Shown here: positions 1-64,000 of the stretch, one piece after another
Layout of the letters: every line of letters starts with the position of its first letter
How positions within the stretch are numbered: the stretch's first letter is position 1
Assembly: GCA_002269645.1 (NCBI GenBank)
Contig: NIVC01002688.1
Coordinates: 1-64,000 of the forward strand
Reading direction: 5' to 3'
Length of the DNA: 64,000 nucleotides
Source of the DNA: Macrostomum lignano
Lineage: Eukaryota
Program-made: the position numbers and the translations under genes
Notes under the pieces: model-generated
Told to the model about the DNA's origin: nothing
What the model saw: only the letters and a program-made list of their open reading frames with translations
Databases searched by the model: none

Positions 1-1770
1 GTCGTGACTGCCTCTTCGGCTGTAGCATTGGGGACGGCGAACAGCCGCAGTAAGGTGAAGCAGGCTGGGACCCGGCCGGCCGGTCCTTCTGCTCGAGCAG
101 CTCCTCGGCGCAGGTGAGTCTGCAGGAACCGCAGCTGGCCTGGCGCCGAACAGGTTGAGGCACGGGATGCTGCCGCCGGCTCCGCTGCCACCCGCTGCTG
201 CCACTCCTCCGGCAGGTTAGCAGGAACTCCACGGCCTGCCGGATGCCGTTAATCGGGTCGGCCACGGTGAAGCGGTCGGAGCGAGGCCGCAGGCGCTGAC
301 TCAGCTTCAGAGTCAGATTGTCTACCGAGCCTGGCTTGAGCAGGGCCTCGACTGTCAGGTTCTCAAACAGAGGACAGCAGTCGCTGCCCAGGCCATCGCA
401 CAGACTGACCAGCCTGGCGAACAGATTGGTGAGCTCGATGAAGCTGTTGAACATGGCCTGGTCAGCGTCCGACTGGCCGATGATCAGCATGAGCTTCGAC
501 TGCAAGTCCTGCACGTCCTCCAAAGCCAGGGTCCGGCCGTCGATCTCCAGCTCGAACTCGGTGGGGTCCCGGGCCCGCACTCGCAGCTTGCCGGCTGTGG
601 CAACAGCCTTCACCCTGCTGACGGTGCTCCGCTCCACGGTGCCCTTGCTGGAGTTGACCTCCTGAAGCCAGTCAACGCGATCGCTTGAGTCCAAGAGATG
701 CTGCACCAGCAGGCAATTCTGGCAGTCCTTGGCGCCGGGCTGGCAGGCCTTCGCGCAGGCCTGGCACGGCTTCAGCACCCGCTGAGAGTTCTGTTGGATT
801 TGCTGCAGAGTCACCTGGCCATCGCAGCTCAGCAGGTCGTAGATCAAAGGCTCGAAGCCGACAACAGCCTGGTAGAAGCACTCGATCTTGGCCTGCTCCA
901 TCGCGCCTGCGTCACCGGTGTAAATCATGGCCAGGTCGAAGAAAGTTTTCAGATCGTCCTTCTTCAGGTGTTGCCGAGTCCACTTCACCAGCTCGTGAGC
1001 TTTCCCGAAGGCTTCCAGGACTTCCAGCAGCATGGGCTCGCGCAGCATGTCCTTTAGCAGTTCATTCGCCTCCAACTTGCTGACCCGGATGTCCTTGAAC
1101 TTCAGCGTATCCGCGGTCGCCTCCACCTCTGTGAGGTCCTTGAGCTTGTCGTCCATGTCAATGCTGTAGTTCTGGTAGATAGTGCACAGAGCAGCGCACA
1201 GCCGATCATTCTTAGTCTTGCTGCGGATGAAGTTGATTTTGCGTCTGAGACTGTCGACCTCTCTCTTTATCAGTCCCGCAGTCGCCAGTTCTGCTTCAAG
1301 CTTTTTAGCGTCCTGGAAAATCTCCTCGCCAAGGAAACGCTTGGCAGCATCGACCGTCATGTCCTCATCTTTTAGCCGCTTCACTTGGCGCTTCCATTCA
1401 GCCACGGCTACTTGGATCGTGTCCAGCACCGCGTTAGCGTCCAGGCACTGCTCCTCCGCAGCCGTCTCCTCAGCAGCCTGCTCGGTCTCTTCAAGCACAA
1501 TTTCCTCAATCGCGACCTCCTCAGCTTCAAGACGGTCATCCAGGCCGCAGTAGCGGCTGCGAACGCGAGAGCGAAGGAGTTCGGCAAAGCTGGCGCTGCG
1601 GCTGAAGAATCCCGACTTTCGAATGTTGGCCAGCAGGCTCCGATGCTTCTCGTCGATTCCGAAGGCTACAAGCTGCAGCGCCCAACGCTCGCCCGCCTGT
1701 TGCACCGTCAGATCGCCGATTCGCATGCGCTGCAGAGCCGCCAAAGGCTTGCGCACTGCCGCAATGTCGT
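1..1770 (-). CDS. RNF213: RNF213-like large internal exon (about 590 codons, continues beyond window)
   Basis: Acceptor ttttctttttttAG at 1771-1772; the frame is open from 1770 to the window edge, with RNF213-like motifs as above; indels cluster at about 138-221. Confidence 0.85.
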
Positions 1771-4700
1771 CTAAAAAAGAAAATTTTCAGAGGGAGTACT
1801 GCGGGTGTTGGATAAGATTTATACAGCGCTTCTGGCTGCCGTCGAATCCAAACTTTTTGATATATACTTAGCAACACTGAAAAGTCGCCACTCTATGCGC
1901 CAGTGAGCAATTTCTCTTGGACTATTCTGAAATATAAAAGATAAAAGAAAACTCATCGGGGCAGCTTAAATCCGTCCAACCCTCGCACACCGCTCGCCCC
2001 ACATCATTCCTCAACTCAAGTCTGCCGCGGCGTAGCTGAGTTGCGTCACTCGCAAAGATTGAGAGACTTAACCTGCCATCTCAAAAGTGGCGACCACAGA
2101 CGGAATCTTCTGTGATGGCGACTTTTCGTTGTTGCTAAGTATACTCTCAGCTCGCAAGCAATGCCAACACAGTTTTGAGTTAATCCCAGAGGCCTATTTA
2201 AATCCTATAGGTAATGAAAAGGTGAAAATCAACATAAGTTGGTTCATTATTCCTTCCAACGCGTTTCGGTGCGTCAAGGACCATCATCAGGGTCCATTGC
2301 CATTTTGCACACGCGCCAGAATACATGAGAAAAAAGGTCTGTACAGTCCAAAGGGCAGATCAGGGGGCAAATTGAGTACCACTGTGAATGAGCTGGACAT
2401 CTAGACTTGATTGTTGGTACTTGTTGGTACCCTGGTATATTGATGCAAGTTGTGAAATCTAAATTCAATGATTCTGGAATGTATAATTTTTTTACTGCTA
2501 CAAGCCTACAACAACTATTGTAGCAGAGATGTCTTGGATAGCTGACCTTTTTTAACCAAACTTCTCTTACTCTAGTGTGCATGTGAGGCTACAATCCCAG
2601 TCGGAAAAATGGGTACCACCATTAGCTTGGGGGGGGGGGTAATTGATCAGGGTGTGTCGCAACCCCAAGTCAATGGACTGAACAGCCGGAATCAGCCTTC
2701 AGATGCGCCGCACAATAGCTGCTCATTGGGGCAGGTGTCATTTTTTATTTTCAAATGTAGAAAATGCTCTGAACCACAGAACAAGAAAGCTGGTACAAAA
2801 CTTGTGTTCCGGTGCGTTTGCAAAATACACAATCGACCCTGACGATGGTCCATGACGCACCGAAACGCGTTGGAAAGAATATTGAACCAACTACCAAGGA
2901 ACCATTGTTACATATTCAAGCGTGCTACTTGACCTCAACCTTCTAGTTTATGAATGCCATTCAAAGAGTTGCAACAGAGCCAGCTTACAGTACTTCGGCT
3001 CCAGCTTGTCAGCACAGAGTTCAGAAAAGTGACGCAGCTCCTCCACTCCAGAGTCGATGACGCAGATCTGCTGCTTGAAAGTTTCCAGAGCTGCGCGAAG
3101 CTGCGAATCCTTAGCCTTGACGCCTTTCAGCCGCTTCTGCTTGTCCAGTTCCCGGTGATAATCCAGAAGCTCGGCCTGCTTGCCAATCAGCAGCTTGGCG
3201 GTGTCCATCGGCGTTGCCTGCGGCCCTGGCAGAGCTCCTTGAGAGTCTGGCGCACTGCCGACAGGCACCGCTTCAGCAGGCTGGCAAACTCTGGCTCCAT
3301 CTTGCTCTTCAGCTTCTTGTAGTCTAAAACAGTTCAAACAATGAAAAGTCAGTAACACTATAAGCAAACCACCAAATGCAATCCGACAAACACAATTGAT
3401 TACTAACCTTCATGACAAGTAATCTGCGCGCACAACTTCCAAGTCAATGAGAACTTCAGCACTGCATTTGGACCGGGCTCTTCTAGGTTAAACTGAGCCA
3501 ACAATATCCGGCCGATCTTTCTGAGCGGCTCGTTTGAGGACGAAAACAGGCGGCTGAACAGGCGGCTGAGAAGGTTGCCCTGCAAGCAAATTGGCATATT
3601 TTCCCCTAGATCTCAAGGTAAATTTTACACACAAAACCGGCATCGATCGGTGTACAAACCTTCGAGCTGGACTCGTGAGTGATTTTGTCCACAGCCACAC
3701 TGGACACGCTCTCCTTCAGTCTCTCGTTCTGAAGTTTCTTGCCTTCCATCAGTGCAATAACGCCATCCTAAAGTGACAAATTTGTTAACTAGATAAGAAA
3801 TGCAGGCCCCGGAGTAGTTCTCAGCAAGCACTTCGCTCACCAAGTCCGTCTTGAACAGCAGACAGCTCACGAAACTGTCTAGTGCACTGTAACAGGGCTT
3901 CGCTAGGCTCGGCTTGCAGTCTTGCAGTGTGGCGAACACCTGGGACAGCAGCTGTAGTTGCCAGGAGTGACAGAGCAAAATTATCAGGTATGCTGGACAA
4001 ACTTACAGAGCAAGCACTTCCGCATTAAGTATTGCAATAGTTCTATATTGAGATGCTGACACGCTAAGGCACACCAAGACACGCTAAGGCACACTAAGAC
4101 ACGCTAAGGCACACCAAGACACGCTAAGGCACACCAAGACACGCTAAGGCACACTAAGACACTCTAAGGCACACTAAGACACGCTAAGGCACACTAAGAC
4201 ACGCTAAGGCACACCAAGACACGCTAAGGCACACTAAGACACGCTAAGGCACTATAAGACACGCTAAGGCACACCAAGACACGCTAAGGCACACTAAGAC
4301 ACGCTAAGGCACTATAAGACACGCTAAGGCACACCAAGACACGCTAAGGCACACCAAGACACGCTAAGGCACACCAAGACACGCTAAGGCACACCAAGAC
4401 ACGCTAAGGCACACTAAGACACTCTAAGGCACACCAAGACACGCTAAGGCACACCAAGACACTCTAAGGCACACCAAGACACGCTAAGGCACACTAAGAC
4501 ACTCTAAGGCACTATAAGACACGCTAAGGCACACCAAGACACGCTAAGGCACACTAAGACACGCTAAGGCACACTAAGACGCGCTAAGGCACACCAAGAC
4601 ACGCTAAGGCACACCAAGACACGCTAAGGCACACCAAGACACGCTAAGGCACACTAAGACACGCTAAGGCACACCAAGACACGCTAAGGCACACTAAGAC

Positions 4701-7700
4701 ACGCTAAGGCACTATAAGACACGCTAAGGCACACCAAGACACGCTAAGGCACACCAAGACACGCTAAGGCACACCAAGACACGCTAAGGCACACTAAGAC
4801 ACGCTAAGGCACACCAAGACGCGCTAAGGCACACCAAGACGCGCTAAGGCACACCAAGACACGCTAAGGCACACTAAGACACTCTAAGGCACACCAAGAA
4901 ACGCTAAGGCACACTAAGACACTCTAAGGCACACTAAGACACGCTAAGGCACACTAAGACACTCTAAGGCACACCAAGACACGCTAAGGCACACCAAGAC
5001 ACGCTAAGGCACACTAAGACACGCTAAGGCACACCAAGACACGCTAAGGCACACCAAGACACGCTAAGGCACACCAAGACACGCTAAGGCACACTAAGAC
5101 ACGCTAAGGCACACCAAGACACGCTAAGGCACACCAAGACACGCTAAGGCACACTAAGACACGCTAAGGCACAACAAGACACGCTAAGGCACACCAAGAC
5201 ACGCTAAGGCACACTAAGACACTCTAAGGCACACTAAGACACGCTAAGGCACACTAAGACACGCTAAGGCACACCAAGACACGCTAAGGCACACCAAGAC
5301 ACGCTAAGGCACACTAAGACACTCTAAGGCACACTAAGACACGCTAAGGCACACTAAGACACGCTAAGGCACACCAAGACACGCTAAGGCACACCAAGAC
5401 ACGCTAAGGCACACTAAGACACGCTAAGGCACACCAAGACACGCTAAGGCACACCAAGACGCGCTAAGGCACACCAAGACACGCTAAGGCACACTAAGAC
5501 ACGCTAAGGCACACCAAGACACGCTAAGGCACACCAAGACACGCTAAGGCACACTAAGACACGCTAAGGCACAACAAGACACGCTAAGGCACACCAAGAC
5601 ACGCTAAGGCACACTAAGACACTCTAAGGCACACTAAGACACGCTAAGGCACACTAAGACACGCTAAGGCACACCAAGACACGCTAAGGCACACCAAGAC
5701 ACGCTAAGGCACACTAAGACACTCTAAGGCACACTAAGACACGCTAAGGCACACTAAGACACGCTAAGGCACACTAAGACACGCTAAGGCACACTAAGAC
5801 ACGCTAAGGCACACCAAGACACGCTAAGGCACACCAAGACACGCTAAGGCACACCAAGACGCGCTAAGGCACACCAAGACACGCTAAGGCACACTAAGAC
5901 ACGCTAAGGCACACCAAGACACGCTAAGGCACACCAAGACACGCTAAGGCACACCAAGACACGCTAAGGCACACTAAGACACGCTAAGGCACACCAAGAC
6001 GCGCTAAGGCACACCAAGACACGCTAAGGCACACTAAGACACGCTAAGGCACACCAAGAAACGCTAAGGCACACTAAGACACTCTAAGGCACACTAAGAC
6101 ACGCTAAGGCACACTAAGACACTCTAAGGCACACCAAGACACGCTAAGGCACACCAAGACACGCTAAGGCACACTAAGACACGCTAAGGCACACCAAGAC
6201 ACGCTAAGGCACACTAAGACACGCTAAGGCACACCAAGACACGCTAAGGCACACTAAGACACGCTAAGGCACACCAAGACACGCTAAGGCACACCAAGAC
6301 ACGCTAAGGCACACCAAGACACGCTAAGGCACACCAAGACACGCTAAGGCACACTAAGACACGCTAAGGCACACCAAGACGCGCTAAGGCACACCAAGAC
6401 ACGCTAAGGCACACTAAGACACGCTAAGGCACACCAAGAAACGCTAAGGCACACTAAGACACTCTAAGGCACACTAAGACACGCTAAGGCACACTAAGAC
6501 ACTCTAAGGCACACCAAGACACGCTAAGGCACACCAAGACACGCTAAGGCACACTAAGACACGCTAAGGCACACCAAGACACGCTAAGGCACACCAAGAC
6601 ACGCTAAGGCACACCAAGACGCGCTAAGGCACACCAAGACACGCTAAGGCACACTAAGACACGCTAAGGCACACCAAGACACGCTAAGGCACACCAAGAC
6701 ACGCTAAGGCACACCAAGACACGCTAAGGCACACTAAGACACGCTAAGGCACACCAAGACGCGCTAAGGCACACCAAGACACGCTAAGGCACACTAAGAC
6801 ACGCTAAGGCACACCAAGAAACGCTAAGGCACACTAAGACACTCTAAGGCACACTAAGACACGCTAAGGCACACTAAGACACTCTAAGGCACACCAAGAC
6901 ACGCTAAGGCACACCAAGACACGCTAAGGCACACTAAGACACGCTAAGGCACTATAAGACACGCTAAGGCACACCAAGACACGCTAAGGCACACCAAGAC
7001 ACGCTAAGGCACACTAAGACACGCTAAGGCACACCAAGACACGCTAAGGCACACCAAGACACGCTAAGGCACACTAAGACACGCTAAGGCACACCAAGAC
7101 ACGCTAAGGCACACCAAGACACGCTAAGGCACACTAAGACACTCTAAGGCACACTAAGACACGCTAAGGCACACTAAGACACGCTAAGGCACACCAAGAC
7201 ACGCTAAGGCACACCAAGACACGCTAAGGCACACTAAGACACTCTAAGGCACACTAAGACACGCTAAGGCACACTAAGACACGCTAAGGCACACCAAGAC
7301 ACGCTAAGGCACACCAAGACACGCTAAGGCACACCAAGACACGCTAAGGCACACTAAGACACTCTAAGGCACACTAAGACACTCGCACACGCGAGCGAGA
7401 GGGAATTCCCACCCGTCTGGTTACAGCTTGAGCTTCAGAGAATGCAGACTCAGGCTTTAAATATAAGAGCTCATACCTCAATTGTTCTCGGATCCCCTTT
7501 GTCCTCGCTACGGAAAACCTGCTTCTCTAGCAAGCTCAGCTGCTCAACCACCGGCACCCCGGAGGCGCCACCAGCAGCTTCGACGCCATCAGAGGTCGCG
7601 CTGCACAGAACGATGGTGAGATTCACGGCGGCCAGCAAGCAGCTAATTGTGTCAGCTGGACGCTTCGAATGCTTAGACAGCGGATTTCTACCTTTATCCG

Positions 7701-10700
7701 AGACGCAGCTGCAGAAGATTTTGAAGGTCTGGCAGTGCAGTTCCAGGCAGAGCTCCAGTTCGGGTTGCGGAAAAGCTCCGGACTGCAGCTGGGCTGTCAG
7801 AGTGTTGTAGAAATTCTGCAATGCGTTCCAAACAAGGGCCACTTGAAATCTTTTTGCAGGCCAGGGGTTGCAAAATTTCACAATAGCAATCCGGACTACT
7901 CAAGGTTTATGTCTCTTCTCTTCTCTCTCCCCTCTCTTCTCTCTCTCCCCACTCTTCTCTCTCTCTCATCACTTTTCTCTCTCCCCTCTCTTATCTCTTT
8001 TCTCTTCCCCCCTCTCTTCTCTCTCCCCTCTCTCCCCCTCTCTCTCTTCGCTTATCTTCTATTCCCTTTCCTTTCCGCTCACATCTGGCTCGGAGACATG
8101 AGCTGGATTATTTATCTGGCCCTGGATGCAAAGACACTTTACCGACCCGTGTTGTAGACGGTCCATTAGAAAACGATGTGTACTCAATTATGAATGGAAT
8201 TTAATTTAAAATATATTTTCTAGAAAATCGTAAAGCAAAGGGCGGGAGGCCAGTGACATTATCTGGCTCAGAGGCAGAAAACAGAAAGAGCAACAAAGAC
8301 TTAATTCGATACTCTTTGGCTGCGCATTGGGAACTCACACAGAAAGCCGAATGCTTATCGGGCAGCGACGCCTCGAAGCCAAATTTAATAGTGCCTGGCG
8401 GTGGCTGGGCCAGGTTGTAGCCAATCAGGGCGAGCTTGTTGCTGGCGGGCAGCCAATCAGAGGGCTCCAGATCGGTGTCGAACAAGCGCAGGTCCATGAA
8501 GGCGGCGTAGCAGCGCGGGATGAGTGGATCGACCCGCCGGTACCGCATCAGGCGCTGTTTGACAAGCTCTACAGAATTATTCATTCTGGGGCTGGAAAAT
8601 TTAGTGGAAATGCTATAACAAATTACATTTAATAACGATGCAATAGGGTTATGACATTAAAAATGACAGCACTTACCCACAATTTTTCATTAATCTATCA
8701 AACTCTTTAGTCAGGCCGCACCAATCGAATAAACTGGCGCTCCCGCGAGATTTCAGCAAGTCCAGGAATGCCTGTCGCAATGGGATTCTGTCGCTGCTGT
8801 GGAGCTCTTCGCCATATTGCAGGATGTGGTAGGCAGGAAGGAGCAGCAGGTACTCTGGCTTGAACTCGCGGTCGCTGCTAATCATGCCGGAATACCAGGC
8901 TTTCGCAGACTCTGGAAGACTTTGGTATCAAGAAAGGGGAAGTTCTTGTTACTGCACGTTTACTAAAATTTATTTGCAATTTTATTAACTTGAAAGAGCC
9001 ACTTCTTTTCACAAGTAAAATCCTGATATTGCAATCTATCTCAAGCAAAGCATTGTTCAAAAGTGCCAGCTCTGCTCAATAAAGCAATGAGACTTACTCC
9101 TTTGGCAATTGAGCCAGGCCAGAGAGCATCGAGTCGCAAGGCGTCTCTGGCGGCAGGATCCGGTCTAACAACGCGGAAATATCTTCAAACTTGAAAGAAT
9201 ATGGACCATGAAAGAATGGGGCGGCCTTCGCTACAGTTGCAAAGTGAAGCAGCTCCAGATTTTTTGTCCACTGCTGCCACTGCTGCTCAGGAGACTGGTC
9301 CTGATTGATCGGATGGTACCGCTGTAGCAGATAGCGCACTGCTTCGATTAGAATCTGAAAAAGTGCCGTAAATGAAAATTAATTACTGATGAAATACTCG
9401 ATGGGAATATACCTGTTTGGCTTAGGGCTTACCAAATATTTTGGGCCAGGTTGGATCGAAAAGTATAGGTCGGCGGACTTTAACAGACAATTAAACGCAT
9501 CAAGCCGCTGCTGGGTTGATGGCAACTGACTGAAGTAAAATCTAAAGCACATAAACACCGATGTTGTCATCATATTTTCATAAAACGTCTGACGAAATTC
9601 TGATGTTTGAAAAAACAAAACATGACCATCCATTTGAACAATCGAATCTGTTTGTAGACTAAAGATACGCCGCCATCCAGAATTGCACAAGCTTGCCGGC
9701 AGCTGCTCTGGAGTGTCACTGCCGTTTTGCCGTGTAGCCATTCTAGATCCCATTAGCCAGTATCTATAGGTTACGCGTCCATTCAGCACAAGCTCTCTGG
9801 GCAATAAAATCTCTGTGTGCAGCAGAGCTTTTGAGTTGTCAATTGGCTCCAGTGTAAAATTCGTCACAATACCAGAATGATAAGATTCTGGTAGGAAGTA
9901 CTCCAGCGCAAGTTGCCCAACCTGAAGGTCATTATACCACACAATAAATACAAATCTGATAGGAATCAGATCTGCACTGTTTGAAGTCAATTTATTCACA
10001 TGTTCCTCATACGAAAGCTGTTGCGGCTGCCTCTGGCCGGTGCCTCTAGCGACATCTGCGAAGCTTCGCTGGTCTTGACTTAAATCAGTCCCTTGGCCTC
10101 TACTCCTTTCATTATCCGGTATAGTGGGCGCTGCTGAGCACCTAGTCGCTGAACGCGATCGTTTAGGTGAAGCCGGACTGCTTCCGTTATCTGATTTGCT
10201 GGCGAGCTGCGAATCATCAGCGCCTGATTTGCTGCTTCGCTTCCTTGAATCAGATTTCCCACTGTCCGAATGATTGTCATTGGTGAGCGTTTCTTTTGGC
10301 TCTGTTGACTGTTCATTCCCTCCGTCATTCTTTTCTGTGTCACTCGGAGCAACCTGATTCTTCTGTGCGTCACTCAGAGCAGCCTGATTCTTCTCTGCGT
10401 CACTCGGAACAGCCTGATTCTTCTCTGCGTCACTCAGAGCAGCCTGATTCTTCTCTGCGTCACTCGGAACAGCCTGATTCTTCTCTGCGTCACTCGGAGC
10501 AGCCTGCTTCTTCTCTGCGTCACTCAGAGTAGCCTGATTCTTTTCTGCGTCACTCGGAGCAGCCTGATTCTTCTCTGCGTCACCCGGAGCAGCCTGATTC
10601 TTCTCTGCGTCACCCGGAGCAGCCTGATTCTTCTCTGCGTCACTCAGAGCAGCCTGATTCTTCTCTGCGTCACTCGGAGCAGCCTGATTCTTCTCTGAAT

Positions 10701-12039
10701 CACTCGGAGCAGCCTGATTCTTCTCTGCGTCACTCGGAGCAGCCTGATTCTTCTCTGCGTCACTCAGAGCAGCCTGATTCTTCTCTGAATCACTCGGAGC
10801 AGCCTGATTCTTCTCTGAATCACTCGGAGCAGCCTGATTCTTCTCTGAATCACTCGGAGCAGCCCGATTCTTCTCTGAATCACTCGGAACAGCCTGATTA
10901 ATCTCTGCGTCACTCGGAGCAGCCTGATTCTTCTCTGAATCACTCGGAGCAGCCTGATTCTTCTCTGCATCACTCATAGCAGCCTGATTCATCTCTGCGT
11001 CACTCGGAACAGCCTGATTCTTCTCTGCATCACTCAGAGCAGCCTGATTCTTCTCTGCATCACTCATAGCAGCCTGATTCATCTCTGCGTCACTCGGAAC
11101 AGCCTGATTCTTCTCTGCATCACTCAGAGCAGCCTGATTCATCTCTGCGTCACTCGGAACAGCCCGATTCTTCTCTGCATCACTCGGAGCAGCCTGATTC
11201 TTCTCTGCGTCACTCGGAGCAGCCCGATTCTTCTCTGCATCACTCGGAGCAGCCTGATTCTTCTCTGCGTCACTCGGAGCAGCCCGATTCTTCTCTGCAT
11301 CACTCGGAGCAGCCCGATTCTTCTCTGCATCACTCGGAGCAGCCTGATTCTTCTCTGCGTCACTCGGAACAGCCTGGTTCTTTTCTGCATCACTCGGAGC
11401 AGCCTGCTTTTTTTCTGCATCACTCGGAGCAGCCTGATTCATCTCTGCATCACTGCGAGCAGACTGGTTCTCAAAAAATCCTTCAAGAGATTCACTCAGT
11501 TGACTGCTCCCCACAACAATGGAAACATCTGCCGACTGCTCCAATGACCTTGGAATCGTTGGGTCGATTCTGCTGTCCGCCCTGTTGACTTCATCTTCGG
11601 CCCGCAGCTTCTTGATAGTCGACTCTTCAATTTTTTCGGGCGATTGAGACGAATCCGTCGAATCCAGAGAGCGCTTGCTGGCAATGGAGTGCGCATGGCT
11701 GCTGAACCCATCGCCGGAAGCAGACGCTGGCAGAGAGGTACAAACAGCACTACTCGAGACGGGCAAATCAACGCAGAAATTGCATCTGGCTCCGCACACG
11801 CAGCAGTATTTGTCGTCAATTTTTATTTGCTCATTGCAATCAGCAGCACTGCAAACCTTCCTCCACGACTCAAACGGACTGTGCTGACAAGCTTTGATCT
11901 TGGCTCCACCGCCGCAGACCTGGCATTCAATAGGAAATTCATCTGTGCATGGGCACTTGCCACAGAATTTTGCCCAAGCTGCTATGTGCGAATTGTGGCA
12001 ACTCAAGCAGGTTTTGGTGACCTGCTGCTGGCTGCTCAT
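1..12039 (-). CDS. RNF213: RNF213/mysterin-like giant AAA+ ATPase/E3 ligase, multi-exon, 3' part runs off the left edge of the window
   Basis: Manual translation of the minus-strand exon 1770->1 (absent from the ORF track) gives ...LVKWTRQHLKKDDLKTFFDLAMIYTG...IECFYQAVVGFEPLIYDL...DWLQEVNSSKGTVERSTVSRVKAVATAGKL...LEDVQDLQSKLMLIIG. This matches the RNF213 pre-AAA segment as I recall it (ELKVFVDLASISAG..VACFHDAVQGY..LEWLKTVNESHGSVERSSL..LEEVKELLNKLMLMSG). GT-AG exons read by eye: 12039-9433, 9354-9098, ~8925-8677, ~8585-8300, ~7880-7477, 3951-3841, 3767-3660, 3579-3408, 3323-2989, 1770-<1. Several single-base frameshifts are present. Confidence 0.85.
2560..2700 (+). mobile_element. Decayed CORE-SINE fragment (same family as 20041-20277)
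   Basis: cccagtcggaaaaatgggtacc-cattagcttgggg..gtaattgatcagggtgtgtcgcaacccc..ggactgaacagccg aligns by eye with the core and 3' half of the SINE at 20.1 kb. Confidence 0.6.
2836..2873 (+). ncRNA. Degenerate minimal hammerhead ribozyme motif (Penelope-type)
   Basis: CTGACGA (2839-2845), short stem II ggt/acc, then CGAAACGCGT(T)GG with palindromic stem III ACGCGT; stem I is only 2 bp. Confidence 0.4.
4061..7383. repeat. 20-bp minisatellite, about 166 copies (acgctaaggcacac[c/t]aagac), inside an RNF213-like intron
   Basis: Unbroken 20-bp period is visible line by line; variant units recur. Confidence 0.98.
7910..8080. repeat. CT-rich low-complexity tract
   Basis: Almost pure pyrimidine (ctct/cttct). 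Confidence 0.85.
9433..12039 (-). CDS. RNF213: RNF213-like first coding exon: Cys-rich double-zinc-ribbon-like N terminus, 37x 10-aa repeat, CBM20-like segment
   Basis: ATG at 12039 is preceded by the acceptor tttatttcAG. CxxC pairs: CLSC..CGKC..CQVC..CSAADC..CCVC. Repeat SDAEKNQAAP. IPIRFVFIVW...VTYRYWL resembles the RNF213 N-arm. Donor TTG|GTAAGC at 9433/9432 is in phase with the next exon ILIEAVRY at 9354. Confidence 0.75.
10330..11458 (-). repeat. Coding 30-bp tandem repeat, 37 full units (SDAEKNQAAP)
   Basis: Counted in the 886-aa ORF; frame is preserved throughout. Confidence 0.95.
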
Positions 12040-12568
12040 CCCGCAATGAGCCTGAAATAAAGAGGAAGCTTTAATCTGAGTAGCTGTTTAACCCATTATT
12101 GGATCTATAAGTTTTAATATTTGCAGTTTTGGTGTGTGCTAAAAACAAAATAATGCAGCCAATCAATGAATAAGTAGTATACCAACTGACAAATTTCTAT
12201 CTCTGTTAACTGTAGATTAAAGCCAGTACATCTACTAACTCACAGATTCGATACAATGTTAACCTATTGGTTTTAACTGGAATATGAATGCCAAGCTGCG
12301 AAACTTCACTTCTGTCTGCATTTAGACTGCTACTACAATAAATAACAATTTCGACAACTATTTAGCTAATATAATTCTGTAAGTAAGTTGCACACATGTG
12401 CCTAGCTTAATGGTTTTTTTTTTAAAAATGTGTCACTAGCAATGCACAACATTGAACAGCCAATAGTAATCTTGCCAGACTGCTGTGGGCTCTATGTGCG
12501 CATTGGGTGATTCAGGTATTCAGATTCAAATTCAGATTCTTTTGAAGAAATGAAAGAAAAATGAAAAC

Positions 12569-12569
<1 letters not shown>

Positions 12570-12607
<38 letters not shown>

Positions 12608-12618
12608 GTGTGTCTTGG

Positions 12619-12673
<55 letters not shown>

Positions 12674-12800
12674 TTGTCTGTGTGTGTACTAATTTGTTCG
12701 CTATGGACTCTCAAACTGCTCAACCAAAATGGCACCAAATTTTGCACCCACTCTAAAATCTCTACGAAGAATATACTAGGCTATCTTAAACTTTCCTAAA
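12570..12800. repeat. (TG)n + (TCTG)n microsatellite followed by a possible Helitron/Helentron-derived non-autonomous element body
   Basis: (TG)~17 then (TCTG)~15, followed by ..ctcaaactgctcaaccaaaatggcaccaaattttgcac. GTCY microsatellites with this kind of flank are typical of HINE/Lep1-like elements; the element assignment is inference. Confidence 0.55.
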
Positions 12801-13819
12801 TCGAAGTATTCCTACCTAACAAAGCAAAACTGCTCAAAATGTGCGATTTTTTCAATAAATCCTTGATAGCGCCACTCCACTTTTACCGGTCCTGTCACAA
12901 ACAATCTTCAACTATTTTGACACAGTTGTTAAAAGTTCAAATCTCAAAATTTATCCTGAACTGTGCTGCGCACTTTTAAAGTTAAGCTGCTCTTTGTCAG
13001 CAAGACAGCCACCATAACCTCTGCTCTCTTTCCCTTATCTGGCAAGATGTGGTAAAGGGGTTTTTAAAATTGACTAACTTTCGGCTGCCATAACTTCATA
13101 AGTTTGCTCCATGTGAAGTGATTGACTTCAAGCAAGACACAATTCTTCATTGACTCATTTTTCTCTGTCTAAAATATAAAGTCTCAACTCTGCAACTCTG
13201 TAGCTTTTTTGTTGTTTGTGATGCTCACCCGCTCATTCTTCCAGACCAAGGGTACAGGCGATAGGGCTGAGTGTACATAGCAAATTACAATGTATTTGAA
13301 ATAACTTTTTATAGCCCTCTCGGCACCCCTGTGGAGAGGCTACGTCTAGCCATGGCAGTTTAGTGAGAAATTCTAACCACTGTCCTCTGTATACATGTAC
13401 ATTTAGACAACTCTGCGGCAGTTTAATAGTGGATGGCAAATGAAGACAATGCAGCATGGTTTGTAAAAGCGAAAGATTTATAAAAAACAATGCAATACAA
13501 TATACAATCCTACTAAATTAGTCAGTCACACCATGGAAATTCTAACATTTTAAACTTTATTAAAAGGTACTTTGAAATTTAAATGCCTATACATATTTCT
13601 TTGGTTGCTAGATTGCTGCAAACTGCGGTGGAGCTAGAGATACACAAATTCCCCACAGGGCTGCAATTTGGCCAGAAATATGATGTGATCAAAGCAGTCA
13701 GCAAACGGCCGACTAAATGAAACAAGCATGAGAGTACTGCCCCACAGACTGGCTTTTGGTCGGCAGACTTTTACCTCAAGGGCTAGGCTAGATAAAGAAT
13801 CCAGCTCATGACTGCAGGC

Positions 13820-14340
13820 TAGATGAGACTGATAGTGGAAAAGAGAGAGAATAGACGATTAGAAAAGGGAGGAGAGGCAAGACGAGAAAAAGGATAGAAG
13901 ATAAAAGGAGAAGAGGGTAGTAACGAGAGAGGGGGAAAAGAGGGAAGAGAGAGAAGCAAGAGGAGAGAGAGGAGGGGCGAAAAATGTGAGAAGAGGGAAA
14001 AGAGAGAAGAGAAGGGAGAGAGGAGAGAAAAGAAAGGAGAGATGAGAGACAAAAGGAGAGAGAAGTGGAGTGAGGAGAGAGGAGAGAAAAGGAGAGAAAA
14101 AAGGGGAAGAAAAATAAGAGAGAGAGTAAAGAAAAGAAGAGAGACGAGAGAGCAGATAGATAGGAGATATGAGAATAAAGAAGAGAAAGTAGAGAGGAGA
14201 GAATAGAGAGGAGATGAGAGAGTTGATAAGAGAGAAGAGGGGAGAGATGATAAATAGGAGAGTACAGATTAGAGATGAGAGAGATGAGATGAGACAGGAA
14301 AGAATAGATTAGAGAGGATCAAGACAAGAGAAGAGTGTCG
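13820..14340. repeat. GA-rich low-complexity tract
   Basis: Purine-rich gagag/agaa sequence. Confidence 0.85.
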
Positions 14341-14639
14341 CGACTTTCCTAGTCATTTCTTTAGTTCACCTTCACTTGTCTCTGTTTACTCCGTTTTCTC
14401 TCTCTCTGTCTAGCTCAATCTTGTTATTCTTATCTCTCTCTCTCCCTTGCTGCCTTCTGATTGGTTCTCCATTCTCGCCTCTCTCTTCAGTCGCGCACTT
14501 CACCCCTCTCCTTATTATCTGGAGTCAACCCCCCTCTAAATTAGTCATATAAATATACTTGTTTGGGCCCTGCGCCCACTTACTGGCGTATCTTAGATTC
14601 AATTTAACTCCAATTAAATAGTTTTTAGTTTAGTTAGTA

Positions 14640-15020
14640 TTTTTTCTACAAAGAGAGTAGAGAGATGATAGGAGTGAGAAATGAGAGCAGAGAGTAGAGA
14701 GAAAAGAGGAAATAGGAGAAGAATGAAGAGATAAGTATTGAGAGATGGGAGAGTGAGGAGTGAGAAAAGGGAAGAGCGAAGAGAGAGTAAAGAGCAGAGA
14801 GAAATGAGAGATAAGAGAACATAGATAAAAGAGGAGAAAGAAGAAATGAGAAAGCAGAGATGAGAAAAAAGAAAGGAGAGAGGAAAGGAGAAAAAAATAG
14901 AAACAAAATATAAAAGGAGAGAAGAAAGGAGAGAGGAGATAAAAGGAAAGAGAAAAAAGAGAAGAAACAGAAGAAAAAATAGAAGTTTCAAAGGATCTAA
15001 GGGAGATAGAGAGAGACAAA
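14640..15020. repeat. GA-rich low-complexity tract
   Basis: Purine-rich sequence; it gives rise to spurious Phe/Ser/Leu-rich ORFs on the minus strand. Confidence 0.85.
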
Positions 15021-16382
15021 GGCAAAGGCCACAGTTTGCCAATATATGCTTTAGACAGACATTGCTATGCAGTATCCCAGCCAATAAGATTAATGCTTGC
15101 TTCAAATCTTACTTTTACATGAATTCATTCCATTTAATGTTTACTACTATCTTAACTATTAACAAGTTTATATTTGAGTATGGCTTTAAATTTTAGAATA
15201 AATGCAAAAATAGTTCTAGGGATTAATATTCCATGGGTTTGAAATCTGCAAGTTTTAATAGCCAGTATATTATATTTAGATTTAGACTTAGACTACTTTG
15301 ACTAAGTCAAGATATATTTGCTAATACATATATTCTAATCTAAAATAAATTAATCAATAATTTTTTTTAGAAAACTATATTATACTACTTAGTCTTATCA
15401 ATATTATATATGTATAATTGCTAGCTAATCTAAATAATCTAATTAGTAGAAGTGACAAAAAAAATTATAATTCCTTTTAATTAAATTACAAAACTAAATC
15501 TTACGACCAGTGTAATTTCAGAGGTTGAACATGTATAAAATAATAATATTAATGAAATAGTGCAGTTGTATCACCATTTAAGAACAAGGAACAAAAATTA
15601 TTAGAAAATGGCTAGTAATAATATATAATAGAATTATCTTTTTAAAAGTAAACTAGATAGATAATTAATTTTTAATTACTTCTGATACTATTTTCTTTGG
15701 ATTTTTTTAAGTTAGACTACTTAGATAAGATATTAAAATAAGTTTTTAAACATACATGCATTCACAAAGGGGCAGAAGAAAGACTTATAATCCAGGCCTA
15801 TTATATAAGCAAAGATAATATACGAAATTATATATAATAGGCAAAGTAAAACTTTGAAAGCAATTTTAACTTACCGGTACATAGACAGTAGCCTATAATA
15901 CTATAGTCTATTGCTATGAAACACGCGAGCAAAATTAGTCTAGACTTCAATGATTCAGATTCTGGCGACACTAATAGAAAAGATCAAGATGGTCCAATCG
16001 TCACTGAACTTGGCTTAAATAAGAAAGAACAACAATTGTTTTAGATTAAGATAATTCAACAAAGCTAACCAGAATGCTTCATTGCTTCTTTTTCGTAAAC
16101 TATTAACATAAATCTAGCGTCATGCACACCGGTACTTAATCGCCTGTTTATAAAGGGGCGATATACTTACTCTAGCAAATTCAAAATATCGAAAGCGAAA
16201 AGCGAAAAGTATCACTCCAATATGAACATGATTTTATTAGGTTATGTTATTTTTACTGTGTTTTTTAGTTGCAATTAGTAAAGCAACAGTACTTTTGAAA
16301 TAAAAACGTAAGCTTGATTAGTTTTACTGCGTTACGTGCAATAATAAAAGTTCCGTAGCATTCTTACTGGCCTGTATATATA

Positions 16383-16872
16383 TACGAGGGTCATCCCAAA
16401 AGTTCTCTGTATCACTGAATTACTCCTACGAACTGGCATCAATTTTGAAGAAACTGCACACAAACTTGCACCAATATCTGCACACAACATTGATGAATTT
16501 TCATAAAAAAATCTCCATGCAATTAGAAATAACAAGCTGAGTTGTCCAACACCTTCAGAGCAAATGGACAGCTCTCACATTGACTTCTTTAACTGGCACA
16601 GTGCAGCTCGTGAAGCATCACCGACTGAATAGGCAAGTGTCACAAGCAGAAAAGTGAATGAACTTGACAAGAATTCCATCATTTATTCTTGAATGACTGG
16701 CTGACTCACATGACATGCTTGTTATTTCTAATTGCATGGAGATTTTTTTTATGAAAATTCATCAATGTTGTGTGCAGATATTGGTGCAAGTTTGTGTGCA
16801 GTTTCTTCAAAATTGATGCCAGTTCGTAGGAGTAATTCAGTGATACAGAAAACTTTTAAGATGACCCTCGTA
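16383..16872. mobile_element. Tc1/mariner-type MITE, 490 bp with about 155-bp TIRs and TA TSD
   Basis: TA|TACGAGGGTCATCCCAAAAGTT...AACAAGC (16383-16537) is the near-perfect reverse complement of GCTTGTT...ATGACCCTCGTA|TA (16717-16872); TACGAGGG is a typical mariner terminus. Confidence 0.9.
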
Positions 16873-16904
16873 TATATACTATGTTCTTATATATAAATAA
16901 GAAC

Positions 16905-18900
16905 GCTAAGATTGTGGTAGGCGTCTTGCGCGCACGCACTCACAGAAGAGGCGAGAAGGACAGTTTGTTACAGATTGTGGGGTCAGGTTAATGGCTTGTA
17001 GGTCAGACTCTAGCGTGACGGTCAGCGTGGCGGTCCGCCGGCCTTGGCCCCGTCGGAGACGCTCAGTTGGCTGTTGCAGCAGGGTGAGCGCCAGCGGGTT
17101 TTGCTCCCCTCTGCCGTAGCTGTAGAGGCAGTGGCCGACGAGCATTAGCCGGCGCCGCTGGAGGATGGCATTAAGCTGAGACACGTGAACCGCAGCAGCG
17201 ATCGGTAGGCAGCGTCCAGGGCTCGAGACCTCGAGAGTCGGTCATTGGCACTGCCTCCAGTCCGTACAGGAAGATTGGCCCTACGGCAGGGCGGAACAGG
17301 CGCATCTTCAGGTCGTCGTTGGCAGCTAAGCTGAAGCTGACCTCCCTGAGGAGATGAGCCGCGCGCCAGGCCTGTGACCTCCGGTCAGCGATTATAGAAT
17401 CAGGGCTCATCACGAGGGAGCCCAGGTACCGGAAGTCTCTGCAGACTGAAATGACTTGCCCATCTGGAAGGGTCAGGATTGGTGCTGCATCGGTGCCCAC
17501 GTGCTCGAGCAGCCACGCGATCGCGCGCCAGCACACTGAGTCAAAAGCTTTGCGGAAGTCCACAAAGACAATTGACACAGCTCTTTGGTGAGTTTTACAG
17601 GCCTCGACGACTGCTCAAAGGGCTGCTCTGTTGTCGAGTGGCCGGGCCTGAAGCCCATTTGGAGGCTCAGGATCATTTGGTTGAGGCCAGGCAGCAGCCG
17701 ATTACGCAATATAGCATTGAGCAGCTTAGCCAGAGTGCATTCCAGAGCGATGCCGCGTTGGTTGTCCAGACTGGTGGATGCCCTTCTCGGGGATGGAGAC
17801 GATCTTAGAGGTGCGCCAGTTGTCAGCAGCAGTAGCATCTGGGTTGCCTCCAAGCGGAAAGTGCTTGTTGAGCACAGTCGTGATGTCCTGTGTCAGCTCC
17901 GGCAGCTTGAGCACCCTGGGTGGAATGCCATCTACTCCACCCGCAGCGTCGAGGCGCATGGTCTTGAGCACTCGGGGTTCACCTCGTAGGCAGTCAGCGG
18001 GCCGGAGTTGAAAGTCGAGGGCTCAGCCAGGGTAAAATTTTCGATCGGCAGCAAATCAGCAGAGGGTGAAGGAGCGTTGAGCACACTGAGGTAGTGAGTG
18101 GCCAGCAGGGCTTTGCGATGGAGTATGGACTCAGCACCTACGGCGGCATTGGCCCTCTGCTTTCTGCCAGTAAGGCGATTGATGGCGCGCCAGGCCGCTG
18201 TGTGCCAGCAGTTGTCTGTCGCTAGTTGAATTTCAGCAACAGCCTCCTGGACAAAGGCTTCGGTTCTCCGGGCATGCGTGTCGCGTAGTTGGGCCCGGGC
18301 TGTTTCAGCCTGCTCACTGTCTTGGCCAAAGACTGCGGTTTTCTAGCGATGGAGATCTCCTCGTCGTAGTCCCAGAGCGCTTTTGGCTTGTGCGGTTTTC
18401 GTTCGAGTAGGATCGAGGCAGCTTTCTCAACAGCTCTGGTGAAGGCGTCCGCCGATTCATTCAGGGCCGGAGTAGCATTTTGCAGCTTTTCAATGAACGC
18501 ACTGCGCGTGTCTGGGTTTCTCAGATCTGCCCAGAGGGGGTGCGGTGGGCCAGCCTTGAACTTTTTCCATCGGCAGTCGATGTCGCAGGCCAGCAGAGAA
18601 TGGTCGGACCTCACGCAGCTGGGGCGGATATTGACCACTTTGCGCAGTCGAGATCTGATGGCCGATGGGCACAAAATCCAGTCCAGCCTGGTGGTCCGTC
18701 CATTTGGGCCGAGAAGGTGGGCAGCTTGTTTTACCGCTGTCGCATGAACCATTGGCTGCAATCAGGTCTTGAGAGTGAATGAAAGTTGACAGGAAGTCCG
18801 AGTTGGTGTTGGTGGAGCAGCAGTTGTTCTTCACCATCAGGCCATCAGGGGACAGTGGCGCGTTGGGACCGAGTCGATGAGTGATCCCAGGTGGTCATAC
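16905..18900 (-). mobile_element. Degenerate RTE-like non-LTR retrotransposon (APE endonuclease + RT), frameshifted and internally deleted
   Basis: APE C terminus GPNGRTTRLDWIL..RSDHSLL; RT motifs AAGGVDGIPPRVLK, WRTSKIVSIPEKG, RGIALECTLAKLLNAILRNRL, QMGFRPGHST, FVDFRKAFDSV, FRYLGS; C-terminal LFRPAVGPIFLYGLE and RRRLMLVGHC. The central RT domains including YADD are missing near 17490. Confidence 0.88.
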
Positions 18901-18995
18901 ATTGACGCAATCTCGGCCTATAGCCTTACTTACGAGCGTACAATCCAGATCTGTTTAGACTTGGAAATGAGACTAGCCAATTCATACCTACTAAT

Positions 18996-19310
18996 ATGGG
19001 CTACAAATGCAGCGTTTGTGCTGCAAATCCGGCTTACATGCCGCACAAAACCGGAGAGCAAACGTCTTTGCGTTGCCAAAAAATGAAGAACGTTGACAAG
19101 TATGGTCAGGTGGTATTCCGAATGCTAATCTGAAAGGCTTTGCTTCCCAGCGAGCAAAGCACCAAAGCATCAATGCTCAAAGCATCTCAAAGACTGATTT
19201 TGAGACAGAGTCGGCAGATCAGAAGTCTTCGCAAGCAGAGTCATTTTCGCGACAAGGGCCTGAGAAAAAAATGCTGAAAGCCGATGCCATTCCACCCAAA
19301 TTCAGCGAGC
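18996..19310 (+). pseudogene. THAP zinc-finger remnant (P-element/Galileo-like transposase N terminus)
   Basis: Across frameshifts: MGYKCSV..CKSG, FALPKNEER*QVW, CSKH, DFE...LKADAIPPKF. These correspond to the THAP C2CH consensus (C..C, F.FP, W, CS.HF, L..DAVP). Confidence 0.6.
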
Positions 19311-20040
19311 TGCCAAGACCAGCGCTTTAATTATGAAGTCCGAAAGGGCAGGCACTTTCTTTATCTCGCCTTTAATTGTTGAGCAATTGCGCCCTTGGAT
19401 CGATGAGCTTTTAAGTTAGAAGGTGCATTTATTGCACCAGTATTTTAAAAACTGCAAATTGTTGTTAATTTCTTTCGATCTTATCGATTAGTCACAAGAA
19501 TTAAACATCTCCAAGTTGCTACGATCATACGGTTACGTCGCTGAGAATTTGAGCTTCAAAGGTTTATTCGCGGGAGACATAGTGCCTGACTAATTTAATC
19601 AGGCACCTGTTTCCGAATCCAGATGATCAGACGCATATCCGCGTCCCCTATAAACGCTGAAAAAATGTTAAACAAAAAGCCATCTGCCATGGCAACTGCG
19701 AGATCTGATGTTGCCTCGTCCTTTTTTTGTCGATGCCAGTCTTGTAAAGTGGTTCTTGCAGAGAAATTTTCTATAAGTCACACCAAAACGGCTTCTCATC
19801 GTTGCCTTCAGTGTACCTTCAACTTGAAATTGATTTCGATGATTTCCCTCTGAACTATCAGTTTCTCAAGCGCAAAAAAATCGAGGAAACTTACTTGTGC
19901 TACCCTTCAGACTCATCCGTTCTTTTATACATGTACATGACGGCCTTCAAATTGCTTGGAAGGGGTAAGTTTAAATTTTAAAATGATAGGAATATTATAA
20001 TTGATTACATTTTGCCCCAATTGAGCAAAATGTGCAACCG

Positions 20041-20277
20041 ACAGCTTAGCCAGAGCTACCCTGGTATACGGCTGTTCAGCCCAATGACTAAAGGGGGGTC
20101 GCCAAACACCCTCAATTACCCCAGCTAATGCTGATATCCATTTTACAGCTGGGTGAACTGAAGCAATGCAGAGCTAAGTGTCTTCCTTAAGAACACAATT
20201 ATTCCAAGTGGGTCGAGAATCGAACCCCCGACCTTTAAGTCCGTGATTCCGACGCTCTAACCAATGAGCTACAACCC
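20041..20277 (-). mobile_element. tRNA-derived CORE-SINE
   Basis: Minus-strand head gggttgTAGCTCATTGGttagagcg (A box)..GGTTCGATTCtc (B box), then gttcttaaggaagacacttagctctgcattgcttcagttcacccagctgtaaaatgg, which is MIR/CORE-like. Confidence 0.85.
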
Positions 20278-21035
20278 TACTTCTCGAATTATTTGAAAAG
20301 TAATATTCTGTGGCGGTGCACAGCCGGGATCGAGAACTTAGGGCGTTCGGACGCAGGCTCCAGCCAAGGACCACTGTAGCAGAAGGACTCAGCACTCACA
20401 AACCACGGGAAAATTTTTGAAGGCTGATTTTCAAAGTTTGATGCTGCCTCTTCAAATACAGATATTAAGATGATTTTTGAACCACATGAGCAGCTGAATG
20501 TTTTAAGAAAATTGGCTGACCTTTCCACACATTTTAGTGATGTTTGTTACTTACAATGAAGAGTTTTGTACTGCACTCTGATAGCTCTCAAACTCTCAAA
20601 GTTTGAATATGGCTATATATTATTGGCTTAGTTAAGAAGTCGAGTACAAGAGAACTAAAAAATGTGATTGCACACAGATGCAATGGCGTGCAAGTTTGTA
20701 GTCAGACACAAAGCGTGCGGAATATCAGCCTTCAAATTTTTTCCGTGCTTCGTGAGTGCCGAGTCCTTCTACTACAGTGGTCCTTGCTTAGTACACGTAT
20801 AAATTTGAATCTATAATCTGTAGCTTACTATAATAAAATTGAATTTCTAAACCATAACGAGGCTCGTAGTTTATGAACAGCTACAGTCATAATTCAGAAC
20901 TCTATAAACTGATTTTGAAGTCCAGTTGAATTCACGCGCAGCAATCAACCGCGTCAGTTATTCAGCAGGAAATATATATTATAATAAGCAAACAGTAACG
21001 TTAGATAACTCTCTGAAGGCTCGAAGAATCAAAAC

Positions 21036-24000
21036 CTATGAAGCTTCGGGCGAAAACTCGACCTTCCTGCGCCACCCCACCCTCCAGCAGCGCAAGCGGC
21101 AGGCAAACCAGACAGCTCGCAGTGCGGCACCCAAGAAGGGCGCAGGTGGCGCACCCAGCTGCTCTTCCACATCGAACTGGTCGGCTGCAACCGAATTTCC
21201 GTGGGTCTCAGCCTCACCAGCCGCATCAGGCAAGCTGCTATCCAGCGACGGCAGCAGGAGAAGCGTCAGCGAGCCGTCCGCGCAGCCGCACAGCGCGCCG
21301 CTGGAGTCGGCCAGGCAGGCGAGCGCCATCAGCTCAGCGGGCAGTCGGAACTCGGCCAGCAGGGCGCGGTCGGCGAGCCGCACAAGCCGCAGGCTGCCGC
21401 GCGCCGCCCGATAGTGCAGCGCGTGTCCACCGTCCGGAGTCAACGCCGAGATGCCGACGCTGCCGACGCCGTCAGCGGGTGAGCGGCGTAGCAGCCAAGC
21501 GGGTGGGTCTCCCGCTGGCTGGCGAAGTTCCAGCAGGCGAAGGCCGCCGGCCGCAGGTGCCGCCAGTCCGCGATGGCCGTCCAAAGTGGCGATGCCGTCC
21601 CAGTCGGGGAAGGAGCGCAGAGCTCGGCCGGTGCGGAGGTCCAGAACCAGCGTCTGCCGGGCGTCGAGCGACACGGCCAGGCAGCCCGGCCAGCCGGACA
21701 GTGGGCGAGCGACCGACTGCGGACCGGCTGAACCGGACAGGCGCGGCCGGACAGTCTCACAGATGGCGCCGGTGCGGGGCTCCAGCAGCCGCAGGACGAG
21801 CTGCTGACCGGACACGAGCAGCGGCAGCAGCAGAGCCAGCGCCATCTGACAGCCGCTGCCGACTGCATCCGGCCAGAAGCTCGGCTCCAGCGGTGTCTCC
21901 TTCTGCGGCAGATCCGCCTGCCACAGGGGCTGCGAGCAAAGCGGCTCGGCCACGGACAGGCAGCGCAGGCGGAGCCGGTCCACCACGACGAAAAGGCCGC
22001 CGTCCGGGCTGAAGACCAGCGCCGACGGCTCGCTGACGGGCAGCTCCAGCAGCAGGCGGCCCTCGCGGCAGCTCCAGACGGCCAGCCGGCGGACTTCCGC
22101 CACCGCGGCGATCGAGCCGTCCGGCCGGAGGGCCGCGTGGCGGACGGCTGCAGCGCTGGCCCCGGCGGCCGCGGCCGCTGCTCCGGCGCAGGGCAGGCGG
22201 TGCAGCAGGCGACAGCCGGCCGAGACGTCCCAGACGGTGGCGCCACCGCGCCCCCAGGTCAGAGCGATGGCGCCGTCGAGGGAGACCCGCGCGGCCTCGA
22301 TGGGGTAGTCGGCTCGCGGGAGCGGGAACTGGCGCGCGGTCACGGCGTCCAGATCCCACACCTTCAGTGTGCGGTCCATGGCCGCGGTGACGGCCCGGTT
22401 CCCGGCGGCCACCGCCTCCACCGCCAGGATGCGCCCGAAGTGGCCATCCAGCCGCTTGATGCAGGCGCCGGTGGCGCAGGAGAAGACCAGCAGCAGGTGG
22501 CGCACTGGCGCCAGCAGAAGGCGCCGGTCTGGGCTGAAGGCGGCGCAGGCGCGGGTCGGGTCCCGGCCGGGCAGGCAGCGCAAACCTTCGGGCAGGCGGC
22601 CGCAGACCCGCCGTTTCTCCGCCTGCCGCAGGTGCCAAACGGCGAACTCGGTCGGCCACAGCGCTGCCAGGAGGCCGCCGCAGGGGCTGACGAGCAGACT
22701 GTGCGGCTGCTGCTGCTGCTGGCAGTCGCGGCAGTCCAGCTCGCAGGCGGTGCTGAACTCGCTGTCCGCGTCCGGCCGCTCCAGCAGCCGGACGGTCTGC
22801 CCGTGTCCGGGCGTGGCCGCGTACGCTCTCAACAGGTCCTCGGAGAAGGCGGCGCAGCTGCCGACGTCCAGGTGCCGCTGCCACCGTCCGAAGCCATCGC
22901 GCAGCCGCAGCTGCCGGCCGCCGCCGACCCGGAAGACGGCGATGAAGCCGCAGCGGCCGCCGGACTCCGCTGGCAGGCGCAGCCGCAGCAGCTGCTCGTC
23001 CGGGCCGCAGCCGAGGCTTCGCAGGTCACCGGCGGCCAGGCGCCGGTCGCTCTCCCAGTCCAGGACCGCCCACCGCCTGGCCGAGAACAGCGCGTAGCAG
23101 TCCTTGGCTGCATCAACCCCCAGCAGTGGCTCGCCGGCGCCCAGCGGCGTCTCCAAGCAGCGCAGGCGGCCCTCGGAGAAGCGGGCGACCACCGCCTGGC
23201 CGTTGCTGGTGGCCGCCGCGCACCTGCAGTTGGCGTGGGAGCGGCTTCGCAGCGTGAGGCATTCGGCCAGCCCCGCCCACAGGCCCCACATCAGGTGCAA
23301 AAAGTGCAAACCTGTCGCCCGAGGCGCGCATGGCAACGCAGAGGCCCTGCAGTCCCGGCACGGGCAAGCGGCGCAGCAGCTCGCCAGAGCGCAGGTCCCA
23401 CTGCAGCAGAGCGCTGGACAGCGAGGCCAGCTGGCTGCCATCGGGGCTGACGGCGACGCCGCAGGGCGCGAACTGATGGCCCTCCAGCGAGTGCTCGAGC
23501 GGGCCGCAGGGCGCTGGCAGCCACTGGTGCGCCGGCACGAGGGCGCAGTGGACGACGCTTCGCACCCGGCAGTCCAGCAGCAGCCGGCGCAGCGCCGGGT
23601 GCCGGTCGGTGAAGGGCAGCAGGCGGCCAATCAGCTGGGCGGCCAGCATGTCCGGGTGGCCGGACACGGCGCTGGCCGAGAGGCGCAGGCACTCGCGCAG
23701 CAGCAGCAGCTCGCGGTCCTCGCCTGCGAAATTGCGCGGACAGAATGCTGTACGATCGGCCCCGATAGCCCGCAGCAACACCCGGCATCTCGGTGATTTC
23801 GGCTCACCTCCAGTGGCCTCCAAGGCCTCCTGCAGGTCCGCCAGCAGGTGTCGCAGAGGGCAGGCCGCCACCTTAGCGTGCAGGAAGTCATAGTTTAAGA
23901 GGCACTCAGAGCGGAGCTCGGCCTGCCTGTTGGCCCGCAGTAGGTGATGAGGCAGCTGGCCCAGCTTCCTTAAGTTGTAGCGGCTGAGCCGCCCGGCCGA

Positions 24001-27000
24001 GTCGCGCAGTTCCAGCGGCTGCGGCGCCACCCGACGGCCGCTGCGGGACTCTGCGGCCTCGGCGGTGATGCCGAACCGCTGGCACTGCAGCTCCGAGTGC
24101 CTGAAGGGCTTTGGCACCTGCGGAGTGGGGGCGCCACTGGAAACTACGAGCTAAAATATATATTAATATTGGGTCTCGGTGACATTGTCCCACAACTAGC
24201 GCTAAGGCAATCCCGCACATACAAGCGTCAATACTGTACACAGGCACGCACTCATACACAGGCTCCCACAGGGTGTACAGCAGCACTGACTTTCTAATCA
24301 TCAGTCATGTACACTCTGTAAATTGGGGGTTGGCCCTCGTCATGGGTGTGAATTGTGCGACAACCTCTCGCCCAATTATCGTGCACTGTGTCTGGGTCCT
24401 CGCATCTCAGCCGTCTCTTCTATTACCCCATGCAATAACCCATGCAATACCCCATGCAATACCCCATGCAATACCCCAGCCCATCTGCCCAGGAAGTAGT
24501 CGGCCAGTGCATCGTGCACATCTGCCAGGAAGTTGACGTTGCGGAGGTAGCGCCGCTCGCAGGCGCTCCTGAACTGCCGGTGATGCCAACGCAGCACCAA
24601 AGCGCCGTCAGCCTCCGCCTCCGTCAGCAGCCCAGGCAACTCGGCGCGAACTCGTGACCACAGCAGAGGAGGCAGGCGACGCACCTGCAGAGATAATGTG
24701 CTGTTGTCTGACTTCCTAAGGAACTACAAGTACTAAGTAGAATACGGCTATATTACTATAAGTAGGTGGATAAAGCTATGAAGCAGACAGCTGATCCAAG
24801 CTCACCGGCGGCAGGTGGTATTGGAACACGTCGTTCAGCACCTCGTCGTCAAGCGACAGCAGGTCCTCCAGCTCGGCCTCGGACAGGCCGCTCCGGCTGG
24901 CCGTGATGAGCGACAGGGCCCGGGACACCAGCAGCCGGCCGTGCCGCGCCTCCACCGACTGCAGCAGCCGGTCGATGGCGGCCTCGGTGGCCAGCGGCAG
25001 CTCCGCCACCGCCTCGTAGCTGCGAAATCGCCGGGCTTCGCCGAGCAGCAGCCGGACGAACAGCGGCTCGGAGCTGGCCTGCAGGGCCTGCAGAAAGGCG
25101 GCCCGCTGCCCCGGCCCCGACAGCCGGCGGCCCTCGGCAGCCAGCCAGCCGTCCAGAGCGCGGGCCGCGGCGTCGGCACCCAGCGGCCCCAACGAGAGGC
25201 GGTTGGCGGCCGGCAGCGGGTGGCGGCAGGCGGGCGCGCCGGCCAGGGCGGAGGCGACGATCTTCACGCCCGGTGGCAGATGGTCGGGCATCCAAGCGAG
25301 CGCTGCCTCCGCCTCCGACAGCTCTTCGAGGCCGTCCAGCAGCAGCAGGAGGAGCCGCGGCCGGCCCTGCCTGCGGCCGACCGAGTCCAACAGCTGGCGG
25401 AATCGCTGCGCCAGCCGGAGCGGCTCCTCCGAGTTTGAGGCTGCCGCTGCCTCCGGTACGTCCAGCAGGTGGCCGAGGTGGCGGTTGAGGCCGGCCAGCA
25501 GGCCGGGCAGGGAGCTGCTGGCCGGCGAGGTGCCAAGGAAACGCAGGACGACGCTGAGCTCGCCGTTGCCGCCGCTCCCTGCCAGCCAGTCGGGGCCTAC
25601 AGTTGAATCGGAGAGCAAATGCTTTGAGTCCTGTTTGAGTCTCTCCAAGCAGAGCCAGTTGGCTCACCATAGCGCAGGCCCTCGCCATGAGGGCCGTCTT
25701 GCCGCAGCCCGGGTCGCCCTCGATGCGGAACGGCCGGCGGTTGCCACCGTCCGAGCAGTAGGCGGCCAGGGCCCGCAGCTCGGCCTCGCGACCATGGAAA
25801 TTCTGAAAATTGTGCACGAGTACACAGAATTATTTCGGCTTAAGAGGCCTGCTCAGGGTTCTGCTGGACAAGTGCGGTGTCAGTCTCACCTGACAGAGCC
25901 GGTTGCACAGGTGCATGTGGTGCAGCACCTCAGCCAGAGTGGGATCGTTGCTGGGCAATTTGTTCCGCTCTGCTCCCAAATCGATGAGCTGAGCTGTCCG
26001 CTGGTAGAAGGACTCGCAAAATTCTCCGATGTACTCTGCGGGAGCAGAGGTTGATGCGGAGACCCATTAAGGGGGCTGCTCAGCTTCCATAGAATAAAAT
26101 GTGGCACTTCGTCAGCTGGTCTTAACCGCTGAGCCAGGACCTCACCCGTGAAAACACGCAATTAAAGATTCAACGAAAGGTGCGATTTTGGTGACATGAG
26201 CGTTCGGGATGTGAAATTTCGGAGGCCTGAAAGTTCAGGGATGTGAAAGTTCGAAAGTGTGAAAGTTCAGGGATGTGAAATTTCGGAGGCGTGAAAGTTC
26301 AGGGATGTCAAATTTCGGAGGTGTGAAAGTTCAGGGATGTGAAAGTTCAGGGATGTGAAAGTTCAGGGATGTGAAAGTTCAGGGATGTGAAAGTTCAGGG
26401 ATGTGAAAGTTCAGGGATGTGAAAGTTCAGGGATGTGAAATTTCGGAGGTGTGAAAGTTCAGGGATGTGAAAGTTCGAAAATCGGCTTCTGTTTCGTTCC
26501 TGACAGGAAAGGTGGTCACCCAAACTCGCTTAGAAATCAGCAAAACCTCGAGTCCCAGCTGCCAGCCAAACCTGAGTGGGTGGCCTCGCAGATCCCGGCC
26601 GGGTCAATCCAGGGCTGCCGGAATTCGGCGATGGCCGCCGCTGGCAGGCAGGCGGGGATGCTGCGGTCCCGCAGGTGCTGCATCAGCAGCTGCGCCTCCT
26701 CATCAACGCCGTCCCCGCCGGCCGCCATGTCGATGAAGCTTCGTGCGGCGGCCGCGTTGGCGAGGTTGATGCCCTCCAGGTGGCGGATGAAGGCCAGGCA
26801 GTGCAGGTGGCAGTTCTTGGCCGTGAGGATGCCATGCAGGTTCTCGCGCTCCGTCACTGAGCAGTTCAAAGCGGTTGGGGCAAGTTCGAATTCGACAGTT
26901 GACTCAAACACGGTACTTTGCTCACAGATCTTTGAGTTGGTGGTGATTCTGGCTACTGGATTCTGGCTTTGAGCCAAGTCATAGGGTTCTTAGACGGTGT

Positions 27001-30000
27001 AGCTACACTTTGCTTGAGCGCCTGCTCAGGAATCAGCTTCAAGGACCACTGTAGTACATATCAGGATGCTCAGGAATCAGCTTCAAGGACCACTGTAGTA
27101 CATATCAGGATGCTCAGGAATCAGCTTCAAGGACCACTGTAGTACATATCAGGATGCTCAGGAATCAGCTTCAAGGACCACTGTAGTACATATCAGGATG
27201 CTCAGGAATCAGCTTCAAGGACCACTGTAGTACATATCAGGATGCTCAGGAATCAGCTTCAAGGACCACTGTAGTACATATCAGGATGCTCAGGAATCAG
27301 CTTCAAGGACCACTGTAGTACATATCAGGATGCTCAGGAATCAGCTTCAAGGACCACTGTAGTACATATCAGGATGCTCAGGAATCAGCTTCAAGGACCA
27401 CTGTAGTACATATCAGGATGCTCAGGAATCAGCTTCAAGGACCACTGTAGTACATATCAGGATGCTCAGGAATCAGCTTCAAGGACCACTGTAGTACATA
27501 TCAGGATGCTCAGGAATCAGCTTCAAGGACCACTGTAGTACATATCAGGATGCTCAGGAATCAGCTTCAAGGACCACTGCAGTACATATCAGGATGCTCA
27601 GGAATCAGCTTCAAGGACCACTGTAGTACATATCAGGACGCTCAGGAATCAGCTTCAAGGACCACTGTAGTACATATCAGGATGCTCAGGAATCAGCTTC
27701 AAGGACCACTGTAGTACATATCAGGATGCTCAGGAATCAGCTTCAAGGACCACTGTAGTACATATCAGGATGCTCAGGAATCAGCTTCAAGGACCACTGT
27801 AGTACATATCAGGATGCTCAGGAATCAGCTTCAAGGACCACTGTAGTACATATCAGGATGCTCAGGAATCAGCTTCAAGGACCACTGTAGTACATATCAG
27901 GATGCTCAGGAATCAGCTTCAAGGACCACTGTAGTACATATCAGGATGCTCAGGAATCAGCTTCAAGGACCACTGTAGTACATATCAGGATGCTCAGGAA
28001 TCAGCTTCAAGGACCACTGTAGTACATATCAGGATGCTCAGGAATCAGCTTCAAGGACCACTGTAGTACATATCAGGATGCTCAGGAATCAGCTTCAAGG
28101 ACCACTGTAGTACATATCAGGATGCTCAGGAATCAGCTTCAAGGACCACTGTAGTACATATCAGGACGCTGCACTCAAACATCGTGTAATCTTTTCGAGG
28201 CCAATTTCCTGGAAAAAATTACACTGCGGAAATAGGAAAAATCATTTTTCCATCATACAATCAATGATTGCATTTGATCTGGGGCAGTGAGCATTACCAT
28301 CTTTTAATGTAGCATGCAAAGCGTGTTACTCTGCTGTTGTATTTTATGAGTGCACACAGCTGTTCCAATGCATACCGGTATTAGTTGCTATCCTAATTCC
28401 AGATCAAATGCAATCATTGATCTTGTGAAATGATGCTTTCCTAACTCAGCAGTGTATTTTTCCAGGAAATTGGCTTCCAAAGTATTACACGAACTTCGAG
28501 TGTAGCGCCCTGTTATGTATAGAGTGGTCATTGATCAGCTCTCGCTGAAGTTGCATCAGAGATTCACAGCCCCCTGCAGTCAAGCAACAGTTGATGGCTT
28601 GGATACCTGATTTTTGTGTACAGTAATTAATGTAGGCAGCCTCGGGAAGCTGTTATTAACTTTGTCAAAAAAAGTTAAAGTCAACTAGTGAAGAGGAAAG
28701 TACTCTTTCTCAGTTCACGGACCTGGTGACTTAGGCCCTGGTTTCCATGCAATAACACTGTGTGGAGAAGCGCCAAGTCAAACCCAGGTGCTCTGGTTCA
28801 GCTCACCCGACATGAAGAAGTTGTGCCGCTGCTCCTGGCTGAAGACGCCGTCGCGGCACAGAGCGTCCGCTGCCGACCTCAGCAGGCGCTGCAGGTACGC
28901 CATGGTGGCCCACCACTCGTTCTGGTGCGCCTCCATCAGCCGCTGAAAGCCCTGTATTAAAGTGCAGGTTGATTTGGCAGTCAAAGAGCACTTTTGGTTT
29001 ACTGGCGGCTCGAAGTTGTTGACTCTTCATCGATGAATTCGCCCAACGATCGCGGAGGACAAACAAACAGTCCTGTACGATTGCAAAGGACAAACAGTCC
29101 TGCACGATTGCAAAGGACAAACAGTCCTGTATGATCGCAAACAAACAGTCCTGTATGATCGCAAACAAACAGTCCTGTACAATCGCAAACAAACAGTCCT
29201 GTATGATCGCAAACAAACAGTCCTGTATGATCGCAAACAAACAGTTCTGTACAATCGCAAACAAACAGTCCTGTACGATCGCAAACATACAGTCCTCTAC
29301 GATCGCAAACAAGCAGTCCTGTACGATCGCAAACAAACAGTCCTGTATGATCGCAAACATACAGTCCTCTACGATCGCAAACAAACAGTGCTGTACGATC
29401 GCAAACAAACAGTCCTGTACGATCGCAAACAAGCAGTCCTGTACGATCGCAAACAAACAGTCCTGTACGATCACAGACACACAGCAGTATAATTATACTC
29501 TAAAATCGCCAGCCCAAGCCAAAAGTGCAACCCACCTTGCTGGCGAAGTGCACCAGCACGGAGGACACGGGCTGCAACACGTAGACAGGTGGCACGGAGT
29601 TCTCATCGCGCAGGTACCAGCGGGAGAGGCTCGCCACCGCCTCGGGCGAGTCGCGGGCTCGATGGAACTCAAGGATCGCCTCGAACTCGCGGGCGTCGAC
29701 CAGCGCTGGCAACGGCCGGTAGCCGTACTTCTGGCCCAGCAGCACCACGAAGTTCGGACCGACGCTCACCTGCTGGCAGGCCCGCAGCTCCCGCAGGCAG
29801 AGCTCCGCGGTCATGTGATCATCCGTGGCCTCGTCCCGGACGCCCCAGCGCATGTCGACCACCTGGAACTCCAGGCCGTGCTTCTCGCGGCAGAACTCCT
29901 TCAGCCGCGGGTAGGTGTGCTCCATCAGGGCGTTGCGCTCCGCCGCAGTGTCTGGGGAGGCGGCGAGGATTTTGAGTACCCAACTCTGACTGAGTGCCCA

Positions 30001-32522
30001 ACTCTGACTGAGTGCCCAACTCTGACTGAGTGCCCAACTCTGACTGAGTGCCCGACTCTGACTGAGTGCCCAACTCTGACTGAGTGCCCAACTCTGACTG
30101 AGTGCCCAACTCTGACTGAGTGCCCAACTCTGACTGAGTGCCCAACTCTGACTGAGTGCCAGACTCTGACTGAGTGCCAGACTCTGACTGAGTGCCAGAC
30201 TCTGACTGAGTGCCCAACTCTGACTGAGTGCCCAACTCTGACTGAGTGCCCAACTCTGACTGAGTGCCCAACCCTGACTGAGTGCCCAACTCTGACTGAG
30301 TGCCCAACTCTGACTGAGTGCCCAACTCTGACTGAGTGCCAGACTCTGACTGAGTGCCAGACTCTGACTGAGTGCCAGACTCTGACTGAGTGCCCAACTC
30401 TGACTGAGTGCCAGACTCTGACTGAGTGCCCAACTCTGACTGAGTGCCAGACTCTGACTGAGTGCCCAACTCTGACTGAGTGCCCAACTCTGACTGAGTG
30501 CCCAACTCTGACTGAGTGCCAGACTCTGACTGAGTGCCCAACTCTGACTGAGTGCCAGACTCTGACTGAGTGCCCAACTCTGACTGAGTGCCCAACTCTG
30601 ACTGAGTGCCCAACTCTGACTGAGTGCCCGACTCTGACTGAGTGCCAGACTCTGACTGAGTGCCCAACTCTGACTGAGTGCCCAACTCTGACTGAGTGCC
30701 CAACTCTGACTGAGTGCCCGGCTCTTATGTGAGTTCCCGTGGCTCCCGCAGCCTCAACTCACCCGTGAAAGTTGAGCTGGTGAAAATTCGCACAACTCTG
30801 CTTGGCAGCTGCGGCAGCCGGCGCAGGTCGCAGCCCCGCAGCAGCCGCCGCAGCAGCCTGGCGGAGGCGGTGCCGCCCAGCCCGCTGTCAACACTGCGCC
30901 GGCGATGCGGCGTTCGCGGCGGGGACGGAGGCGGCGGCGGTGGCGGGGGACTTGGCGACTTTTCTGGTCGCTTCTCCTCCTCAGAAGGACCTTCGGCCTC
31001 GACCTTTTCCGCCTGCACCGGCTGCTTAACTTCCGGCAGACTGCCTGGCTGCAGCTGCTTTGCTTCCGGTTTCGGTGAGTCCGGAAGGCTGCGTGGCTGA
31101 GAGGCTGCCGCTCGCTGCGGCCCCGGCGGAAGCTGGAGGAGGCCGGGCGCCTGCGGCTCCCTGACGGGCCGAACGGCATTCCACAGCGACAGCTGCGGCG
31201 ACTCCTGCGCTGTCGCGAGTGTCGGCAGCTTCCGCAAGGTGGAAAACGCAGCCGTGACGGCCCTGTCGGACGCGAACGAAGCTGCCGCGGATCCGGTAGG
31301 CAGCGAGCGGGCCCGCACCATCGGCAGCCGAGGCAGCTGCGGCTGCTGCCCATCCCTGGCTGCCGTGGCCGCAAAGATGGCCGCTCCGCCGCCGTCGCTG
31401 TCGCCTGCGCGCTGTTCGTCGGCCTCGAGCGGTCCCCAGCCGCCGGTGCTGCGCCGCGGTCGCCGCCCCCATCGTCGCCTTCGCAGCAGAGCGGCCGCAG
31501 GATCCACCGATGCGGCCGCCGGTGCCAGCGGCGGCGGAGCGAAGGCCAGGTGCGGCAGCCGCTGCGTCTCGCGTCTCTCTGGAGGATTCGAACCCGCGCC
31601 GCGCCCAGCTGATCCCGAAGGCGCCGGCTGCTCCCCGGTAACCCGGAACTCGAACTGCCGGCCCCAGAACACCACGAAGACGTCCTTGCCGAGACGGGGC
31701 GGCTGCGGCTGCTCCGTCGACTGCCGCTGCAGCAGCTGCTGGTACTGCGAGCCTGAGAGCGGCACCAAGTTGCTCCTCCGCGTCATCTCTGCGCGATCCC
31801 GGGAGGCGCCAACACCGCGGCTCGATGGCATTTCTACCAGCCCTGCGCCTCCGCCACTCAGCCCGCTTCCTCCCAGCAACTCAGAATCCTTTCCTTTCTT
31901 CCCTCCCCTCCCCAACCCCAGTCTCCCCGCTGGGGATGCGGGGCAGAGGCTGCATTGCGGTGAGGAAGCGGCTTTGCAAACCGCCACCTCCGACCGGATG
32001 CCGGGAGAAAGTGGCGCTGCGGCCCACCGGTAGGCAGAAAAACAATGGCGGATTATGATAATAGCCATGACTGCGGCCCAATGTCAGCACTGGGGGCTTC
32101 AGTTTGCCAATGCTCAAAGTTAATTGCTTTCCGTGTTCACGGGGGGGGGGGTGAAGTACCTCCTCCTGCCGCCGCTCTCACGCGATCAATGAATGCCCCC
32201 TCCCCAGATTAACTGGGAGAAGCCAGCCCTCTGCGCGAGACTTCAAGTAGGGAGAGGGAGGCGGAAAGTTAGTCGCAACAGGGTGCTGGAAAAGCAAGCA
32301 AGCCAGCTCTGTAGTGGGTGGCAACCACTTGGCAACAATGCTTTCACGGGAGAATGAGGGAGAGACGGGACCTACTGTTGCCGATGCTGCAGCAGTTGTA
32401 AAAGCGATTAACCGTGCAATTTTTGTAGCAGCTCTCTCGGGCTGTCACTCACCCGGAGGTGGCGCTCCCGTCACGCGTAGGCGCTCCAGCGCGTCCGGGG
32501 TGTCGGCGGGCCGCCTCGTCAT
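21036..32522 (-). CDS. NACHT and WD40 repeat protein (NWD1/NWD2-like), about 2150 aa, 11 exons
   Basis: DUF4062-like RVVRIFTSSTFTD..ERNALM..YPRLKEFC..FQVVDMRWG; Walker A GDPGCGKT; Walker B LLLLDGLEEL; LSLDDEVLNDVFQYHLPP; WD motifs LEGHQF, LDGHFGRILAV..TAAMDRTLKVWD. Exons: 32522-32453, 32016-30763, 29951-29536, 28951-28807, 26856-26572, 26035-25890, 25802-25668, 25596-24806, 24684-24475, 24117-23312, 23223-21036. Phases agree except for one base at the 25668/25596 junction. The first exon is less certain. Confidence 0.9.
24432..24476. repeat. 12-bp tandem repeat (aataccccatgc) x~4 overlapping a splice donor
   Basis: Visible at 24432-24476, adjacent to the donor GGG|GTATTG. Confidence 0.8.
26200..26478. 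repeat. 16-bp tandem repeat (gttcagggatgtgaaa) with ggaggtgtgaaa variants
   Basis: Visible periodicity in an NWD intron. Confidence 0.9.
27024..28168. repeat. 44-bp minisatellite, about 26 near-identical copies
   Basis: Unit gctcaggaatcagcttcaaggaccactgtagtacatatcaggat; period 44; only a few variants. Confidence 0.97.
28167..28507. mobile_element. MITE-like foldback element with about 115-bp imperfect TIRs
   Basis: cgctgcactcaaacatcgtgtaat..ccaatttcctggaaaaa..aatgattgcatttgatctgg is mirrored by ccagatcaaatgcaatcatt..tttttccaggaaattgg..attacacgaacttcgagtgtagcg. Confidence 0.8.
29060..29472. repeat. 24-bp minisatellite, about 17 copies
   Basis: Unit aaacaaacagtcctgtacgatcgc. Confidence 0.95.
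29974..30720. repeat. 18-bp minisatellite, about 41 copies
   Basis: Unit gagtgcc[c/a][a/g]actctgact; fills almost the whole intron 29952-30762. Confidence 0.97.
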
Positions 32523-32596
32523 TGCAGAATCTGCGGATCTGCGGCGTTGCAGCGTCCCTGATAAGCTGCAGCTCCCGCGATTGAAGCCCCGAGCTA

Positions 32597-33025
32597 ATGA
32601 GTCACTGAGCCGCTTGAGTCACTGAGTCTCCGAGCCGCTTGAGTCACCGAGCCGCTTGAGTCACTGAGTCTTCGAGCCGCTTGAGTCACTGAGTCTCCGA
32701 GCCGCTTGAGTCACCGAGTCTCCGAGCCGCTTGAGTCACTGAGTCACCGAGCCGCTTGAGTCACTGAGTCTCCGAGCCGCTTGAGTCACTGAGTCTCCGA
32801 GCCGCTTGAGTCACCGAGTCTCCGAGCCGCTTGAGTCACTGAGTCACCGAGCCGCTTCAGTCACTGAGTCACCGAGCCGCTTGAGTCACTGAGTCACCGA
32901 GCCGCTTGAGTCACTGAGTCTCCGAGCCGCTTAAGTCACTGAGTCTCCGAGCCGCTTGAGTCACTGAGTCTCCGAGCCGCTTAAGTCACTGAGTCTCCGA
33001 GCCGCTTGAGTCACTGAGCCACTGA
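32597..33025. repeat. About 25-bp compound repeat containing about 19 TGAGTCA (AP-1 consensus) motifs
   Basis: Unit gagccgcttgagtcactgagtctcc with variants; TGAGTCA counted by eye. Confidence 0.9.
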
Positions 33026-34148
33026 GTAACTAAGTAACGACTTTGTCCCAGCCAGCTTGTCCCCAGATCAAGAGGTTATAAAGGAGAGCTGCATTTCTGC
33101 GCAGTGGGTGGCTAGGTAAGGGGCAGAACAAGATGCTGCGAGGCGAATTTCCAGCTTCATCTCGACTGCTCACACAGTTGATCTCCGGTTTCCGGAGCGA
33201 GTGAGAAAGCAGGTCAACATGGGACACTACCGGTATAGCAGCAATTTCCTCCCGCTGCCCCAGCCTCTCCGGTGCTGCATCAGCTCCTGTAGTGCACGCG
33301 AGCCGAGCTGTGCCCCCCAGCTGCTCTTAGGCTTCATCTTGAGACAGCGCAGATGGGGGAGCGGCTGCAGCAGGCATTGTTCTGGCTGAGCCCACAGGCG
33401 AAACTGCAAAAGCAGTCACTGAGGCTGCTATTGTGCGACTCACTTTGGCAATTCTTGCGAAAATCTTTCCCAACTACAAAAGTGCACGCCAGCCCGGCAG
33501 AAAAGAAAGAAGCAAATGCAGCAGCTGAATGCTTGGGATTAGCAACTGAGTCAGCTTTATTGTTGCAAAGAGCTACTGACGAACTCGCGCCTCGCTGCTA
33601 CTGGAAGTAGTTTAACAGCATTAAAGCATTAACAGCATGAAGAAATTCATGGTTTTCGAGTTTGAAGCTTAAAGTTGCCGAATAAAAAGCCGCATGCGGA
33701 CCTACTCGGATTTGAATCGGGGTTGCAATATAAAAAAGTAGAAAAGCAGACAAGTATTACTAATAAGTAGTATGTAGACGGGTTACGGAGTTTTTTAGAA
33801 TGTGGTCAACAGCGACAAAACGCATTTAAGAGCGACTTCAGAGACATAGGCGATACTTCATTTCTAGGAAAATATTTGAAGGCCGGATTTGCCCCAAAAT
33901 TGCGCTGCACGGATTTGAATTTCATTTTTCAACACAAGCTCAGTGCATATGTGCCTAACATGTGAAAACTTGCATAAATCTCTCATTCACATTTCTAAGA
34001 AAGCTTAACGAACTCGGTGAGGGGGTCAAAACGGGTTCGGTGCTGAAAAATTCTTTTATCTCCGTCGCGCTCGCCAGATTGTTCAGATTTTCTAAGAAAC
34101 GAAATTGCCGAGTCACTGCGGGCAAGTGCGCGCGAACTCGAGAGTGCG

Positions 34149-37100
34149 TCAGTACTCCCACAGGCAGGCGGCCCGGATTTCGTCGGCGTCCGCCCGCATG
34201 GTGCCGTTCTGCTCGCCGCGCACGTAGCAACCGTTACTGGCCTGGATGGCAACGCAGGAGCGGCTGCGGAACTCCAGCAGGAACTCCTCGGGCCGCTCGC
34301 CCTTAAACGAGATGCTCCCGTCCGCCTGCACGCACCAGAAGCCCTCGGAGCCTGGCGGGTGCGGGATGGAGAGACCAGAGGATTAAGGTCTAAATTTTAT
34401 AATCCCCCATTTTAATAATCCCCTACTTCTTGTAGTCCCCAATTCTCACTATCTCTAACTCTCACAATCCCCAACTCTCACAATCCCCAACTCTCACAAT
34501 CCCCAACTCTCACAATCCACAACTCTCACAATCCCCAACTCTCACAATCCCCAACTCTCACAATCCCCAACTCTCACAATCCCCAACTCTCCAAATCCCC
34601 AACTCTCACAATCCCCAACTCTCACAATCCCCAACTCTCACTATCTCTAACTCTCACAATCCCCAACTCTCACAATCCCCAACTCTCACAATCCCCAACT
34701 CTCACAATCCCCAACTCTCACAATCCCCAACTCTCCAAATCCCCAACTCTCACAATCCCCAACTCTCACAATCCCCAACTCTCACCATCACCAACTCTCA
34801 CAATCCCCAACTCTCACCATCACCAACTCTCACAATCCCAAATTCTCACCATCACCAACTCTCACAATCCCCAACTCTCACAATCCCCAACTCTCACAAT
34901 CCCCAACTCTCACCATCACCAACTCTCACAATCCCAAATTCTCATAATCCCCAACTCTCACAATCCCCAACTCTCACCATCACCAACTCTCACAATCCCA
35001 AATTCTCATAATCCCCAATTGTTATAATTAATAAGGTCTCAATTCACAAACACTTGAAAAACCGAAATTCCCGATATTTAAAATATTCGCATAATTAAGT
35101 CACCAAGGTAAGACTCACCCCAGCCCGCAGGACTCACCCCAATCCGCAGGACTCACCCCAGCCCACAGGACTCACCCCAGCCAGCAGGACTCATACTCAG
35201 GACTCACCCCTGATGTGGTAGAAGCCGCTGTCGGACACCTCCAGGTTGAAGGCATCGTAGCTCACCAGGTTGCACTCCAGCCGGCCATTCTTGATGCCCA
35301 CGAAGCCGAAGTCGCAGCGGAACACCACAATGGGCCGGTTGAGCAGCACCAGCTGAAACTGCTCCTCCGACTTCACCTCGCTGCCAGTGGCGTTCACTGC
35401 GCCCAGCTTCTTGGCGGACAGGTAACTGCCGTTCGAGCACTTCAGGGCCACCCGGCCCTTGGGCTGGTACTCCATGGCGAACAGGGTGGACTGGTCCCTG
35501 CGGCGGCGGGAATAGCAGTTCCATCTCAATCACCCTTTTGTAATCCCGATCCCTACTCTAGATCCCTACTCTAGATCCCTACTCTAGATCCCTGCTCTAG
35601 ATCCCTGCTCTAGATCCCTTCTCTAGATCCCTACTCTAGATCCCTACTCTAGATCCCTACTCTAGATCCCTACTCTAGATCCCTACTCCAGATCCCTTCT
35701 CTAGATCCCTACTGTAGATCCCTACTCTAGATCCCTACTCCAGATCCCTTCTCTAGATCCCTACTATAGATCCCTCCTCTAGATCCCTGCACTAGATCCC
35801 TACTCTAGATCCCTGCTCTAAATCCCTGCGCTAGATCCCTACTCTAGATCCCTGCTCGAGATCCCTACTCTAAATCCCTGCTCTAGATCCCTACTCTAGA
35901 TCCCTACTCCAGATCCCTGCTCTAGATCCCTACTCTAGATCCCTGCTCTAGAGCCCTACTCTAGATCCCTGCTCTAGATCCCTGCTCTAGATCCCTGCTC
36001 TAGATCCCTACTCTAGATCCCTAATCCAGATCGCTGCTCTAGATCCCTACTCTAGAGTTCAGATCCCTAATCCAGATCGCTGCTCTAGATCCCTACTCTA
36101 GAGTTCAGATCCTCCCAGTGTTCCTCACAAATCCCAACTGAAGATCCAGTAACCCAAAGCCCCAGAACTTGTCAGCCTCTCACCGAGAGTCCCCAGTCGC
36201 GCTGATGCCGTTGCCCACGGTGGACAGCTTCCAGAACTTGTCGTCCTTGGTGCGGAATCGCCACTTGCCGCTGGCAGCGTGGAACTCCAGCTGGTAGGTC
36301 TCGGTAACGTCGATGTCGCTCTGGTTGGCGTTCAGGTCCTGGCCTGCGGGTTCGTGATAAACTGCTGATAATAAACTTAACTAATCAGCCTGAAGCCAGG
36401 TGTCTCCGCAGGTGGATAGCAAGTGCTGGAAGAGGGTTTGCCAACCACGCTATGAAATATGGCATACAAAATCCAACAGCCTTCATAAGCCAGCTGATAT
36501 TCTGTGCATTCCCAGTCCGCCGCCAGGCAGACACTGATAAGCCGGGCATCCTCCTGGGACGGCGGCAAAGAAATTCGCGTCATGGCTGCTGCTTGGAATA
36601 TTCCAGAATTTTTGACGAACGGTAAGTCATAGCGGGATGGAGCGTCTGTCTGGGCAGCTTTGGCATTTCGTCTGAGGGATTGCAGCGCTTTGCAGCACAC
36701 AGAATTCACGGCTTTTTGAATGAAGGATGCCAGCGTGTCACCCTGCTGCACTTTAGCGTCCTGCTGCCAACCTCGGGTGCTTCAGTGTCCTGCTGCCAAC
36801 CTCAGGTGCTTCAGTGTCCTGCTGCCAACCTCAGGTGCTTCAGTGTCCTGCTGCCAACCTCAGGTGCTTCAGTGTCCTGCTGCCAACCTCAGGTGCTTCA
36901 GTGTCCTGCTGCCAACCTCAGGTGCTTCAGTGTCCTGCTGCCAACCTCAGGTGCTTCAGTGTCCTGCTGCCAACCTCAGGTGCTTCAGTGTCCTGCTGCC
37001 AACCTCAGGTGCTTCAGTGTCCTGCTGCCAACCTCAGGTGCTTCAGTGTCCTGCTGCCAACCTCAGGTGCTTCAGTGTCCTGCTGCCAACCTCAGGTGCT

Positions 37101-39567
37101 TCAGTGTCCTGCTGCCAACCTCAGGTGCTTCAGTGTCCTGCTGCCAACCTCAGGTGCTTCAGTGTCCTGCTGCCAACCTCAGGTGCTTCAGTGTCCTGCT
37201 GCCAACCTCAGGTGCTTCAGATGCTTCAGCCGCTCAGTGCAGCAGACTGCGGGCTATGACTCATGCCGCACCTACAGCTCAGCGGGAAAGGGCGAGGAAA
37301 TCTGACGAACCGCCCCAACCCGCCACCCCCCTTTCCAACTTCCCAAATCCCAGAAGCAGAAGACGCGGAAGCAGCAATCAACACGGCCGGCAGTAAAGTA
37401 AATAAACTGCCTGGGTAAGGAACCGAGGCGCGCCCAAGTCAGCCCCAGAAATTGGTAAACGCTGAGCTTCACTGTGCAAATCAGAAGGGACGCCCCTGTC
37501 TGTGAACTGGTTCCTGGTTATGGAAGACTAAACATTTTGCCAGCTTGGTGTGGCCTGTGATTAATTGCAGTAGTTGCTAATCACGATTTGGGATTTTAGG
37601 CCGCAATTCTACAGATTTACGAGTATCAGGTAAAGGCACACAGACTAGGCGCAGACTATAAGCGCAGCTCAATCAAGATGAGGCACTATCCCAGCTGCCT
37701 CACTCACCCTGCTTGATGCTGGCGTACCGCCCATTGAAGGCCTTGACGGCGATCTGCGGGTAGCTGTCCTCCAGCACGAACAGCTCGTCCTTGGACACCG
37801 TCTGGTTCTTCGTCTTGCTGGTGCCCGTGGCGCCGATGTTGGTGAGGAAGCGGCCTGCGCTGTCCTGCGGGCGCGGCGCAAGGATGACGGAAGGTCATGG
37901 GAAGAAGTACAAAAGTACAGAAGTACAATCGGCATTTTCAATGAGTTTTGCATTTCTTCAATATGACTCACCTTGAAGGCCAGTCCGGGGCAGGGGCCGC
38001 AGTGCACCTGGATGGAGAACAGCGACTCAGCCTCGTCCAGACGGTCCAGCAGCTCGCCGCCGCGGGCCAGGTAGCGCCCGTCCGAGGCCCGGATGGCCAC
38101 GCGGCCGTCGCGCTTCATCAGAGTGATGAGGCTCTCGGCGCCCCACGGGTTCACCCGGTCGGCGGAGATCTCGCCACTGCCGAGCCGGAGGTAGCGGCCG
38201 CGGTTCAGGTTCTTCACGTGCACCTGACGGGCGGAGAGAATGTTGGAAGATGAGAGGGTGAGAAGGAGAGAGAGAGTGAGGAGAGAGGGTGAGGAGAGAG
38301 GGTGAGGAGAGAGGGTGAGGAGAGAGAGTGAGGAGGGTGAGGAGAGAGGGTGAGGAGAGAGGGTGAGGAGAGAGAGTGAAAAGAGAAGCTGCGGAGGAGA
38401 GAGGGTGAGCAGGAGAGAGGGTGAGCAGGAGAGAGGGTGAGCAGGAGAGAGGGTGAGCAGGAGAGAGGGTGAGAAGGAGAGAGGGTGAGCAGAAGAGAGG
38501 GTGAGCAGGAGAGAGGGTGAGCAGGAGAGAGGGTGAGAAGGAGAGAGGGTGAGCAGGAGAGAGGGTGAGCAGAAGAGAGGGTGAGCAGAAGAGAGGGTGA
38601 GCAGGAGAGAGGGTGAGCAGGAGAGAGGGTGAGCAGAAGAGAGCAGAAAAAGTTTTTTAACCTGCCGGTTGCCCACCTGAGGGTGCAGCGCGAGCTGGCA
38701 GGTCCACCAGACGGGCGCCTTGGAGAAGCACTTGACGCGGTCCTCCTCGCCGGAGAAGTACAGGCCGTGCTGCGCGCTCTTCAGCGCCCACTGAACCCCA
38801 TCGCCGGCGTACTCAATGATGAAGCGGGTCTCCGGGCCGGCCTCCTCGCTGGAGCAGGACACCAGGCCGTCCTTGTCGGTGGACAGGAACCTGGCGGGGT
38901 GGCGGGGGTCGGAGTTTGTGAAGGGATGATGATCATGAAGGGTCTATGAAGGGAATGGTGAACGCTCTATGAAGGGAATGGTGAATTCTCTATGAAGGGA
39001 ATGGTGAATGCTCGATGAAGGGAATGGTGAATGCTCTATGAAGGGAATGGTGAATGCTCTATGAAGGGTTTGTGAAGGGATGGTGAATGGTCTATTAAGG
39101 GTTTGTGAAGGGATGCTAAAGGGTCCATGAAAGGCTTATGAAGGGTCTGTGGAGGGATTTGTCACTTCAGGGCTTGAAGGCTGCTGAATGGTCAGGCAAG
39201 TCTGGCAGAATTCAGAAGCAGTGAAAGCAACTTCAAACTGGATTCACAAAACTTGAGGAGCAATCAAAACTCACCTGTTGAGGTGAGACTTCAGACAGAC
39301 GGTTGACGGGTGCTCGGGGTCGGGCACCAGCACCCAGGTCTGGCGCATCTTCAGCGACGCTCCGGAGGCGTTGAGCTTGAAGCCGAAGGGCTCGGCAGTC
39401 AGGAACTTGCCGCTGGCGTTGCGCAGCCCCACCCGCCACTTCAGCGACTCGTCCGGGTCTCCCGCCTGCGGCTGCTGCGGTTTTGACGGGCCGTGGCCGT
39501 TGGTGCTGCCGGCCACTCCGTTGCCATTGGCAACCCGGCCGGGAATGACGCCGCCGTTCTGGTCCAT
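34149..39567 (-). CDS. FSCN1: Fascin (singed homolog), actin-bundling protein, about 522 aa, 7 exons
   Basis: LKWRVGLRNASGKFLTAEPFGFKLNASGASLKMRQTW; LEDSYPQIAVKAFNGRYASIKQGQDLNANQ; EQFQLVLLNRPIVVFRCDFGFVG; ends ..AACLWEY*. Exons 39567-39275, 38890-38677, 38223-37972, 37864-37708, 36343-36184, 35497-35208, 34351-34149 sum to 1569 nt with consistent phases. Confidence 0.95.
34441..35017. repeat. 16-bp minisatellite (ccccaactctcacaat), fascin intron 6
   Basis: Visible periodicity. Confidence 0.93.
35111..35210 (-). repeat. Tandem duplication of a splice-donor segment (ggggtgagtcc..) x5
   Basis: gactcacccc occurs five times at about 19-bp spacing, the last copy being the used donor at 35207. 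Confidence 0.85.
35545..36110. repeat. 13-bp minisatellite (ccctactctagat), fascin intron 5
   Basis: Visible periodicity. Confidence 0.93.
36752..37219. repeat. 29-bp minisatellite, about 16 copies, fascin intron 4
   Basis: Unit cagtgtcctgctgccaacctcaggtgctt. Confidence 0.96.
38252..38646. repeat. 16-bp minisatellite (gagagggtgagcagga), fascin intron 2
   Basis: Visible periodicity. Confidence 0.92.
38935..39140. repeat. 23-bp degenerate minisatellite (gaagggaatggtgaatgctctat), fascin intron 1
   Basis: Visible periodicity. Confidence 0.85.
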
Positions 39568-39625
39568 TTTGTCCACGAACTGCAGGGTGGGCAGTGGGGT
39601 TTTGAGCACTTTGATGAGCAGGACG

Positions 39626-40463
39626 GAGATTCAGGTCACAAGCACCCAAGCACAGCTCTGAGGAACTGAGATTCAGGTCACAAGCACAGCTCTGAGGAAC
39701 TGAGATTCAGCTCACAAGCACAGCTCTAAGGAACTGAAATTCAGCTCACAAGCACAGCTCTGAGGAACTGAGATTCAGCTCACAAGCACAGCTCTGAGGA
39801 ACTGAGATTCAGCTCACAAGCACAGCTCTGAAGAACTGAAATTCAGCTCACAAGCACAGCTCTGAGGAACTGAGATTCAGCTCACAAGCACAGCTCTGAG
39901 GAACTGAGATTCAGCTCACAAGCACAGCTCTGAGGAACTGAGATTCAGCTCACAAGCACAGCTCTGAGGAACTGAGATTCAGCTCACAAGCACAGCTCTA
40001 AGGAACTGAGATTCAGCTCACAAGCACAGCTCTGAGGAACTGAGATTCAGCTCACAAGCACAGCTCTGAGGAACTGAGATTCAGCTCACAAGCACAGCTC
40101 TAAGGAACTGAAATTCAGCTCACAAGCACAGCTCTGAGGAACTGAGATTCAGCTCACAAGCACAGCTCTGAGGAACTGAGATTCAGCTCACAAGCACAGC
40201 TCTGAGGAACTGAGATTCAGCTCACAAGCACAGCTCTGAGGAACTGAGATTCAGCTCACAAGCACAGCTCTGAGGAACTGAAATTCAGCTCACAAGCACA
40301 GCTCTGAGGAACTGAGATTCAGCTCACAAGCACAGCTCTGAGGAACTGAGATTCAGCTCACAAGCACAGCTCTGAGGAACTGAGATTCAGCTCACAAGCA
40401 CAGCTCTGAGGAACTGAGATTCAGGTCACAAGCACAGCTCTGAGGAACTGAGATTCAGGTCAC
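39626..40463. repeat. 34-bp minisatellite, about 24 copies, immediately upstream of the fascin first coding exon
   Basis: Unit gagattcagctcacaagcacagctctgaggaact. Confidence 0.96.
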
Positions 40464-42029
40464 AGAAGTCAGTCACTAAAAGCTACCAGAATTTGACTGT
40501 TTCTCAACGCCTTAACAAGTATTTCTGCAACAAAATTGGGAGCAGCTCTTTCTGCAGCATAATTTGATACAGTGCAGCTGTGCAAGGATCGGTGGATGCA
40601 GCGGCATGTCGGAACCGGCAATCCGAGACGAGTTGCGAACTGAATCGGAAACCCGAAAAGGCGGCCAAGGAGTTGCAACGTGGGCGGCCCCGTGTCGAGG
40701 CCCGGTTGCCGGACAGGCCCGGCCCTTACCAAAGCGGCGGGCGCTCGATGATGAATCATTGAGATTTCCATGCCGAATGCAGCCAAGGAGTCCCAGAGCC
40801 AGAACCTGGACTCATAAATCCTCGTCAAATTTATTTCTGAAGGCAAATCTTGGCGAGAACTCAAGTGAGAAGAGAGGAAAGGAGAGAAGAAAGGAGAGGA
40901 GAGAAGAGGGGAGGAGAGAGATAATTAAGAAAGAAGGTAAGAAGAGAGAAGAAAAGAGAGAAGATGAGAGAAAAGAGGAGAGAAGAGATGTGAGGAGAAG
41001 GGTAGAGGAGAGAACTGAGAAGACAACTAAAGAGACACAAACCTTGAGCGGGCCGGATTGCTATTATGAAGTTTCAAACTACCTGGATAGAGAGGCTTCG
41101 TGGGCCGCGTATGCCCTGAATTTTACCAGGTTTTATAAACTCCTCGCAAGTCGCAACACCCCCCTCCATTGTCCGGCCCGCTCGAGAGCGTGACTCAACG
41201 TTGATGACATGGGTTTGAGGGGCCTTGTAGGCCTTGCGGGTTGCGTCGGGGTCCATAAGCATCAGGAGAAGGCTGTCTGCGCGGAGCCTCAATTCGATTA
41301 CACTGAGCCTGGCTTATCTGCTGGGTTTCACTCTGCTGGCTGGGAGGCCCCGTGAGCAAGCGACGGACGGGCTGTTGACACTCAGGGTGACTCAGTGCCA
41401 GTCAGATGGCGAGAACTCACGGCCTTCAGCTCCAGCTGGAATCCGTCAGGAAGCTCCGAGTTGAAGTCTTCAGGGCGCTGCATTTCGTCTGGCGCAGTTT
41501 CACTAATATTAACTGTTTTGCTAGTCGGCTGTGCTTCACTTCTGCTTTAGTTGCAGAAATTGCACTGCTACTAAAAGGTCTGGCGAGGGTCGTCGCCACA
41601 CCTTGAGCATAAAAGGAGGGCTGAATGAGGCTTGGCCTGTCAAAGATTCTCAGCGGCAGATTCTCGTTGGGGCGGGAAACTTGGCCGAAGCAGAGAGTAC
41701 GAGCTAGAAGTCGGAGTCGGGTGCACTTTCCCACAGGGCACGAATCGCTGGCCCGTTCTCGCCATCTCTTTGGCGCCAATCTGCTCCGAGCAGCCCTGGG
41801 AGCTGCTGGATCCGAGGGGCATAAAATTCATGTCGAGGCAGAATTTGCGAGCGCGAAGGCTCGGATACGGACCCAGCAGAGGGCACGCCAATTCTTCACA
41901 TTTATGAGAACGCGACTTTTATTTCAACTCGAAACTACCCTCTAGGCTCTAAGGTCCTCTTAGTTGCTGGGCCACTGCTGCCCTCCCAGATCCTCACTGA
42001 CCTCTGTTAAACATCCTGGGATTGATAGA

Positions 42030-43370
42030 AGTGATTGGGATTAATGGGGAGAGACTGGGATGGGATTGATGGGAAGTGATTCGGGCTGATGGGGAGTGAC
42101 TGGGATTGATGGGGAGTGACTGGGACTGATAGGGAGTGACTGGGGCTGATGAGGAGTGACTGGGACTGATGGAGAGTGACTGGGACTGATGGGGAGTGAT
42201 TCGGGCTGATGGGAGTGATTCGGGCTGATGGGGAGTGACTGGGATTGATGGGGAGTGACTGGGATTGATGGGGAGTGACTGGGATTGATGGGGAGTGACT
42301 GGGACAGATAGGGAGTGACTGGGGCTGATGAGGAGTGACTGGGGCTGATGGGGAGTGACTGGGACTGATGGGGGAGTGACTGGGGCTGATGGGGAGTGAC
42401 TGGGTCTGATGGGGAGTGACTGACACTGATGGGGAGTGACTGACACTGATGGGGAGTGACTGACACTGATGGGGAGTGACTTGGACTGATGGGGAGTGAC
42501 TCGGACTGATGGGGAGTGACTGGGTCTGATGGGGAGTGACTGACCCTGATGGGAAGTGACTGACACTGATGGGGAGTGACTGACACTGATGGGAAGTGAC
42601 TGACACTGATGGGGAGTGACTGACACTGATGGGGAGTGACTGACACTGATGGGAAGTGACTTGGACTGATGGGGAGTGACTCGGACTGATGGGGAGTGAC
42701 TGGGTCTGATGGGGAGTGACTGACACTGATGGGGAGTGACTGACACTAATGGGGAGTGACTGACACTGATGGGAAGTGACTGACACTGATGGGGAGTGAC
42801 TGACACTGATGGGGAGTGACTGACACTGATGGGGAGTGACTGACACTGATGGGGAGTGACTGAAACTGATGGGGAGTGACTGACACTGATGGGGAGTGAC
42901 TGACACTAATGGGGAGTGACTGACACTGATGAGAAGTGACTGACCCTGATGGGGAGTGACTGACACTGATGAGAAGTGACTGACCCTGATGGGGAGTGAC
43001 TGGGACTGATGGGGAGTGACTGGGACTGATGGGGAGTGACTGGGACTGATGGGGAGTGACTGGGACTGATGGGGAGTGACTGGGACTGATGGGGAGTGAC
43101 TGGTGGGCTGATGGGGAGTGACTGGGACTGATGGGGAGTGACTGACACTGATGGGGAGTGACTGGGACTGATGGGGAGTGACTGGGACTGATGGGGAGTG
43201 ACTGGGACTGATAGGGAGTGACTGGGACTGATGGGGAGTGACTGGGACTGATGGGGAGTGACTGGGACTGATGGGGAGTAACTGGGGCTAATGGGGAGTG
43301 ACTGGGACTGATGGGGAGTAACTGGGGCTAATGGGGAGTGACTGGGACTGATGGGGAGTGACTTGGACTA
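42030..43370. repeat. 20-bp minisatellite (ctgatggggagtgactg[gga/aca])
   Basis: Visible periodicity, degenerating at the left end. Confidence 0.95.
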
Positions 43371-44177
43371 GGATTGGTGACTGATGAGGACTATTGATGA
43401 GGACTGGGATTGATGAGGATCGCAGAGGATCAGATCAGAGCTGTGATCCTTTTTATTAGTGGCCCTGACTTTGATTTTGCTTGAGACTGGAGATTTTCAA
43501 AGAAGTCTTTCAATGAGACACAATAAATTTGAAAATTCATTTTTAGCATCCGCGCTGAAAGTCAGGACGAAAAAGGCTTCTCATCGGATCGTGCATTGGA
43601 GAAAAGCACAAAAGACAAAGCGTACAATTTCAGACCAGCATAAAGCAGACCTTACCTTTGTGTGGTGACTCGCTAAGCTGACTAAACCAATAGTAGATAG
43701 GAAATGCTCCTTCAGCTGTTCCTGACAGAACCGGTCCCGAAAGCGCCACACGCAGCAGTATATAAGGCAGGGGGGCTTTGGGAGGGTGGGGCCTCGCTGA
43801 ATCACAAATGACTGGCTGGGGGGAAGCCCCTCCTGGGCCCTAGCGAGATGAGGCCGGCCGCGGTAAATCGGCGCCCCACCCCCGGCTCTGCCTCTCCAAT
43901 TGGGGTTGGCTGGGTCTGCGCTCAGCCGGGCGGGGCCTCCTGTCTGTCTGGTCTCCCCGCCTCCTTGTTTTCCGGCTTTCGTGGCCATTTCTCCCTTTCT
44001 TTAAACTCTCCGTATCGATTTTCCCCGTCTCCTTTCAACTTGTCATGGAGCAAAGGTGTGCACCAAAATCCGCAGCCCCACCCCCCACCGAATGGGCGCC
44101 CCCTTATGCAAGACAATGTGGCCTTAAGCTGAGCTCTATATCCTAGGCCTGTTTGACCACTCAAGCTGTGTGAAGAG

Positions 44178-44359
44178 CATGGGCGGCGGGAGCTTGCGGC
44201 ACCGGGGGCACGTGCCCCCCCCCCCAGAAAATGAGTCCACGTGGTAATTTTTAGTGTTTTTTCTGATTTTAGGTCTTAATTAGCAGCTTATAAAGGTACC
44301 GTGTCCCCCTTGCCCTGTGCCCGGTGCCCCCCCTCAAATATTAGGCTCCGCCGCCCCTG
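44178..44359. mobile_element. hAT-type MITE, 182 bp, 8-bp TSD
   Basis: TSD gtgaagag at 44170-44177 and 44360-44367; TIRs catgggcggcgggagc / gctccgccgcccctg. Confidence 0.88.
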
Positions 44360-47300
44360 GTGAAGAGGCACAAGCCAGACATGCAATTATTGAACTGCCT
44401 GTATATGTTCTCATCCCAAATTTTCTTTAGTCAACGTTTTTTCCTGTTTCGGTTTTAATTTCAATTCGCTGCAATGCCACACAGATTAGTCTCATTCATA
44501 TTCATCGCGGTCGCGGCCCTCGGAAGAGCTTGGACAATTTAGCTACACGCACTCAAGAATATTTTTTTTGCAAGAACATAAGCGAGGTTGATAACTGCGA
44601 GTTTGACCATTCTAACGGGATTCCAATCAAAAAGGTCATGATCAATCCAGAAGCATGAGTCACAACCACAAGCCTTGCATCAGGATTAAAATGTACACTT
44701 TATTCAATTCAATTTAATCAACATGAGAGAAGCGCGCGCACTGCTCGTATCATGCTTGCCCCGGCTGGACTGCTTTAAAATGTTGCTCAAATTAAAATTT
44801 GGATGTTGAAACCATCATAATACATGCGTGTTACTTAAAAATTTTAACTCCTTTTAAGTTTAATGATGAAGATTTAATTCCCCCCGGAGTGCGTCTCATC
44901 TGCTACTGCCGCCGGCGCCCGCGACCCTTCAAAGTGCGTCCTCGTCGTGTCATCTGCTGTGCCACCCCTTTGAAGTGTGTCTCATCTGCTGCTGCGCCGC
45001 CCCTTTGAAGTGTGTCTCATCTCATCTGCTGCTGCCGTCCCATCGGCCATCAGGAGTTTGTCTCATGTAGCCTGCTGCTGCCAGCCTGCCACCCCTTCCC
45101 TTTATATTGGAGTGCGTTCTTGGCATTATACGCGTTATATAATGTCATTCTACTCATTTGATTTTAATTGCACCTCGAAAAAAATAAAAAACAGGCCTGA
45201 TTTAAGAGCCCGTTTCTCAAAAGAATTCACATTGGGGTTGGCTCGTAGATAAAATTGGTTTGAAATACAGCTTGAACAGAATGGTGGCAGTTTGTTACCT
45301 GAAATTTGGTTTAAATAACTTCCAGATTTCAACTTTTTCATCCCGCTTGTCTCGAGTTGTCGTCAATTAGCGAGATCGTTATTTAGTTATTTTCCAATTC
45401 AAATAAATTTAAACAAGAATTTCTTCGTGCAAAATTCATCGAAATTTATCCAATTCAGGTTTGGCCTGCATCATTCCTAGATAAGCGGTAGCGGCTTTGT
45501 GGCTAAGCATTCAGATGATTAGTATCGTATCATATTCTTACGCACAGTGACAGCGATAAACAATATGCCTATACCTCATTAGGCCTATCACTTTTTACAG
45601 TTAACAACCACAACAAGACATTCAAAAACAGGGCAACAATAGCATGAAATTTTGGCAGTATGCTTTCACCATGATGAAATTTTATATGAAGAACAGAGAA
45701 CAGTTGAAGAAATCCATATTTTAATGCATTGAGATTTTAGCTATCTGGGTTACCTGTAAAATACTGTTTATCCTACAATATTTAATTCATTTAATGTAGG
45801 GGTAGGGCTAGGCCTACTGGCAGAGGCAGAATAACAACTAGGTCTAGGTAATACAAATTATACTGTTGTGTAACAAATATGACAATGTGCAAAAGTACTA
45901 TAAAAATAAAATAAAGCTATAATATATGAGTAGATTATACTAGGCTAGGCCTATCTATATTTCTAATATACTAAATCTTGAAGGTTTATATGCAAAAACT
46001 AGGCTAGGCCTAGGCCTATCTATGTTCCCAAAGGATATAAACATCTTAACCCTAACCCTAACCCATACTATTTTGTACCCTAATCTAGTAAAATCTAAAG
46101 AAATTTTTGGCTAGCAGCTAGGCCTATATTGATTTCAAGGAAACCTAAGCTTAGTTATTAACTAATAATTTATATATAGTATTCATTGAAAAGTATTTAA
46201 AATTAAAAGTTAAATATTGAATTATTTAGATTTTTAAATCTTAGCCTAATTGAAAAAATATGTACTTTTAAACATATTATTAGATACCTAGATAATACTA
46301 GATAATATTGAATTATTATAATAGCTATAGGGTTTAGGTCCATATATAGTGAAAGAATAAAATATTAGATTTAGAAGGACAAGATAAAAATCATAAGACT
46401 AAGATAAGAGCAAACTTGAATATTTTTTTAATAAAAAACCTTTTTGATATTTTGGTATAAGTATATTCTAGTATAATATGGTTATTAATGTTATTATATT
46501 GTTAAAAAATTATGAAAGAAATGCTCCTTTCCCCTAATAATTTTTTTGGTAAGCAGTTGCCACCTTGTCTTCTTGGCTTTATTGTATCTATTTAATTTAA
46601 GCTTAAGGTTTAAAGCTTGATAGCCTAACACTAATTAATTGCATTATGCATAGCCTTTGATTTTGATAGGAAGGACATCATTTATTATACCAAGATAATT
46701 TTAATTAAATAAAGCAATGTTAAGATAGAGTTTTTTAAGCATTATTAAATGGTTATGCATTATCAATTGCTTTATTGATAGGATACTTTATTTCTGCTGT
46801 TAAAGAAATGTAATAATCTGTTTTAGAAAACTGCAAGAACTTATAGCTTCATTTTTATATTTAGCTTGATTATAGGATATTATATAAAGATTGTAATATT
46901 GTTTAAATAATGCCTAAGAGAAAATGTTTGTATGACTATTGTTGTTTTTTATGGAAGTTAGAGTTATCTAAAGGTGGTTTCAAACTATAAATATATTAGG
47001 ACTAGGTCCATAAGAATTACCTGCAGACAAATTGCCTACCAAGATTTTCCATAGTTCAATTTTACTGCCAGTGAATTGCTTGCCAAGCTGGTCTACCAAA
47101 CATTGTCCACACTGTTTTTTCCTGTAACACATTTAGCCATGTGCAAATTTTGTCTAGATTGCCCCCAATGCTTAATGTAAGTATTAAAATAGAGATTTAG
47201 GGGACTATAGAAATGAAAAATATGAATTTGATATGCAGTTATTATCATATTAAGACTTACTATAATTTACTATTCTTCTCCTAAGACCCAAGGTGTTGAA

Positions 47301-47407
47301 CCCAAAGCTTCAAAGCTGCAGCTGACTTCATTCTCACTTCCTGCCGCCGAGCCCACACAAGCCAACTTTCCTTCCCGCCAGCAGCCGCCTCTCCCTCCAG
47401 CCAGCCA

Positions 47408-48139
47408 ATGCGCCAAGCCGACGCTGCCAGCAGCTTTGCCAATGGCGAGGGCAGCGCCGCCTGGGAGGCTGCCAGACGCCGGGCTCGCCAGCTGGAGTCA
47501 GCGCTGGACCGCCAGCTGGTGGAGCTGGCCAGCTGCCGGCGCCACGGGGGCGGTCAGGAGGGCGACTCGCATGACGCCGAGGTGGAGCGGCTGCTGGCAG
47601 AGCTGGAGGCCTGCCACCAGCGCATGGCCGCTGCCACCGCCAACACGGCTAGGGGCAGCTGGGGTCGGCAGTGGCAGCTGCAGCGGCATCGGGACACCCT
47701 GGACGAGTATCGGCGCGAGTGGCTCCGCATTGGGCGCCGCTGCTGGGCTGCTGCCACAGCCGCCGCCGCAGCCGCCGTCGCAGCTGCCTCTTCCGTGGCG
47801 GCAAATGCGGGCGACTTCGGGGTCGACCCGACTTCGCCGCCGCCGTCTCCATCGCCGCAGCAGACAGGGGCTTCCAAGCTGCGACAGGACGCCACCCTGA
47901 TTGACATCGGCGTCTGTGCTGACCCAGACGAATCTGCCGAATCACCGCTGATGTCGCCTTCGCATCGGCAGCAACAGCTGCCCTGGCCCTGCCCCCAGGA
48001 CCTCCTGCGGCGAGTTCTTGGCTGGCGACGGCGACGGCACCTCCGGGCGCCTCGGCGTCCGCGCGAGGCAGCCACAGCCTGCGTTGGAGCCGGCTGTCTG
48101 CTGATGCTCATGCTGGTGTACGTGTTCCTGTTCAGATGA
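47408..48139 (+). CDS. Divergent intronless GOSR1 (GS28/Gos1)-like Golgi SNARE with C-terminal TM
   Basis: WEAARRRARQLESALDRQLV ~ WEDLRKQARQLENELDLKLV; EVERLLAEL ~ EIEQLLARL; LQRHRDTLDEY ~ LQRHRDILQDY; hydrophobic tail CVGAGCLLMLMLVYVFLFR*. Confidence 0.75.
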   Translation: MRQADAASSFANGEGSAAWEAARRRARQLESALDRQLVELASCRRHGGGQEGDSHDAEVERLLAELEACHQRMAAATANTARGSWGRQWQLQRHRDTLDEYRREWLRIGRRCWAAATAAAAAAVAAASSVAANAGDFGVDPTSPPPSPSPQQTGASKLRQDATLIDIGVCADPDESAESPLMSPSHRQQQLPWPCPQDLLRRVLGWRRRRHLRAPRRPREAATACVGAGCLLMLMLVYVFLFR

Positions 48140-48468
48140 TGCTCAGGTGTGCTCATGCTGGTGTACGTGTTCCTGTTCAGATGATGCTCACGTGTGCTCA
48201 TGCTGGTGTACGTGTTCCTGTTCAGATGATGCTCACGTGTGCTCATGCTGGTGTACGTGTTCCTGTTCAGATGATGCTCAGGTGTGCGCATGCTGGTGTA
48301 CGTGTTCCTGTTCAGATGATGCTCACGTGTGCTCATGCTGGTGTACGTGTTCCTGTTCAGATGATGCTCACGTGTGCTCATGCTGGTGTACGTGTTCCTG
48401 TTCAGATGATGCTCACGTGTGCTCATGCTGGTGTACGTGTTCCTGTTCAGATGATGCTGAGGTGTGCT
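48103..48468 (+). repeat. 45-bp tandem repeat x8 whose first copy is the end of the GOSR1-like CDS, including the stop codon
   Basis: Unit atgctggtgtacgtgttcctgttcagaTGAtgctcacgtgtgctc. Confidence 0.95.
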
Positions 48469-49269
48469 AAAGCCTCTTTCCAGTTAGTTTTTATGCCTTG
48501 GCTTCATTATTTGATAAAGCCTTGAGAACTGCAACGCTCTGCAGTGAGATTTTTGTGCACGCATTTTCTTATTGTGCTCTGAATTCCCAATGCTTTGAAC
48601 TTGTGTCTGTCAGATTATATTAACAATTTAATAAAATCGCCTAAAACCCTGTACAGAATTTGCATGCACGCCAGCCTGTACAATTGGTACTGTACGCGAG
48701 AGCGGCTGTTTTTATCCCTCTGCACACTAACGATTATCCTAATCTTATTATTGTTATAATGTTCTCAGTTGTCAAGATATTCTCAAGAGGTCTCGGCGCT
48801 TTTCTCTCCAGTCAGGCTGCAGGTCACAATGGTCTATTTTATGTTTGAGATTTTCTACACGAGTTTCTGCCCTCGTAAGCTGCGCATACTACTATGAGTA
48901 GTAGTGACTTTTATGCTCAATTGTTAGTGGCTATTTATGATCAAATTCATGCCGTTTTTTATATTTTCCAGATTATTAATTGCCTGCTAATTAACCTGCC
49001 GCATCGCTGGCGCAAATACAATAAATGCAGAATTAGCGAGTTCTCGCCTTGCTGTTGCTGGAAGCAACTGGATTTTTTGACAATTAAAACTGTCCATCCG
49101 CCAATCGCAATAGAATTTGTGTTTATTTCGTAGGTTGCAAAAAGATTGGAACGCGAATTCGTAATAACAAAACCGAGAGCAAAAGCTGCCCGTTCAAAAT
49201 TTGGGCAGCGACAATTAGAGCGGGGGCGGCATGATTTTACCGGGTGAATCTGTCAGATTGATCATGAAC

Positions 49270-50481
49270 TCAAGGCATCATCCGGAGGGCTCCGTCCAGC
49301 CGGATGCACTCCCCATTCAGCATGGGGTTAGTGACGATGGCTTCTACCAGGTGCGCGTACTCTGCAGGGTCGCCCAGCCGCTGTGGGAACGGCACGTTAG
49401 CCGCCAGCAGCTTGCGGGCCTTCTCTGGCAGCTTGGCCAGCAGGGGCGTGTCGAACAGGCCTGCAGAGTACGGGGTGCAGCGCCAGTCATCAACTAGCGA
49501 GGTATCCCAATCCTTGAATGAGTATCCCAAACCCCTGAATGAGTTTCCCAAATCCCTGAATGATTTTCCCAATCACCTGAATGAGCTTCCCAAATCCCAA
49601 TCCCTGAATGAGTATCCCAATCCCTGAATGACTATCCTAAATCCCTGAATGAGTTTCCCATCACCTGAATGAGTATCCCAAATCCCTGAATGAGTTTCCC
49701 AATCACCTGAATGAGTATCCCAAATGAGCATCCAGAACCCAGTCACTAACTACAATTCCAAAGCCACTGCAATCAGTTTCCTCACCCGGTGCAATGGTGA
49801 CCACCCGGATGCCGATGGGGCTGAGGTCGCGGGCCATGGGCAGCGTGAGGCCCACGATGGCGCCCTTGCTGGCTGAGTAGGCGACCTGGCCCACCTGGCC
49901 GTCGAAGGCTGCTACCGAGGCGGTGTTCACCAGCACGCCACGGCTGCCGTCTTCGTTCGGCTCATTCTTGGCCATGAGCTGCGCGGCCAGCCGGCACACA
50001 TTAAAAGTGCCACAGGCGTTCACCTCCAGCACCCTGGCGAACTCCTTCAACGGGTGCACGGCGTCCTTGTTCCAATTGTAGGTGCGCTGGGCGACGCCGA
50101 TGCCAGCGCAGTTGACGGCGACGTCCAGGCCGCCGAACTGCTTGGTGGCGGCGGCTAGTGCGGCGCCAACCTCCTTCTCGCAGGTGACGTCGGTCTTCTG
50201 GAAGACGGCGCCCTTCGGCAGGCTGTCCTCGCCGGCTAGGTCGCAAGCGATGACGCGGGCGCCGCCCTCCAGCATCCGTTTCACCGTGGCGCTGCCCAGG
50301 CCAGAGCCACCGCCCGTCACCAGCACGCGGAGACCCTGCAAAAATGATTGTCAAATTGTGCGTACAGAGCAAAGCCCAACAGACTACTAATGGTAGCAGG
50401 AAAAATATGTTAACATCTGGATTTGTCAAAGCAAATTGAAAACCATGCGCTCACCTTCACAGACTTGACAATATGAGCCAT
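49270..50481 (-). CDS. HSD17B10: 3-hydroxyacyl-CoA dehydrogenase type 2 (scully homolog), 255 aa, 3 exons
   Basis: MAHIVKSVK|[56 protein letters not shown]|[18 protein letters not shown]. Exons 50481-50455, 50335-49786, 49460-49270 total 768 nt. Confidence 0.97.
49505..49725. repeat. About 22-bp degenerate repeat (cccaaatccctgaatgagt) in HSD17B10 intron 2
   Basis: Visible periodicity. Confidence 0.85.
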
Positions 50482-52196
50482 TGACCAGCACTGGTGTTTG
50501 GTTCAGCAAAAATCTGAAATAAATATTTGAAGACAAGGAAGCTTTTGTTATAAAAAATTTGAAACTCCAGTGGAGATCAGGACTTGACTAATGTTCAAGT
50601 GACAAAAATAAGAAAAAAACTTGTGGGGACGCTCTTGTGCTTTTAATATATATAAAATCAGACCAAAAGCATGCTCCTTTCTCTCTTATACCCTATGGAG
50701 TGGCAAGCAGAGGGAATGCTAGGCTTGGGCCCCAGTCTGAAAGGAGTCATGCCACTAGGAAGACATTTGAGCCCTAATGAGCCAAGATTTTTTTTAATAG
50801 AGCTCAAGTAGTTTGTTATAGGCTATTATTAGACTATAATAATACAATAATATGCTATATAATATATACATTAGTGCATTAACTATAAGTTATTATTAAT
50901 ATTATTAATGACACTAGCCAATGCTAGCAAGCACACAGTTTTAACAGGCTGGGGAACAGTTAGTGGTGGTCAAAGGTAGATAGGCCAATGCTCAGCAAGT
51001 CCTCTATCAGTGTGGCCCACTACAGGATGGTGATATGGGCTTGGCCTCAGTGTAGGGGCTCAGTTGGGTCATGCAACATCAGGGTGGCCAGAGGGAAGGC
51101 ATCCCTTCTAAGCTTATATAGTAGAGGTCAGACCCTCCTATGCCATTACTATTTACATATCTGCATCCAACCCCAATGTGCATTGATATACAATGTAAAA
51201 TGTGTAACATTGTTATATATTTGACTATGCAAATATGAAATGCAAATATGTTGTAAATTCATAGAATATTGAATCTATGAATTCTAAATTCATAGAATTT
51301 ACAACTATCTACAAGAGAATTTGTAAGTCAGTAGCTTGTACTTCCTGCCTAGTGCGGCATAGTGCCTACAACTGCCCAGATTTAAGACAATGCCAGAGTA
51401 TGGTACACTTCTAGACCTTGAACTGACAATGTCTCATTTGAGTTGTTATAATCTTAAACCAATGGTAGCTAGAAGCATCAAAGAAATGGATAACACCTAT
51501 CCATTTCAACTTGAGTGCTAGGACAAAGATCTAATGGTGGTAGCTATGCCTGAATTCTATTACCAATTTACTACTATTTATCTAGTCTAAAAATCAGTAT
51601 GTTATAGAAGCTAGGGTCTACTTGTACCATTACCTATATGCATAAAAGCAAGACTTTAATATGTCTAATAAAATGAAAGGCTAAAAATGAGCAAGGCTAA
51701 GAAAATTAAATTATAAAGTATTATATGGCTACAAACAGCATAAAGCAAAAGCATTATTTCACCATAGCTTGCAACATGAGATAGGGCCTAGTCTAAGGAC
51801 AATCTAACCACTTTAAAAAGGCTCTAGGTCTACCATAAAAGCAGTGTTGCCACACCTGCACTTTTTGTGTTTCTTCTGCATAGAATTTTTTGTTGAATAT
51901 GTGACTGTGACCATGATTTGTTCAAAAAAATTTACTTACAAAGTTCTATTAAGAGAATTGACAATTGACTTTGCTCAATGGTTAAAAAAGCAATGTGTAT
52001 TGCAACTTTTGGCTATTTTACTGTCTCCTTTACAACCAATAACTGCTACTTTCTCTTCTGTGCAAGTGCATAGTTTAGTAATGCAACATAATAAGTGCAA
52101 AAGTTTATAATACCATGATAATTTCAGCTCTATCTTAAGCCTACAAAAATTTGTTAAACTCAATGGAATCCAGAGTGGCTAAAAAGTGCAACAAGA

Positions 52197-52499
52197 ATGG
52201 CCAAGAGATTGGAAGCTGGTGCTCTCTGGGGAAGCTGCCTTGAGAAGCAGCTTGCAATTTGTGCCAGACAAGCTTTTCCTTCACACAAAAGGCATTTTGA
52301 CTTTACACCAGCATTCAACTGCAGCAAAACATGTTTTGCTTGCCAAGCCCAAATCCCGCTTAGGAAATGCCATACCAGGCAACTATCACATAATTTTTTG
52401 CAAACTGAAACCAGCCATCTGTCAAATCATTGTAATGTGCACGCATGCATTGTGCTTAACATGCCGTTATCAAAAAAACAAAACAAAACATTTTGTTAG
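52197..52499 (+). pseudogene. Possible piggyBac-like transposase C-terminal Cys-rich remnant
   Basis: KTCFACQAQ..RK..ETSHLSNHCNVHAC resembles the piggyBac CRD (C..C..R.ET...C..CNV.LC); no catalytic core was recognised. Confidence 0.3.
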
Positions 52500-54872
52500 A
52501 ATATTTTTCAACTTCTAATAAATATAAAATTTTGTTCGCATACATAAATTTATAGACTAATACAGCATCAAAATTTGCATCATGCTTCGTTTCATCCATA
52601 GTACACCTTTTTGGCACAGTTATTCTTGGAAAGGTGATGGTTCTCACACAATATCTGGGCTACTAATAAGGAAGTGTTGACTTTAGCGTTAGCTGCCCAC
52701 TTGCTCAATTCGGCCCTAAAATTGCATTTAAAATATAGGAAAGTTTATTACTGTCTAATTTTGTGCGCCTTTATTGACATTTAGGTTCCTAGTCATTTCG
52801 TCATCTGGGGGTGTCTGGGGTGCTTACCTCGACTAGGGACACCGTCATCTTAATTAGTATAGCATGCATTACCTGAAGAGAGTCATTTCGTCATCCACCA
52901 ATAATCATTTAATTAGTTCCAAGTGAATCATTGTGGCAATTAAACATTTACTTGGAATCCTAATGATCCCAGTCATTTTGTCATCTCGATTGATATAAAA
53001 CCTGTCAATCGATCGGTTCTGCTTGCCACAGCTTAGTTAATAAAAAACAAAATATAGTTTATTACACTAACTCGAATCTCACACAGGTTATTGGTTTGAT
53101 GACGAAGTATCCAGCATAACTAAATATTTGGTCACTTCATCATATTATTTTTCAAAGCTGCTTTGCTTCTGGGTCACTTCGTCATCCAATATGACGAAAT
53201 GGAATATAATGATCTGACTAGTGACCGACATTTAAATTACTAATAGTTTGTGTATTAAAATGAGGTGTGTGTAAATTTTCATTTAAATGCAAAATGTAAT
53301 ACATGCTGAGTATCTGCCTGCCGGCCTAGGATAGGACAAGGCTAGGCCAATTTAAAATTCTGAGTTAAACTAGGCATATAAGTATAATTACTTAAATCTT
53401 AAACAAATGTTAAAGAATGCGAATGGTTCTCCGGCTTAAATATTTTGCTACAAAACATGATATAGGCATTTTGTTTGCAATCTTTTGGTTTTGAATGACA
53501 ATCACCTTAAAATTGTTTTATATAAATAAAATTTGGAAGTTCTTAAAATGATAGAACAAACTGTTTCCAGAGATTTCAACTTTCATGGAATGATGAGCAA
53601 TGATCGTCATCCAAAAGATTGCCATTATGTTCGACATTATTAATAGGCCTAGTGGTACTAGTAATAGTGTGACATTTTACTACACTGTTTATAGCTATCT
53701 AGTTAGATCTAGGTAGGCCAGTAACTGGTAATTTTGCCCATAAACTGTTTTGGCCATGGACATTTCACCCCTAGACCATTTTGCCCACAAACCATTTTGG
53801 CCATGGACCATTTTTGCCATGGACTGTTTCGCCTCCAATTTGGACCAGGGTTGAAATGAACAGTCCTATACATAAAGAACATACCCATAACAGTCTAGGC
53901 AAAATGGTACTAGTGACAGAACTGAAAGTTTGAATCAATAATAAGTGCTAGGCTGAAGCATTCAAGGCTAGGCCCTATTAGTAGCATTCTTAAGAAAGAG
54001 ATAACAGGAGCCTAATTTCTTCTTACAATACAAAGGCAACTGAAATACCTAATCCTCAAATTTTAGAGTGCATTGGTCAAAGAGCAAAGCAAGTTGTGTA
54101 ACCTGAGGAACTAGCAAGAATAGATTTTGCAATCAACTACTCTACAGTACCTGAATCAGCTAAATATAAGCAACATAAATGAGGATGGCCACAGGCACAT
54201 TTTGATGTATTCTAATGATGGGATCTGGCACTTAGCTGCAGCAAAATACTGGTTTGTAGATGGTATGTTCTAGGTAATAAGAGAGCCATTTTACTAGCTA
54301 TTTATGTTTCATGCTTTCCTAAAGTACCAGGACAATATAAAGCAACTGCCACTTCTTTTTGTCCTTATGAGCTGCTGCCAAAAAAGTGACTACAAAGCTG
54401 TGTTTCACATATTATTGCAACTTCTGCCTGCCAAATCTTTAGTAAAGACAGTTATTTTAGATTTTGAGAAATCAGTGTGGAGCGCCTTCAAGTCCATTAT
54501 GCCAAGTGTCTACCTATGAGGCTACTCATTTCATTTCTGGCAAGCACTGATGGCTCATTCCATATAAGCATGGTCGTAACATGACAGGTTATTTTTACTT
54601 ATAAAATGAAATCTAATAATAGAATATACTGAACCAATATTTTAAATGAAAGATTATTTTGTCTAGAATATATTTATAGAGTTTCATATAGATATCATCA
54701 TTAGTATAGATGCTATTAAACCTTAAATGACACTTATGGTCGTAACGACAGGATTTTTGACATATAGAAACTAAAAGGTAAAAGTCTTATAACATTTTTC
54801 ATTTTTGATATTTTGCAATACATTTTTAAAATTTGACTAAGAACATCTTTAGAAATCATACTCTTTTATTAG

Positions 54873-55619
54873 TGTACTAGTGCTATGCCTTTATCATAGT
54901 ATACTCGAATGTTCTTTCAATGTAATAACTGTATATTCGAATCTTTCTTAGAAACTGAATCTACGCGAACGCCAAATAATAGTTTGTTTTAATGCGCGGC
55001 GAAATAAATTGGAGAATTATTTTTTTGTTTTAATCGTATGTGGGGAAAATCACTATATATAGGAGCGGTTTCGCGACAAATATACTCTAACTGTCTTTTA
55101 CTCGTGAGCAAATAATTGCGAACAGAATAAGCAGTTCAATCTAAACCATTTCAAAGTCTTTGAGCTAAATAGCGACTTATTTATTTGCAAAACCTGTGAA
55201 ACGATTCTAAGAAATTTACTAAGAGAAGGGAATTGGGACTAATTCTTGGAAATATACTAAGAGAGGCGCCGTGACCCTCTAGTCTCGGTGAACGCCCGAT
55301 TAGGACTATACACTAATACATATACCAGTACTAGACCGCTCAGGCCATAAGCTACTAGAACGCTACCAGAAAGCAAGCCATAAGCTACCAGAAACGCTAC
55401 TAAGAACGCTACCCAGAAATATTTAAATGAAATTCTAAGAAATAGTTAGGGAGTAAAAGCAAGTATAATCAGGATAACTGTAGTTGGCAAATCGGTGGGA
55501 TTAAAATTGATAAAGTAAGAGGTGAAAGGCCTGTAACAACTTTGGTGGCAGCTCGTAGGATATTTAATAAACACTAATAGTTAGAAGTTTAGAAAGACAG
55601 AGCCAAAAGGCCTGTCACA
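54873..55619 (+). repeat. 5' LTR (747 bp)
   Basis: tgtactagtg...cctgtcaca; direct repeat of 59151-59897. Confidence 0.95.
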
Positions 55620-55720
55620 GCTGGTGGCAGCGATAAGGATTAGAGAAACGGCGCGAACTCTTAAAGCTAGATTCAGAAGAATTCCGAAGAATAATTTGAA
55701 AAGTTTTTCGTAGAGAAAAG

Positions 55721-56299
55721 ATGAATCAGAATCAGGCTAATGATGCCATCGCCATGCTGGCAGAGGAACTGAGGAAACATCTCAAGTTAGGATCGAAGGA
55801 GGCTGAAGTGCAAGTAGAAAAGTTCACACCTGGTCAGAACATTAGGCAGTGGATGAACACGTTTGAGCAGCAGTGCAGAATCCAAGGGATTACAGGCGAG
55901 AAACAGAAGGAAGCTCTCTTTGCTAATCTAAACATCCCAGAGGGACTGAAACGCCGAATCAGTCACAGAAAAGAGCAGAGTCAGTATCAGGAAATTAGGC
56001 GACGAATAATCGAAGAATTTGAGCCGAAGCAGCAGAACCGAAAAGAGGGAATTGATGCATTAGTAGAGTGTCTAATGACCTTGACCTTCGTGCTAACAAA
56101 CATTAGCCTAGAACCAAAGACAGGGCAGCAGCAGCAGTCAGTGCCAAGACCGCGCCGCCTGAACAGATTCAGTGGAATCAGGCCAGAGCCGACACCTGGT
56201 CACTGCTTCTTCTGCAACCAGCCAGGACCCATTAGGCCTCAAGCAGGACACCAGTGCCGAATCAACTTCAATCGGTACGCCCAGCAGAAGCCGCCATAA
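55721..56299 (+). CDS. Short gag-like protein (capsid-like N part, degenerate zinc knuckle)
   Basis: Starts about 90 nt after the PBS; EKFTPGQNIRQWMNTFEQQC resembles the gypsy gag F.G...W...FE motif; CFFCNQPG..HQC knuckle remnant. Confidence 0.65.
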   Translation: MNQNQANDAIAMLAEELRKHLKLGSKEAEVQVEKFTPGQNIRQWMNTFEQQCRIQGITGEKQKEALFANLNIPEGLKRRISHRKEQSQYQEIRRRIIEEFEPKQQNRKEGIDALVECLMTLTFVLTNISLEPKTGQQQQSVPRPRRLNRFSGIRPEPTPGHCFFCNQPGPIRPQAGHQCRINFNRYAQQKPP

Positions 56300-56559
56300 T
56301 CAGAAAGTGAGCGAACTCAAGCGAATCAGCAAATTAAAAGTGTCTGTAAAGCAAATCTGTAAATATGTTTCAAATATATATGCATAAATATAAAAACGAA
56401 TAAAAAATTCAGAAAAACCCAAAAACATTTGATTAAGAGGTATTTTGTTGGCATGTTGCAAGGCAACTGATTAAATAAGCTGTCTAAAAGAAATAAAATA
56501 ATTAAATTTTAGGAAGGTGACCCTTAAAAGGGCCGTTTGACCTTAAAAGGGCCGTTTTA

Positions 56560-57588
56560 CTAAGAAACTTATTTAGGAAAGCCAGGGAACTGCAATTTCG
56601 GACTGAAAACATTGAAGGAAGATTATTTTACTCAGAGAAGTTGACGAGAAGTTGATGCTGAGAGAACTGTGCAGAATTGTGCGAAGAGAATTGTCGAAAA
56701 GATTGGATTGCAGAGATTGGCATGACGCGCGGACAGCTACGCATACTGACCAATTGCGGATTGGCCAAAGGCAGAAAGAAGAGGCCGATGACGCTTTCAG
56801 AAGAGCCAAAAAAGGTTCAGAGAGTCAGGCCATGCAGGAAAGGAAGGGCAGTAAGGCCTAAAGAGCAGATTAATACAGAATTTCTATGATTCTACTGACG
56901 AGGCCAAACTGAGATAGCGGAAGGGGATTCGAGATTTGGGAATTTGTTAAGAGTTGTAGGACCCGTGACAGTAGAGCTGTAGCTGGCATGAGTTCAGCAG
57001 AGAAGCTTTCGAGAGGTCAGGGTCGAGTCGAGATATTGAGTCGAGAAGTTGTTGAGTTGAGATGAGATGGAATGAAGATGAGATTTCGAGGAGAAGCTGT
57101 GAGAATTTGCAAAGTTGTTCGAAGAGAAACATAGAAATAATCTGACTCCAGTACCGAAATCCGAAATTAATTTACCAGAGGAAATTAATAATAATTTAAA
57201 ACCAGCACCAGTGTCAACTAAGAAGAAAGAACCGCCGAAGCCGAAGAAAAGAATTTGCCATAGACAAAAAGAAGTTAGAATTCCAGAAGTTCAAATTTTA
57301 GAGGAGGAAAGCTCAGACGAAGAAAACAGAATTCAATGGAGAGTATTCGCAGATCCGAATTCGCAGAGTGAAAACGAAGGAAATGAAGAATTGAACAGTG
57401 AGAATACAGAGAGAGCGACTGACTCAGATGAGCCATCAGAAGAAGAAGAAGGAGCATTAGAGTTAGAGGAGGAACGAGTTCAGCCAGAGAATAGGTATAA
57501 CTTTAGGATGACTCAGCGAAGGAGAGAAAGAGAAGGCGCGACAGGATTTGTGCCCCGAAGGCGCTACGCGAAATATTTAGCACCTTAA
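56560..57588 (+). pseudogene. Remnant of the pol C terminus (post-integrase tail)
   Basis: Broken frames with GQRQKEEAD, VVGPVTVEL-like and ENRYNFR..RRR motifs, typical of gypsy integrase tails; 157-aa acidic/basic ORF at 57115-57588. Confidence 0.4.
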
Positions 57589-57840
57589 ATCATGACGTAA
57601 GCAATTTCCCATAAGAAACAGTGTTAAATAGTTAAAATTCCGTATTAGAATTACTTATCTGCTTATAAAATTTAACATATTGTACATAGAGCGAATCTGT
57701 AAATACCATATTAATCTACAAAATGCGATCTTTAATTTGATACTTTACTCAAGAAAATCTATCAAAAAATAAAAAAGTTATAAAAAGAAATAGAAAATCC
57801 ATAAAAATTTAGTTGTCAAATCTGTCAAATCTGGCATGCC

Positions 57841-57905
57841 CCGCCCCACGCGCGAGGGGAGTGCTTCGAAGAGGTCCAGTTTTTCGGCCCGCCAGCCTAT
57901 AAATA
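57841..57905 (+). promoter_or_regulatory. Candidate internal promoter (GC box + TATA) for the cargo ORF
   Basis: ccgccccacgcgcg at 57841; TATAAATA at 57898-57905, about 85 nt upstream of the ATG at 57989. Confidence 0.5.
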
Positions 57906-57988
57906 CGAGCACCCCGCAGACCCCACAAATCCCATAGCTCACTGCTAGCTTCCTTTCTATTCTAAGAGCCATTCGCAGAGAAATCAAA

Positions 57989-58864
57989 ATGAACAACTCT
58001 ATTGATATCTTGGACGAGTTAATTGGCAATCTGTCAGACGATATGGAGCCCCAGCCAGCGCCCAACACCGATGAAAATGAGGCACCGCTTCGATGTGCAA
58101 CACGTCCAAAGGCGCCTGGTGTATCCAGCAAACGGCCAAGAACATCATCGCCAGCTTCATCGCCTTGCCGCCAAATGAGGGTCGAAGGCCCCGAGCAGAA
58201 GCGCGCCGCCCTGGTGGCAGCACAGGCAGCTGCGCCCGTGCGCTCCTATGTTGTCAAGGCCACGCCAGGATCGTCGACATCAAGCCGAACGCAGCAGTTG
58301 GTGTCACCGCCAGCTGCCCCATCATCGAGAAAGACCCCGGCACCACGGCAGAAGAAATCGACAGCTGCGACACCGCCAGCTCAGCAGCCAGCGTCGCAGC
58401 CGAGCCTGCAATCAGCGCAGCAGTCAGCGCTGCAGCCGAGCCTGCAATCAGCGCAGCAGTCTAGCCAGCCATCAGCACTACAGCCGAGCCAGCAGCAATC
58501 GAATTCGCAGAGAGATTTTCATCGCATCGTCCGAGAACTTGTGGAGACTCGCGGAGCAGAGGTGGAAAAGCTACGCTTCCACATTGAGCAATACGCACTG
58601 AAAGTAGCGTACCACCGATCCGACAGCCGACAGCGCTACCCCCAATGCTCGCAAATTTGGACACACCTGAAGTTTCTGAGGGATCAATTCAGTTACCAGG
58701 AAGCTGTCGCTGTTCTCCAGGACGTCGCCTATCGCCTCCAGCGAGCTATAAGAGCCAACCCGCCGCCAGCGCTGACGGTCCTCGACGAAGAGTACCGATG
58801 GTTTTTCGCTCAAGTCGGCTGGCCCTATTATCGCGACCTCCCGGAGCCCTGCATGTTTATCTGA
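57989..58864 (+). CDS. Orphan 291-aa ORF in the env position of the LTR element
   Basis: Intact ATG-to-TGA frame; acidic N terminus, S/P/Q/A-rich linker, about 115-aa aromatic-rich C-terminal domain; no signal peptide or TM segment visible. Confidence 0.7.
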   Translation: MNNSIDILDELIGNLSDDMEPQPAPNTDENEAPLRCATRPKAPGVSSKRPRTSSPASSPCRQMRVEGPEQKRAALVAAQAAAPVRSYVVKATPGSSTSSRTQQLVSPPAAPSSRKTPAPRQKKSTAATPPAQQPASQPSLQSAQQSALQPSLQSAQQSSQPSALQPSQQQSNSQRDFHRIVRELVETRGAEVEKLRFHIEQYALKVAYHRSDSRQRYPQCSQIWTHLKFLRDQFSYQEAVAVLQDVAYRLQRAIRANPPPALTVLDEEYRWFFAQVGWPYYRDLPEPCMFI

Positions 58865-59150
58865 ACTATTGAGGTGAACTAACTTTTGCGTTGCCTTTAA
58901 TAACAATTTTGCCTTTTATAATACTTTTATAATAGTTCGTTTTGCTTCCATAATAGTTCTCACTTTAATGGTTTACCTACATAATAGTTCTATCACAACC
59001 ATTTTATGCACCAATTGTTTTAGCACTGAATTGTGTTTTCTGCACCTTGCTTTGCACCTTTTCACCTGCATTTTCCTACGATATCAATTTTTCACTGTAT
59101 ACATATAATATAATATTTCGTTCAAAATTTGATATATAGAGGAGGAAAGT

Positions 59151-59897
59151 TGTACTAGTGCTATGCCTTTATCATAGTATACTCGAATGTTCTTTCAATG
59201 TAATAACTGTATATTCGAATCTTTCTTAGAAACTGAATCTACGCGAACGCCAAATAATAGTTTGTTTTAATGCGCGGCGAAATAAATTGGAGAATTATTT
59301 TTTTGTTTTAATCGTATGTGGGGAAAATCACTATATATAGGAGCGGTTTCGCGACAAATATACTCTAACTGTCTTTTACTCGTGAGCAAATAATTGCGAA
59401 CAGAATAAGCAGTTCAATCTAAACCATTTCAAAGTCTTTGAGCTAAATAGCGACTTATTTATTTGCAAAACCTGTGAAACGATTCTAAGAAATTTACTAA
59501 GAGAAGGGAATTGGGACTAATTCTTGGAAATATACTAAGAGAGGCGCCGTGACCCTCTAGTCTCGGTGAACGCCCGATTAGGACTATACACTAATACATA
59601 TACCAGTACTAGACCGCTCAGGCCATAAGCTACTAGAACGCTACCAGAAAGCAAGCCATAAGCTACCAGAAACGCTACTAAGAACGCTACCCAGAAATAT
59701 TTAAATGAAATTCTAAGAAATAGTTAGGGAGTAAAAGCAAGTATAATCAGGATAACTGTAGTTGGCAAATCGGTGGGATTAAAATTGATAAAGTAAGAGG
59801 TGAAAGGCCTGTAACAACTTTGGTGGCAGCTCGTAGGATATTTAATAAACACTAATAGTTAGAAGTTTAGAAAGACAGAGCCAAAAGGCCTGTCACA
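59151..59897 (+). repeat. 3' LTR (747 bp)
   Basis: Same sequence as the 5' LTR by visual comparison. Confidence 0.95.
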
Positions 59898-61237
59898 TTA
59901 GAATATATAAACTCAAAAGGCAACAAAGATACAAAAGAAAAGGCAGCCTTATGGTCGTAACATTATGGTCGTGACATATTTTTTTCTGTCAATTCAGTAA
60001 CTTTGAGGTACTAATACATTAAAAATATAATAGATTATTTGGTCACCAATGCTTTTATCTTATGATGCAAGTACTATACTTTTATCTATAGTTTGTTTCA
60101 ACCTTCAAAAGCTTTCTATTTGTTTTTAAAAGGTACAAAATCTTAATGATGTATTTTGCTTCAAAAAATGTCCAAATTTTTACAAAAATGACTTTTTGCC
60201 AATTGATAACATACTTATCCAACATTTTACCATTCCTTTATTCTTAGATTGTATATATTGCACAATATAAACATTTGGTAAAAAAATAGGCTAATTAGGC
60301 AATGGCAAGCAAAAATATTGACTTTTTTCTATTTTCCAAATATGTCTATCTTATATGGAATGAGCCTGATGAGAAAAATTCAGGAAGTGGACTTTCAGCG
60401 CAACTTATCAAAAGAACTGTTGTAAAAGAATTTTGTCGCAATGTTATGTCACTTTCTTGCCTACTGCATCATGCCATTCTGATGGCCTTTTCTAATCTGC
60501 TATGTAGAGCTGCTACTAGCCAAGGACTGCAGCATTGGATGTCCTACATCCAGGAAACATGGATTAGGAGTTCAATGTGGCCACCAAAATCATGGTCATC
60601 TTACTGGCAGCTGTATAGGACAAACAACAATGCTGAAAGTTGGCACAACCATCTGAACTAAAAGGCCACTTGTGGTTCTCTTCAGTTTTATTGCCTCCTG
60701 CTATTGATAGTTTTACATATTAAAACTAAAAATTAGCATTAAAAAATAAAATAAAGATACTTGTATGGCTGTATCTCTAGTTAATACATAATAGTACTAG
60801 TACATTAATACCCATGCCCAAATTGGAGGCGAAATGGTCCATGGCTGAACTGGTTTATGGGCGAAATGGACTATGGGCAAAATGTCCATGGCTGAAATGG
60901 TTTGGGGGCAAAACAACTGGAATTCAGGTAGGCCTATAGGCCCAAAACTTAAAGTTTGCTGTAGACATAAAATTTAAATAAGTATACCCTAGGACCTAAA
61001 CCTAATATAACTCTAAGTGGTTTGGTTTGCAGTTGGCTAAAAGTCATGCTAGACCTAATTTTGCCAGATAGCTAGTTAGCTTTATATAAAATGCCTATAT
61101 GAATATAGGAAACTAATCATTTTGCCCTCAAACTATAGACATTTCCCTTAGACCATTTTGTCTATATGACATATACCCAAGTAAGATATTTTGCTAGTGC
61201 TAAAATGTAAATTTTATCCAAGGACAAGGTGCAAGGT

Positions 61238-61602
61238 TGGGGGCCATAGCCCAGCGGTAGCGCAGCTGCTCTGGTGTGCTGCAACCCAGGCTCGATTCCA
61301 AGTGCAGCCAAATTAATTTGGGGCTGGATTGGAATATTGGCTTGGCTCGCTTGTGCAATTAACGGCCTTGAGAGCCAACCCCCCAAGGCGCAGTGAAGTG
61401 TACATGCTTAACGATAATAAAAAGTTAGGGCCGCTGTACACTCCTGTGTGAGTGTGTGCCTGAGTACGTATCCGCACGCTTGTATGCCTGCTCAGGGGAG
61501 TCGGCAGAATGGGCAGTAATGCCTCTTGCCGGTTGTGTGCCAATGACGCTTAAATTGCGCCAGGGTGCACACAACCCCCTGCCTCTAATAAAAAAAAATA
61601 AA
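61238..61602 (+). mobile_element. Full-length tRNA-derived SINE (about 365 bp) with 12-bp TSD
   Basis: Head ggggccaTAGCCCAGCGGtag (A box)..GGCTCGATTCC (B box); A-rich tail at 61586-61602; TSD aaggtgcaaggt at 61226-61237 and 61603-61614. Confidence 0.88.
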
Positions 61603-64000
61603 AAGGTGCAAGGTCTAATTTTATAATGCAATCATGCAATTTAAAAAGTCAAAATGTTCTGTTATACAAAAAACCTAAGCCAATATAGTGATAAACCAAT
61701 TTATAATACCATTTGAGTATTTTGGTCATAGGCCTATTTGGCAAAAAAATATTAATTATTATAAATTAATTATTAAAACAAAATTAACATGTATATATTG
61801 AAATGGTTTTTTGGGGTTGACTTGAGGTGGCTTAGTAGGTCTTAAGTCTCAAGCCTCTTCTCTCAGGAGCCTTCTTCGTAGCTCTTAGTAGCATCAATAG
61901 TGCTGCCACCAGTCTGTCAGGTCTCCACCTTTGATAAAGTGAGTTTCCATTGGGATGAAGTAACTAAGATGAGCAAACTCAGCACAACATGCAGATTTGC
62001 CGCCCAATGTACAAGGAATCTCGTCAGCAGATCCTGCCAAGCTTAGGGGGTAGTTGGCCATAGTCTTAAGTATGCACTGTGCATGCGAGAATATCTCCCA
62101 GCTATGCACACTGCATGTGGAAAAGGGGAGGCTGGGAGAGAAGGTCTGTGCTGCACGCCAACAGACTGGGGAGGGTCCACAGTCTGCGCCACATATAGAT
62201 AGACCAGAGGGTGACTTGATAAATATATAAAGAAATACCTTCTAGGCTTCACAGTATGTCATAGTCACAGCATGACAATTCACAAGTCGTGGCCTATGGT
62301 TGCCTCCTGGTTGGCCTTGGACTCAGGCTCCAGCTCTAGCACTAGGGGGTGGCCAACAAACAGGTAGCGGGAATGGAGTTCCACACACTTGTCCACAACT
62401 TTGCTGACTTCATACTTCTTGGCATGCACATCCTTAAAAAATGGGCCCACTGTACACGGTACATGCAATGTACACAGCGCCCGCCAGCCTTAGACCCAGT
62501 TGTACGTGGGAATAACCCCCACAGAACAGCATACTTGGGAGTGTGGGTAGTAGAGAAGGCTGTGTTAGCCTCTTATTGGCTTGGGGTTGGCTTTAGATAG
62601 GACTCAGTCAGATTACAAGCAGAGTTAACAGTCACAGACACAGAACAGGCATTCTAGAATGAGAAATTAGAAGCCTCAGACCTGAAACTGCTTCAAGCGG
62701 TTCAAATGGTTGATGGAAACAGGGGTGAAGGGGGTCTATATTTATAGAGAAGGATTCATCCCTGCCCATGCACAAGACCTTGTGACTTTGTTCTATTTTT
62801 AGAACTGATGTCATTGGGGTCCCTGGGCAAAGTGGCATTAGGCAGTGACTCAGTGTCTATTTTTAGAAACATGAGTCACTCTTCTCCTTAGAAAAGGGGA
62901 GGGCCTTAGGCATATGATTCTCCCATAAACACAAGCCAGCAAGTGCATTAAACATGTTTACTACTCTTTAGGACTCCAAGAAAACAAGACCTATCATATG
63001 ACTTGCAAAACAAGAGTAGACCACAGCAGAGAAGCTTGTGGCTACAAATGAGAGTACAGAAAATGGGCAGAAAATGGAACAGGGGACAGCAAACAGGCAG
63101 GCAAAAGGGAAGACAGGAAGCTGACCAGCAGCAGACAGCGACCTAGGGCAAGGGCAAGGGAAGCTGTTGACTAAGTGTGACATCTAACCAAAATAGTGGC
63201 TCACTACAATATAATAAAAGTACATGAATAATATTAATAGAAATACATAGAAATTCTAATTATAGCATGCTATTATCTCTCTTTTGGGAATATATGCTTG
63301 GTTTTTGCACTCATTATTCATGTTTTTAGCTTTGGAGGGACTTATCCTATCTTAGGATAACTTCTCAGGGACTAGCAGGTTTTTATTTAGCTCTTTATTA
63401 TAAAATATAATACTATAGGCATTTCTTTGGTTTACAATCTTTGAAATTGCTTTACAATCTGTATAAGAAAAATGTCATATGACAAAAAATGTTTTTTTAA
63501 TTAAGCTAATTGTCCAAAATCATTTTTATTTTTTGTCAAACAATCAAATACTAACCAGAAAAATGATACAAACAGATTTTTATGTGTACAATTGTTTAAT
63601 GAAGAAGATCCTATATATCTACTTCAGTTTACAATTATTCAAATAGTAGAAATATATGTAAATGATTGTGAACCAAATGTAAATGGGTTTTAGTGTATCA
63701 TTTCAAATTCTAGAACTGTGATGAAGAGGATTCTATATATCCACTTTGGTTTTTGGTCATTTAAATAGCAGACATAGGCTTAGTGTAAGTAACCAAAATT
63801 GATCTCTATCTAGATACATACAACATTTTTAATCATTTATTTATGTCATTTAAATTAAGGCTGAAGGGATAGTAAGGACATGTAATAGCTAGTAGACTAA
63901 TTCATTTGTCTTTATCCATAGATCTCTATAGACAATGTATGAGTTAAGTTAGAAGCTACCATATAGTAGGCAAACTACTGTCACAACATTATGTACAAAT

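Follow-up and report, generated by a model that had tools for sequence, protein, structure and literature searches.

Introduction

To our knowledge, accessory open reading frames are common in LTR retrotransposons and almost none of them has a known job. It is likewise an open question how such elements time themselves to be expressed in heritable cells. In plants, the VANC proteins of VANDAL DNA transposons are anti-silencing proteins that act in trans and diversify between subfamilies. Closer to the gene described here, the Tas protein of foamy viruses is reported to have an internal promoter and an acidic activation domain (PMC3798896), and bdelloid rotifers are described as harbouring non-env ORF3s together with TelKA2n, a non-autonomous element that keeps its ORF3 (PMC5408684). 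On the host side, CRAMP1 is presented as a transcription factor specific for linker histone H1 genes in human cells (PMC12240685), and Cramp1-driven H1 is reported to silence transposons in fly and mouse (bioRxiv 10.1101/2025.02.07.636160). The LTR families of the flatworm Macrostomum lignano have been classified by reverse transcriptase (RT), and the main text of that study contains neither the term "ORF" nor "non-autonomous" (PMC12801592). Here, we follow up a first-pass annotation of an uninterrupted frame, hereafter ORF3, in an LTR element of this species. The window, by which we mean the whole stretch analysed, comprises 64,000 nucleotides of contig NIVC01002688.1 (assembly GCA_002269645.1).

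Results

Structure of the element in the window

The element spans 54873-59897 (5,025 bp), with a primer-binding site (PBS), a polypurine tract (PPT) and two LTRs (Table 1). The hallmarks of Ty3/gypsy elements are present, namely TG...CA LTRs, a target duplication, a tRNA primer site and a PPT, and other young members of the family are likewise flanked by 4-bp duplications. The first-pass annotation had described a pol-less element with seemingly identical LTRs and an intact 291-aa frame preceded by a GC box and a TATA box, and each of these features was recovered: the LTRs agree at every one of their 747 bp, and pol is reduced to its last ~152 codons, with no RT, RNaseH or integrase found between the two LTRs. 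Two further features, an intact short gag and an element of host H1 promoters, are added here. The 5' LTR has a TATA-like box ~180 nt in, and its U3 contains a TTGTTT(A/T)A and a TTCN3GAA site, which we take to be Fox-like and STAT/BCL6-like, respectively.

Table 1. Coordinates of the element and its features in the window
Feature	Position	Strand	Remark
Target-site duplication TTAG, 4 bp	54869-54872; right copy 59898-59901	+	sequence comparison
5' LTR, 747 bp, TG...CA	54873-55619	+	100% identical to 3' LTR
Primer-binding site, complementary to tRNA-Leu(AAG) 3' end	55622-55640	+	11 nt perfect in window copy
Short Gag of the pol-less lineage, 192 aa	55721-56299	+	intact
Non-coding interior	56300-57128	+	only in pol-less lineage, in place of ~5 kb gag-pol
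pol 3' end remnant, acidic tail after integrase	57129-57588	+	without own start codon; common to autonomous copies
GC box GCCCCGCCCC upstream of ORF3	57838-57847	+	sequence
Histone H1 promoter element, 21 nt	57863-57883	+	sequence match; identical to host stem-loop-type H1 promoter
TATA box TATAAATA of predicted internal ORF3 promoter	57898-57905	+	sequence
ORF3, uninterrupted 291-aa frame	57989-58864	+	
Polypurine tract AGAGGAGGAAAG	59138-59149	+	
3' LTR, 747 bp	59151-59897	+	identical to 5' LTR

The 3' end of the LTR (55527-55640) holds a ~80-bp unit that ends in an older look-alike of the LTR end and primer site; the number of these units differs among copies, whose LTRs measure 747-833 bp. 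The LTR element sits inside a degenerate one whose inverted ends measure ~82 nt (53726-53861 and 60791-60913), and the same region contains the remnant of a MULE transposase (54298-54516; Pfam E 7.9e-5, below the cut-off). On the minus strand, a host gene in two pieces (49270-50350) looks like a short-chain dehydrogenase, presumably HSD17B10-like.

The ORF3 protein

From its N terminus, ORF3 consists of an acidic amphipathic helix (residues 6-12), an EAPLRxPTRP motif, a KR pair at 48-49, a KRAAL helix (69-80), a low-complexity linker and a C-terminal domain (170-291). The layout common to its homologues comprises the acidic N-terminal helix, a basic middle motif, variable P/Q/A repeats and the C-terminal domain. 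The first 30 residues carry a net charge of -7 to -11 in 25 of 25 proteins, and K48-R49 is invariant in 22 of 22 homologues. The C-terminal domain has invariant arginines (R210) and is mildly basic (+1 to +7). AlphaFold models this domain as a five-helix bundle (pLDDT 89.6, pTM 0.84) and residues 1-169 as mostly disordered; thus, the disordered N half and compact C-terminal domain of the first-pass annotation agree with the model, save for two short helices at 6-12 and 69-80. A homodimer prediction of the domain, made from sequence without an alignment, scored 0.01.

Over 17 subfamilies, the C-terminal domain evolves with an omega of ~0.11. Among 32 close copies it shows 14 synonymous and 4 replacement variants (81 and 276 sites), compared with 14 and 31 in the pol tail (93 and 363 sites). 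ORF3 is a real gene under purifying selection. The frame itself is unbroken in 15 of the 32 close copies and broken in 17; six of these copies share one C-run frameshift, which lies on different haplotypes and may be an assembly error. Among the checks that had been proposed earlier, the comparison of substitutions across copies gave 4 replacements against 31 in the pol tail, and the one on integrity gave 17 broken frames in 32 copies.

Pfam gave nothing near its cut-off for ORF3 and 24 C-terminal domains. A word-indexed search of residues 170-291 against 5.8 billion proteins, limited to lengths of 160-510, yielded no homologue among 43 candidates, PDB sequences gave a single match (E 0.34), and the ESM Atlas gave no usable match. 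A profile search against 1.84 billion representatives returned 10 matches: of the six that were examined, five are named records of Macrostomum lignano and the sixth is an unnamed cluster, while the four weakest look like repeat proteins. At the level of structure, Foldseek found nothing at E 0.001 in PDB and viral structures, and the best VIA-align hit (Z 7.6, rmsd 2.5, 82 aligned residues) lies within the range of common helical bundles. ORF3 is thus an uncharacterised protein family with a confidently predicted fold that has no known match in the searches made. In the literature searched, neither this family nor a transposon with an H1-type promoter is described, though supplements or further papers may do so.

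We also considered whether ORF3 could be an env gene. This is disfavoured: no transmembrane segment or hydrophobic signal peptide was found in any of 22 homologues (19-residue Kyte-Doolittle maximum at most 1.11 in 22/22) and no viral homologue was found, in line with the earlier statement that the protein is not env-like. Likewise, none of the homology and fold searches, Foldseek and profiles included, found a match to env or to a host gene.

Autonomous helpers and occurrence of ORF3 in the clade

A DNA search with the element gave 40 genomic matches, 34 of them close: 16 pol-less copies of 5 kb, 16 full-length copies of 8.7 kb, one chimera of the two types (L036) and one copy cut by a contig end. 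The 8.7-kb helpers encode a 341-aa Gag (CCHC), an overlapping pol frame of 1,516 aa and then ORF3 as in the window. In the helper L031, Pfam places the pol domains in the order PR-RT-RNaseH-IN and finds zf-CCHC in Gag; a weak Retrotrans_gag match was obtained for L127. Of the 15 close long copies translated (the chimera excluded), pol is unbroken in 5. Since 16 of the 34 close copies are full-length and carry the same ORF3, ORF3 is a gene of an autonomous Ty3/gypsy family. The earlier suggestion that the window's element was moved in trans is supported by these 16 full-length partners. A place in the Gmr1/Osvaldo clade, as that name is used for this species (PMC12801592), is a possibility in so far as the layout of pol, judged by eye, resembles that of the published family id38.

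The L031 pol has long acidic tracts at residues ~880-930, between RNaseH and integrase, and in the C-terminal tail after integrase. This tail diverges fast between subfamilies.

The C-terminal domain of ORF3 has at least 150 genomic matches, at 100 to 27% identity; this is a lower bound, as all 150 candidates scored were matches. The family spans the whole clade, with domains 100 to 22% identical. Of 40 diverged matches sampled, 30 lie behind gag/pol of the same clade, 3 are ambiguous and 7 have neither; LTR pairs were found in 25 of the 40, and 23 of these pairs are at least 97.6% identical. In all full-length members of the clade that were examined, ORF3 is placed between pol and the PPT. 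Selecting by Gag alone gave five full-length elements free of interruptions, all of which have ORF3 (two more that were selected are interrupted and lie outside this count). One named Macrostomum lignano protein (P0002) is letter-identical to the ORF3 of locus L076. Another homologue with the full architecture (P0012), from another source, has its best matches in this genome at only 39-48% identity, which means that the family extends beyond this assembly.

In six ORF3-derived loci (L074, L075, L086, L089, L097 and L121), the stretch examined shows neither gag nor pol nor a pair of LTRs, and some of their frames are open over more than 200 codons.

The ORF3 promoter and the host histone H1 element

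The TATA box noted earlier as ORF3's own promoter is conserved as sequence across subfamilies: 13 of 19 subfamily promoters have TATAWAW at a distance of 72-111 nt upstream of the start codon. Just upstream of it sits a conserved motif with 445 exact matches in the genome (control, 0). The first 100 matches listed are mostly tandem arrays, and 2 of 14 places examined sit before a histone H1 gene. Conversely, the motif occurs with at most one mismatch in 9 of 15 H1 copies (three paralogs) and in 0 of 30 H3 loci, and the core of the element in 12 of 15 H1 copies (four of five paralogs) and, again, in 0 of 30 H3 loci; H3 loci make up the whole core-histone comparison. Eleven other ORF3 subfamilies agree with this H1 version to within 0-3 mismatches over 27 positions, and in L071 the agreement is exact. 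The window subfamily differs from that version and matches, at 21 of 21 nt, a fourth H1 paralog (copies L158-160), which has a 3' histone stem-loop. A 20-mer of it has 46 matches genome-wide, corresponding to 38 ORF3 promoters, 4 H1 promoter copies and 4 ends of tandem arrays (control, 0). One variant of the flatworm element begins with an AACACA core, which we assume to be like that of the H1 box.

On sequence grounds, then, the DNA upstream of ORF3 matches a presumptive control element of the host linker-histone genes. Because this region combines the H1 element with a TATA box, we infer that ORF3 would be driven by the host factor of the H1 genes, with no need of the LTR. The H1 element is missing from six of the 20 promoters compared, all from the deep branch, which have CCAAT and TATA or other layouts, so H1 timing would not be universal in the clade.

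The motif has no Rfam family in 10 loci and is not repeated in the LTRs. An snRNA promoter element (PSE) was considered and rejected: eight U2/U6 loci share another motif and none has the promoter motif within 5 mismatches. The upstream motif shared by these U2/U6 genes (L144-L151), CTACGAAAAC, is likely the snRNA promoter element of this genome. The H1 element also forms the core of many unrelated tandem arrays (L131-L133, L136-L142, L197-L199 and L201) with periods of ~29-75 nt, possibly multimerised binding sites or decoys.

As for transcripts, no sequencing run holding ORF3 sequence is recorded as RNA. In contigs of four runs whose RNA status is a guess, ORF3 is continuous with the pol tail and LTR, and no joint from splicing is seen. 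One run has a step in depth near 57940, at the place of a haplotype branch; a transcription start cannot be read from contigs. Among named homologues, four gene ids were looked for in article full text and text supplements and are absent from both; larger expression tables possibly lie outside these.

A pol-less satellite lineage that captures ORF3

The short Gag (~190 aa) has an N-terminal part homologous to helper Gag and lacks the central capsid part. Its finger, C-X2-C-X11-H-X-C, is present too in deep-branch helpers. In a tree with 13 helper Gags, the nine short Gags fall together as a single clade (support 100/100), and they evolve with an omega of 0.17. The pol-less elements have the traits of the Quinta/Sabrina type, that is, no RT/IN, a conserved Gag lineage of their own, and LTR, PBS and PPT shared with helpers. 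By these comparisons, they are an old satellite lineage and not fresh deletions. The first ~18 codons of the short Gag follow whichever helper is current, and the protein might change helper particles or act as their parasite.

In contrast to the short Gags, the ORF3s of pol-less elements do not form one clade (p-AU 1.7e-39), and identical or near-identical helper/satellite pairs were found four times (the window element with L031, L065 with L063, L071 with L072, and L102 with L077). Trees and pairs together show, as far as sequences can, that the pol-less lineage repeatedly captures ORF3 and LTR from helpers. The idea that ORF3 is an accessory factor of a non-autonomous family is not supported; it is a clade-wide gene of autonomous elements.

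The first-pass annotation had also read the intact frame as retained by selection. This holds for the gene (omega ~0.11), whereas its intactness in this pol-less copy is no proof. Among close pol-less copies, the short Gag is intact in 13 of 14 and ORF3 in 8 of 14, and the pol tail, which has no function there, is open in 13 of 14. At two loci, L112 and L113, repeats have replaced ORF3 in pol-less copies, and the LTRs of L112 are 100% identical. Since such ORF3-less copies spread, ORF3 is not needed in cis, and the notion of selection within the pol-less element is not supported; the intact frame in the window therefore points to recent capture. There, ORF3 is likely a passenger taken from a full-length helper.

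Cassette swapping and a stand-alone domain gene

In L031, L063 and L067, the dS of the pol enzyme domains is 0.02-0.16, whereas that of the ORF3 domain is saturated, with amino-acid identities of 81, 64 and 62%. ORF3 thus swaps as a cassette on near-identical pol. Sliding windows place the switch point in the pol tail, and ORF3 and LTR usually change together, which linkage alone can explain. A strict pairing of ORF3 with U3 was not found among the element pairs compared: U3 is less than 80% identical in 7 of 26 pairs with ORF3 domains at least 90% identical, and it is shared in only 2 of 602 pairs with diverged domains, both involving L063. Conserved U3 motifs are common to all subfamilies. 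TTGTTT(A/T)A occurs in 21 of 21 LTR-type U3s (41 sites, 1.5 in shuffles) and TTCN3GAA in 11 of 21 (12 sites, 1.1 in shuffles).

Moreover, a stand-alone gene of 118-119 aa consists of the ORF3 C-terminal domain only (L096:8253-8609, L110:6821-7177 and L111:6539-6898, on contigs C846, C3012 and C2203 of the assembly, G000). It has no LTR, no pol nearby, no acidic helix and no basic motif, and it keeps an ORF3/H1-type promoter. The gene is open in three copies of one locus, the flanks of which are 0-4% apart, and two copies compared differ by 4 synonymous and 1 replacement change; its named record is a hypothetical protein. We regard it as a candidate domesticated inhibitor.

Discussion

Our preferred reading, which we hold tentatively, is that ORF3 may be a nuclear, trans-acting activator of the LTR, comparable to foamy-virus Tas and timed by the H1 circuit. 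The combination of a predicted LTR-independent promoter, a putative import signal, an acidic helix and a folded domain makes it the best fit. Stem-loop H1 genes are of the replication type, and together with the identity of the dividing cells in flatworms this would place ORF3 production in the heritable compartment. These dividing cells are described as stem and germ cells (PMC9740662), and the stem-loop H1 promoter copied by the window subfamily would then mean expression in their S phase. The KR motifs would import the protein into the nucleus, its folded C-terminal domain would bind to DNA or chromatin of the element, co-activators would be recruited through the acidic helix, and in dividing cells ORF3 would thereby turn on the LTR. 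The pol-less lineage recombines with helpers and takes over a 3' block of pol tail, promoter, ORF3 and LTR; the satellite would need the LTR match, and ORF3 would come by linkage and act in trans. Against an activator, the charge of the C-terminal domain is no more than mildly basic, and the fold searches returned no known DNA-binding fold. That U3 changes under near-identical ORF3, and that U3 motifs are shared, fits host factors driving the LTR equally well. We also take the acidic helix to fit the pattern of a nuclear-export signal equally well.

Next to the activator we place an anti-silencing role, because Cramp1-driven H1 silences transposons, as reported for fly and mouse (bioRxiv 10.1101/2025.02.07.636160). 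ORF3, made whenever H1 is made, would remove or block an H1-based or other host repressor on the copies, which we consider possible though on the unlikely side. Its promoter copies an H1-specific element, and such specificity is what is described for human CRAMP1 (PMC12240685); old ORF3 cassettes swap on near-identical pol as expected in a conflict, and a host locus keeps a domain-only version. However, the shared promoter explains the timing without any interaction with H1, the omega of 0.11 leaves no excess of replacements, and no long acidic tract or known histone-binding fold was found in ORF3.

It is also possible, if rather unlikely, that the pol-less lineage keeps ORF3 by selection, either to supply its helpers or out of a need in cis, as one half of a cooperative pair. 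An ORF3 domain indeed lies at most 7 kb downstream in 39 of 48 short-Gag loci (set against 97 of the 150 domain matches), and pairs known only as pol-less elements show few replacements (L073/L103, pN 0.015 and pS 0.072; L099/L100, 0.011 and 0.057). Linkage to the LTR explains this retention as well, the helpers of these pairs may be unsampled, ORF3-less copies spread, and ORF3 is intact less often (8/14) than short Gag or the functionless pol tail (13/14 each).

An adaptor for RNA export, or a nuclear-import factor, ranks after anti-silencing, and we think it improbable. The N-terminal helix would then serve export and the KR pair import, while the domain, with its invariant arginines (R210), would bind either the genomic RNA or the integration complex. 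The helix has hydrophobic residues so spaced that they presumably suit an export signal. Among LTR retrotransposons, CERV of Cer1 offers a precedent (PMC10309623), but factors of the CERV/Rev type come from spliced LTR transcripts, whereas ORF3 has its own conserved promoter sequence, lacks the H, M and G domains of CERV and is modelled as all-helical, with no Cys loop.

A broader scheme, unlikely as a whole, would combine several of these elements: an accessory gene wired into the H1 circuit by copying two H1 paralog promoters would encode a counter-silencing protein made along with H1, its cassettes would swap, a Gag-encoding satellite would hijack it, and the host would use the domain-only gene as a dominant-negative brake. 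An origin of ORF3 as the remnant of env, as a fragment captured from a host gene or as a frame open by chance is hardly credible, its env position and the roughly half of close copies that are broken notwithstanding, given an omega of 0.11, a motif architecture conserved down to 22% identity, no transmembrane segment or signal peptide, and no host or viral homologue found.

Besides the element of the flatworm's H1 promoters, the analysis establishes a helper/satellite pair in an animal in which a gene is captured. Transgenesis and RNAi are described for the species (PMC5730564, PMC11075559), for which RAMPAGE libraries are also available (PMC5730564), and with an exact copy of the H1 element at hand, promoter mimicry, trans action and the possible host inhibitor are directly testable.

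Comparison with known systems

Extra ORFs with their own promoter, non-env ORF3s and Gag-encoding satellites are already known; the H1-type promoter is the surprising feature. Compared with VANC, ORF3 lies in an LTR element and no homology was found, and an anti-silencing function is putative.

Foamy-virus Tas/Bel-1, as described, is also a small ORF before the 3' LTR with its own TATA promoter (a predicted one in the case of ORF3) and an acidic motif, is similar in size (209-308 aa) and is likewise little conserved between lineages (PMC3798896). ORF3, by contrast, belongs to a Ty3/gypsy element with a gypsy-type pol and no env, its acidic helix is N-terminal, its promoter element is that of host H1, no sequence or fold match to Tas was found, and activation is putative. 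Gene23 of maize Grande and other additional ORFs of plants occupy the pol-LTR interval and are reported with their own promoter and a nuclear protein of open function (PMC7264820); they are described as antisense and plant-specific, whereas ORF3 is sense, animal and unrelated by Pfam. The rotifer ORF3s are env-like, GDSL or DEDDy enzymes and are described as spliced (PMC5408684), and the flatworm ORF3 fits none of these classes. CERV of C. elegans Cer1 is also a novel accessory protein with candidate NLS and NES, and is nuclear; it is described as spliced from the 5' end of gag, with 517 aa and H, M (Cys loop) and G (Rossmann-like) domains (PMC10309623). ORF3 is a separate frame located 3' of pol, has a predicted promoter of its own and an all-helical domain, and does not share these CERV traits.

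For the satellite, the wheat pairs RLG_Quinta/RLG_Cereba, Sabrina/WHAM/Wilma and Angela are the closest parallel, likewise described as old non-autonomous lineages with their own Gag that share LTR, PBS and PPT with an autonomous partner and switch partners by LTR transfer (PMC11302176, PMC9744471). In the flatworm, the host is an animal, the Gag of the satellite is a truncated one that has an unusual finger, and the captured block includes an accessory gene. Finally, the H1 box/CH1UE, described as read via CRAMP1 in human cells, is likewise an H1-specific upstream element absent from H3 genes (PMC12240685); the flatworm element differs in that it sits also in the promoter of a retrotransposon gene.
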